From Anolis carolinensis (Eukaryota), in contig NC_085843.1 of assembly GCF_035594765.1 (NCBI RefSeq), positions 55,784,201 to 55,848,200 of the forward strand: DNA of 64,000 nucleotides. Direction: 5' to 3'. Positions 1 through 64,000 of this stretch are shown here, one piece after another. The notes under the pieces were generated by a model. It saw nothing but the letters and a program-made list of their open reading frames with translations. It searched no databases and was not told the origin of the DNA. Positions within the stretch are counted from its first letter, which is position 1, and the number at the start of each line of letters is the position of its first letter. The position numbers were made by a program, and so were the translations under genes.

Positions 1-699
1 TGCCACATTCTTCTATTTGATGGACAAGCCACAGTTAGATAGTGAGTTTTATTTAGTTTGATTGTAGATTAAATTTTTAATATCTGTAATGGAATGCCTC
101 TTCACCTGTTCATGTTGTGGCAACTTCAATGAAATTCCATTGATCCTTCCTGTTGATGTATATTAAGTCCTTTGAGAACTTTTAGCCACATTGGATCGCT
201 CAGTTCTTGCCTTTGGAACCTATCTCAAAGGGATTAATGTCTTCTGAACGAAATAGCACTTTTCTGCTCTCTTGAAGTAACTGATAGTAAGGTCCCTGCT
301 TGCTTTTTAAATCGTTAACTATTGCAGAAAGCAACAGCAGGCAGAATTCTAACTTGGATTTTTAAAAAGCTGGATACTGATTTTTAGCAGGATACTTAGA
401 TACTGTAGAATAACACTAGGTGTCTTTATTTCTATCACATTTTAGTTTTCTACTGTGTTTAAGGCCGAAGCCACCTTTGACCATGGGAATGAAACTGTTG
501 ATCCATTTGATCCTCTTGGAAGACTTGAATTCTATTGACTGTGGTTTCCATCTGTGATACTCTCTAAGGTTGGGAGCGGAGTCCCCACTTTATCATTGTC
601 CTGTTTCTACTTGTGATTATTGTTATGCTCCATGATAATTGTTCTACCTGGTTCTTAATACTTCGGTTTTGTCTTTTTAATGTTACCACTGTAATTTCC

Positions 700-1990
700 A
701 GTTCTACTCATACAACTCTCTTTATTTCTGTAGCTTTCTTCCATTAGCATTTTGGGAACAATGACAGTCTAGATGTGAATAAGTTTTTTTGTATTGTGGG
801 AAAATTCAGAGAGTTATGCGCCCAGGGAAATGCCTGTCTTGAACATTGTAATGATCTTGTTTAAAGGACATGTTCTGTAATCTCAGGATAATTCTAGGCT
901 CAGCATTACTTGTAGAAGTTCAGGTGGCAGCCAAAACCTAAAGTATATTTTTATTAGCCTTGGTTATTCATGGTAATACCCTGATTAGATTACAACAATA
1001 CAGTTCATGTCTTGAAGATATCTAAGGGCTCACAACTACTGTAGAGTGTCTACCCAATTTTTGACGAGAGTAACCCCATAAGGATTTTTTCAACATATAC
1101 TGTACTTCACTTCGCATTTCCAACCCAAACACATGGTGCTGGTTTTAACTTTTTAAGATTGAAATGGTCAGGATTCAGGTTACACTTATACTTTTAGATC
1201 TTTCTTTGAGTTCTGAATATTTCCCCATTAGTCCCTGCTCTGTATTCCATCCATGGATGCCTGAGAAGTACAACTTCTTCTATGGTAGTATCATGATCAT
1301 TCACCTTGAAGGTTTGTCTTCTCCCTTGAGAAAATTCTGGTTCTATTGGGAATTCCCTTTTATGCCCCTGTGTAGCATGTGTAGCATTTCAGGAAGTATA
1401 TCTAAGGTGGTTCAAGTACTCTGTTGTCCTATTGTGTGTTCAAAGTGGCTGTAATCCTGCTATTCATGATTGGTTCATCATGCTTTTCATCTATTTATTT
1501 CTGAAGTCCACTTACAATATCCAACAAGATCTAGTTCTCTTCTTCATTCAGAGATCTTAATGAGCCATACATGAAGTACTTCATCATTTCAGAAAAGCAT
1601 GTTAGCCTGAGAAATAGTAAATGGCTTATGGTCACTTACTGAATGTCATGTGGTTTTTTTGATATCCACTACTGCACCACAGTAGGTCTCAGAGAAAAAC
1701 AGAATTGTTATAGTAGTTGTGCTACTGTTCTGTACTCTTCTGTAGCCCATAGGGCTTTAGTGATAATTTTCTTTAGCAGTTTAGTGAATCTTGGCTTTAC
1801 TAACAATGTCCCTTTTAAATCAAGGACTATAAAAAGCAGAACCTCTTTCTTTGTTGGGCTGCTAAAATAATTTGCTAGTCCTGAAAATTCAGAAATGCTT
1901 GTTTGCATTAACCGTTTAGATTCAGTACACAAAACAATACCTTTTCCTGCATAGAATAAAGCTAACCAACCCATGAAAGTTAGTTGCAAA
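700..1990 (+). mobile_element. Highly decayed DIRS1-like (tyrosine-recombinase) retroelement remnant
   Basis: From 863 the frame reads KGHVL*SQDNSRLSITCRSSGGSQNL, resembling the DIRS RNase H motif HVLVxxDNxxxxxYIxxQGG. It is followed in DIRS order by FAFP / IQVTLILL (about 1110-1195) and a KxxTxFFVG segment (about 1830-1860). Many stops; boundaries approximate. Confidence 0.35.
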
Positions 1991-2204
1991 AAGGAACTTG
2001 GGCTATTTTGATTACACGGCTGACTGTTGCACTCCAGAATTCAACTGCTGTGGGTAGTATCCAGCACTCATACAGTTCTAGGTTCAAAAGAAAACTCTGC
2101 TTACATTTGTACTTTATTTTTCCCCAGATTATTGAGTGATGGAAGTATCTATGAGACAAACCACCTAAAGAGCCTCAGAACTGATATTGTAATCTAATTA
2201 TGAA

Positions 2205-2772
2205 CAGCTAAAAAAGCCAATGAAATTTCTAGACTGCATCAATAGTGTCTAGATTGAGAGAAGTAATACAACCACTCCATTCTGCTTTGATCAGACTTCA
2301 CTTAGAATACTGTGTCCAGTTCTGGGCACCCCAGTTCAAGAAAGATATTGACAATCTGAAACACGTCCAGAGAAGTGTGACCAAAGCTGTAAAGGAGCTG
2401 GAAGCCAAGCCCTGTGACGAGTGGCTTGGGGAATTGGGTATGTTTAACTTGGAAAAGATAAAGGGGCTGACATGATAGCCATGTTTAAATATTTGAAATG
2501 CTATCATATTGAGGAGGAGGCATGCTTTCTTTTTTGCTGTTTGCAGGAAAAGATATTTTTCCTAAACATCAGGGAAAAAAAATCTTGTTGGTAGGAGCTG
2601 TTTGACAGAAAAATATGCTGCCTTGGAGTGTAGTGGAGTCTCCTTCTCTGCTGGCCTTTTAAACAGTGGATAGATAGCCATCTGCCAGAAGTGCTTTGTT
2701 TTTATATTCCTGCCTGACATGAGGTTGAACTGGATGGCCCTTGCGGTCTTCTCCAGCTTTGTTTCTATGATC
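2205..2772 (+). mobile_element. CR1 LINE 3' fragment
   Basis: ORF 2245-2475 [24 protein letters not shown] matches the CR1 ORF2 C-terminus, followed by a CR1-type 3' UTR ending near TTCTATGA. Confidence 0.85.
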
Positions 2773-4430
2773 ACAGTAGCCATTTTTCTGCCTTGCACAA
2801 CTGCCCATCTTGAAATCTGTGCATTCAGTTCTAGGCTCAGTAAAAATACTACTACATTTACATATCTTTTTCTCCTAGATTACTGAATGATTTCAAAAGA
2901 ACCATCCAAAGGTCCTCAGAACCAATGCTTTAATTTGTGCAGTAGTCTGATCACAGCAAACATTCTGCATTGCAGAACTGCTCTTATTGATTTCTATGAA
3001 TCCTCCTACTTCATTCTCTTAAAAAAGTACAATTCTAATTGTGTGCAGTAACTCACCTAAAAATGTTTTAAAAATCACTCTACTTTTAATCTCTGTGACG
3101 TTTTCAAAGATCATTCTGTTTTAGGATAAATTCAGTAAACATTAAGGGAACAGATGTGATCTAATATACCGCTTGCCAGTACCTGCATAGTTATTACTTT
3201 AAAATATTTGAGATACATTCCTTATTGGTCTTTTCTGTTACGGTTACACTGTGTTTGCTGATAGTGATGGAGCATTTGTGTTGACTGTAGAAGACTACAG
3301 GTTTGCTCCCTAGCATTTACAGTATAATGGTTGGGGAGTTAAAAAGGTCTTCTTCCTTGTAGGAACTGGAGAATGCCTTTCCATCAAAATAGATAGCTCT
3401 GTACTAGTGAGTTAATGTTCTGATGTTGAAAAGGCAACATCATACAGGGAGCCAGTTTTACACAGGCGTTTCTTTTTTTAAAATTCTAGACAGAGCTTCC
3501 TTTGCTCCAAGGGCTACAGAGGAATTCTGATACTATATTGTAAGAGGTTGGTTCATTGCACAGAAGACCCATAATTCGAAAGAGAGAATTATTATGTTAT
3601 GTTATTAAGATCTTTCCAGACGAGGTACCGATTGTGTTGTTCATATGTAGCAAAAGAAGATAAAAGTGGCATTTTACAAAGTCCATAATACTTAATTGTT
3701 TCTCTGTGAGGTGTTACTTGGCACTTAGCTGCAACAAACATATCAGCTATGGGATGGAAATGTAATGTGCCCATGTTTAGATTCTGTCTTCAAATCCTTC
3801 TCTCAGGTTTTATGACATTTTTACATGCTTAGGTATTTTCTTTTAAAATGCACACCCATGCTTTCATAGGCAATTTTGACACTTTGCTAACATGCCAAAG
3901 TTATACTCATGTGTTTTGCTATATACAATACTTAGTATCTTTTGGTTATAGATATGGTTATGACAACAGCTTAGCATAATGACTGCCAGCTCTCACAGGA
4001 GGCTTTAAGATCAAATTTTCAGAGGTTGCCTATTGCATGCCAAAAATGTTCATTCTTTAGAGATTTCATTGAAAATATGTTTCATTGCACCTCTTTAACA
4101 TGTTATTAAGGCTATTCAGAATACTGTGTTGTATAGTTAAAAGAAAGCCATTCAAACTTTATTTAATTTAAGCATATTTTAGCTGTGTTTTAAAGCTAAA
4201 GTTATAGAAAACAGCATATATAAAAGGAATGAGAAGTTGTAATGAATATAATTCAGTATTCATTGTATTAATTATATTCATTATATATTATCATTTTATA
4301 TGCTGAATACATAATGAATTCAGTATACTGGATCAGTCTTCCTTATGAAAAATGTTTGGTACCAGAATTAAGATTTTGGAATTATCTGCATTTGCATATG
4401 CACAGTGAATGAGGGATTGAGGAGGGGGGA

Positions 4431-4760
4431 GAAAGGGGGGTTAGTCATGCATCCAGCACCTGCCAAGCTCTCCTCCAAAGAGCCTCTCCTACCACTGCTA
4501 GAAATTTGACTGGGGAGGGGATAGGAGTAAGCTTACACAAGCCCCATTGGAAGAAGCAGACATCCCAGACACTTCCGAGGTTGTCAGCACGCCTTTTGCT
4601 CACTTAACAAAGGAACCAGAAAGGGAGGGAGAAAATTTCCCTAGCAAGTCTTTTAAAAAATTCTTTCTGAGCTGGATTCAGCTCTGCACTCACTCTTGTG
4701 TCCTATTTCTAGGGTGCCTCCCCCACTACACTGTGCTGGATGTGTGACTAACCCCCTTTC
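4431..4760. mobile_element. MITE with about 28-bp terminal inverted repeats (PIF/Harbinger-like), nested in an older Tigger-like remnant
   Basis: GAAAGGGGGGTTAGTCATGCATCCAGCAC (4431-4459) is nearly the reverse complement of GTGCTGGATGTGTGACTAACCCCCTTTC (4733-4760). Confidence 0.5.
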
Positions 4761-5651
4761 CTAAATGATGAACATGGGTAACTAACAGCAAAAGGTTTTA
4801 TGTTTTGGAGTAGTTTTAGGTTTCCAGTTAGCTTATAATGCAACCAGCATGTTGTAATTGTTCAGATGCTGGACTGCAACATTTTCAGCCCTGGAAATCT
4901 AGGTGGCTTTGGACACACTTTCCTCAGATGTCGAACAAAGCTTTCCAAGAAAAGTGTGTGATAGTCACCATATCATGCATAGGTAACTTGTATCATGCAG
5001 GCACAAAACAAATGTATATAATAAACAAAAAAGGAATGTTGTGCACATTAATTTTGAGATTGTTGAGCTCGAAAACAAGTTTTTTTGAAGGCAACAGTGC
5101 AAAAAGAGGTCTTCAAGGTCTTTGTTAAATGCTTTTATTGAAAGTGTGAGGAATACACCTGTTAGAAGGAAGTCCAGCAAATAGGCTGTTTCCTTTATGT
5201 ATGTCGGGCTGATTAATCTTAACATCAGGCATTCAAGAAGGACCACTCATCTAGATCTTAATGCAGGGATAGGCAGCACAGTACCACAATCCATTTTCAC
5301 CGTTTAATTCTGAACATGACCCTTCTCAGGGGTGGGTGCAATTTCGCTTTGTTTCTAACATTCAGGAAGGGTTGGTTTTCCCCAAAAGTGGGAAATACTC
5401 TTAATTTATACAAAACATAAAGCTACCATCTTTGTTCTCTTAGTATCTAAGCTGCGATAAAGTCTCTTTGCATACTGATATTCTACAGTAATATGGCTAT
5501 GCCTTTGAATACTTTTTAGGCGCTATCAGCAAACAAGTGGCTGTAGGTTTTGGACCATTTGTGGAAGTGGCAAAGCATAATGTATGTTGTAGCAATTTAA
5601 TTTGGAGGTAACCAACGAGAAGCCAATGTGCCCAATAAGATGTAGCAGATA

Positions 5652-5971
5652 CAGTAGAGTCTCACTTATCCAACATAAACGGGCCGGCAGAACGTTGGAT
5701 AAGCGGATATGTTGGATAATGAGGGATTAAGGAAAAGGCTATTAAACATCAAATTAGGTTATGATTTTACAAATTAAGCACCAAAACATCATGCTATACA
5801 ACAAATTTGACAGAAAAAGTAGTTCAATAAGAAATAATGCTATGTAGTAATTACTGTATTTACGAATTTAGTACCAAAATATCACGATTTATTGAAAACA
5901 TTGACTACAAAACTGCGTTGGATAATCCAGAACGTTGGATAAGCGAGTGTTGGATAAGTGAGACTCTACTG
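5652..5971. mobile_element. Tc1/mariner (pogo/Tigger-type) MITE
   Basis: Perfect 23-bp TIR CAGTAGAGTCTCACTTATCCAAC, TA on both sides; a second copy sits at 63057-63566. Confidence 0.9.
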
Positions 5972-6184
5972 TATACAGAAGAGCTTTTGGAAAACACCTC
6001 TGGCCATTACAGACAGCAGTGAATCCAGGAACAGCCTTATAATGCAAAACTGGTTCTTGAAAAGGAGAACTCATTTTGTGCCACAGACTAGATCCACTGA
6101 CTTCCCCTTCATTTTTCCTAGATTGAGGTTATCTCTCATTTTCTCCAGTGTTTTAGATACCTGCTCAGGATTTGCTCAGCCTCC

Positions 6185-6290
6185 CTGAGATTTTGGGATG
6201 AAAAAGAGGTATAGCTGCAGATCATCTTTATATTGGTGGCCCTGAAATGAAATGCTTTGGATTATTTCTCTCAATGATCTCATACTGGTG
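6185..6290 (-). mobile_element. L2/CR1-clade LINE reverse-transcriptase fragment
   Basis: ORF 6176-6367(-) contains HQYKDDLQLYL, a decayed HQYADDTQLYL RT motif. Confidence 0.55.
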
Positions 6291-6629
6291 TTGAACTTCA
6301 GGAACACAATAAAATCTTGCAATACCATACAAGTCAAAAGAACACGTGCAGCAGAAACATGGCGCACAACTGCTTTATGGTACTAACCATTGAGAATGTA
6401 AAAATAATTGTAGTACAGTCTGGATAGCTGGATCAGAAAACATGACATGGCTAATGGTGACAGGCTCAAGTAAGAGAGCCAATAAGAAAAAGAAATGCTG
6501 AAAAAGATTTACCTTCCCATCATTGTGATAATATAATTATTTTGTTTTTGTTTCTTTATTGAAGAGATTAAAAGCGATTTCATAAAGCAAACAAGACAAA
6601 TATACTTGGTAATTGAGACCCAATATTTA

Positions 6630-6921
6630 ACTATTTATGTATTTATCCTGTCAGAAGCGAATTGGGGGTACAGTTATCATGTATTTAAAAATACAAACAA
6701 AGTTAAAAACTTGGCATTATACTAAATGTCCTTTGAACAGAAGCTGGCCACTTGAAGTGTCTCTGGTGTCGCTGTAAGAAGGTCTTCCATTGTGGATTTG
6801 GCAGGGCTCAGATTGCCTTGTAGTCTGTGGTTTGCTCTTCTCCACATTTGCATGTCGTGGAGTCTACTTTGTAGCCCCATTTCTGAAGTTTGGCTCTGCA
6901 TCTTGTGCCAGAGCGCAGTCT
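6630..6921 (-). mobile_element. Vingi/Ingi-type LINE 3' fragment
   Basis: Minus strand encodes LRSGTRCRAKLQKWGYKVDSTTCKCGEEQTTD (C-terminal Zn-knuckle region), then a 3' UTR with a (TAAA)-like tail. Confidence 0.65.
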
Positions 6922-7860
6922 CAAAAATTCCCCAAAGTTCTAGGAATTATCTTAGTGGCGGAAAGACCACATGCGCAGTATGGAAGTGCTGTCTTTGTGG
7001 AACCAGGCCTCTAAGTTAGCAGTGAAGAATTTAACAATTAAGGACATCAGTAGTACAGTAGTTCTTGAGACATTTTCTTTAACAGATGGCATACATACTA
7101 TTACTTGATTGAGTTTGCAGATTTTTTCTGTGATTTCATGTTTAGTTTGGACATTGTATACATTTCTATGGTTAATTTGAGGTTTTTGGGTCTCTGAATG
7201 GTTTTGACAGCGTTGTCTTTGCTTAAATGTATAAATTGAAGTATTCCAACGCAAATTGGGTGGCTGAACCTTCAACTTCTTTGGCTATTGAATTGTGCCA
7301 TCTTGATATGAAAGTGGACAAGAACTCACACTGATAGGCTTATAATGTATAGAAGAAGATTGTTCTAAGACCTCTGATATTTTCCACACTTTTCTTTCAT
7401 AGGTGATCTTAACTGTGTTCAAACAGAGCAATAGTGAAAAACGTAATCCTAGTATAATATCTTGCAAAACCACCGCTTGAGTATTCCTTGCCTATGAAAA
7501 TCCTACGTATGACATTCATGGAATCGCCATAAATTTACAGGTGAGTCAAAGGTAGTTATATACAAAATATCTCACAACTTTCAAAACTGTAAATTGGCCA
7601 TATTTCAGTTGGAGGGGCTTCCCTCCAGCCTCACATTTGGTGTTACTGTCAAACATGCTGGTTCAGCGCAGCCAGCTCCCACAAGTCACAAGGGAAATTA
7701 TGTTGATCGGTTTGAAGAGTAGACTGGGGAATTTGAGGGTTAGGTACAGGTGGTAAAATCAAGCCACAGATTCTCCTGGGATAGCAACACAAAACAGAGT
7801 GCTAATTTGTACACCGTGTTTATCTTTGGCACCATTTCTGTGGTGCTGAAGTCTTCTATG

Positions 7861-7861
<1 letters not shown>

Positions 7862-7889
<28 letters not shown>
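7862..7889. repeat. (CA)14 microsatellite
   Basis: Perfect CA run. Confidence 0.95.
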
Positions 7890-7894
<5 letters not shown>

Positions 7895-8151
7895 TATGGT
7901 GAGGTAAGTGACTGATTCCTCAGCAATGCAAACAACTGTGATAACAATGGGGAACACTTTGAGTACAACCTGCTAACGTTGAAATGTACTGTTGTTCCTA
8001 GCTAGGGGGAGAGCCTGTAATGCTAGTTTGTTAATTAGATCACTTACTTCATTTCATATCTTAATAGTCTCTAATCCTACCCCTCGTAGGGATTAGTTGA
8101 ACGTGTAACAGTTTGCCTTTATTGCTCTTATTGAGTCTTGTTGGTCTTAAC

Positions 8152-8878
8152 CAGGGGTCCTCAAACTTTTTAAGCCGAGGGCCAGTCCACAATCCTTCAG
8201 ACTGTTGAGGGGCCAGATTATCATTTGAAAAAAATACAAACAAATTCCAATGCACACTGCATATGTCTTATCTGTAGTGCAAAAACAACAAGAACAAGAA
8301 CAATGAAAGAACAATACAATATTTAAAAATAAAAACAATTTTAACCAATATACATTTATCAGGATTTCAATGGGAAGTGTGGTCCTGCTTCTGGCCAATG
8401 AGGTAGTTAGTCAAGTTAATTAGGGTTGTTGTTGTTGTTGTTGTGTGCCTTCAAGTCATTTCAGACTTTGGGTGAGCCTAAGTCTAAAATTTATTTATTT
8501 ATTTATTTATTGTTTACTGCATTTATTTACTACATTTGTATCACACCCTTCTCATCCCAAAGGGGACTCAGAGTGGCTTACAAATTATATGTACATACAA
8601 TATATTATATTATTAGCATAGCACAATATTAGCATTATATATTACTATATTGAACTATACCACTATACTGTAATATTATTAGTAATATTATATGTAATAT
8701 AGAATATATAATTAATATTATTATATGGTATTATTATTAGTGTTATATTGTATTAAATTATAATATTATTATCAATATTATATGTATATACAATATATTA
8801 TAAAACTGAGGGCGGGGGCCAGGTAAATGACTTCGGAGGGCCGCATCCGGCCCCCGGGCCTTAGTTTGGGGACCCCTG
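8152..8878. mobile_element. Non-autonomous hAT (Charlie/OC1-like) element
   Basis: TIRs CAGGGGTCCTCAAACT / AGTTTGGGGACCCCTG; perfect 8-bp TSD GTCTTAAC (8144-8151, 8879-8886); internal L2-type tail and AT-rich low-complexity tract. Confidence 0.9.
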
Positions 8879-10964
8879 GTCTTAACTGAGTCTCTTATCG
8901 ATTTATTACGACTTCTTTATTGTGCCATTTATACTTCAGTGTTTGCTGCAATATTTCCCACTAAACCATAAAAAACACCAAGTCTACTTATCTACCCTCA
9001 GATTATTGGACATTAACTGCTGGCTAGTGCCTCAAATGTCAGTGAATCCATCTTTTACAATTTTTGCTCTGGAGGCTTGTTTGAAGCAGATTCTGGTAAA
9101 AGTTGTTATAGCATCCACTTGTTCAAGCTACTCATTCTAGCTCAGTGTTTTAACACCAAGCTTTAAAAATCTCTTGCTTATCTTCTAGTCAAAAACATAT
9201 TTTCTCAAGTTTCCATGACTTTATCGTTTCAGTGAAATATTGCTTTGTAATTCTTTATGAATAAAAAACATTATGGAAGCTATTGCAACATTAAAATGAA
9301 GTGATATTGCATTAATTAATATAGGTTGGAACTTGTTCCATAAACCCACTTCTAGAAATTGCAAATAAAGAAATTTTGCAAAGTATTACAATAATGTTCA
9401 GATATCTCCTCAAAAGTCCTCCAGTTGTGTTAAAGAATAGATTTTTAAAACATTATTTTCCTGATGCCTTATTTTCAGTGTGTTTCTGAATTCTGTCACC
9501 CTTGATTCTTTCCCTTAAATTTGCTTCTCTCACTAAACTTTGTATATATAAACTGACATTTAGTTCAGGTTTTTGGTGAATGCTTGCATAGTAATTAAAA
9601 AAGAAAATGAATGAATGTGCAACAGCTTTTGCATGTGCAATTTTATTGAGTTGTCTTCATTTGACAATTTTGTGAATGCAGGATTTCAGTCATAATATTT
9701 ATATGCCTGCTTATATTTGCCAGTCTTAATATTAACAAATCCTATCAAGTGTTGATTTTTCTGTTGGTGGGTCATAATAATAAAGAGATTTAAGGAGTAA
9801 GACTATATATTTGGACACTTTTCAGTACAGCCATATTTCATGTGTGTATGAAGCAGTATATATCACTTTTCCTTTAAGCACAACTGTCTTTTTAATATTA
9901 CAGTTTTAAAATACAGCTATCTAGGACAATTCCTTTAAAAATGCTTTAGCTCTCCAAATCTGGAATTCATTACTTACTTAGCTAACCACCCCAATACTGT
10001 TGCCTTTTAGATATTTTGAATGCAGCATCTATCAGCCCTAGGTCTAATGATGAGAAATCATGAAAGCTTAAGTGCGAAATATTTGGTGGTCACTCAGTTG
10101 CAGAAAGGTGTGTTGATGAATGTCTGACATGAAAGTACAAATTATTGATTATTCATACTTACTTTCTTGGAGTTAGTGCTGTGATTAACAAAACAATCCT
10201 CTAGTCTTATTACTCCAGTGGGCAGCTAATATCATCATAGTTCTATTGGCATTCTGTGTACTTCTAGCAGATACGTTGACAGGGAAATTATGGCCCTTCA
10301 GGAAGGGGATTGTAATATCTCTGACAACTACTCACTCACCATTCCTGACAATGCATCTGATATCCCTTTGTCATATGGAGCTGCATGCCAGCACTGCCAC
10401 TTAGTCACTGCGCACAGAAGAGTCAATCTGCATGCAGCAATAAGCAAGCACTGCCATCATTCTGCTGTCTTCCCTCTTTTCCTACACCCATGATACAACC
10501 TTTCCACCACACTATATTATTTTTCTTTTAAACGTTTAAAACATTATTATTGTAAGCACAAGTAGAGTGATACAGATCTCAATAACAATTCTGAAAGGGT
10601 AAATATAACAAATAAATGGAGGGGAGAAAAATGGTTGGACACAAGTGGAATTGGTAAGGTTATGAAAATTGGACATATCAAACTGAGAGAAAATGTAAGT
10701 GGAATCCCATACTGAACAGGAGCAGCAGGTCTATTCTGGACAGCATGATCTAACAAACAATGCTCTTCTGGGATCTGTGTTGACAGGTTCAAACAGAACT
10801 CGCACAGAAACAGTACAGTACCATCCTTTTGACTCAATAATATGCTGGTGGTCTTGTATGTTGACTGTGGTTAGTAGGCATTGTAGTCTAGTACAGCTGA
10901 AAGATGTAGTTTTGGAAGGTAGAACAGTCATGTAACCACATTTTACCTAGAATAACATATAGAG

Positions 10965-11100
10965 CAGTGATTCTCAGCCTGGGGTCCCCAGATGTTTTTG
11001 GTCTACAACTCCCAGAAAATCCCAGCCAGTTTACCAACTGTTAGGATTTCTGGGAGTTGAAGGTCAAAACATTTGGGGACCCACAGGTTGAGGACCACTG
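10965..11100. mobile_element. Short palindromic hAT MITE
   Basis: TIR CAGTGATTCTCAGCCT / AGGTTGAGGACCACTG; fold-back core CTACAACTCCCAGAA..TTCTGGGAGTTGAAG; same family as 12387-12520. Confidence 0.8.
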
Positions 11101-12169
11101 GTCTAGGGTTTTAGAATAAGGTTTCACCTTCTCTTGTAGGAATAATAATCCTCTAAGGAGAAGGCAAGCTATGGAAGGAAAGGGAAAAAAAACTGGCACT
11201 GGGATAAACAAATCTGTATTCTTAAAGGGAAAAAATGCTCAACTGGAAAAAGAAATAGTTGAAATAAATAAAGGCTGCCAGGAAAGTCTGTAAAATCAAA
11301 ACTTCTTTGTGCATGTGTAGCGGGTAAGATTCCTGCTGGATAATGTGTAAGCAGGTAGGACCATTCATTTCATCTTTGATATTTCACATAATACTGGAAC
11401 CATACAGTCTAATCATATGGCCATAGAAAAATATAGCAATGATGCATCCTGAAGTATTATTTTAAATTGTTGTTCTTCAGACTTGACCATATCAAGCATA
11501 AATGTGACTGCAAAGCAAGTCTCGGCAACTTTTGTGGATGATATTTTGCATCACATCATTGACAAAAAAAGGTTGTTGTTGTTTTTTAATCATTTAATTT
11601 TTTTTGTAAAATGCTTTAAAAGCTTTGCTTTTAAAATTTATTTCCATTTCCCCCCCCTTTTGTACTGTCCTCCAAGCCACTTTGGAAAACAGAGTCCAGA
11701 AGGAATATACAGGGTGTTTTAAATTGCATACATCTTGTTTTCAAGAAAAAATGGGGTTATTAGTGAATAATTCTGCTTTTAAACAAGGAATATGCTCCTT
11801 CCATTTTTTTTAACAGTGTTTGCTGTTGCACTGTTGAAATATGATACGCAGTAGCAGTTTCACTGGGGAGAGCCACGGCTTACAAGGGATGGGGGGTGGT
11901 GATCCATGTGTTGCTCCCCTGGCAATAAAATATAATCAGATGGAAGGTTTCAGGCTCAGCATAGACATATAACGCCTGAGTCCTCCATCTAGCTTCACAG
12001 AAAGAGAGCCGATCCACCACCACATGAACTGTCAGAGAGGCATTAGACTATTTAGCTAACTACCACACTTTGATCTGACTTAGGATGCCTTTTATTTAAT
12101 TCATTCCCAGTGACCTCCATGATTAAACTGCCTCTGCTTTTGCTTATTGGTCCAACCAACCTCATGCAT

Positions 12170-12990
12170 TGAGTCACAGAATTGAAGGGAACCTTAATCG
12201 CCATCTAGTCCAGTCCTCTGCCAGTTCAGGAATCCATAAGTAACATACCTTGAGAGATGGCCATTCAACCTTTGTTTAAAGACCTGTAGTGAAGAAGGGA
12301 TCATCAGTGTCTGAGGTAGTCCATTCCAGTGTCAAATAGCTTTTATTGGAGGATTTTCTTCTGCATGTTGATTACACGCTGTAGTGCAATGGTTCTCAAC
12401 CTATGGGTCCCCAGGTGTTTTGGCTTACAACTTCCAGAAATCCTACCAGTTTACCAGCTGTTAGGATTTCAGGGAGTTGAAGGCCAAAACATCTAGGTAT
12501 CCACAGGTTGAGAACCACTGCTGTAGTGGAAGAAAACAAACTTTCTGTATCTTCCATGAGAAGGTCCTTTATGTATTTGAAGGTGGCTAATGTTCAACGT
12601 TCAGTTTTTTCTTCCTCAAGCCGAATAGGCCCAGCTTGGTTTGACAGTACATATGTCTGATTCCCAGTCACTTTTTATATTTAAGAAAAATGCTCTTGCA
12701 AAATTAAAAACCAATTTGGCTTAAATGTACATTTCTTTCTTTTTTTATTTTCCCCTCCCCTTTTCTTCATTCCTCCTTTTTTGTCACCTTGGCTTCCCTT
12801 CACTGAATTCAACATACTCTGTGATGCTCGCAAGTAGAGACAATCCAAAAGACTGTGGCATTATTACTTTGCTTGACCTAAACACTGCAATTCTTGTCAA
12901 TGCAATCTAGAATTGCATTAGCTTTTTTTCTACCTTATCACACACTGTTGACTGATGTTTAACTTGTCATCTATTATGACCCCAGGATCA
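12170..12990 (-). mobile_element. Decayed CR1 LINE fragments interrupted by a MITE
   Basis: Reverse-complement CR1 3' end at about 12170-12365 and RT-region pieces (DPGVIIDDKLNISQQC in ORF 12930-13133). Confidence 0.6.
12387..12520. mobile_element. Short palindromic hAT MITE (134 bp)
   Basis: TIR CAATGGTTCTCAACCT / AGGTTGAGAACCACTG; perfect 8-bp TSD CTGTAGTG. Confidence 0.9.
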
Positions 12991-14834
12991 TTGTCCCTTG
13001 AGTAAATTTTAACTCCAGCCATAATTGTCTGAAGAAACAATTGACTGTAAGAAACATTTTCTGTTAAGTTCTTGATGAAAAGATGGAATTCATGGAACCT
13101 GACAGAATGGGAACTACTGGGTATTTCTCCCATACTTAGTGTTCTTCTTCAAGAAAGTGGGGAGTGAGAAAAAAGGGAGATTAGTGGAGGGGTTTACAAC
13201 CAGCTGTAGAAGCATTGAATGAGGAAATCCAGAGATGTAGAGACTTCTGAAATGAAGATCCATGGATGAACTGACAGTTCTCTTGTTTCTTCAGAGTTTC
13301 TGTGCCTTTGAAAATGGCAAAGAGCAGAGAAACAGGCCTATTTTTTTACCAAGGCATTTCTGATTCATGGTGACCAGCTTTCCCCCCAACCTGATGCCCT
13401 CCAGATGTCCTTGACCATAGCCAGTGAACAAGATGGCTTGAGGCTATTGGGAATTGTAATCCAACACATCTGGAGGTCATCAGCTTGTGAAAAATAGGCT
13501 GAACATCTATTATATAACTCTTGATCAAAGAACTTGCAAAAGTCCACTGGGTTCGGTTAATTTATATATTTCAGTGCATTCTGTTTCTCACATTTATTCC
13601 ACCATGGAAGCCAGGGAAGCATGCATAGTATTCCCAAGTGTTTTCTCATCCATGCCCTGATCAGACCTTCTTACTTTCAACCAGATGGTTCTCCTAGCCA
13701 GAGATCATGACCTTGCTTGTAGCCTGGCTGGCACAGTTTGGAGGGCTGCCTGTAAAGAGCTTGAATGAGATATTGAGGCAGTAATGAGGAATGTTCAGCA
13801 GCTGCAACACAAATACTCAAGCAGTGAAAGAGATACAACTTTTGCTCTTATAACATTTCTCTCCTCTTGATGAATCTCCTGATCACATTTGGAGATTTAC
13901 GTTGCCGCATCAGACCTCACGTAGGAGATGCAGTTGAAGTGTTTGGTCCCCTGCCTTCTTTTGTTTGTTTGTTCCAGGTTGTGATTTTTAAGCAAAAGGG
14001 ATCACAGCTATCTGACCAACGATAGCAGTAGGTAGAGTGGCATACCTAGCACTTAGCAAGAGAGGGCTCCATTTATATTATTTTTGCATTTGAAGAATAA
14101 ATGCATGTTTATACCAGTTTATCCAAAAGACCCTTGTTCCCATCATAAAACAGTAGTTATGAAGAGAGTTGTAGTTCAATATATCTTTTACAATATATAT
14201 AATGTCATATTGCTCGGGGAGATAGCCTAAGATTTGAGGAAGACCTAAGTTCAACTCTAGCTAACAAATCCTTTACTGGTAGAGTTGTCCTGATACTGAA
14301 AGGCAATGTAACATGTTGTTCCTGATTTCTTCAAGGTCCTCTGCATAAGGATTAAGTTGCTGTCCAAAGGCAGTGTGCATTCTCCTCTGGAATTAGCATA
14401 ACTGGAGCATGGGATACACAAGAAGTTTCAATCTCTGCTGTGTATATTGTTTTTTTTAAGAAGTACTTCCACATTGCTGACATGTGTTTGTGCTATATTA
14501 TCTGAAAACCAGCCACCTATATGCTATAGACAAATTTTGTTTTACCATAATTTGTTGATAGATCTCACACCTGAATTTCTGCAGCATATCTTTTGTGATG
14601 GGGAGGAGTTTGAGGACTATAAGAACAGCCTTGGGAGATCTGTATGCTGCCCTCTTCCATTCTTTTGGCTCTCTAAACTGCAGTCAGGAAACCAGAAGAA
14701 GACTTCATAGCTAGGCATCTATGAAGGAACTAGGCAAGATGTATAAAGACATATCATTGACTGCTACACTTTAGATGGTCCATGCCATTGTATTTCCAGT
14801 TTCTATGTATGATTGTGAAACCTGGAAAGATTTT

Positions 14835-15210
14835 TAAAAAGCTGATAGGAAGAAAATTAACTCATTTGAAATATGCTGGAGAACAGTTCTGTGGACTGCT
14901 AAAATGACATTTGGGTTCTAAAGCAAATCAAGCCTGAACTTTCCTTAGAAGCCACAGTGACCAAACTGAGACTGTCATACCTTGGTCATATCATGAGTAG
15001 ACATGACTCACTAGAAAAGACAATACTTGTTAATGTAGAAGCCAGTAAGGGAAGAGTAAGACCACACTGTAAATGGGTAGACTCAGTCAAGGCAGCCACA
15101 GCCCTGATTTTGCAAGACCTGAGGGAGGCTGGTTGATGATGGCAAGGGTGACTTAGAGCTCTTTATTCATGTGATCACTATAAGGCAAAATTGACTTGAC
15201 AGCAGTTAAT
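14835..15210 (+). mobile_element. RTE/BovB-like LINE 3' fragment
   Basis: KADRKKINSFE..KLRLSYLGHIM..SLEKT..WVDSVK motifs of the RTE C-terminus; a related copy lies at 55690-55915. Confidence 0.65.
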
Positions 15211-15931
15211 AAAAAGGAGAGAATTTCAGAGATATGTTATTTGTACCTGGGTTCTGTGACAAGCAACATCTGTTTAAATCCCCTTTTCTAAACAGCTGTA
15301 TGGCATTTTCAATGTGGCAGCACTAGTCACTGAACTTTGGTACAGTGGGGCCCTAGGTTCATGAGTTTAACTCACCATGGATCGTTCGATTCCATATTAT
15401 TAAATGGCAGTGACATAAATGTAGCCACACTGGTAGGGTAGAAAGAAAAGGGATAGACCACATTAGAGTTGGTTAGACTTAATCAAGAAAATCATGAACC
15501 TTAATCTGCAAGATCTTAGGAAGTCTTGCTTTCATGGGGTCACCATAAGTTGAAGTCAACTTCATATCAGTTAATAATAACAAAAACAATTAGATAGGCT
15601 GATCCATCATAGCTATTCTTATGTTCTTAAAGCATGTAAATAAAAAAGAGAATGCAAGAGTGAAAATGTTTTTGAGGGACATTAATATGTGCTCTCTCTA
15701 CCCTATTTGCATTGTTGTAGGCTGCAATGCCATATAACAGTCAGCATTACATTGGAGAGGCATTATATGATAACACTAATCTGAGGATTAGATGATCAAC
15801 AGGCATAGTAGTAATACATCTTCATTTAATTCTGTCTTGGGTTTATCACAGGAACCCAACCTTTAATTCTGAAATGTCTGTATATGGATGTGTTGTTTCA
15901 CCATTCAGGTGTTGCTTGATATGCGTTAGAG

Positions 15932-16066
15932 CAGAGTTTCTTAAACTGTTATCTTCCAGATGTTTTAAACTTCAGCCCCCACAATTCCTAACAGCTGGTA
16001 AGCTGGCTGGTATTTCTGGGAGCTGAAGTCCAAAACATCTGGGAGAGCAGAGTTTGAGAAACATTG
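15932..16066. mobile_element. Short palindromic hAT MITE
   Basis: TIR CAGAGTTTCTTAAACT / AGTTTGAGAAACATTG; TSD CGTTAGAG/CATTAGAG (1 mismatch); same fold-back core. Confidence 0.8.
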
Positions 16067-16134
16067 CATTAGAGTAAGTAATATTAGTTGGCCGGTTTCC
16101 TTTTCTCTGGTACCTGCCATGGATCATGCTTCAT

Positions 16135-16480
16135 TGTCAGGCTCACTTCAAAGGACCAGTCTGAACGCAGATCAAATCCAATCTTTATTGAAGAATACAT
16201 GACTTTGGAAAAAGTCGAGAATGACCTAATGTTTACATACAATCATTTTTATCACCTCTGATGCAACGTAACACCACACGCAAATATCATCATCAAACCC
16301 CACCCCCTGTATCACATTTCTACTATTCCGACACACTCTACCAATTATAATTGTTTACACTTTCAACCCCGAGTTCCCAGGCTCTTCTATCTTCTTCTGC
16401 CAGGTGCTTCCAGGATTATTTATGTTATGACTCCAAGTCCAGGGCTTGGAAATTCAGCCCTGGGACTTGGTTCCATGACA
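16135..16480 (-). repeat. 3' LTR (346 bp)
   Basis: Direct repeat of 21430-21791 differing by 3 substitutions and a 16-bp deletion. Confidence 0.97.
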
Positions 16481-16485
16481 TGGCG

Positions 16486-16499
16486 CCCTCTTTTTCTCC
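16486..16499 (-). other. Polypurine tract
   Basis: Minus strand GGAGAAAAAGAGGG ends 5 nt before the 3' LTR. Confidence 0.8.
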
Positions 16500-16555
16500 A
16501 TCCTCCTCTTCGGTGCTTCTTTCATCACAATTCTGAAATAAATCAAACAATAACT

Positions 16556-19500
16556 CTATGTGTCCATTTTGTCCAAAGTACCCATATACTTTTTCAGTAA
16601 GCTGCGATGGAATACTGGGTGTATTTTCCCTAAACTTTTTGGCAATGCCAACTGGAAAGTTACTTCGTTGATAACACCCTGTATTCTGAATGGTCCAATA
16701 TATTTGGGGCCCAGTTTTCTCGAAGGCAGCCCCAATTTGATGTTTTGGGTACTTAACTACACTAAATCTCCTTCCTCCAATTTATCGCCTTCCATCCTTT
16801 TTCTGTCTGCGAATGTTTTATACTTTTTGTGTGCTTCCTTTAAGGATGCAGTCACTTGACTCCAGCATTCTAGCATTTGAGTTTTCCATTTCCCTGCCCC
16901 TGTTTCTTCATTCTCTGTCCATCTTGGCAACTGGGGCAGAGGCTGTATTTCATACCCGTAAACTACTTCAAAGGGAGTTTTATTTGTTGCGGAATGTATA
17001 GTCGAATTAAAAGCTAGTTCTGCGAAAGCCAGCCACTTAGACCAGTCATTTTGTCTCATGTTAGAGTACATTCGAAGGAACTGCCCAAGCGTCTGTTGAG
17101 TACGTTCTACTGCCCCGTTTGTCATGGGGTGAAAAGCAGAACTTAGACTCCTTTCTGCTCCTAGCATTTCCAAGAATTTTTCCCAGAATTTTGCTGTGAA
17201 CTAAACCCCTCTGTCACTGACCACTCTACTGGGACATCCATGAAGTTTGTAAATATGGTTTATGTACAATTCAGCTAGTTTCTCTGCCGATGGTAGTTTC
17301 GTCAGTGCTATAAAGTGGGCCTGTTTGGAAAACAGGTCTAATACTGTCCAAATATAACGATGTCCTTTGCTAACCGGCAGTTCCCCCACAAAGTCCATAG
17401 CTACACATTCCCAAGGCCTGGTAGGTTCTGCTACTGTTTGTAATAATCCCATTGGCTTCCCTCCTCTCGATTTATTTCTGGCACAATCATCACATTGAAC
17501 AACATGATTCTTTATGTCCTTCCTCATCCCTGGCCACCAACAATGTTTTGCTATTGCCTTTGTTGTTTTTGTAATTCCTGTATGACCAGCGCTCTGGTTA
17601 TTGTGAAAACGATGCAAAATCTTAATCCTTAATATTGCTGGGATATACAGTTTCTTGTTCACAAACCAGAATCCCCCCTTCTGCTCCCCCTTTTCTGCGT
17701 TGGATGCGATCCACTGATCTCCTTCGTATGACTGTTTCAGTTCTTTTCCCCAACTATTCTCCTCGTCGAATTTAATAATAGCAGTGTTCTCTCTTTGGGT
17801 CTGCGCTCTTGTACTGACAGCTAAGCCCCATTGTTTATCAGAGAATACTGTTCCCTCTTTTGCTGTGGTTATGCCTTCGTGTTGAGGCATGCGTGAAAGA
17901 GCATCTGCCAAGACATTCTGTTTCCCTTGGAAAAACTTTAATTGGAAATCGAACCTGCTGAAGTATTGTGCCCATCTAATTTGTTTGGGGGACAATTTTC
18001 GAGGAGATTTTAAATACTGGAGGTTCTTATGGTCAGACCAAATTTCAAATGGGATTCCGCTCCCTTCGAGGAAGTGTCGCCAGCATTCTAAGGCTTTTAA
18101 TATGGCTAATGCTTCTTTTTCCCATATGGGCCAACATTTTTCAGTTTCACTGAACTTCCGGGACAAATATCCACAAGGTTTTAAGTTCCCATTTTGATCT
18201 TTTTGCAATAGTACTGCCCCGTATGCACAGTCTGAAGCATCGCAATGGATTATGAAAGGGCTCCGGATATCGGGGTGTTTTAGGATGGGTTCTTCTGTGA
18301 AGCATCCTTTTAGGGTTTCAAATGCCTTTTGGCATTCTGGCGTCCAACTCAGTTTGGCGCCAGGAGCTTTCACTTTTGCTGTCTCCCCTTTCCCTTTTAT
18401 TTTTAAAAGTTCAGTAAGGGGTGCGGTTATTTGCGCAAAGCCTTTTATGAACGATCTATAAAAATTTGCAAACCCCAGAAATGATTGCAATTGCCTCCTT
18501 GTTTGAGGTACTCCCCATTCTTTTACGTCTGATACTTTAGACGGGTCCATAGCTAACCCTTCTGGAGATATCCGATACCCCAGAAAGTCAATTTGAGTTT
18601 TATTAAATTCACATTTGGACAGTTTTGCATACAGCTTTGCTTCCCTTAGTCTCTGCAAAACTTCCCGGACCAATTCCACGTGCTTTTCTTTATCTTCGCT
18701 CACGATCAAGATGTCATCAAGGAATATGAATACTCCTCGGTACAACAATGGGTGCAGTATTTCATTTATAAGCTGCATAAAGCAACTGCCGCCATTTTTT
18801 AACCCAAATGGCAAAATTTTATATTCAAAATGGCCGAATGCGCAGGAAAATGCAGTTTTCCAAGTATCCTCGGGTTTGATTCTTAATTTATGATATGCTT
18901 CAATTAAATCCAGTTTAGTAAATATGCTCCCTTTCTTCAATACGGTAATTAAATCCTTTACTAAGGGCATAGGGTATTTATTGTCCTTAGTAATTGCATT
19001 TAAATTTCGATAGTCAATGCACAATCTTAGAGAGTTGTCTTTCTTTCTCCTAAATAACACTGGGGCTCCGAGAGGAGAATTGGATGGCTTAATGAAGCCT
19101 CGCGCCAGGTTCTTATCAATATATTTCCTCAATTCCTCCTTCTCCTGAACAGACATGGGATACACTTTTGGTTTTGGTAAGTTTGCTCCTGGGGTTATTT
19201 CAATTTCTACTTCTATATTCCTCTTGGGAGGTAATTTACTTGCCTCTTTCTGATTGAAAACATCCACAAAGTCTCTGTATTCAGGTGGCAATAGCTGTGG
19301 GTCTATTTCCCCTGCTTCATTTCCCTCGTCCTCCTCTCCTGCTATTTTGCTTATCTCCCATTGCGTTTGTTGTTCTTTAAATGCTAGGCTCTTTCCTCTC
19401 CAATCTACTTCAGGATTTGCCTGTTCGAGCCATGAGATCCTTAGTATTACATGGTATGTGGCAATAGGGGCTATCACAAAGGATATTCTTCCTTCCCATT

Positions 19501-21376
19501 TGCCTATTTTACATGGGACCCCCCGTATTTCCTTCGTAGATACTTCCCCAGCAGCAACTGATCCATCTAGCTGCGAAAATGCAATTGGGGAGTCAAGCAA
19601 CGTCTGCTGGCATTTCAGCGCTCCTGCTAATTCCGGAGTTATAATGTTCCTAGAACAACCGCAATCCACGAATGCCCTGCAGGTGGCCCGATTCTCTAGC
19701 CCCGATAGGCAGATTGGCACTACTAGCATGCGTTTGTCTCGACTCACCAGCCTTTCCGGAGATTCTGGGGCTCGCACCTCCTCCTCCGCTCGTCTCCCGG
19801 CTGCTGGCTTGGGCTTTGAGGGTTTTGGCGGCTCCCCCTTCCGGGCCCAACATTCTGCTGCTCGATGGCCCGTCTTCCCACATACAAAGCATCCCGGCTT
19901 GGGTTTGTTGTCATCTCCTTTGAAGGGGATCCCCGGCCTCCCTCCGGGCCTTTCCTGCTTCCTCGTTTCTCCTCGACCCCTCGCCACCGGTCTTTGCTGG
20001 CCGCCGCCGCCCCTGAAACGCTTTACTTGGGCCAGGGTGGATTCGACGCGCCCCGCTAGTTGTATCCAGCCCTGGAGTGTTTCTGGGTCGTCTCTGTGCG
20101 CTGCCCAACTGAAAACCTCGGGGCGTAGTCCCTCTTTGAATATCTCCACTTTGGTCACTTCAGACCACTCTGGCACCCTTTCCGCGAGATGGAGGAATTC
20201 CTCTGCGTACTCGGGCACCGTTTTGTCCCTCTGCTTTATTCCTTTAAGCTGGTCTCGAGCCCTCAATTGCTCTAGCCGGTCTCTGAACCGGTTTTCCAGT
20301 GCGGCGAGGAAGCGGGGTACTGACCTCAGGCACGGGTCGCGTCTGGCATGTAGTTGCACATACCAGCTGGCTGCTCCTCTCTTTAGTGTGTTGCCGATGG
20401 CCCGAACCATGCTTCCTTCGGAGGGGAATGTGTGTGCATTGTCTTCCATATATCCTCTGATGCTAATGAGGAAAAAGTTCAGTTCAGATGATTCCCCTCC
20501 GTATTCCAGTTTGAGCTCTTCCCTCCTTTGCATCCATTCTGCGGCCCGTTGATGCTGTCTGGGAGGCATGGGGAAGGGTTGCATCGGGTTTCCTTGGACG
20601 GCCCCTTTGAACACGCCGCGCCCCACTCCGGCGGTCGTTCCGCGCGGCTCCCGAAATTCTGCCGCTGCTGTCGGCCCTTCCACCCATCCGAATGCGGGCC
20701 TCGCTGTAGCCCCCGCACCTCGCCTTCCCTCGTCGTACGGCACATCCTCCTCCTCTTCCTGGATCTCCGGCTCCTCTCCGCCTTCGTCTGCCAATCCACT
20801 GGACCCGATCCCTGGCCCCAGTGGTCTTTCCACCCCGACGCCCATTCGGGGGGTTGGAAGTCCTGTTGGAGTTGGCGGCCTCAGAGTTCCCAGAGCTTGC
20901 TGGCGCTCCACTTCGCGTGCCATTCTGTCTCGGAACTCCAGTTCCTGCCAGTATTCCTCATCCCCCTCGCCCCTCGCCGCCACGGGGCTCTGCGTTGAGG
21001 CGCGCTGGCCCCTCTGGCTCCAAGCTTCTTCTTTACTTGGCTCTCTCTCGGCGCCATATCGGGTGGGCTCCCTCTGGAGATTCTCTTCCAATAGTGGCAC
21101 CAACCTCCCCACGGTTTCCGACAGCCTGGATAAATTAGTTTCCAGGATTGATAACCGCAGGGCCACGGTCTCCGGCATGCTTCCTCCAGATCCCCAACTG
21201 GTTTCTGCAGCCGCAGAGACGCCTCTTCCTCCTCTGGGAATCCTCTGGGTCACGCCGTTCGGCCTGGGGTACCCCGTAGAGGAAGCTATGGCTTGCAGCG
21301 TCTCTTCCCCCAACGGCCGGGCCCCTGGCAAAGGCCTCTCTGCTCCATTTAGGCTTTGATCGCCTTCTCCACTCAT
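16556..21376 (-). pseudogene. Single-frame gag-pol polyprotein with two in-frame TAG stops in integrase
   Basis: ATG at 21376; CCHC knuckle CFVCGKTGHRAAEC; protease FVDCGC; RT IFLDDILI; RNase H CDASD / WSDHKNL; integrase HH-CC and D,D,E. Stops at 17201-17203 (DRGV*FTAKFW) and 16757-16759 (GDLV*LSTQNIK). The frame continues through YIGPF and HPVFH to TAG at 16556-16558. Confidence 0.93.
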
Positions 21377-21415
21377 TATCACTTCACTGCAAATCCGCAG
21401 GAGGGTGAGATCGGG

Positions 21416-21426
21416 ATTCTCGACTT
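21416..21426 (-). other. Self-priming primer-binding site (non-tRNA)
   Basis: Minus-strand AAGTCGAGAAT, 3 nt inside the 5' LTR boundary, is exactly complementary to ATTCTCGACTT in the LTR (21533-21523). No TGG tRNA-type PBS is present. Confidence 0.8.
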
Positions 21427-21429
21427 AAA

Positions 21430-21791
21430 TGTCAGGCTCACTTCAAAGGACCAGTCTGAACGCAGATCAAAGATAGCTGCTCTCAAATCCAATCTTTATT
21501 GAAGAATACATGACTTTGGAAAAAGTCGAGAATGACCTAATGTTTACATACAATCATTTTTATCACCTCTGATGCAACATAACACCACACGCAAATATCA
21601 TCATCAAACCCCACCCCCTGTATCACATTTCTACTATTCCGACACACTCTACCAATTATAATTGTTTACACTTTCAACCCCGAGTTCCCAGGCTCTTCTA
21701 TCTTCTTCTGCCAGGTGCTTCCAGGATTATTTATGTTATGACTCCTGGTCCAGGGCTTGGAAATTCAGCCCTGGGACTTGGTTCCATGACA
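21430..21791 (-). repeat. 5' LTR (362 bp) with promoter and poly(A) signals
   Basis: Minus strand GATAAAAA (21564-21557) lies 31 nt upstream of the inferred start at 21533; AATAAA at 21500-21495. Confidence 0.95.
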
Positions 21792-22604
21792 CTTCATGTT
21801 GCCTTTGTGCAATCAGAATTTATTAATGACATTTCCATTACCAAATTTTTCAATTAAAAAACCTCCTCATTTTCTTTAAAAGAGAGGGGAGGGTTTGCAC
21901 TTTCTGCAAGCTTCCGGAAGCATGAATCTCCTTTAAAATGTTAGACCCGTTGAGTTTGATTTAAGCAACACAGTAAAATAAAAGCTCTCACACATACACC
22001 CCTCCACAGTACTTTTGATGTCAGTCTCAGAGCACCAAATTCAGCAACAAGGAAGATCTGGAGTTTATATAAATGGCGGAGGGGGGGGGGCTGTGTGTGT
22101 TACATTTTGCCCACACCTGCTGTGTGTGTATCATGTAGTGGTATACTGCTGGGATGTAAAGCAGCATCCCCTGGAATGGATCCCTGTTGCTGCAGATAGG
22201 TTTGCTTGATGTGCCATGTGCAGCTTTCCCATCTCCAGTTGCTTACTTGACAGATTTTTTGTATCTCAGACAATCTGCCTCCCAGTCCTTAGAGATGGTA
22301 GCGTGGATAAGTGTACAAGTGGATATTGAGCTGCTTTGTCCTGGATGCTCTTGAGTCAAACTGTGTTCACGATGAAATGTAGCCCAAGTGATCTGATGTT
22401 TTTGCCAGGACCTGATTGCATGACCAAAAGTTCTGTTTTCTGAAGGGATATTGGCATGGGTGCAATGGCAAGCAACAGTAATCCCATGCTGGCGGGACTT
22501 TCTAATTTGTTAGCATTAAATGAGGCCTTGGCCTTTTTCCAGGGCTGGACTGATCATACATTCTGATGTTGATTTTTCTTAGTAAAACTTTGGTCTTCTT
22601 TCAG

Positions 22605-22683
22605 GTGATCGTCATTTATTCACAAAGGGCTTCTGAACCCATCTTCAGGATGATCAGCACAATGTTGTGACGCTGGAGTTCTG
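22605..22683 (+). other. BCL9: Probable non-coding 5' UTR exon of BCL9
   Basis: Strong acceptor TCTTCTTTCAG| and donor CTG|GTAAGT around a 79-nt unique segment upstream of the first coding exon; BCL9 is known to have non-coding leader exons. Confidence 0.6.
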
Positions 22684-22989
22684 GTAAGTTCCTGTGTAAT
22701 GAAAGGAAGAGAATGACAGGATTTTAAAATGCAGGCTCTAGCATGCTGTATTGAATAATAATTAGTTGGCAAAACCACTTAAAAATCTGTTCACTTCATG
22801 TTCTGATGTGGCAGGATGGTGAGGATCATGTATCTGAGAAGGAGTACTGATATTCTGAGGCAATGGTATTACTACCTCAGGCTGAAGGTATATTGCGCAT
22901 TTGTAACAAAGTTCAATATAATCTGATACGATGCCACAAGAATGTGAATGCATATTATTGTTGTTTTAAACTGTTTATTTTATAATGTA

Positions 22990-24439
22990 CTAGCTGTGCC
23001 CAGCCACGCGTTGCTTTGGCTTATCGGAATGCTTTGTTGGTCAGGTGGAATAGCAGTGAATAGTCTTGTAGCCTCAAAGCCTGGCCATTTTCTTCTTATG
23101 GGAATCCTTGTTTCGTGAGCTGGAATACAAAGGAATAGGAACTTGTGTTCTAGGGGAATGGTTTTTTGGGCTGCTAGAATTGCAATGAGTAGCCTCACTA
23201 CTTCAAAGCCTGGCTGCTTGCTACTTAGGGGAATCTTTGGTTGGTCAGCTTCAGTAGTACAGAGTAGTATTGCTGCTTCAAAGCATGGCCACCTTCTACC
23301 AAGGTTAATCCTCTGTTGCACTGAATAGCCTTGCAGCTTCAATGCCTGGCTGTGTTATACCTAGGGGAGTCCTTGTTTGGTGAGCTGGAGTAGCACCTTC
23401 AATCAAAGAGCCGTTTTGAAGCCTGGCTACTTCCTTTGTAGGGGAATTCTTGTTTGGCCAGCTTGAATTGCACTGAATAGTCTTGCAGGTTAAAAGCCTG
23501 GCTGCTTTCTACATAGGGCAGCCATCCTAAGCCAGGTTGAATGGGACGGAGTAGACTCGTGGCTTCAAAGCCTGGGGGTTTTCTATCTAGGGGAAATCTT
23601 GGTTGGCTAGGTTGAATAGCACTGAATAGCCTTGCTGCTTGCAAGCCTGGCCGCTTTCTACCTTGTGGAATTGGTCACCTTGATTAGCATTTAATGGCAT
23701 TGCAGGTTTAAAGCCTGGCTGCTTCCTCCCTGGGGAAATCCTTTCTTGGGAGGTGTTAGCTGGCCCTGATTGTTTCCTTTCTGGAATTTCCAAGTTCCCT
23801 GCTTTCAGAGTGTTGCTCTTTATTTACTGTCCTGGCTTTAGAGATTATATTGTTCTGTATTATTATACCACAGTAATTATTTCATATTATATTTATAATC
23901 TTATATTATCTACTTAGAAGTGGATTATATGAGGCCCCTTCTACACAGCTGTATCAAATCCACACTGAAGTGGATTATATGGCAGTATGGACTCAAGATA
24001 ATCCAGTTCAAAGCAGATAATATAAGATTATAAATGGGTAATATAGCTGTTTTGAGTCTACACTGCCTTATAATCCAGTTCAAATCAGATAATCTGTATT
24101 TTATAGGAAGTGTGGATCAGGCTTAAGTGCACTCTGCCTGTGCCCTGGTGCCATTTTGGCTGAGGGAGTTGCTAGGATACGAAGGGGGCGGGGCCTAAAG
24201 GCAGCGGGAGGGGGGGGGGGCTAAAGGCAGCAGAGCCTACCTTTAACTGGCAGTTAGGGGGAGAAAGGCTCTTCCTCATCCTCTGTAATTTGGACTATTT
24301 TTCTAGGTTTTTTTTTTTAATTGAAAGACATATTTTGGATGACTATATCTTTTGTGGCCAAATTTAGTGTGATTTGGTTCAGTGGTTTTATTGTTTACTC
24401 CATAGTAAAACGAACATTACATTTTTTAATATATATAGA
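22990..24439 (-). mobile_element. Non-autonomous Helitron
   Basis: Minus strand starts A|TCTATATAT and ends with a GCCA..TGGC hairpin then CTAG|T; AT target, no TSD. Confidence 0.8.
23040..23760. repeat. Diverged minisatellite (about 60-78-bp unit) inside the Helitron
   Basis: AAAGCCTGGC-like anchors recur near 23077, 23205, 23281, 23341, 23419, 23493, 23567, 23643 and 23710. Confidence 0.8.
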
Positions 24440-25002
24440 TTAGGCTTGATCGATCCATGAAAAATTTGATTCTAAACTCGTTTCAAAACTAGAGGGGGCA
24501 GTTTTTCGTTTTTGTTGCTATTTACGAATTTGGCCCCCAAAAATTTTCGAAATTAACGGAAATTCGTTATTTTCTAAATTAATTCGTTAATGGCGGACGC
24601 GCATGCGCAATTCCCAAAAACAGCACAGAGGGAGAGGACTTTACAGGACTCTCCCACCCTCATTTTTTGAGTGATCTTCTTCCAACTTGGTACAGTGGTA
24701 GAACACATTTAAAACTGATAGCTCACCAAAATTTGGAACGTTTCCCTTATCCTCTGATTTTTGGCGAATTTTCATAGCTTTTATAATAAACCATTTTTTA
24801 ATAATTGCAGAAATCTGTTCCTGGTTTGAAAGTCTTATTTCCTGTTAAATTGGGTTGTCTTTACTGTGAAAGTCATTGTTCTACTTCAGAAACTTTGTTT
24901 TTGTGGCTGAAACTTTGTTAAATTGGTGTGTGTGTGATATATACTGTGTATATATATATAGTCCCTGCATATGTGTGTGTGTGTTTGTGTGTGTGTGTAT
25001 AT

Positions 25003-25160
25003 AGGTAAAGGTAAAGGTATCCCTTGACGTTAAGTTCAGTCATGTCTGACTCTGGGGGTTGGTGCTCATCTCCATTTCTAAGCCCAAGAGCCAGTGTTGT
25101 CCATAGACACCTCCAAGGTCATGTGGCCGGCATGACTACATGGAGTGCCATTACCTTCCC
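25003..25160 (-). mobile_element. Sauria SINE 3' fragment inside the hAT
   Basis: Reverse complement of the 3' half and (ACCTTT)n tail of the copy at 31909-32212. Confidence 0.85.
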
Positions 25161-25169
25161 AGAAACACC

Positions 25170-25412
25170 CAGAAAATGGGAATTCCAGACAGGAAACAAT
25201 CAGGGCCAGCTAATACCTCCCAACAAAGGATTCCCCCAGGTAGGAAGCAGCCAGGCTTTGAAGCTGCAAGGCTATTCAATGCTAATCAAGGTGACCAATT
25301 GCAACATTCACACTTGCCTCCCACAGACAAGAGTTCTTTCTCCCACCCTGGACCTTCCACAGATATATAAACCCCACTTGCCTAGCTTCGCACAGACGTC
25401 AAAACCTCTGAG
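25170..25412 (+). mobile_element. Penelope-like element 3' fragment inside the hAT
   Basis: Matches in reverse complement the Helitron segment at about 23660-23800, and ends at AACCTCTGAG, where the hammerhead-bearing copy at 61881 begins. Confidence 0.65.
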
Positions 25413-25414
25413 TA

Positions 25415-26200
25415 TCAGGCCTGGCAGGCAGGGAAGGGCGAGCGAGCGAAGGGAGGACAGCCGCCGGAGGAGGACGAAGCAGAGGGGAAGGGGTCTCGAT
25501 CCGCCGCCTCCGCCCGCCTGGATGCGCCTTGCGAGGAGGAGGCGGAGGAAGCGGAGGAGGGGGCGGCAGAGGGAGAAGCAGAGGCAGGCAGTGAGGGAGG
25601 CATGAGCAGCGCCGCCCGCGCCCCTCGCCCGCCTTCGCCTTCCGCCTCCTAAGCGACCCTCCCTCCCTCCCTCCCAGCCCCATCCTCCCCGCAAGGCTTC
25701 CGAGGAGGAGGAGGAGAGGACGCCGCCCGAAGGAAAGGAAAGGTCGGTGGGCTCTTCGGGGGAGACCTTGGGGAAGGTCGCGGGAAGGGCGGGAGGGGAA
25801 GGGGAAAAGCGCCCCATTTTCAAGAGCCACTTCGGGAGGGAAAGAGGGCAACCAAGGGGGGACCTCCCTCTCCCCCTCCTTCCCTCCTGGAAGAAGAAAG
25901 GAAAGACACGTGGACGTGCCTCCTTTCCGACGTGCGGGCCTCGCCTTCCTGGGCGCTGACACGCGAGAGCCTCCCTCCCGAAGACAGAAACCTGGCCCAG
26001 TCCTTCCTCGGTAGGCTATTGGGAGATCACCCTTGGGAGGTAATAATAATAAATTATTATCAGCTGCTGAGGCGAGGCGGCGGCGGCCATTTCCCCCCTC
26101 CGTCTTCCTCCTCCTCCTCGGCCTCCTTCCCCCTCGCCCCCTCCCATTGGCTGAGCCCGTGACGCCCCTTTTGCTGAGGGGCAAAAGGGAAGGGCCTGAA
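25415..26200. promoter_or_regulatory. CpG-island-like segment with promoter motifs, carried inside the hAT
   Basis: Very GC- and CpG-rich against an AT-rich background; CCAAT (-, about 26146-26150), GTGACG (26159-26164), YY1-like GGCGGCCATTT (about 26082-26092), GC boxes, three RCGTG sites near 25907-25934. Confidence 0.6.
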
Positions 26201-26647
26201 TGGTGGGAGTTTGGGTGCTTTGCAAAAGCTTTTTTTTCCTAACGAAAAAAACGACGACATAACGAAAAACGGCCTCTCGCGATTCGAAACCGCGATATCC
26301 AGACGTGTGACAACCAATGCTTCAAAATTGCTTCAAAACAAACGAAAATAACGAATTAATAACGGTTAACGGGGAAAACGAATTATTTGGGCAAGCCTAA
26401 TATAGATTATACTTTTTATTGGTGTAATTCGCGTTTTATTTTTTTCTAGGAGCTTTTATTAGGAATAAAAGGAAAAATAATCCTTGCTCAACTATTAAAC
26501 TCAGTTGGTAACCTTGTGCTTAGTTTCTTTTTGCACAGAAACATAAGTAGGGGTTTTAGTGCAAAGAGCATGCTTTTGGAGGGGACACAAAATTTGCATA
26601 ACAATTGATAGATTTCTATAAATTGTTGGTGTGTGTGTATGAAGGAG

Positions 26648-26780
26648 AGCAAGCATTGTATAATAGTTTGAGTGCTGGGCTATCATTCTGGAGACTAGGG
26701 TTTGATTCCCCCCTCTGCCATGGAAACCCACTAAATGATCTTGGAAGATTCACATATTCTTAGTCCCACAAAACACCATG
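26648..26780 (+). mobile_element. tRNA-derived SINE (Squam3-like) 5' fragment
   Basis: A-box-like and B-box-like (GGGTTTGATTCCC) head followed by GCCATGGAAACCCAC. Confidence 0.5.
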
Positions 26781-26999
26781 ATCCCAAATACAGTAAGTTA
26801 CAATTACTTGTAAGATTGCTTTATTGTTTGATGCCCCACCAGTCGCAAGGATTCTTGTTGTGGGCACTGCAAAGCAAGAAGGCAAAATGGAATCAATATT
26901 ACAGCAGAATCTCATGTACACAACTCATCATTATGCTGGAGTTTTGTGTTTTACCAAACAAAATTTGTTTGTGGGTTGACACGGAAAGTTCTGATTGAA

Positions 27000-27145
27000 G
27001 GTAGGCAGTGGGCAGCAAAGAGCTGTGGACTTTCCGCCACTGCAGATCATTAAAAAGTGGTTGGATGGCTATCTCTCTGAAGTACTTTGGCAGGAGCTAT
27101 GGACTAGAAAATCTTTGTAGTCCTTCCAGATCTATGATTTTATTA
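27000..27145 (+). mobile_element. CR1 LINE 3' tail fragment
   Basis: GGTTGGATGGCTATCT..GGACTAGA..CCTTCCAGATCTATGATT is a CR1-type terminus. Confidence 0.55.
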
Positions 27146-29333
27146 TCCAGTCCATTGCTTTCACCAAATCTTAGCATGCTGGGAACCTGATTTTTTGGTT
27201 GCTTGACTAGTGATGGGTACCAAGTGTACATGTAAACTGGACACATGGTGAAGCTGGTAAAACTAAGCTGGTAAAACACAGCCTCAGAGGGAACCAGTGA
27301 CAAACTTCTTCCAAACAGTTATGTCTTGCTGTAGTTTCTCACTTAACTGCAAGCTAAGACTGTACATAATGTAAAATATACACATGCAGTATGCATACTG
27401 TTCCAATATTCACATTCTGTGTTTCTAAGATTTTTAAAAAACCCATTGCATTTGTATGACAGTGCATTCATGTAGAATATTCTGCAACTGTGAAATAGGC
27501 AATTCCATATGAAGCCGTGACTAGTTTTTGTTTAGATAAAGATGAAAGAAACATGGAGATTGATATTGGGCTGTGGTATGTACAGCTCGTTGATTCAAGT
27601 GGTAGTCAGATTTGATACCTGATGCCTGTTGTTTCGGATCTAAATCTGCAATGTGTGGTTTCAGTCATAGAAGGAAACTTGTCCTGTGGTATAGTTTTTT
27701 CAAAGAACACAGCTCACAATATGTATATCATAGATGTTGCAGATTCTTCACAGTGTTATTTCCAACATCTTATTGCTTGCAATTGGCTTTGTTCCTCCAT
27801 TCTTAGTGAAAATATGCTACCATTTTATGTTTCAAGAGCTTTTTTGGTCAAGAGGTGAAAATGCAACCTGGTGTGAACCGATTTGGACTTCACATGCTCA
27901 AAACTTATGACAGAGCAGGTCTGCCCACATCCACTTACCACTTTCCAGTTTAATTCATGGGCATCATTATTTTCTCCCAGGCAAAATGAATGAGTGAGGC
28001 TTAGGGGTAATTTCTGTGCTTGTGCAAACAAGATCTCACAACAGCTCAGTATGCAGCAACTCAGTATATGCATTTCATATAAAACTCCTGTACACAGATG
28101 AGACTGTGTTTGTCGTAGCCTCCTTAAACATTAGAATTACATTAGCTGAAATTTGGCTGCCACATTCCTCTATTTTCAGTAGGCAAATGGTGTTATTCTC
28201 TATGTATGGTATGGAGATCCTTTCTCAGATTTCCAGGGAGTAATAGAGATCTTCCTTCAGAGAAGAAAGTATTGGAAGAAAGGATGATAGGCTCAAGAAG
28301 AACACCAAAATAATTAAGATGTATTTTCTTAATACTGTCTTGTGATATATTATCAAACACGTTGATGTTGTGTCATGGAGAGTGATACAAGTCAGTATTC
28401 ATGGATTACTGTCATATCTAGCATAACTTGTCACTTGCAATATATTCTTATAGTTCCTGCTTATTTCTTTAGCCTTCCAAAGGCATTGGTGAGTTTCCAA
28501 CAAATCAGCATCCAATGAACACCGTTTTCTTGAAATACTAGCTTCTTTAGAGCATGTAGGAACCTGCCTAACTTAACTATCTTCTATATTTATTAAGAAA
28601 GAGTACTGGGAATGCCTGATTTGAATAATATTTATCTAGTTACATTAACAATAGATCTCCTTGTTGTTTGATATTTGATGCAAAATTGTTTCAAACCTTT
28701 TTACAGTGAAGAGCAAATACTTTGTTTCCTTTAGTAATAATAATGATAACAGTAAGAACATGTGTAAAATATGCCCAGAGTCTGAATGGTCAGAGTATGC
28801 TAGAGATTGATTTAGCTGTTCTAAAAGTGGATAGTACCACCCAAAATATGATAAGTTAATTTTTGGCTATATTTATTGTTTGGTGAATATAGTTTATGAT
28901 TATGAGTAAAAAAATTGTTATGAAAATCCTTTTCACCTTTCTTTTCATTCTATTGCCTTTATATATTTTTAAGAAGTAATGGTTGTCTATGTAAAGGTGA
29001 TAAAGCTCAATAATTTGATTTTGAAAAAATACTGCGAGTCATGGTACAGATTATGTGTTTGTACATGATCTTAGATTGGACTACAGAGGAACGTAGCCCC
29101 TCTGTGTGTTAGATCTTGCACACCTGGTTATTACTTACATATCTAATACCTGAACAGTCACTGGCTGGAATGTACATTCAACTTCCGCCCAACAGAACCC
29201 CCTTTTTTTTTTTTAGTAAAGTAGAAAAATGCTTCCACATACAGTATGCCTTAGCAGGTTCTTTGCATTTTAAAAATATTGACTGTTTTTTGTTTGTTCT
29301 TTGCTGGTTGGTCTGATGTAGTGTGCCCTGGAG

Positions 29334-29510
29334 ATGCGAGACTTCCTCACCACAGCAGGAGTCACTCATCTGGAGAATGCTGGAGCTGCAAGAGGGAAAG
29401 GCCCAGTCCAACAACAGAGAGAAGCCAAGAGGAAAAAAGCAAGCAGACCAACGGCACTGAGGAAAGCACGGGGCAGAAAGTGCTTCAGAACTAATAACAA
29501 GGGAACTTGA
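29334..29510 (+). CDS. Upstream ORF in the BCL9 leader, 58 aa, basic
   Basis: ATG in GAGATGC context; reads MRDFLTTAGVTHLENAGAARGKGPVQQQREAKRKKASRPTALRKARGRKCFRTNNKGT*; ends 46 nt before the BCL9 ATG. Inferred exon acceptor at 29321/29322. Confidence 0.55.
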   Translation: MRDFLTTAGVTHLENAGAARGKGPVQQQREAKRKKASRPTALRKARGRKCFRTNNKGT

Positions 29511-29556
29511 CAAGAGCTTGTCAGTGTGTGTGTTTGTGTGCGTAGGATTTCTGTCA

Positions 29557-29609
29557 ATGCATTCCAGTAACCCCAAAGTGAGAAATTCCCCATCAGGAAA
29601 TGCCCAAAG
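29557..29609 (+). CDS. BCL9: BCL9 coding exon 1 (MHSSNPKVRNSPSGNAQS)
   Basis: Recognisable BCL9 N-terminus; donor AG|GTAAGT. Confidence 0.95.
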
Positions 29610-31075
29610 GTAAGTAGTATTCATTACAAGGTTATAACAGAAGGGAATACAAAACAATGTTTGCCATATGTAATTACATCATTGAAAATCTCTATCCTGT
29701 GTTCTTCATCTTTTTAAAATTTTCTATGAGAAATGGACAATCCAACACAACAGTCACCCTCTCAGTGTGCTGTTTTATCAGGCATGGTCTGTTTCTTCAA
29801 AATTCTTTCTGAGAACCATGGTTTTCCCAGCACAGTTTTTCCACCTCTGTTGGATTCACATTGCAGTGAAATGATGAATAATCTTTGACTACCCCCATCC
29901 CATCCCCATTGAATCTCTCGGCACCACCTTCTGATTAGATAGAACAGCTTTAGAGAGGGGTGACAGGCTCAGCCTGTCTACTTGACAGCACACTTCACCC
30001 ATGCTTTTATTTTATTAGTAAATTAAATACTGAAGCAAAGAGGGATATGTTTCCTTGTCAGATCTTTGGCTTGGTGTTCCGGGGAAAACACAACTTTCTT
30101 AGGCCAGAGAAGGTAGATTGTCCCTTTAAAAAACCACTTTGAAAATAAGTTGCAAAGGTATCAGCCTTGTAGCAGATATGTTAATTGAGAGATCACTTTG
30201 CACGAAGTAAACAAATGCTAAGCCAGAGAAGGGGAGAATAGACAGAGTAGGAACCTCTCTACTTTATTGCTCTAATTTCATCATATTTAGAATGCCCACT
30301 AATCTTATGAGTACATTCAGTTGATATACAGGTCTAGCAGTAGTCTGTCCACATAAGTCTATAATACCTATTTTGAACTTGCATGTTTTTGTTATCAAGG
30401 GAATCTAATCTTCTGGCTGTTGAATATTATTGTTAATCACTTCCATATTTTCACCACCTCTACCATGTTAAGAGTTTACAAAATAGAAAATGTAATGCAC
30501 ACACTTGTATAACTTGCATTTTCAACTTACTTTCAAAGACAGGTAAAATTTGCATCTTTCGGCTGAAAAGAAATGATAGTGATGTAACTCCTGTTGATTT
30601 GGGACAAGTAATTTATGATAGAAATCCACAATTGGGTGTTCGTTCAGCTGTAGTCTTATAAACCGGTTAGATCTTTCTTGGACTAGCTTTTATCCTGCAG
30701 TCGAACTGTGTTGCTTGAATCCAGGAGGTTGGCATTATAAAGTTTATGGTGCTCTGCTTATTTACTTTGTGCTGGTCTTAGCGAGAGGCACGTCTTTGTA
30801 CATAGAAACCATTGTTTTTATTGACAGAAGTCACAGAGGTACATCTCTATATGAATTACTGCTTCCTAGGATCTGGATTGTTGCTGCTTTGCAGTATTCC
30901 TTCAAGTAGTTGTATTTCCAGCTGGATAGTAACACAAAATAGCAGCTGGATGGCATGGTTAAAATAGCTTATTGGTGCCGCATTCTATAACAAGACTGAG
31001 TTGGTGGCAAGTTCTGTGTACATTGGTATTGTATTTTTAATATAAATTTCTCTTTTCCTAATCTTTGCTTTCCAG

Positions 31076-31392
31076 TAGTCCCAAATCAAAGCAGGAGGTG
31101 ATGGTCCGTCCCCCAACAGTGATGTCCCCATCTGGCAATCCCCAGCTGGACTCTAAATTCTCTAACCAGGGTAAACAGGGGGGCTCCACAGGCCAATCCC
31201 AGCCCTCTCCGTGTGACCCCAAGAGTGGGAGCCATACACCCAAAGTGCTCCCCGGACAAGGGGCAAGCATGGGGTTGAAGAATGGGGCTGGCAGTGGTTC
31301 AAAAGGGAAAGGAAAGAGAGAGAGGAGTATTTCAGCGGACTCGTTTGAACAGAGGGATGCTGGAACTCCCAGTGATGAATCTGAAATCAAAG
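31076..31392 (+). CDS. BCL9: BCL9 coding exon 2
   Basis: SPKSKQEVMVRPPTVMSPSGNPQLDSKFSNQGK..ESEIK; CAG| acceptor, AG|GTATGT donor; phase consistent. Confidence 0.95.
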
Positions 31393-31908
31393 GTATGTCT
31401 GCATGTGAAGATGCACAAATAGGGGATGGTATCAGTCATTAGTAACTTATCGCTTATCTTGCCTGTAATAGTTTGCCTTGTAAACCTCAGGGTTCTAGAA
31501 ATAGAGCAAGTGAAAAAAAATAAAGTTAAATTTATGTATTGGGATGAATGAAAATTGTTACATAGAAATGGATTTGAAAAGTTACCATGACTAGCTGGTC
31601 TCCTGCAAAAATTGAAATTTGCTAGAGTGAGCCCTTGTTACTCAAAAAAAGGAACCTGTGTGACCTGACTATAGAAAAAACAAATTGTTCTTTAATAGTG
31701 TGTTGTTTCATATGCTTGATCAGAATGCAAGGCCCAGGAATCTATAGCATGCTAAAGACAATCCAGATGCCTAGCGGTGGGCTTCTCATACTTGGAAAAC
31801 CAAATATGCATTCTCTGAGCATGTGAAAGGCCAAGGTTTAAAGGGAAAATCCATACTTAAAGATATGTGTATCATTCACAATTAACGTGTGTATATATGT
31901 ATGCCTGT

Positions 31909-32212
31909 GAGCCCCCGGTGGCGCAGTGGATTAAACCGCTGAGCTGCTGAACTTGCTGACTGAAAGGTTGGTGGTTCAAATCCGAGGAGCGGATTTGAAC
32001 CACCAGCTTCTGCCAACGTAGCAGTTCGAAAACATGCAAATGTGAGTAGATCAATAGGTACCACTCAGGTGGGATAGTAACAGCGTTCCATGCAGTCATG
32101 CCGGCCACATGACTACGGATAACGCAGGCTTTTCAGCTTAGAAATGGAGATGAGCACCAACCCCCAGTCAGACATGACGAGACTTAATGTCAGGGGAAAA
32201 CCTTTACCTTTA
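31909..32212 (+). mobile_element. Sauria SINE, near full length
   Basis: tRNA-like head GAGCCCCCGGTGGCGCAGTGG..GGTTCAAATCC and (ACCTTT)n tail. Confidence 0.9.
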
Positions 32213-32235
32213 ACTTATATATTTTATACTCATCT

Positions 32236-32439
32236 ACTGTGGGCCCTTTGTATCCACTGGGATTTAGTTGAGGATACCAAAATTCATGGATGCCCAAGTC
32301 CCATTGTCTACAGTGGCATAGTAAAACAGTGTTCTTTATATAAAGTGGTAAAATCAAGGTTTGCATTTAGAAATATTTTCATACTATGGATTGTTGAACC
32401 AGTTGATACAGAATCAATGAATTTTGAGGGCAGACTGTA
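32236..32439. mobile_element. Tigger-like Tc1/mariner MITE (old)
   Basis: Degenerate TIRs CTGTGGGCCCT.. / ..GAGGGCAGACTG, followed by TA. Confidence 0.5.
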
Positions 32440-34119
32440 TTACCAGTAGATTGGAAGTAGCCAGTGGTGTCAATGCTCATTTTTTTGTAAGTCGCATCAT
32501 TCAGTTTAGCTTTTTAAAGCTATGTATTTTGTAAATACTTCAGTTGGTATTTTCTATATTTGGACTGGCATCATAATGAGTTCCAATGCTGTATCATTAA
32601 GACACACAGAAGCTGAAATATTGCTATAAATAGAATTAAAAGTACGTTGAAAATGTACCTATTAAAAATAACAAATACAGATAATATAGCACCTTATTGA
32701 CTTTATCCACCAGCAGTTAGTTCTCAGTGGCTTCTTGAAAGAAAAATGTTCACACCTGTCTCTGGAAGGACATGATGGAGGATGTCAGTCCAGCCTCTCT
32801 GGGATGGTTTCTAGAGCTTGATGCTGCTGCTATTCAGAAGGCCCTCTTCTGTATTGCTACTTGGCATACCTGAAAGGGTGATAGGAAGGCTCTCCTCTGA
32901 TGATTTCAAGGCACAGGTAGCATTATGTAGGAGATCTTTCTAATAAACTGGACATGAGCCATATCAGTTGTAATGAGTTTTTCCTGGAAACAGACCAGTA
33001 GCTGTTTTAACAAGGGAGTTATGTGCTCCCTATAACTAGTTCAGTCAGTAGTCTGGCTGCAGCTCATTTAGTTAGCTGAAATTTCTGAACACTCTTCAAA
33101 GGTAGGCCCACATAGAGTGCAGTATAGTAATCCAAATAGCCCATAATGTTAATGTGATGGTATCCCACTGTGATCCCTTGGGATAGAGTGGGTTAAAATA
33201 ACAACAAAGGAATGTAAGTTCCTCTAGAAGAAAGATGCAAGGAAAGAGAGAGCTCGCAGAACAAAAGAATTGCTCTTCAGATCCTTTATTTGAGCCATGC
33301 ATTGGAGAGGGATACGTAGTTTTAGAGACTGTGAGTAGAAGCTTTGCTGCCACCCATTTTACCTGAAAGATTTCATTCCCTTTGTGCCAATTTAACAGGC
33401 CTAATTTTTACATTTATTAATAATTACTATGTCCACATACTTGAACTAGAGCCTTGACTGAGGTAGGAAAAGCATGTCTGTTAGCACTCTGTGGCATTGG
33501 GGGAGGCAGATCTAATCTCTCAGTCCCAGAGGGTCTGTTCTGCTTAAAAGTGTCATAGGAACTGTTCGCACAAGGCTTAGGAGTGCTACTGTTGGGCTTG
33601 TGGTAGTGTTGTTTGTGTAAATCCCATGTGCTGTACATGGGAGTTGTCTTAATCGGCTAACATGGTTTACTGCATTCAGCAGTCACCTTCTTGCATTCAC
33701 ACAAATAGCACGCACGCTTGAGTGGTGCTTAACCACAAGTCTGTTTGGCTCTGTGCAAGCTCAAGACACTCAGGGGAGCCACCAGCTGTAGTAAAGCAAG
33801 CAAAAGCATGCAATTATATCTGCTCAGCCCAGGTTTTCCCAGTTGACCCTCCTTCTCCTTCACTTATTTACTTTTTCCTTTACCTTTCGTTTGTAAGCCT
33901 GCAGGCGAAACCTTTGTATGGTGTTTACTGTTTGTGCAAATGCTTTGCACTGTTAAGTAATCAAATAATTAAGGTTCTGAATTTTTTTATTGGGATTCTT
34001 TTTATACTGTCAGCACCTTTGACTTAAGACTGATCACCTGTACTCAAGCGTTCCATTTTTGTGTGAGCCAGGAATATTATATTGTCAGATTTTTTAAGAA
34101 ACGAAAGTCCTCTTGCATT

Positions 34120-34561
34120 CAGGCAGGCCCCGAGTTACAAACATCCAACTTACAAACAACTCATAGTTAAGAATGGGGATGAGACAACAGGAAGTAAGAG
34201 AAATCTATCCCTTGGAAGGACAATTCACTCTTGGAAGAGTTATCATGGGGAAAAGGTGTCTCCACTGAGCCTTATCACCAATCCTTGTTTCCACATCAAG
34301 CCAAAATTTTCAAAATCTAATTCTCACAGGGACAGAAAGTGAGCTGAAATCTTTTGAACAGGGGCACAAACGGCAAAAGAAAAACTACATATGCTATCCA
34401 AGGCTTAAAAAAACCCTCTTCCATATGCTATCCAAAGCTAAAAAATAGTTTTGGCTGGATTGGAGTTAGACTTAAAAATGTACCTATTATGACTTACAAA
34501 CAAATTCAATTTAAGCACAAATCTACAGAACCTATCTTGTTCATAATTTGGGGACTGCCTG
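34120..34561. mobile_element. Tc1/mariner MITE
   Basis: TIR CAGGCAGGCCCCGAGTTA / TAATTTGGGGACTGCCTG, followed by TA. Confidence 0.7.
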
Positions 34562-35817
34562 TATATTCTGTATATGTTTTAGATAATTTTGCTTAGGATG
34601 CAGAAGGAGTATTAAGGGCAAGCAAGAAAGGTGCTCAGGGGTCAGGTGCTGGATAAAAACAGTTTGGAGTTCTTCTGGGGTGCTAGCAGAACAGTTTTGC
34701 ATGTTTGGTGCTTTAATTTTAGTTCCCGACTCTGAAATGTCTTAGTTGTTTACAAATGTCTTTTTTCAGTAATAGACTTTCTAACATTTTTTTTCTTGCC
34801 TTGGGGTATAAAGTTTAGATATCCCATAGCCAGTGACACATTTTTTAAAAAGCTAGGTGGCTGCACTTGAATGGATACAGTGCCTGGATAGCAGGTCATC
34901 TTTCCTAATTCTTAAATTTTGTGTGAAAGACTGCAGTTTTGGACTTGGGAGTGTGAAGCCATCTTTTCCGCTAAAACCCATAAAAAATCTTTTGTTTCTT
35001 ACTGTGTATTATTGTCTTATTTATAACAGCATAAGAATTTATTTTTTTATCTTTCTTAGCCTTTGAATCAAACTTATTCTTTTTGCAGTGGTTCCTACAC
35101 CAGATAATTTTGGTCTCCAATACCCAAATCCCCAGCCAGCATAGTTGGGGATTCTAGGAGTTGTATCCCAGCCACAGCTTGGGGTACCCAAAATTGAGAA
35201 CTCCTGCCTTTAAGTGTTGATAGCAGTTTTTTTAAAAATATGGAAATTATATATTACTCAGGGACAAAATCCACACAATGAATATTCTCTTGTCTATTAA
35301 TATGTTGCTTAGTTATGCTTGCCTTGCTTTTGGTCAATCCCGTTAAGGAAGTGGCATAAATCTCCTTAAAAACACATGTATTATGCACTCCTATCTGATG
35401 TGTCAAGATGGAAGCAATTCATCCTGTGTTAGGTTTATATTGGTAGTAATTTGTATATAAAGTATATTAAATATTGTAGGTATACTCATTTGCAGAGAGA
35501 CAAGTTGAGTTTTGTTAACTGACTCGAACTCTGGAAAAGCCTTTCATCTAGCCAAAATGTAAAAGATTGAATAACTTGCAATTGGAGGGATTTGGTAAAA
35601 CCTTACTTGAGACCAATCAGATTGGAATATATTGAGTAATGAAGTTTGACAAATACATAATGTTGTTTAAAACAATACTGCTAGTATGTAAAGTGTATTA
35701 ACAGAGGTCTAGTGGGAGCTCGCAGAACCAAAGTAAATAGGGATGCAAGAGTGTGTGATCGGATTTCAATTTCTATCATGTCTTGATGCTGAGGTCTCTC
35801 TGCTTCCTTAATTTCAG

Positions 35818-36007
35818 ATATTGGTTCTGCTGATCATACAAAACCACAAGATTCCCAACATACAATGCACTCCATGACACCTTCAAATCCTTCGGTCCCA
35901 CGTTCCTCCACACCTTCCCATGGTCAGGCCGCCAGTTCAGAGCCAGGTAGCCTACAAAAGACTCCATCCAAAGTTGTCTATGTCTTTTCAACAGAGATGG
36001 CTAATAA
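35818..36007 (+). CDS. BCL9: BCL9 coding exon 3 (start of HD1, Pygo-binding)
   Basis: DIGSADHTKPQDSQHT..KVVYVFSTEMANK; TTTCAG| acceptor and |GTAAGT donor. Confidence 0.95.
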
Positions 36008-36642
36008 GTAAGTGAATCTTTGATTCCATGGGAGATATCTACAGTATCTGGTTTAGTTTATGAGATAACTGAAGACATCTTCACACATGCATGTTCCAAC
36101 CTGGCTTATGATAACTGCATATTGGTGTGTGTGTGTGTGAGTGTACATGTGTTGCTAGTCACATTGAGTGAAGGTCAGAACACCTGTTGAAATAAGATTT
36201 CTGTACCTCCATCATATCGCAAGGCAGGGTTGGTTCAATGTATATTTGTTTTTAAACTGCAGTAGGATTCATGCAGGAAAGTGAAAATTATTTCTCCTAT
36301 GGACAATGTTATACTTTGTATGGACACGCAGGAGGAGGATGATTGTTTGCAGCCTTACATCATTGGATTCTTGTAATTGGTTACCTTAATTTTGCATAAG
36401 AGCAATAAGATTTATCTAAAAAAAAGCATTATGATAGGCTATTTGGAATAAATATTAATAGGCTAGGACTTTTAAGAAATGTGTATGTTTCAGTATCAAG
36501 GAGCAGGGCCGAAATTTTCTTTTATGCTGTTGGTCTACATGTGTTTTATTACAGTCTGTGTTACAAAAAAGGATCCAGAGTTTGTGTGAATGAAAAACCA
36601 GCATGCTCAATGATTCTCAGTTGCATCTGTTTGTCTTCTCAG

Positions 36643-36739
36643 GGCTGCAGAAGCTGTGCTGAAGGGACAAGTGGAAACCATTGTTTCCTTTCACATTCAA
36701 AATATCTCTAATAAGGCGGAACGAAACACTGTACCTTTA
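36643..36739 (+). CDS. BCL9: BCL9 coding exon 4 (rest of HD1)
   Basis: AAEAVLKGQVETIVSFHIQNISNKAERNTVPL; canonical splice sites. Confidence 0.95.
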
Positions 36740-36936
36740 GTAAGTACATCCACTGGAGGAAAATGGGGATAGAGGTGAGAGGAGGTTGTGCGTGGCATAG
36801 ATGAGAATGTTTTTTGAGTGATTGCTCCAGCTTTAAGGCATAAACAAAATTGGTCAAGTGTAACCTGAATGTTTAGATTTCTTATCCAGATGTTTCTAAG
36901 CTAGAACCATCTAAAATCATTTTGTCTTCTCTTTAG

Positions 36937-39178
36937 AACACACAGATTCCACCACTCCGAAATGATACAAAGCCCCAAGTTCCCTCACAGTTGCCTGTTT
37001 CTCAGGAGCAAACTCCTCCCCAGAATGCCAAAATGCAGCAAACTCCACCCATTCCAGTGCCAGCACCAGCACCAAAATCTACTGGCCCTCCTTGCCCTAT
37101 TGATCAGGACAATCCTGGATTGGAGAGTAAAGGGATGTCTGTAGGAAGTCCTGCAAACTCTACCCCACTGCAAACAGAAGGATTTGGGCAAACCTCAACT
37201 CCTAATAATCGACCAGTTAGTCCAGTGTCCCAAGGGAGCAATAGCTCCACTGCAGACCCTAAAGGTCCCAGCCAGCAGGTATCTGGAGGGGACCCACCAA
37301 ACATGGGTGAAAATCCAGATGGATTGTCCCAGGAACAGCTGGAGCACAGAGAACGTTCGTTGCAGACTCTACGTGATATTCAGCGTATGCTTTTCCCAGA
37401 TGAGAAGGAATTTGCTGGAGGCCAAGCTGGAGGTCCTCCACCAAATTCTGGAGTGTTAGATGGTCCCCAAAAGAAACCAGAAGGCCCAATACAGGCCATG
37501 ATGGCTCAATCCCAAAGTTTAGGCAAAGGGCCTGGACCCCGGACAGAAGGAGGGCCCCCTTTTGGTCCCCAAGGCCACAGAGACATGCCATTCTCACCAG
37601 ATGAAGTTGGACCACCATCCATAAACTCTCAGTCTGGCCCTATAGGACCAGATCATCTGGATCACATGACTCCTGAACAGGTGGCTTGGCTTAAACTGCA
37701 ACAAGAGTTCTATGAGGAGAAGAGGAGAAAACAAGAACAGGTTGTGCAGCAGTGTTCTTTACAGGATATGATGGTTCACCAGCATGGGCCTCGAGGGTTG
37801 GTCAGAGGCCCCCCACCTCCATATCAGATGACCCCAGGTGAAGGCTGGGGACCCGGGGGCCCAGAACCCTTTCCTGAAAGCATGGCTATGCCCCACTCAC
37901 TGCCCCCAAGGGGCATGGCCCCCCATCCCAATGTACCTGGCAGTCAGATGCGGTTGCCTGGATTTCCTGGAATGATAAATCCTGACATAGAGGGCCCCAA
38001 TGTCCCTGTCCCAACTCCCCCATCTAGACCTGGGCTTTCTGGTGTGCCTTGGCCAGAGGATGTGCCAAAACTTCCAGATGGCCGAAACTTCCCTCCCGGG
38101 CAGGGTGTGTTCAGTGGCCCTGGTCGAGGGGAAAGGTTTCCAAATCCTCAGAGCTTGTCTGAGGAAATGTTTCAACAACAGCTAGCCGAAAAACAACTAG
38201 GACTTCCCCCTGGTATGAGCATAGAAGGAATCAGGCCTGGCATGGAGATAAGCCGAATGATTCCCCCTCAAAGACATATGGAGCCTGGCAATAACCCTAT
38301 CTTTCCACGCATGCCAGTTGATGGATCCATGAGTCCCTCCAGAGGAGACTTCCCAAAAGGAATGCAACCTCAGATGACAGCAGGTAGAGAGATGGAATTT
38401 GGGATGGGCCCCAGTAACATGAAAGGAGATGTCAATCTGAATGTTAACATGAGTTCCAATCCACCAATGATACCTCAAAAAATGAGGGAAGCTGGAGTAG
38501 GCCCAGAGGAAATGATGAAGATGCGCCCAGGAGTCCCAGAAATGCTCCCCTCTCAGCAGAAAATGGTACCCTTGCCATTTGGTGAGCACCCCCAGCAGGA
38601 CTACGCAATGGGCCCAAGACCTTTCCATCCAATGTCTCAGGGCCCAGGTGTTGGTCTCCGGAATCACAGAGAACAAGTAGGGCCTGACCAAAGGACTAAC
38701 AACCGGCTTAGCCACATGCCACCACTACCTCTGAACCCCTCCAGTAACCCAAACAGCCTCAACACAGCTCCTCCAGTTCAACGCAATCTAGGACGCAAAC
38801 CTTTGGATGTCTCTGTTGGTGCCAGCCAGGTTCATTCTCCAGGCATAAATCCACTGAAATCTCCCACCATGCGCCAGGTCCAGTCTCCTATGTTGGGTTC
38901 CCCCTCTGGGAACCTCAAGTCCCCCCAGACTCCATCGCAACTGGCAGGGATATTGGCAGGTCCGACTGCTGTAGCCGCTGCTGCTTCAATCAAATCCCCC
39001 CCTGTGATGGGTTCTGCTGCCGCATCTCCTGTCCATCTCAAATCACCGTCCCTCCCTGCACCTTCTCCTGGATGGACTTCATCTCCAAAACCCCCGTTAC
39101 AGAGTCCTGGAATCCCACCCAACCACAAAACGTCTCTTGCCATGTCATCACCAGCCATGATGGGAAATGTTGAATCAG
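36937..39178 (+). CDS. BCL9: BCL9 coding exon 5 (2242 nt; HD2 beta-catenin-binding, HD3)
   Basis: NPDGLSQEQLEHRERSLQTLRDIQRMLF and TPEQVAWLKLQQEFYEEKRRK; TTTAG| acceptor, G|GTCAGT donor. Confidence 0.97.
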
Positions 39179-39248
39179 GTCAGTGCCACTCCTCCAAATC
39201 CTGTTTTTGGTCAGTAATGGTTTCAGTTAGAGGCTAATTACTCAAGAA

Positions 39249-39456
39249 GGCACTGGATCGTATTTGATTCTGGAAGCTAAGCAGAGCTAAGCCTGGTTAA
39301 TACTTGGAAGTAGGGCTAGGTCTACAAGAGAATACTAGATGCTGTAGGCTATATTTTAGAGGAAGACAGTGGCAGGCCACCTCTTGAGTATTCCTTGCCT
39401 AAGAAAAACCTATTTGATTCATGGGGTTGTCATGAGCCAACAAGTGACTTTGAAGA
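39249..39456 (+). mobile_element. 5S rRNA-derived SINE (5S-Sauria-like)
   Basis: GGAAGCTAAGCAGAGCTAAGCCTGGTTAATACTTGGA..GATGCTGTAGGCT resembles the 3' two-thirds of 5S rRNA. It is followed by a SINE tail also seen at about 7470-7550. Confidence 0.75.
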
Positions 39457-40544
39457 TAGGGGGATGCATCTCCCTTCACACATGGATTACAGCACTTCTC
39501 TTAACATGGTTTTTCCCAGTTGCCATTTTTCAGCAGTTTGGTTCATATAAACTCGCTGTTTCTGTTGGTAAAGGGCCTGGGGGAATGTTCTTCCATGGGG
39601 TGGTGGCTTGTAAGGGTGCATTGAATAGTACTAACTGGTGGATGGTACTTCATACTCTGGAGTGATGTGTGCACAGATGGAACAAACTGATGCATCTCTA
39701 TAGTTAAACAACGTAACTTTTGGCATACAGACAAGGTTGCAGGATCTGATCTAATCAGAAGCAGGTCGGCTTTGTCTCCCATCTAAATTTGGAGGGAGTA
39801 CTAATTATGTGTGGACAGGAAGAATGCTTTGCTTAATTCCTGTGATTTCTTGTGCTTCCTGACAATCACAAGAAAATGTAGAATGGGTGTTCTCTGTCAT
39901 GGGATGAATCCTGTGATAATTTTCTGCTGTAAAGAGAACCCTGTAATTGACTGACTGAAATAAGGAAATTTGTAATGGGGATGTTCTCATTAAATAATTT
40001 AGAGTGGGTAAACAGCCCTTGGTAAACACTCTATGCTCTGCCTGACTTCACATATCTTCCTATGGGAGTAAGTTATTGGATCAGAGATTTGGCTCAGATG
40101 CCAGTTGAATTCTTCCATGGATCTTGCCATTCCACAAAATGCAGCTCCCACCCTCCAATCTTGATTTACATGGTCTCATTTGCCCTGCAGAATTGCAAGT
40201 CCCAGTTAATCTTCCAGATTTATAGCTTAAAGGCGACTGACTGCTCTCATCCTACAAGGTTCTAATAAAGCTACTCCCCAGCGTACAGTGTTTGCATGCA
40301 GTTATTTGATGGAGATAGGCTTGGGAGCTCTTCAGCCTGTGAAATCACATTATTCCAGGAATTAGGAAGGCAGCTAAGATACCTGCTGGACTATATTGCC
40401 CTCTAGTGTTTTTGAGTAATAGCTGCAATGGCATGCAATAGCATGTTTGCCTTTTTAGATAGTTGAGTGTCTGAAACAGCTTGTCAAGTGGATTTTCCAA
40501 GCATGACTGTGGCTTTTCAATTCAAAGGCATAGCCATACTAGTC

Positions 40545-40745
40545 TGGATCAGTTTGCAGAAGGAACTTGTAACGCCTTTTGGACTGAGAGAAGTTGGTAG
40601 CATAAGCTTTTGTAGACCACACATTTCATCAAATGTGTGGAGTACAGTGAGAGATGAAGTAGATTTAAGTCTACAAAAGCTTATGCTATCAGCGTTTTTC
40701 TCTCATTTAGTCTCAGAGGTGCTACAAGATCCATTTGTATACTGT
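40545..40745. mobile_element. Inverted pair of Penelope-like terminal-repeat fragments
   Basis: About 40582-40630 is the reverse complement of about 40653-40712 (GTCTACAAAAGCTTATGCTA core). Confidence 0.55.
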
Positions 40746-41358
40746 GCTTTTCAAAAAAGGCATACACTTTGGAAAAATTATTGTGAATACCATAAAGCCC
40801 CCTTTACACAGCCCTCCACCTCTGATCTGGACAACCCACAGCTTGTATTATCTCCACCTTTACAGTACATGAATGCCTGAGGTGGTGAGACCCACAGGTA
40901 GATCACAAGACTGTGGTGCGATATATCACTGATGTTGAAAATCAGACATGGAGTCCCTTTTATACTCAGTTAATGTAAGAAGCCATGACAAAGACTAAAG
41001 TGGCATTTTGTTAAAATTTGAATTAAATTTGAATTAAAAATTGCATTTGAATTAAAATGACTTGTACCATTATGTAATCAAACACCAAATACAACTGGAA
41101 TAAGGTTTTTTTCCTTCTATTTTTCACTTGATGTTTTGGCTTATGGGAGTTAATATCCAGTTAAGACCCAGTTTATTTCATTTATGCATCCATTCAGTCT
41201 GTCCTAGTCTAGAGTGAAATCTCACTGACAGGATATAAAAAAATCTGCATTCTAAAGTAAATAATTTAATGTTGTTTTTTTCTTATTTTGTGGAGAAAAA
41301 GAAAATAATGTTTAACGTATTGGTTAGCTCTTTTATATTGAGCCACCATTTTGTAATA

Positions 41359-41681
41359 CAGTGTTCCCTCACTTATCGCTGGGTTTAGGTTCCAGGACCA
41401 CCCGCAATAAGTGAAAATCTGCAAAGTAGGGACACTATATTTATTTTAATATTTATACATTATTTTAGTAGTTATACGCTATTTTAAGTCTTTATCAACC
41501 AATCGTGTGTTGATAAATCACCTCCTTCTCCTCCCGTTGCCACTTAGGCTCCTTTTTTCTCCCTTCAGTTTCTCCTTCCTCCCTTCTTGTAATTTTTTAT
41601 GATTTATAATAGTCTTTTAGAGTTTATTGAAAAACCGTGAAACAGCGAATCTGTGAACCGTGAAGTAGTGAGGGAACACCG
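41359..41681. mobile_element. Tc1/mariner MITE
   Basis: TIR CAGTGTTCCCTCACT / AGTGAGGGAACACCG, TA flanks; close copy at 52366-52705. Confidence 0.88.
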
Positions 41682-42154
41682 TAGTTACTGAATTCTACTA
41701 GCTGTTTGGCATTACTTTGTATGTGTACATGGAGAAAATCGTGCTTAATCATGTTAGATGATCTGATCTTGAAACTTCCTTAATCTATCAGATGTCTAGG
41801 ATGTGTTTGTGTGCTGAAATTTGTGGAAGCTGCTTTTTTGAAATATAGAATTACCTATATAGGCTAGGGATTCTGGCCATTATAGCCCAAAAAGTCATTT
41901 TGCATAGTGAAGGATTAGGTGTCTTGAAAATCCCAAGGTTCATCTCCTGTCATCTTCAGAGAACCTCAGCCAGTCGGATGATAGGCAAGATTAGGTAAAC
42001 CAATGTTTTGACTGTGTAGAGTAGCTTCTTATGAACACATTGACATTGAGTCTAGAGCACCAAAAATACTTGAGGTCACAGACCTGTAGAGGAGCTCCCT
42101 AAGGGTAATGTTAGATAAGTGTCGACAATGAGTTAACTTGTACTTTTTTTAAAG

Positions 42155-42415
42155 GTGGCCCACCCCCTTCAACGGTTAGCCAGGCTGCTCCTGTGACTCT
42201 TCCTGGAAACCTTCCTTCAAGCAGTCCGTACACAATGCCCCCAGAGCCCACCTTGTCTCAAAACCCTCTCTCCATCATGATGTCCCGGATGTCCAAGTTT
42301 GCAATGCCTAGTTCGACACCGCTCTACCATGATGCTATCAAGACGGTAGCCTCCTCAGATGATGACTCTCCCCCAGCGCGTTCCCCAAATTTGCCGCCAA
42401 TGAACAATCTTTCGG
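42155..42415 (+). CDS. BCL9: BCL9 coding exon 6
   Basis: GPPPSTVSQ..EPTLSQNPLSIMMSRMSKFAMPSSTPLYHDAIKTVASSDDDSPPARSPNLP; AAAG| acceptor, G|GTAAG donor. Confidence 0.96.
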
Positions 42416-44366
42416 GTAAGAAACAAATCCCCCGAGGTTGCTGCACTTAATAGATAATAGAACTTCATGCTGTTTGTGTGCCAGAGGAAGAAGATATTAA
42501 GAAAAATAGCAATTGCTGTGTAATTTACAGAAACTTGTTCAATATCCCTGTTGCAGCTGAGACATTGCAAGAGTTCATGGTGCTAAATGTAAAATTTACA
42601 TCAGAGTAATTGAATGTTACGTTTAGCAAGAGGTTTTTCCGGCAAAGCAGCGATTCCCAAACTCTTGTCCTCCAGGGGTTTTGGATTTCTACTCCCATAA
42701 GCGTCACCTGCTTTGACAAGTGATCAGGAATTCTACAGGGCCAGAGGGCCAACATTTGAGATGCATTGCTGTAAATAGTTCCAGAAATTAGTGTGTCATC
42801 CTCCCTTCCTTCAAATTCCATCACCAGCACTTTTGTGTATTTTTCCATGTGGAGTATTGTGACTTTCCAATTTTGGAGCCAATACTTGTTTTCATTGAAT
42901 AGGATAAAAGAGTGGGGATTCCTCTTTCATCTGAGAAGTTTACATAAAAGGATATGAATTAATTCTCTATTTAAGAATCATTCTGATGTTCAGTGTGTTA
43001 CTACAGTAGACAGGTCATGTGTGTACTCTTAGTTCTCACACATGTCTTGCAAAAAGTGAGCAGATAGTAATTTTATTTTAGGCTAAGTGGAGTTTAAAAT
43101 GGTATTGAGCTGTGTCAAGCTGATGTGAATGGTGAGGCCTTGGCTTCCAAAGATGTGGTCCTGTTGTTGATTGAAACTCCAGGATAGTCAGGCTTTATCA
43201 GGAGTGGGGAGTTTGTGGGCTACATCTCCCATCAGCCCTAGATGGGCAGCAGTGAGGGATGATGTGGGTTATAGTACATCTGTAGAGGGCCCCATTTTGC
43301 TTACCGCTATGGTAGATGGTACAATTCTTGTTTTGTGAAGGCACCCATTTTTCTTCAATAAGCACGTTGGAAACAAAGATGACAAAGTTTTCCAGCAGTA
43401 AAGTTCAGTGATGCTGTTGTGGAATATATTAGGCTGGATTCCTACTGATCTTACTTATTTCTTCATTGGATTATCTACTCCTGTGAGGCTATTCTTTGCC
43501 TAAAATAATGGTACTTCCTTGTAACATCCTTTTTTCTCATTAGAGCATTACTAAATGTTTTCTACTGCCAGACTACATTAATGGTTTTCATACTTTTAGG
43601 AAGATACTGATAATATCCTTTCTGATATTTGACTATTGCTTCTGGGCATGCACTGAGCTAAGAAAGTGGTATGTTCTCAAGGCTTGGTCTTAATGAACTG
43701 CCAGCACCCTAGGTTGCCTTTAAATTCTTTACAGCAAGAATGTGTAACTAGAAATCGTGTGGCTGCAGTTCATTTCTCACTTTCATTGTATAATTTAGGG
43801 TGATTGAGGTGTATTCAGTTTAGTAATATCTGAAATACTCTTAGGTTGCTCATGTTCCAGTGTAACAGGTAAGTCATATAGTACCTTAGCCAGCCTGAAA
43901 CATCCACTTTTGTTAGTTGTATTTGTGCGATCAGCATAAGAGCGTAAATCCATACACAAAATAAGTGAATTTGCCTCACCCCTCTATAATTGCTCATGTG
44001 AAAAATTATGTAAGTATCTTGTGAATAAGGAAACTGGAAAAACCAGGGCTCAGGCTTCAGTGGAAAATCTCTGTGGACAGAGGAGACTCTATATATTACA
44101 AATCCCTTTTTCTGCTAGGACAAAGGGGTGTGGAGCTGGCACACTCACTTCCTCATTATGTCCAACACTTAAAGAGGGCTTTATTGTAAGTGGAAAATAA
44201 GAGTCCATAAGGCCAAATACTCTGGAAGAATCATGAATTGAATGCAATAATGAGGACTATAGATACCTTAAAAGTTTGGGGAAAGGGGATTTGTAGTAAA
44301 ATTTCATAATAGAAAGTTTTTTCTCTTCATTTACTTTGTTCTCCTTTTATTTTTCTCTCTCCCTAG

Positions 44367-45469
44367 GCATTAATTCCCAGAATCCTCGTCTTTCAGGTCC
44401 TAACCAGTCGGGCCCGATGCCAACTCTTAGCCCAATGGGAATGACTCAGCCTCTAACTCACACTAACCAGATGCCCTCTCCAAATGCTATGGGGCCCAGT
44501 ATACCTCCTCATGGGGTCTCTGTTGGACCCGGCCTCATGTCACATAATCCAATGATGGGTCATGGTTCCCAAGAGCCGCCAATGGTACCTCAAGGACGCC
44601 TGGGCTTCCCACAGGGCTTTCCTCCAGTACAGTCACCTCCCCAGCAGGTGCCATTTCCACACAATGGACCTAGTGGAGGACCAGGCAGCTTTCCAGCTGG
44701 AATGAGCTTCCATGGTGAAGGACCTCTGGGGCGTCCCACCAACATGCCCCAAAGTTCAGCAGATCCAGCACTTTGCAAGCCTGGAGGTCCTGTGGGACCA
44801 GACGCTTTCACTGTCCTAGGAAATAATATGCCTTCAGTTTTTACTGATCCAGATCTGCAGGAAGTGATTCGCCCTGGAGCCACTGGAATACCAGAATTTG
44901 ACCTATCCAGGATTATTCCATCTGAGAAGCCTAGCCAGACACTACAATATTTCCCTCGTGGGGAAGTGCCAGGCCGCAAGCAACCCCAGGGTGTTGGGCC
45001 TGGCTTTTCTCACATGCAGGGGATGATGGGAGACCAGAATCCAAGAATGGGGCTGGCATTACCTGGCATGGGAGGCCCGGGGCCAGTGGGCACACCAGAT
45101 ATCCCCCTCGGAACAGCATCCTCCATGCCAGGCCATAACGTAATGAGACCACCTGCCTTTCTGCAACAAGGCATGATGGGACCTCACCACCGGATGATGT
45201 CACCAGCACAAACAGCAATGCCTGGCCAACCCACTCTTATGAGCAACCCAGTAGGCATGATCCCAGGCAAGGACCGAGCTCCTGCTGGGCTCTATAGCCA
45301 CCCAGGACCTGTGGGTTCCCCTGGCATGATGATGTCAATGCAGGGCATGATAGGACCCCAACAGAACATCATGATTCCTCCACAGATGAGACCCCGGGGC
45401 ATGGCTGGTGATGTAGGCATGGGAGGATTTAGCCAAGGCCCTGGAAACCCAGGGAACATGATGTTTTAA
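44367..45469 (+). CDS. BCL9: BCL9 last coding exon
   Basis: DPDLQEVIRPGATGIPEFDLSRIIPSEKPSQTLQYFP..GNPGNMMF*. The joined CDS is 4263 nt = 1420 aa plus stop. Confidence 0.96.
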
Positions 45470-46489
45470 GCTGCTACATAAAGACTGGATGGTTCCAATC
45501 CTTGTTGAGATGAGATTCCAGGTCCTGACAGCTCCAGGAGCACAGTTTGGCCATGCAATAGGTGAAAACGGACCAGAGGATGCTTTGGGAAATCTCGAAT
45601 GTATGGAATTACCTGAAAACAAATGAATTCATTTTAACAGGTTGTTTTTTTAAGATTTATTTTTTAAAAATTATTTTTGTGTACTTGGGTATCCTGTGAT
45701 GGCACCTGCTTTGAGAATCTGTAGCTGTATTTTGAGAATTGCCATTTGTCACAAGTTGCACCATTCTCTGTATGTTTACGTCCTTTGGACTGACTTCTCC
45801 CAGGACTCTGTTATTTTGGGGGGTTATTTTTGTGTACTGTACTATATTGTAAAAGGGATTTTAGCAGAGACTTTAGTCTTTGGGGTGAGAGGCTGTTTAC
45901 TTTTAGGTGGAAAATCCATCTTCAAAACTTTGGACTATTTTCCTTCAACTCCAATGTATAGAAAAACCAAACTACGACCTCAGAGCAGAGTATTAATGAA
46001 AAGCACAAAAGGAACTTAAGTTCAGTGAGGGGGAATCTTTTAAAAAAAATAAGTTAAGGACATATTTTTCAAATTATGGAGTGCTGTCCAGCACCTTTTT
46101 GTCTCTCCCTCCCACTTCTTTAAAAAAAAGCCTCTTGGTCCTCCCTACCCCTTTACTGTCGTCTCCTCTGGCAGCTGCAATACATTGTATTATTTTGGGG
46201 AGCATATCTAGGAGAGCCCCTTCTCATGCTGGGAGTGATGCCACTTTCAGGAAGAGGCTGGACTTTGACACTGTTACATCCTACAGTAGTCTTACTGTTT
46301 CTTATATCCCTTTTCTTAGAAACCCTGCCCCCCCCCCCCCAAGTGACTATTAACGTGGGAGTGGATCAGACACTAAAAGTTATCCTGACTTTTTTGTGGC
46401 TATTTTTTTTGTTCCCCAGCGTAAAACGTTCTGTGTAACCTCCATTAAATTTGGTACAAAACCACTTGCCAGGGCTGTGGTGTCAGAAA

Positions 46490-46495
46490 AATAAA
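46490..46495 (+). terminator. BCL9: BCL9 polyadenylation signal
   Basis: AATAAA about 1.0 kb after the stop, followed by U-rich sequence. Confidence 0.7.
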
Positions 46496-48297
46496 ATATA
46501 TTGTTTCTTACAAAAAACAAACAAACCCTGAACCATTTCTTTTTTTCCCTCTCCTCTAGTGATGCCATTTGGTAGCTCTTCAAAGCTTGCCTTTTGTGTT
46601 TGGTAAAATTATTTTTCAGTTTGTTTCAAAGTACTTCTGAGTAAAGTTTTACATTGCAAGCCCGATAAAGACACATTTTCAGCCATAACACAACTTGATC
46701 TACCTTAAATTGTATTACTTGCACATTTTATTATTTGCTCTCAATTGTGTTTCAGTTCTGCTCAGTGTACAAAAGACAGGGCGAGCACAGTCTCATTCCC
46801 GCTCATGAGTGCATAGGGCTGGGGAAACAATTTGCCTTGTCATACCGCAATCTTCACAGGTTGCAGCATTTCTACAAGTCTTAGAAATCATGTTCCTCAA
46901 TACAACCAGATTCTGGGGAAATTTGCTGAGGCTTAAGGGACAGGGTTAAGGGACTTTATATACAGGTCCTTGAAGTTTAGTCATGCTAAATTGTGTTCTA
47001 GAGTAACAAGTGCCTTGCACTCTTAAAACAACCAAAATCTCTTACATGCTATCTTTTTATAGCTGGAACTTGAATGCCATAAGATATTTATACCTGATAA
47101 CTTAAGGGTTTTTATCCACAAGGCTGAAAATCCTCATTTGTTAGGAATTTCAAAACTTTACCTAACATTTTGTTCCAATCAATCTGTGCCTAGCTTCCAT
47201 TCTCTGCAAGAAACCATAGTTTAGTTTCTGTTGCAATCATTATTGTATCTGGTTTTGGATCCAACTTCTGTTTATATGCAGCTGAGGAAAAACTGAAGAG
47301 CAGTAACAACCAGTTCTTCTGGATTAGCATTGTTCAACACTTCCCATTGTTTACAGATGTAAACTTCCAGCAAACTAAAACTGGCTTTTTCTTCAAGTCC
47401 CCCGTCTAGTGCTATGCAGTGCTTTCAAAACATCACAAAGCTAAGTCAGCCTGCTCAACTTAACTCATGTTGCAACAGATAGCAACCACTTAGAATCCTC
47501 TGATAAGTATTCATGTCTTTGACACTTAACAGCTTTGGGTATTAAATACTATTTGGAATGTGGTCTTGACACTGTCCACAGCCATTCTTTTAACCTGCTT
47601 GCATCTGGTTATATCTATCCAGGCTCTCTGAGCTGCTGTAACCTCAGCTTTAACTTGGCAGCATCAATAATGAAAGCCATTTTTGTAATGCTTTTATAAC
47701 CAATCTCCAACCACCCAGTAAAGTGACTTCTACAGTGTTCTGAGTAATAGACTTCATCCTAGATAATAGCTGAAGTTTCTGAAAAGAAGCATGGTTACTA
47801 AGGTACTCTGGAACCAAGATAAAGTTAGATGGATGTGGAAGAGTCCTTGGTCCTATATGTATTAAAATGTGATGGGAATTTGTTAATTTCCCATATCAAT
47901 GTGATAAATATTAACCAGGATATGTGAGAAATTGATGTCTGTTAAGATTCAACATTGCTGAAGGTCATTCTCTGTCAGTATGAAGTGAAAATGAAAAACC
48001 AAAATAAGTGGCAGGTGTAGGATATCCTATAAATCTAGTGCTCTTTGTGCGAAGAGAATTGTGGCATAGTCTGGTTAACCACTTCCAATTCTTGTAGTAT
48101 GTGGAGTATCTTGAGATGTGGTATGTGGCATATATTTTCATTTTGGTGCTTGTTTCCAAAATGGGGCATTACTGAGGCAGGCTAATTACAATGACATGTA
48201 AACTGTCAAGTTAAACCATGAGTGACTAATGCTTTGCTTTTATGGGGTTGAGAAAGAGGAAGTTATAACAACGTATTTAAGCATTCTTCTTAATCAG

Positions 48298-48429
48298 TCA
48301 TCTGTTAAAAGTGTCTGTCTGGGAACAAAGTATTTTATATTCCTCAGGCTTCACACTATAGTTCGAAAGAGCACTCAGGAAGTCCTCCAGTGGACAGAGA
48401 CCAGCTCTGCATCCTCCTGGAACCTGTTC
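48298..48429 (-). CDS. ACP6: ACP6 exon 10 (last)
   Basis: [43 protein letters not shown]; TTACAG| acceptor. The joined CDS is 1245 nt = 414 aa plus stop. Confidence 0.92.
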
Positions 48430-48778
48430 CTGTAAGAAGAAAAAAACCGCAAATCACCGCATGATAGACATTACTATCACTCATCTATATCCTGGATTGT
48501 TCCATAGTCTTTCACCCTGGACCAGGTTAATAAGAACTGGAATTCAGCAAAATTTGGAGAGCCATACGCTTTCCTGTTTGTTTAGGCTGCATCAAAATGA
48601 ACGAAGTCGCTTTGAAAAAAGTAAATGGCTAGAAAAGAGCTTGAAGCTAGGTAGTTATTTAAACATCCTATGGATTAGCTTCAGTAAGCTGCTTGATATT
48701 GTATTTGCCAAGTATTCAGATGAAGCATAAACCTGAGTTGGATACTCACTGTCTGCCCAATGTCAAGCAAGTCCATAC

Positions 48779-48938
48779 CTCACCATTATAGGTCAACCGT
48801 ATAAACCAATCCTTCGACTGCTGGTACAGCTCTAGGGTCACGTCTGCAGCATATGGAGGCCACTTGGAATTAAAGACTCCCAGAGCTATCAGCAATGGAA
48901 AAAGGGTGACATCGTGGACAGCATACAGAATGAGCTTC
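48779..48938 (-). CDS. ACP6: ACP6 exon 9 (catalytic HD motif)
   Basis: [43 protein letters not shown]; canonical splice sites. Confidence 0.93.
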
Positions 48939-49352
48939 CTAAGGCAACATCAAGATAATCATAATTCAATTTTAGGTTAGCCACAGACATATATCCACCA
49001 TATAAATAATTTATCTCAGCTACATTTTCTATTTACATAATATCTTTTCTTACAGACAGGTTTCTTCAGTGCATCAAGAACAATTCAATTGAATGGGGGT
49101 CTTTAGATTTTGCATACAAATGTCTCATCACGCTTGTTCATCTGACACTACCTGTATAATATGCATTCAAAGACGAAGTCATGTTTAAACTATCAAATTT
49201 ATAAGTGGGCTTTCCACAGTAAGGAATTCAATCTAGAAATCTCTTTAAGACATAACAGCATGTATATCCTTTTCTTGGAAAAAAGTTTATTCTCTTGGAA
49301 TGAAGAAAAATAATCTTCACATCATTAAAGTACAGAATTAGTTACTGTACGT

Positions 49353-49487
49353 CAGATTTTCTCAAACCGTGCTCCTCCAGATGTTTTGGACTTCAGTTCC
49401 CACAATTCCTAACAGCTGGTAAACTGGCTAGGATTTCTGGGAGCTGAAGTCCAAAACACCTGGAGGAGCACAGTTTGAGAAACACTG
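49353..49487. mobile_element. Short palindromic hAT MITE
   Basis: Same family as 15932-16066; TSD CTGTACGT/CTGCAAGT. Confidence 0.75.
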
Positions 49488-49899
49488 CTGCAAGTTCATG
49501 GATAAATTCATGGTCAGTAAGGCTATTTCTAATATCAAAAACACTATCCTTCTGAATTCTAGTTGCCACAGTCCCCATATGCTCACATCCACCTTCTTGG
49601 TGGTTCATCACTGTGAGAACAAAATAATGGAATTACACAAGCCTTTGGTTTATACAAGGTGGCTATTATAAAGTCATCACAACTTTCTTCTATTTCCTCA
49701 GCATTTAGCTTTTTAAAAGTGTTTTAACCCCCCCCCCCCCCAATTCAAAAATAACTACTCTCAATGTTTGTCTATTGTTCTCGTCTGCAATTTTAGCACG
49801 GTATTTCTACCGGCTTGTACTTATTAGGATGAGCTGTACTTTACAAAGCCTTCCTGGAGGCTGCAAGAGAAGAAGAAACAGAGACTGCAGTCTTCATAC

Positions 49900-49995
49900 C
49901 TGGCCTTGATCTCAGGAGAAGGAGGATTTATTGCCCCCCTAATGTTTTCCTCTATTGCATAGAGAAGAGGTCCAACTGACATTTGAAGAGTCTCC
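49900..49995 (-). CDS. ACP6: ACP6 exon 8
   Basis: ETLQMSVGPLLYAIEENIRGAINPPSPEIKAR; TGTAG| acceptor, |GTATGA donor. Confidence 0.9.
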
Positions 49996-50235
49996 CTACA
50001 GGGGGAGAAAGAATTTTATATTTTTCTTCAAAAGCATGAATTTCATACACCGGAACACCTTTAGCAGTTTAGATTGATTTTACCTCATTCAGAGAAGAGT
50101 TGATTTTAAAATGAAAATTAATAGAAGTACATGCTAGAAGTATTTTAAATTCAGGATCACGCTGTGCATTCTATATTCTGCAACTGTAGTTTGCATTTAA
50201 GGTCTTCCCACTTACCTCTCACTAGTCCTGCTCAC

Positions 50236-50336
50236 CTTAAATTTTGTTTTGTGATGTAAAGCAGCAAGTCCACAGCCCTCTGTTCAATAATTTGCAGAAA
50301 ACTCTTCAAAACAGGACAGCTTGGTAGATCATGTGC
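50236..50336 (-). CDS. ACP6: ACP6 exon 7
   Basis: AHDLPSCPVLKSFLQIIEQRAVDLLLYITKQNLR; TTTCAG| acceptor, |GTGAGC donor. Confidence 0.9.
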
Positions 50337-50912
50337 CTGAAATAATAATGTGTGAAGAAAAAGCCTGGGAAAGAGGTTAATGGAAAGGAGACAAGAGCTC
50401 CAAATCAGGCTTCCATCACGTTCAAGGCCATATTTTTGGGACTATGCTAGACATGATGGAAATGGTAGTCTAAAATATATGGAGAACCACAGGCCCCCAC
50501 TCCTATGTTTTGTTTAATATAGATTGAATCATTTTCTCTTAGTATGAACTCATGGCCATATACTGTATGTGAATGCATATGTTACTGCTCTAACAGGTAG
50601 AAGTGGATCAGAAGGACAGCAGTTATGGATGTGTGGAGAATCTGCTAGGGATGGCAAGAACATAAATGGATGTGTTATTTCCTAAAGAAAAAAGTGCTAG
50701 CATGCTGGACACTGCAAGGGTGGTTTATAAAATTATGTTGGAGAAAATCTTTGGTTCTCTGAAAGTCCTCAATGAGGTCAAGAAAGGTGGAGAAGCTTTG
50801 CTGAGAGACAGATTGGGCCTGGCACAAATTAATTATATTGTATAGTGTCTATAGAGAAGAGCCATATGGACTGGGGGCATAGCATTTCCAATACCACCAG
50901 TACACTATAGAA

Positions 50913-51009
50913 CAGGCTTGGGCAGAAATCCCAGCCAGCTCACCGGCTGTTAGGAATTGTGGGATTTGAAATCCAAAACACCTGGAGGGCCAAGATTTGC
51001 CCATGCCTG
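50913..51009. mobile_element. Internally deleted palindromic hAT MITE
   Basis: TIR CAGGCTTGGGCA / TGCCCATGCCTG; TSD CTATAGAA/CTGTAGAG. Confidence 0.7.
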
Positions 51010-51311
51010 CTGTAGAGCATCATTACTCAAGAAATTGAGCTTTTAACTTCTACTAGGCAATGGAAAAGACATTATATAAGAAAGCTATTGAAGGATGGCT
51101 AGTGATGAATGCAAACTAGTATGATTATGTAAAGTGAAAAGTTGGTTATAATTGCACATGAGGATTAAAATATTAGAAGATGTAAGCTATTCCTTTGTCT
51201 CCCAGATTTTGCAAATGGCCTGGTTCTACCGAGAAGTTTTTCTACCACAGCTTGCTTGTACTCCTCAGCTAAGTAAAGAAAACAAACTATTTCTATAAAG
51301 GTACTGTATAC

Positions 51312-51444
51312 CTGTTCTGCAAAGATGTTGTCGAAGAGAAGAAAAAAATCCACAGCATTTTCATCGCTGATGCCCATCTTTTGTTTGATGGTGTTTAGGT
51401 CCTCAGAAATGCCTGGCTGCAATTGTGCATTAGCTAACCCCTCT
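51312..51444 (-). CDS. ACP6: ACP6 exon 6
   Basis: EGLANAQLQPGISEDLNTIKQKMGISDENAVDFFLLFDNIFAEQ; phase consistent. Confidence 0.92.
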
Positions 51445-52365
51445 CTGTCAAGGAAAACCAAATGCTTCAGGTTATTACTGAAAGTTGCCCAAAGAAATAG
51501 AGCCTTTCTTAGATATGGGGAGCTAAGATATGAGGACCTTGCAATAAAGGAAAGCAGTCTTGGGCTCTGGCTGCCTATTAGCATATTATGTTCAGGGATT
51601 TGTTGTTAACAAATTAGAAAATACCTTGCAAGCAGGATAGGACAATAAGTCTTCCCTGTATGTGCCATGTCAGCCACTGAGATCATCAATGAATTCATTG
51701 CTCCACAACCAAAAAAATGCCACCTGGCACTGACATCAAAGCAGGCCTTCTTAGTGACAGTAGCAAAATTTTGGAGTTACTTTTGGGATGCTATAAGGAA
51801 GAAAATTACCTTCAAACACCTGATGAAAACTTAACTATTTTCACAAGGATACCCTCTGTTGTCATTATTTTAACTGTTTTTTATAGTGGTATTAAACACT
51901 TAGTGCTCATTTATTGTAATAATTTCATTTCTTACCCACCTCTCCTTGTGGCTCAGGGTGGATTACAACATAGTTAAAACACATAATTATTGTAAACACT
52001 CTATAAAATAAACATATTTCTATACATATTAAAATACTCAGAACAAAGATTAAAACACAGGATGCGAGTTTAAAATTCTTGATGAAAAACTGTCTGGGTA
52101 AGCCTACCAGAAGAGATAGATCTTCAGATGTCATGTGTTAAAATGTTTTGTTTACTTCCACTATAAACCATCTGGAGATGTCTTGATATTAATAGGTACA
52201 ATACAATTACAGCTTGAGCCTCCCTTATGCATAAAGCTGAAAACCAAAAAATCAAAACCTTGGGGCAGCAGCCAGCCACTTCTGCCTTCAAAGCAGGATC
52301 TGTGGCATCCTTGCTCACTGGTCTCTCGGATCCCCAGTCTCCTTTCTCACATCTCATATGCAATA

Positions 52366-52705
52366 CAGTGTTCCCTCACTTATCACAGGGGTTAGGTTCC
52401 AGGACCACCCGCAATAAGTGAAAATCTGCGAAGTAGGGATACTATATTAATTTTAGTATTTATACATTTTAGTAGTTATACACTATTTTAAGTCTTTATC
52501 AACCAATCCTGTGTTGATAAATCGCCTCCTTCTCCTCCTGTTGGCGCTTGGGCTCCTTTTCTCTCCCTTTGGCTTCTCCTTCCTCCCTTCCTTAGGCTGT
52601 AAATTGTAATTTTTTATGATTTATAATAGTCTTTTAGAGTTTACTGAAAAACCGCAAAACAGCGAATCCGCAAAAAGTGAACCATGGAGTAGTGAGGGAA
52701 CACTG
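52366..52705. mobile_element. Tc1/mariner MITE
   Basis: Perfect TIR CAGTGTTCCCTCACT, TA flanks; copy of 41359-41681. Confidence 0.9.
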
Positions 52706-52869
52706 TACAGTTAGCAAATGAGCAAGAGGCGAGGCTGGAGAGAGATGTGAGGAGCTATGAAATAGGAAGAATTGTAAAAATCCAAGACATCTCATATATA
52801 AACAAATACAGGTTATACAACCTGTAGTGAGGAATAAACATAGTATGTACTTGGCAGTAAAAAATCAAT

Positions 52870-53073
52870 TGGCCAGCTGCCAGCTGCAACAAATCACTCT
52901 GACCAAGAGGTCATGAGTTCGAGGCCAGCTCGGAGCCTACGTCTTGTCTCTGTCTCTGTTCTATGTTAAGGCATTGAATGTTTGCCTTATATATGTAATG
53001 TGATCCACCCTGAGTCCCCTTCGGGGTGAGAAGGGCGGAATATAAATACTGTAAATAAATAATAAATAAATAA
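52870..53073 (+). mobile_element. SINE with L2-type tail (AnolisSINE2-like)
   Basis: B-box GAGTTCGAGGC, L2-type hairpin CCCTGAGTCCCCTTCGGGGTGAGAAGGGCGG, (TAAA)n tail. Confidence 0.7.
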
Positions 53074-53536
53074 ACATGGAGATAATGGTAAATTTCAGAA
53101 AAAGTTGCAAAAGCCCAACAAGTTCTCAGCTAAAGAAAGAGCATATTTCAGAACAAATCAATAAATTGCTGTTGTAACAAGATAGCCCATGGCTATTTTG
53201 CAGAATCTCTATAATTGTGCCTATCTTAAAACTAAAACCACTATAAATCTAATTCTTATAGAAGTATAATAGTTCAGGGGTACTGTTTTAAAAATATGCT
53301 GGCTGTGTCATGGCTCCTTTATTCAAGATTAAGATTTCCAATTTGGCTGGATACTGGTGTGATAGTTCACCAAATTCTTATGACTTTCAACTGCTATCTT
53401 TTGCATACCACCAAAATACACACTGGATTGGGAATTTTTGGAGGATGCCCTATATTTGGAAAGCCTTTGTAAATTCACTTTTAACATACTACTGTGCCTT
53501 CCATCAGCATAATGGCACCACACAATGGTATCTTAC

Positions 53537-53624
53537 CGGTTCATATGTCTCAACCTCTTGCAGTTCATTGGGTTGGGATAAAGTATTTCTGATTCTGCTT
53601 CATCTGTAACTATGGTAATAGGTC
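53537..53624 (-). CDS. ACP6: ACP6 exon 5
   Basis: GPITIVTDEAESEILYPNPMNCKRLRHMNR; CCAG| acceptor, |GTAAGA donor. Confidence 0.92.
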
Positions 53625-55249
53625 CTGGTTGATAGACAAAAACATTTCATTCTAATAAACTCCGAATTAATGTTCTAAACCTTCAGATGTTAGAATTAGG
53701 TCTAACATATCTTGTGCTTCACTCAATTTAAAATAATTTATAATCTTAGAGCTACGTACTGGATTTTAGGAGTTAGGCCAGCCTCCTCCCCATTTCTACC
53801 ATTATTTCTGCAAGGCTCATTAGAGAACTTCATCTCCATTTGAAAGCATACAAGTCTCTATTCCAATTACATTTCTACTCCCAGCTAACGTTAAATCATG
53901 GCTACAAACTAATAAGGGAATGGCCCGACTGTGCTCAATGCCAAGTAAAGTATACCACTTATTAACACATGCCTTCAAACACTTGCTGGTGATATATTCA
54001 GCTCATACAAATAATGACTTATATGATTCTTTCCCCATGTAAATTAATTTACACCACAGCATACTATTATCCTAGTCAAAACCATTACAACTGTTATCAC
54101 CACCATTATAAATACTTGACTTTATGGAATAAGAGTTAAACCCAGAGGATTCTGCCTTTCCCAGTAGTTTCCCAATAATTATGTTTTATGAGCTTTGAGG
54201 CACAGAAGCACTAGTTTCTGTAAGGAATTGTGGTTCTGCACAAACTCCTTAGGAGCATTAGTGCATTTACATTTAACAAGCAACTTGATCTCAACAATGA
54301 ACCTTTACATCAGTTTCACATGATGCTTAGTTCTTCTGGTTCTCTGGAAAACATTTGCTTAAAATGATTCTTTGTGCCCACAAGGTATTTCACCACCTTT
54401 TAAACTCGGGGAGATTGCTTTCCAAAAATGGGAATTCCCACCCCTACATTAAGCAGTGTAGACATTACCCTAATCTATCCATTCAGTTTCTTTCTAGCTA
54501 TCATAATGGTAGATCCATTCTGAACTTTCTCCTCATGACGGATAGCTAAGTGATCTCCCTTTCCTTTGCTGTAATCTGTCACTTTGTGAATATGAAGTTT
54601 ACTTTCCTTTAGGTATTTTCAAACATCAACCAGTTGCCTATGATCCTATTAGAGTTGGGTCACAAATCATACCGTTTTGGGGGGAGACTGATGGTTGGAA
54701 CAGTTTGACCAGTCAAAGTGAAAAGGTTGCTAGATACCTGCTTCCACTGCCCATAGTTCCTGAAGCTATAGCAAATCATTAACCCTCTAGTAGAGGTGGT
54801 CCTTCAGGTGTTTTTGTACTATAAACCCCATCAGTCCTGGCTTATGAAGGGTGACTGGAGTAGTAGTCTAATGACAACATTCCTTATGTTTGCCTTGGTG
54901 CAACATTTGGGGAAAAAACAGCCAAGGTCCCTTTGAAGTCAGTTATGTTGACTGTGTATGTCAGCCTTTTTTAATCAGGTTCTCCAGACTTTAATTCCCA
55001 TTATCCCGCACCACTCAGATTATGGGAGGTATAGTCCAAAACAAACCAGAGGGTACCACATTCCAGAATGCTGCTGTAAATGATAATCTTCACCTGTCAT
55101 GATATTAACTTCTGAACCACCTGAAGGTGCCACGGCAGCTCTCTTTGGCCATCTGTTGGTGGATGTTTGATTGCTTACCTGAGAGACCAGGGCTTCAATC
55201 GTTTTCTCATTGCTCATTTTTGAAAATATGTCTTATATTTATGTGAAAA

Positions 55250-55390
55250 CAAGACAATCTCCAGTGCTCCCAAGTCCCATCTCAGCAAAGCAGTCCAGAG
55301 GAATACCATGGTCAATGGTATCAAAAGCTGCCCTGAGGTCCAAGAGAACCAGAGCGGACACACTCCCACTGTCTAGTTCTATTCATAGGT
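55250..55390 (-). mobile_element. L2 LINE RT fragment
   Basis: Minus strand encodes GSVSALVLLDLRAAFDTIDHGI. Confidence 0.7.
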
Positions 55391-55689
55391 CGCAAGGTGA
55401 CCAAGGAGTTGACAACAACAAACTGGCCCTGTGCACTCCACTCCCCACATATTTTACTACCCCATCTCTGCTGACAATTTGATGATAGTCACATCTCCAA
55501 TATTTCCTCTAAAACAAAGTGTGCAAGGAACCTGCAGCTCATTTTAAAGTAGATTTGTGCTTTTTAAAACTACAATTGCTGCTAAGAGAATGTGGCTCTG
55601 GCAGGTTGGGTTCTGACCCTGGTCCTCAGACCTCCACAATTTGCCTGACATAATACCCTTAGAGAATGCTTTAAGACGGACAGAGTTGG

Positions 55690-55915
55690 CTAAACTGAGA
55701 CTGGTATACTTTGGTCATATCATGAGAAGGCATGACTCACTAAAAAGACAACAATTCTTGGTAAGATAGAAGGCAATATGAGAAGAGGAAGATTGCATCC
55801 CAGATGGATAGACTCAACCAAGAAAGCCATAGCCCTGAGTCTTCAAGACTTGAACAGGGTGCCATGGATATCTCTCATTCATAGGGTTACCATAAGTTGA
55901 AGTCAACTTGACAGA
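55690..55915 (+). mobile_element. RTE/BovB-like LINE 3' fragment
   Basis: KLRLVYFGHIMRRHDSLKKTTILGKIEG..RWIDS motif. Confidence 0.7.
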
Positions 55916-56155
55916 AACTAACAAAAAGGACTGAACAGAAGGAAGTCCACTTCAACAGAAGTGGAAAATATGCAGCCCTCAAGACATTGCGGCACTGTAA
56001 TTCCAGCAGCCATAGCCATCACCAGCCATGGCGAGAAATGCTGAGAGCTGCAGTTCAACATTTCAAGGTCTGTACCCATCTTCCTGAAAAGAGTATGTGA
56101 GATCATGGAAACCAGAACCAAGAAAAGAGAAATAAAATGCTCTCCTGTCGCTAAC

Positions 56156-56235
56156 CTTCTTTCTGTTGTTGGAACAACCCAGCCAGCAAACATCTCGTGG
56201 ACTCCAGATTCCGAACAATATTACTGGATCGGACA
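56156..56235 (-). CDS. ACP6: ACP6 exon 4
   Basis: [26 protein letters not shown]; TTTCAG| acceptor, |GTTAGC donor. Confidence 0.93.
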
Positions 56236-57004
56236 CTGAAAGACAGAAGGTAGCCAATTAAATGGAGCAGACAAATGGCCACACCTTATTGTGCAACCTA
56301 ACATGGATGTCATCATTGTTACAGACTATCAGCAGCTCAGCATCACCTGTCCACACCAAACGCTGTGGAAGGACAAACATGGTGGCCAATCCTTTATGCT
56401 GGCTGCAGATTTTTAGTGCTTTCTTAGCTATAGTTTCCTGTATCAGCCAGGGATTGGACTGACCCTTGAAGTCCACTCCAATTCTATAATTCTACAAACA
56501 TAATGTATGAGATGGACACACTAGTCTGAATCTTCTCCACATTGAACCATCTGTATTCTCAGGGACTTGTCCAAAATCTTCCTCTGCATCAGTACAAGAG
56601 ACAGGGCTTTTTCAGTGGTGGCACCTCATTTTTGAAATGCTGCCCAGAGAAACTGGCCTTGGTTTTGACTATGTGCCAAACAAAGTTTTATTTTTTGCTT
56701 TCCCTAGGCATTTTAAGAAATGTCAGTAATTCTACATCATTTGGCTGCTACTTTTATTTTTTGCAGCATATATTACACTGTTCTTAGCGCTGCTAATTTT
56801 ATTATGCATTGCTTCCATCAATTTTTTTTATTGTTTCTATATTGTATTTGCACAATACCTAGAGTACTCAGGTTATAGAAGGGAGAAAATGAAAATAGAC
56901 AGGACGTCTATCAGGGCTGATGTAGTGGAGAGCAAGAGCAAAATGACACCAGAAGAAAAACACAAAGCTATTTGAAAGAAAACCGATACCATTAAGAAAC
57001 TCAC

Positions 57005-57135
57005 AAGACCTCAGATGGTTTAAATGCTGGCGAGAGGAAGTTGGTCTCCTTGATGTATCGTCTCCTTAGCCGTTCTCCCAATGCAAAGACCTGCTGCATG
57101 CCTACTTTTGTCAGCTGCCCTGCAAACACACCACC
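57005..57135 (-). CDS. ACP6: ACP6 exon 3
   Basis: [43 protein letters not shown]; an 89-nt intron separates it from exon 2. Confidence 0.94.
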
Positions 57136-57224
57136 CTGGGAAAAGGGGAAGAAAGCGCTATTTAAGATTCTTGAAAGAGGAAAAGCAAGAACCATTGTTT
57201 GTAAAGAAAGCACATTTTCCTCAC

Positions 57225-57353
57225 CTTCATAGTAATTTTTCGGTAGTTTTCTTCATAAGGCGAATAAGGCTTTGGTCCACCAGTGAGATCTGTTACTGTG
57301 TAGTCAAACTCTGTCTTAGCAGGAATCTCCAGGAGAGAAGGACTCCATTCCAC
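57225..57353 (-). CDS. ACP6: ACP6 exon 2
   Basis: [43 protein letters not shown]; canonical splice sites. Confidence 0.93.
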
Positions 57354-60300
57354 CTGTTCCAGCAACAGGATCAGAAATGTTCATTAGAGACCAAAAAAGG
57401 TGTCAACAACTAGGATGGAGGCAAGAGCATGGTAACATTCCACATATTGCTGGATTACAATTCTTCACTTAAACAACATTATGAATAGGGCTCATCGGAG
57501 TCATGGTTCAATAATACATGGAAGGTCACAAGACCCTAAAACTGGAATCAGAAAAAAAGGACCTTATGGAGAATTCCTTTTGTCGCAATGGGCCAAAGAA
57601 AACATTACTACTGAGTGAGCGAAGGCAAGATATCTTCTGTGACAAGCACATTCTTCTGAAGGATATTGAAAAGCACCACACAGATAGAACCAATACAGAA
57701 TTCTGCTTTTGGTGTTTTGTGAGGGACAGAGTTTGGTTATACAGTGTAACTGGTTGCAAAATTAAAATGAGACTATTACAAATATATATTTTCCCTCACA
57801 CAGGTTCCTTGAAATTAAAAGTAGATCATTTCATAAATGACCTCATATTTGGGAATTCTCAATTAGCTAACCTATTGTGATAATCTCAAAGTAAAAGTAG
57901 AAGTGAATAACCATTTAGTCAGTGTAAATTCACAACTACTAATAATGTGCATGGTGGCAGGCGAACCTCAAAGGAAGCCAGGCAATAGCTCCCAATGTTC
58001 ATTATTTGGTGATGCATCACACAACTGGAAATGACAAAAATATCCTTTTGGGAAAAAGTACAACCCATGAGATTTTATTTCCATCCTGTCCCATCTCCCC
58101 AGTGGAGACTCAGAGTGGCTTACAACATATAGAGAGCATATAAAAATACAAAATAACATAAACCAAAAGATAAAACTCAATGTACATTTACACAAGCAAG
58201 AAAGACAATCAGACCAACAGAGTCACATTATAACCATTCATATTTAAGAGATTTTTAAAATTTAGTGTTTAAAAGATTCAATTAAAAGCATTTAAAAGCC
58301 AAATCCCCTATCACAGCTCCAAAGATGGGTGCTGGACCTCAGTTCTCCAAATCCTGCCGTCCAAAAAATGTGTTTCCTAACCTCTATGCTAGTTTGTCAA
58401 TGTACTGAGTGTTGAAGATCAATGCAGGAAACAAGACTGCCAGTGTAGATTGCAGCAATTAAACGACTCACAATAATATCACCATGATCACATGGAGTAT
58501 CTTTCCTCAGCTGTGCAATGTCTTAAATTTTCTGAATCCACCACAGATGTTTGCTTCTGCATTGCCAAACATTTATGCTTGGCAACATAAGAGAAGAAAT
58601 ACTAAACCTTCTGGAGCAAGGTGTGGCATTATAACACTTTGAACTATGTACCAAGAGCTTATCCAAACAAGAACAGAACAACCCTCTGGATCCTTTGTTT
58701 CAGTGTACATAATCTAGTTTTGGCTAGGCTAGCAGTGGAGGGCAAGTACGTGCAAAGTACAATTCTGAATGTGTCTACTCCGAAGTAAGTCTCACCCATT
58801 TCCAGGTAAGTTGGTTTAAGAATGCAGCTTCAATTACCTCTGCTGCTCTTCAAATGACTTCTGTTTTCTTTTGCAGTGCCAAAATTCACTTAGAAAATTT
58901 CCTGGGTTGCCCTAAATTTTTAGTAGGAAAACTTCAACTCCCCAAATCCTGGGCAATAGCCAGGAATACTGGGAGTTAGAGCACAACAACACAGTTAGAG
59001 CACAGTCTTTCACACTGTACAGTTACAGCATTGTGGTTCCACTTTAGCTGCCATGGTGACAAACTATGGTTCGTAATTTGGATCTCTCTATCGAAGAATT
59101 CCAAGTACAGGCTGAGCGTCCCTTGTGGAAATTTGAAAACACTCCAAAATTGTGCACGTAGGTGGCACTGTTGCTTTTTGACGATTCACAATATATAAAG
59201 TTTGTTGCATTCTATGAAGAAATAAAATTACTTTCAGAATAAGTATATTAGGAACTTCATCCCACAAAGAGGGAAAGCGGGTGTAATCATCTTCATGTGG
59301 TGTTTCATGGGGTTTAAAGAAGACAAGGAATTCACTCGGCCCCATCACATAGAATTGCCTCCTCCCCTTTCCAGCTCAACCATCCACTTCATTCCCATCA
59401 CACGGGTGGCTGATGTCTCCTCCCATTTCAAGGATACCTGCACATTTTTTAAAACGGGTATCCTTTGGATTCACTGGAATCAATTACTTTCCGACTTGAT
59501 AAACCTCAGTTTCTACACATTTCAGAAATGGAGTACCACAGGCAACCAATGGAAGTAGTCTTGTGTTGTTTGATGGGCTCCATTAGACTCTGTCTTTAAA
59601 GCGTGCAGAAATGGGGAAAAGCCAAAGTATGGTGAGAGTAGACATGAAGCATAAATGAATTCTGTGCTTGAGACTTGGCTTCTGCTCTCAAGATAGGTTC
59701 ATAATGTATGTATATTCAACAACAGTAAATCTATTTATTGTACTAACCAAAGGCCATGAGAAAGAACTATAAAATGTACAGAATGTTCACGATAAAAAAT
59801 GTACAAAAGGAGATAATAACAGTTATTATCATGTTCATATAAAGAATAAACCTTTCAAGCGACATATAATTTTCTAACACCAAAACCCAATTAATACTTT
59901 GAGTCTCCATGGCAATTTGTCATAATCTTATTTAGTTCTCTTTTTAATCAGAAACAAAAAAAACCCCATCTTATATGTTACAAATCATTGGAATCCCTCG
60001 GGCAAAAAACCCGAACTAATTGTATAGGAGAGTTCGTACTTCCATTGGTCAGCAAGGGTTTGAGCAGTCAAAACATGTATCTATATTGTGGAATGAAACC
60101 ACTCTGACACCATTGTAAGTGCCGTGGCTCAGTGCTGTGGGATCCTGGGAGTTGTAGTTTTACAAGGCGTCATGCATTCTTGGCCAAAGAGTGCCAATAT
60201 TTCATCAAACTACAATTCACAGGATCCCATTGCATTGAGACATGGCACTTTGAAGTGGTGTCAAACTGCATTCATTCTACAATGTAGATGCACCCAAATA

Positions 60301-60574
60301 CAGGTATCCCCAAATCCAAACAAACAAACCCAAAACATGTTTGGTCTCAAGCATTTCAAATAAAGGACACCCATTTCCAAGCTATAAATCCCATTCCTGA
60401 ACTACAAATCCCATAGAAACTGTAGCTTCCTAAACTTTATCCCCAAACTTCAATTCTTCTCTTTTCTAAACTGCAAATCCCACAGAAACCCTACCCGTTC
60501 CTAAACTGCAAATCTCATTCTAAAACTGCAATCCTTATAGAAATTATACCCATCCCTAAACTCATTCCTAGACT

Positions 60575-60840
60575 ACACTATGTAACAAAATTTGAAAGTG
60601 TGGTTTCCTGTTTAATTGTGCGGTTGTGATACTTTCTTTGAAAGTAGCTGTTATACTTCAGAAACTTTGTTTTTGTGGCTGCCACAAACTATGTTGAAAT
60701 GATTGAGACTCTTATGATGGGTTTTTTCATTGAAAAAACGATAGCAAAATGTGCAGGATGTCCCGCAAAAGAAAAGTTTTTGCAGTTTAATCAACCTTTT
60801 CTCCATAGTTTTTTATGCTAGAGCCTGTGATAGAAACAAT
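60575..60840. mobile_element. DNA-transposon-derived repeat (Chapaev-like), truncated
   Basis: Starts CACTATGTAACAAAATTTG; shares ACTTCAGAAACTTTGTTTTTGTGGCTG with about 24883-24909 and has a related piece at about 63570-63690. Confidence 0.45.
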
Positions 60841-60845
60841 TAGGA

Positions 60846-61530
60846 ACTTACTTACTTAGGCGATCCCTTGTTGTCCAAATATGATGGCCCTCTGAGAGTT
60901 GTGTCTTGGTGGTGGATATGTAGGTGGCTGTAGAGCCCTATTCTTGACCCGCATGTTCTTCCACAGTGAGGACATTGGTTTCCAGTTGGAAGGTGGTCCT
61001 GGTCAGGGTTGGCTTGACGCGCCTTCCTCTTGGCACATTTTGTCCTCCATTTGAGCCTCTTCAAATTCCACAGCACTGATGGTCATAGCTGACCTCCAGT
61101 TAAAGCGCTCAAGGGCCAGGGCTTCCCAATTCTCAGTGTCTATGCTGTGGTTTTTAAGGTTAGCTTTAAATCTATTTTCCTGTTCACCAATCTTCCGTTT
61201 TCTGTTCTTGAGTTGGAAGTCCAGTAACTGTTTTGAGAGACAGTGATCAAGCATTTGGGCAATGTGGCCAGTCCAGCAAAGTTGATGGTGTAAGAGCATC
61301 GCTTCAATGCTGGTGGTATTTGCTTTTCCCAGTACCTGACATTTGTCCGCCTGTCTTCCCAAGAGATTTGCAGGATCCTTCGGTGGCAACGCTGATGGAA
61401 TTGTTCCAGGAGTTGAGTGTGACGTCTGTAGACGTTCCACGTTTTGCAGGCGTATAGCAAGGTTGGGAGGACAATAGCTTTATAAGCAAGCATCTTGGTA
61501 CTCTGTAGTCTGTGCTCATTCAGAAGACCC
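60846..61530 (-). mobile_element. RTE LINE 3' fragment
   Basis: TKMLAYKAIVLPTLLYACKTW, LCWTGHI and CPHCGRTCGSRIGLYSH motifs over three frameshifted ORFs; (TAAG)n tail. Confidence 0.88.
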
Positions 61531-61882
61531 ACAAACCACTCTAAACAGAAGCATACGGAAAGCTTGGCCTCTCACTGAACATAGAGAAAACCAAAGTGCT
61601 CTTTCAGCAGTCACCAGAAACAATTAGTGTCAGGAAGGCTAATTTTTATTGATTGGAGCGAAGTGCAATCCGATCTGGCGAGACTCCACATTAACGTATA
61701 TTGCTTTTAAAATGCATATTTATGTTGATGGATTGATTTTTATGTTTATATATGTGCTTTTACTGCTATTGTTATATGTATGGTTGATTTGCGTTGCGAG
61801 CCACTTTAGGGCCCGTTCTGGGAGAAAAGCAGGATATAAATAAAAGATTATAACTACTATTATTATTATCCATACCTCACAA

Positions 61883-61923
61883 CCTCTGAGGATGCCTGCC
61901 ATAGATGTGGGTGAAACGTCAGG
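61883..61923 (+). ncRNA. Minimal type I hammerhead ribozyme within a Penelope-like terminal fragment (about 61869-61974)
   Basis: CCT-CTGAGGA-T-GCCTGC(catagat)GTGGGT-GAAA-C-GTC-AGG: core boxes CUGANGA and GAAA, GUC cleavage triplet at 61918-61920, stem I CCT/AGG. Confidence 0.7.
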
Positions 61924-62148
61924 AGAGAATACTTCTGGAACATGGCCACACAGCCCGAAAGACATACAACAACCCTACTATTATTATTGTTTTGTAATGT
62001 ATTTAATACGTTGAGTGCTACTTTATGGGAGAAAAGCAGGATATAAATAAAGATTTGTTTTTATTTCTTTATTAGGAAATGACATTTCTAACCTAGGAAC
62101 CAAAATTGTGTTGCATAGTGTTACAAATCCCACTCCTAAACTATACAG

Positions 62149-62282
62149 AAGGCATGGGCAAACTTGGGTCTTCCCTCCAGGTGTTTTGGACTTCAACTCC
62201 CACAATTCCTAACAGCTGTTAGGAATTGTGGGAGTTGAAGTCCAAAACACCTGGAGGGAAGGCCCAAGTTTGCCCATGCCTG
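62149..62282. mobile_element. Palindromic hAT MITE, near-perfect loop-less palindrome
   Basis: Arms 62150-62215 and 62216-62281 are reverse complements at 65 of 66 positions; TSD CTATACAG/CTCTCCAG. Confidence 0.9.
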
Positions 62283-62471
62283 CTCTCCAGTGTGCCCATT
62301 CCTTCCCAATAGCGCAGGTCATTAAATCAGAGCGAGAGCAATGTGAAATGACAGCTACCTGGGTGCCTCCAGCCATGAATACTCCAACTCCCAGAAGCCC
62401 CAGCCACGGTGGCCAGCCGCCGGGGATGCTGGGAGTTGAAGTCCCGCCGCCCTCCCCGCGCTTTGGCTCAC

Positions 62472-62666
62472 CTGCCGGGCCCCCGGGATGGGCCTGAGCG
62501 GGGTGCGGGCTCCGTGCCGGAAGAGGACCAGCACCAGCTTCAGCTCGGGCCGCTCGCCTGCTCCGCCTGCGGGGCTGCCCCGGGGCTCGGCCATGGCCCT
62601 GCCCCTGGAGCCGTGCATGCAGTACGCCAAGGTGCCCAGGATGCCCACCCGCGCCCACAGACTCAT
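62472..62666 (-). CDS. ACP6: ACP6 exon 1 (lysophosphatidic acid phosphatase type 6; RHGxRxP motif)
   Basis: MSLWARVGILGTLAYC..ELKLVLVLFRHGARTPLRPIPGARQ; donor CAG|GTGAGC; CpG island; BCL9-ACP6 adjacency is established vertebrate synteny. Confidence 0.93.
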
Positions 62667-62699
62667 GCTCAGCCGCGCCTCTCCCGCTCGCTCTGCTCT

Positions 62700-62970
62700 C
62701 TCCGCCAAGAAGCCGGAACAGTCTGGAGGCTTCAACGAGGGAGGGCCTTAAAGGAGCCAACCCGCATGGCTTTCCCTCTTTCCTCTCATTAGGTGAACCT
62801 GGGTACGGCTCAGCCGGGCGCCTTCCCGGGCCTCACAGGGAGGCACAGATGCAGCATGGGAGATGGAGTTTTCCTGACCTCTCGGACATAAGTTTCTCTT
62901 CCACGGGAGGGCGCCGCAGAGACTACAACTCCCAGAAAGCATCGGGGCTCTGAACAGCGTGACGTATGGC
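62700..62970 (-). promoter_or_regulatory. ACP6: ACP6 CpG-island promoter
   Basis: ETS GCCGGAA (about 62711), ZNF143/THAP11-type ACTACAACTCCCAGAAAGC (62922-62940), CRE-like TGACGTA (62960-62966). Confidence 0.65.
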
Positions 62971-63056
62971 GGTGGAGAGGCAAGGCACTGGTTTGAGGTT
63001 TGAAACAGGAACCCCCGAACCTGCCGGCACTCTACAGTCCTATTACACTCTCTTAA

Positions 63057-63566
63057 CACTAGAGTCTCACTCATCCAACGTTCTGGATTATCCAACGCAT
63101 TTTTGTAGTCAATGTTTTCAATGCATTATGATATTTTGGTGTTAAATTCGTAAATACAGTAATTACTAGAATCATAGAATAGTAGAGTTGAAAGAGACCT
63201 CATGGACCATCCAGTCCAACCCCCTGCCAAGAAGCAGGAAATCGCATTCAAAGCACCCTCGACAGATGGCCATCCAGCCTCTGTTTAAAAGCCTCCAAAG
63301 AAGGAGCCTCCACCACAGCCTACATAGCATTAATGTGTAATGAACTACATAGCATTAATGTGTAATGAACTACATAGCATTACTGTGTATTGAACTACTT
63401 TTTCAGTCAAATTTGTTGTATAACATGATGTTTTGGTGCTTAATTTGTAAAATCATAACCTATTGTGATGTTTAATAGGCTTTTTCTTAATCTCTCCTTA
63501 TTATCCAACATATTCACTTATCCAACGTTCTGCCAGCTTGCTTATGTTGGATAAGTGCGACTGCTG
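63057..63566. mobile_element. Tc1/mariner MITE (family of 5652-5971, opposite orientation) interrupted by a CR1 tail
   Basis: Degenerate TIRs; minus-strand CR1 3' end at about 63167-63319; 25-bp unit triplicated at 63320-63394. Confidence 0.85.
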
Positions 63567-63714
63567 TATTTTTGTTCCTGGGTTATAAATGTCATGTCCT
63601 AGTTGGTTCTATCATAAAAAAACATGGGAAAAGTGTAGTAAACAGCAAAACTTTTTACGCATTATTGCAAAATGTGTTATAATACATTTTTTAATAATAA
63701 TAATAATAATGATA

Positions 63715-64000
63715 ATAAACTGGAGTATAGTGTCTAGATCCAGGGAAGTCATGCTACCCCTCTATTCTGCCTTGGTCAGACCACACCTGGAATATTGTGT
63801 CCATTTCTGGACAATTTCTGGGCACCGCAATTGAAGGGAGATGTTGACAAACTGGAAAGTGTCCAGAGGAGGGCGACTAAAATGATCAAGGGTCTGGAGA
63901 ACAAGCCCTATGAGGAATGGCTTAAAGAGCTGGGCATGTTTAGCCTGCAGAAGAGAAGGCTGAGAGGAGACATAGCCATGTATAAACATGTGAGGGGTAG
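63715..64000 (+). mobile_element. CR1 LINE ORF2 fragment (runs off the window)
   Basis: [28 protein letters not shown] motif, preceded by an (AAT)n run. Confidence 0.9.

Follow-up and report, generated by a model that had tools for sequence, protein, structure and literature searches.

The leader of BCL9 in the lizard Anolis carolinensis contains a 58-codon upstream open reading frame (uORF) whose peptide is the orthologue of the human entry ENSG00000288626 (AC242628.1, LOC128071544; NP_001401821.1, UniProt A0A6Q8PHS2). We consider the uORF to be real because of its conservation and not because of its length; it likely lowers the amount of the Wnt-pathway protein BCL9 that is made, and for the more specific proposal, in which a uORF with a conserved peptide acts in cis as a brake on BCL9 translation, we see about an even chance. 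New in this work are a nested uORF in the +1 frame whose geometry matches the human one, a 6-codon uORF in the preceding exon and a codon count favouring the 58-codon frame. As a discovery the long uORF is small, since the human ORF is already catalogued in GENCODE and RefSeq and an anole copy in RefSeq. It has modest weight because the leader of a beta-catenin co-activator encodes here a peptide that amniotes have retained, and our literature searches, which mostly missed subscription papers, found no published function for it. With the lizard sequence a distant relative can be compared with human, and the comparison points to selection on the 58-codon frame. Should the brake exist, variants of this exon that are at present taken to be non-coding for BCL9 could alter the dose of Wnt signalling.

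Host gene and exon structure

The host gene was identified as BCL9 by the Pfam family PF11502 in the large exon at 36937. Joining the first four coding exons by their coordinates gave a 219-residue frame with 198 of 219 residues identical to rattlesnake BCL9, and the same 219-residue start aligned with the sheep gene model over 185 residues, 153 of them identical. All positions refer to the window, which is the whole stretch of 64,000 nucleotides that was analysed. The features of the gene are:

22605..22683, + strand: preceding leader exon of 79 nt with CAG acceptor and GTAAGT donor; 3' end supported by a contig, 5' end read from the letters alone
29320..29321, + strand: splice acceptor AG, 12 nt 5' of the uORF ATG; from the sequence, a contig end and the homologous junction in sheep and vole models
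29322..29609, + strand: BCL9 exon with the uORF and the first 53 coding bases; from the X10 contig, GT donor at 29610
29334..29510, + strand: 58-codon uORF, translation ending in TGA; supported by relatives, by human, mouse and rat records and by a GENCODE entry
29557..29609, + strand: BCL9 coding start, T at -3 and C at +4; from the sequence and the joined exons
36937..39237, + strand: open frame over the large BCL9 exon with PF11502, which identifies the host gene

In the sequencing run X10 a 318-nt contig of depth 44 fits 29321-29609 without differences and leaves 29 letters over, and the neighbouring contigs (depth 9-11) begin at 22654 and 29580, each 30 nt 5' of a GT donor (22684 and 29610). 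As 30 bases of the upstream exon and 288 bases of this exon add up to 318 nt, the junction from 22683 to 29322 is supported, namely by contig-length arithmetic in one run of four, the RNA status of which is presumed. In the other three runs (X12, X13 and X14) no contig covers the exon, possibly an effect of filtering that says nothing either way. Sheep and vole gene models cross the homologous junction. According to this contig the ATG, the open frame and the stop of the uORF all lie within the spliced exon, and the acceptor, for which the sequence-only reading had allowed a position downstream of 29334, is found at 29320-29321, 12 nt upstream of the ATG.

A TAG at 29543-29545, after a TG-rich run and 11 nt 5' of the BCL9 ATG, could serve as an alternative acceptor, the use of which would skip both the long and the nested uORF. 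The rattlesnake gene model P0008 uses the matching acceptor and thereby fuses the N-terminus of the uORF to BCL9. No branch at 29545 was seen in the X10 contigs, which drop rare forms.

The same earlier reading had described an uninterrupted 58-codon ORF, out of frame with BCL9 and ending 46 nt before its ATG, with G at -3 of its own ATG and T at -3 of that of BCL9, and in all of this it agrees with the sequence. Translation of 29334..29510 gives the expected 58 residues followed by TGA, the uORF ATG stands in the context GGAG-ATG-C (G at -3, C at +4), the BCL9 ATG at 29557 in the context GTCA-ATG-C (T at -3, C at +4), and 46 nt separate the uORF stop from the BCL9 ATG in a different frame. 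A complete ATG-started ORF of at least 58 codons appeared in 178 of 10,000 first-order simulations of the 235-nt leader part and in 152 of 10,000 shuffles of it, and the window as a whole holds 111 ORFs of at least 58 codons (54 on the + and 57 on the - strand). By itself the length is only mildly unusual. That the ORF is due to chance, or that splicing removes its ATG from the mature mRNA, is nevertheless extremely improbable and already largely refuted: against the 1.5-1.8% of randomised leaders with an ORF this long, and against the TAG at 29543-29545 as a later acceptor used by one rattlesnake gene model, stand the relatives across amniotes and the X10 contig, which is unbranched from 29321 to 29609.

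Relatives and catalogue entries

The human peptide has 68 amino acids and is uncharacterised; in the core, 30 of 43 residues are identical between lizard and human (P0057), and the cluster of the human record matches profile A1 with an E value of 2.2e-28. The Anolis sagrei record XP_060626541.1, named 'uncharacterized LOC128071544 homolog' in RefSeq, is identical to the lizard peptide at 57 of 58 residues. A single-sequence search returned a Pogona match (86%) and one snake-type record, HMMER over 1.84 billion representatives gave 5 matches, and cluster look-ups led to the human NP_001401821.1 / A0A6Q8PHS2 as well as to mouse and rat records. With a 12-sequence profile 41 of 772 candidates passed, 39 of them named and all amniotes: placentals, one marsupial, birds, a turtle, an alligator and a lizard. 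Amphibian or fish relatives were absent among these 39 named matches, an absence that weighs little in a word-index search restricted to 31-125 residues. The ESM Atlas gave no usable match to the peptide, and in a metagenome scan for DNA of relatives 0 of 254 pattern matches were confirmed. Most of the protein records were modelled by projection of the human entry and hence show an intact frame and not expression; as such records exist only where the frame is intact, species that lost it are invisible.

The similar mammalian BCL9-leader peptide named in the sequence-only reading corresponds to human P0057, the amniote-wide conservation that it proposed is borne out by the relatives in placentals, marsupial, birds, turtle, alligator and lizard, and the suspected cataloguing in mammals exists in the form of RefSeq NP_001401821.1 and GENCODE ENSG00000288626. 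The human peptide is listed in the supplement of PMC11305224 as ENSG00000288626 at chr1:147611590-147611793 among 173 high-confidence small proteins, in a row that gives no protein-level evidence. Two human BCL9 uORFs are found in the supplement of the Ribo-seq catalogue PMC10032668, of which c1norep199 is the +1 frame with 45 codons, a PhyloCSF of -459 and no MS study listed; it overlaps the coordinates of ENSG00000288626. A BCL9 5'UTR microprotein with negative PhyloCSF is also described from human Ribo-seq in the accessible part of 10.1101/523860, its frame being deduced here from the BLASTp hits given there.

Conservation of the peptide

From 99 records we removed 6 fused, read-through or frameshifted ones, leaving 93, and 13 extra ground-squirrel copies, leaving 80. 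The long forms P0014, P0015 and P0083 were read as TGA-to-W read-throughs of the gene caller and the fusions P0008 and P0020 as gene-model artefacts; with the frameshifted P0007 they were left out of the counts. In two ground squirrels many gene ids on many contigs carry the 68-residue peptide (P0043 cluster), suggesting that the BCL9 5' region is amplified or that haplotypes were not collapsed.

Lengths cluster at 58-60 residues in squamates, at 63 in most birds, turtles and alligator and at 68 in 45 of the 80 records. Averaged over positions, the majority residue is found in 99% of 78 records at residues 1-4, 97% at 14-17, 91% at 29-35 and 75% at 36-45, which includes the following blocks:

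29334..29345, + strand: N-terminal M-R-D-F block; mean majority 99%, 78 records
29373..29384, + strand: E-N-A-G block (residues 14-17), over the nested ATG; mean majority 97%
29418..29438, + strand: basic motif R-x-x-K-R-K-K (residues 29-35), resembling a monopartite NLS in its letters; 80 of 80 records

R29 and R33 are invariant, R2 is present in 91 of 91 records, and position 3 is only D or E (E in 2 of 91). The conserved basic patch sits in the middle of the peptide, at residues 29-35, and not in the C-terminal half that had been described as Lys/Arg-rich; the tail has 5 K/R per 13 residues in the lizard and 3 per 23 in human. The bipartite NLS that had been suggested did not hold up either. 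Such a signal consists of two basic residues, a spacer of 10-12 and three basic residues out of five, a pattern found in the lizard peptide and in no more than 37 of 93 records, but absent from the human peptide. Among 28 placental records there are 0.89 changes per column in residues 1-36 versus 2.4-2.8 beyond. The changes in residues 1-36 have a mean BLOSUM62 score of -0.44, compared to -0.45 for a neutral single-base spectrum, and are thus no more conservative than neutral. As read from the alignment, residues 1 to about 43 appear constrained and the tail does not.

The tail-variant species are natural variants that bear on the proposed brake. In parrots and New World sparrows (P0006, P0022, P0026, P0071, P0073) the tail is frameshifted into the +1 frame, giving 71-72 residues, in bat records it is extended to 74 residues, in gopher, Myotis and hedgehog records (3 of 80) the uORF runs over the BCL9 ATG, and the bilby record stops at 36 residues. 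An RGT-like motif ends 64 of the 80 records, the other 16 being without it. The spacer to BCL9 measures 46 nt in the lizard, 50 nt in two bird-like records and 41 nt in one mammal-like record; the out-of-frame position recurs, but typical bird and mammal records are in the other out-of-frame phase than the lizard.

These data also bear on the possibility that the mRNA is bicistronic and that selection acts on a basic, disordered microprotein working in trans in the nucleus or nucleolus, any damping of BCL9 being a side effect. We rank this as the main rival reading and regard it as rather doubtful. It would account for the invariant R29 and R33 and the KRKK-type motif in 80 of 80 records, for a core about as similar to sheep (28 of 43 residues identical) as the disordered beginning of the large BCL9 exon is (60 of 97) and for the place of the human ORF in the curated set of PMC11305224, as well as for the third-position bias of the 58-codon frame and the silent changes at D3 and F4 with both residues kept between lizard and human (by-hand comparison, see below). 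It fits poorly with the non-conservative substitution spectrum, with the truncated and frameshifted forms and with the missing protein-level evidence in the supplement row of PMC11305224. Moreover, Pfam assigned no family to any of the three peptides scanned, and the AlphaFold model, with a pLDDT of 57.9, a pTM of 0.20 and one weak helix, has low confidence and did not qualify for a fold search. Most of the peptide is predicted to be disordered. A translated microprotein and a translational brake were the two roles offered by the sequence-only reading, and the trans-acting microprotein and the cis brake are not mutually exclusive.

Nested frame and codon comparison with human

The long uORF contains a second, shorter uORF in another frame:

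29377..29460, + strand: 27-codon uORF nested in the +1 frame, its ATG preceded by A at -3, read from the sequence; upstream the frame stays open as far as a GTG at 29323 (45 codons in all)

Relative to the first base of the 68-codon ORF, the human c1norep199 begins 11 nt upstream and stops 126 nt downstream, and the offsets of the lizard +1 frame are identical. A protein search with the +1 frame gave no candidate, which is not evidence as frames so short are rarely annotated. The residues of the long frame are compatible with the nested ATG in 80 of 80 records and with the nested stop in 78 of 78, a result that residue conservation alone would also give. Between the nested stop and its own ATG the BCL9 frame is open for 32 codons (29461-29556), so that a near-cognate start could extend BCL9 N-terminally.

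Codons 2-41 were compared by hand between the lizard and the two printed human frames, a count for one species pair that assumes no compensating indels. It gave 7 differences at first, 9 at second and 18 at third positions, and this third-position bias of the long frame (18/40 versus 16/80) has a Fisher p of 0.0055 and a binomial p of 0.014, calculated from the by-hand counts, as is the lizard-human dN/dS of about 0.17-0.25. By the same comparison 11 of 27 unchanged residues carry a silent change. The count favours selection on the residues of the 58-codon frame, as far as one species pair can indicate. In codons 14-19 around the nested ATG we deduced no lizard-human difference, silent sites included, which points to a possible added nucleotide constraint around the nested ATG.

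The latter result also suits the explanation that only the start and stop positions and RNA-level signals, for example splice enhancers, are selected and that the peptide is a by-product of nucleotide constraint in two overlapping frames. This would agree with the conserved E-N-A and L-R (42-43) lying over the nested ATG and the nested stop, with the compatible residues in 80 of 80 and 78 of 78 records, with the neutral-like placental spectrum and with a frame conservation of 45.8% versus a peptide conservation of 2.5% among human uORFs, as given in the accessible part of PMC13275300. We consider it unlikely, as the differences cluster at the third positions of the 58-codon frame, the identity is 30 of 43 in that frame versus 20 of 45 (by eye) in the +1 frame, the exon folds no better than its shuffles (z 0.15) and Rfam gave 0 matches over 22400-29800.

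Proposed model for a brake on BCL9 translation

Scanning ribosomes favour initiation at an ATG with a purine at -3, and reinitiation falls with the length of a uORF and rises with the length of the spacer behind it. On the spliced leader the ribosomes would reach two ATGs with a purine at -3 (29334 and 29377) before that of BCL9 with its pyrimidine, so that a large share of them might be captured, and after translating 58 codons few ribosomes would start again at the BCL9 ATG 46 nt downstream. The basic R-x-x-KRKK stretch may in addition slow ribosomes and hinder scanning. BCL9 would then be made by leaky scanning past the uORF ATGs, or by ribosomes that have translated a further uORF in the preceding exon:

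22650..22670, + strand: 6-codon uORF with A at -3 and a second in-frame ATG at 22662; read from the sequence, in the lizard only

From the stop of this 6-codon uORF it is 25 nt to 29334, 68 nt to 29377 and 248 nt to the BCL9 ATG in the spliced leader, and ribosomes not yet recharged after 25 nt could skip the long uORF. The map of the leader covers two exons, and exons further 5' may add ATGs.

We count the orthology, the recurring out-of-frame position with its short spacer, the apparent constraint on the peptide and the nested-ORF offsets shared with human as support for a brake in cis. The RGT-like end, kept in 64 of 80 records despite lengths of 58, 63 or 68 residues, was likewise counted for an architecture acting in cis. 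In a CRISPR screen of 978 human uORFs (10.1101/2025.07.07.663426) it was concluded that most essential uORFs act in cis, the accessible part of that report making no mention of BCL9. Against a cis brake with a selected peptide speak the neutral-like placental spectrum and the negative PhyloCSF of the human BCL9 5'UTR smORF in the accessible part of 10.1101/523860, the frame of which is a deduction. The loose tail, with 16 of 80 records lacking the RGT-like end and with frameshifts, extensions and the truncated bilby form, makes a stall at the stop codon a poor fit. No reporter test of a BCL9-leader uORF was found in print.

A more far-reaching version is quite improbable in our view. It takes the three uORFs in two frames as an amniote-wide translational switch that depends on recognition of the nascent long-uORF peptide while it is still on the ribosome, and the M-R-[DE]-F start together with R-x-x-KRKK would let a nascent-chain factor set the translation or decay of the BCL9 mRNA and hence the Wnt output. 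The M-R-[DE]-F start presumably resembles the MREI/MREC motif read by TTC5 on nascent tubulin. The motif of TTC5 tubulin autoregulation is MREI or MREC (MPREI in gamma-tubulin) and changes at E3 are reported to abolish autoregulation. The BCL9-leader motif M-R-D-F differs at positions 3 and 4, and the peptide was not assigned to the TTC5 substrates; a link to TTC5, the weakest part of the nascent-chain reading, is very improbable.

Similarity to known systems

The closest counterpart is human ENSG00000288626 / LOC128071544, which shares with the lizard uORF its place in the BCL9 leader, the N-terminal core, an RGT-type end and the offsets of the nested +1 frame; in contrast, the lizard peptide is 10 residues shorter, has a more basic tail and lacks the Cys-rich stretch. 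The human c1norep199 occupies the +1 frame over the corresponding bases with 45 codons and the same stop offset as in the lizard. Its peptide is identical at 20 of 45 positions by eye, and the human ORF is ATG-started whereas the lizard +1 frame opens at GTG with its first ATG internal (29377).

Arrest-peptide uORFs such as the Neurospora AAP and the cytomegalovirus uORF, as presented in the accessible part of PMC10501990, are likewise peptide-conserved uORFs ahead of a regulated main ORF. The BCL9 uORF differs in that it is most conserved N-terminally and its tail tolerates frameshifts, and its likeness to them is one of sequence. Like the bicistronic uORF microproteins ASDURF, HRURF and the ATXN1 uORF, the BCL9-leader peptide is annotated as a separate small coding gene in the leader of another gene; unlike the ASDURF type it is without a fold, partner or function found here or reported.

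In leaders of the ATF4/GCN4 type a very short 5' uORF precedes longer, inhibitory ones, of which that of ATF4 overlaps the main ORF. The lizard BCL9 leader also has a very short 5' uORF, with 6 codons and seen in the lizard only, but its long uORF ends 46 nt before the main ATG, and an overlap occurs in no more than 3 of 80 records. With a gap of 25 nt, skipping of the long uORF would more likely be constitutive than controlled by stress.

Repeat elements in the window

On the - strand a 1,407-codon open gag-pol frame (17201-21424) belongs to an LTR retrotransposon of the Ty3/Gypsy type with gag, RT, RNase H and integrase domains; the element lies upstream of the 79-nt leader exon and is probably located in a BCL9 leader intron. 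At 23026-23738 there is a degenerate array of units of about 75 nt with an inverted copy 1.4 kb away (25172-25303) and a very high repeat depth in all four runs. A further repeat element between the leader exons (24450-26400) has a G+C-rich interior (60% at 25001-26000) and looks transposon-like by eye.
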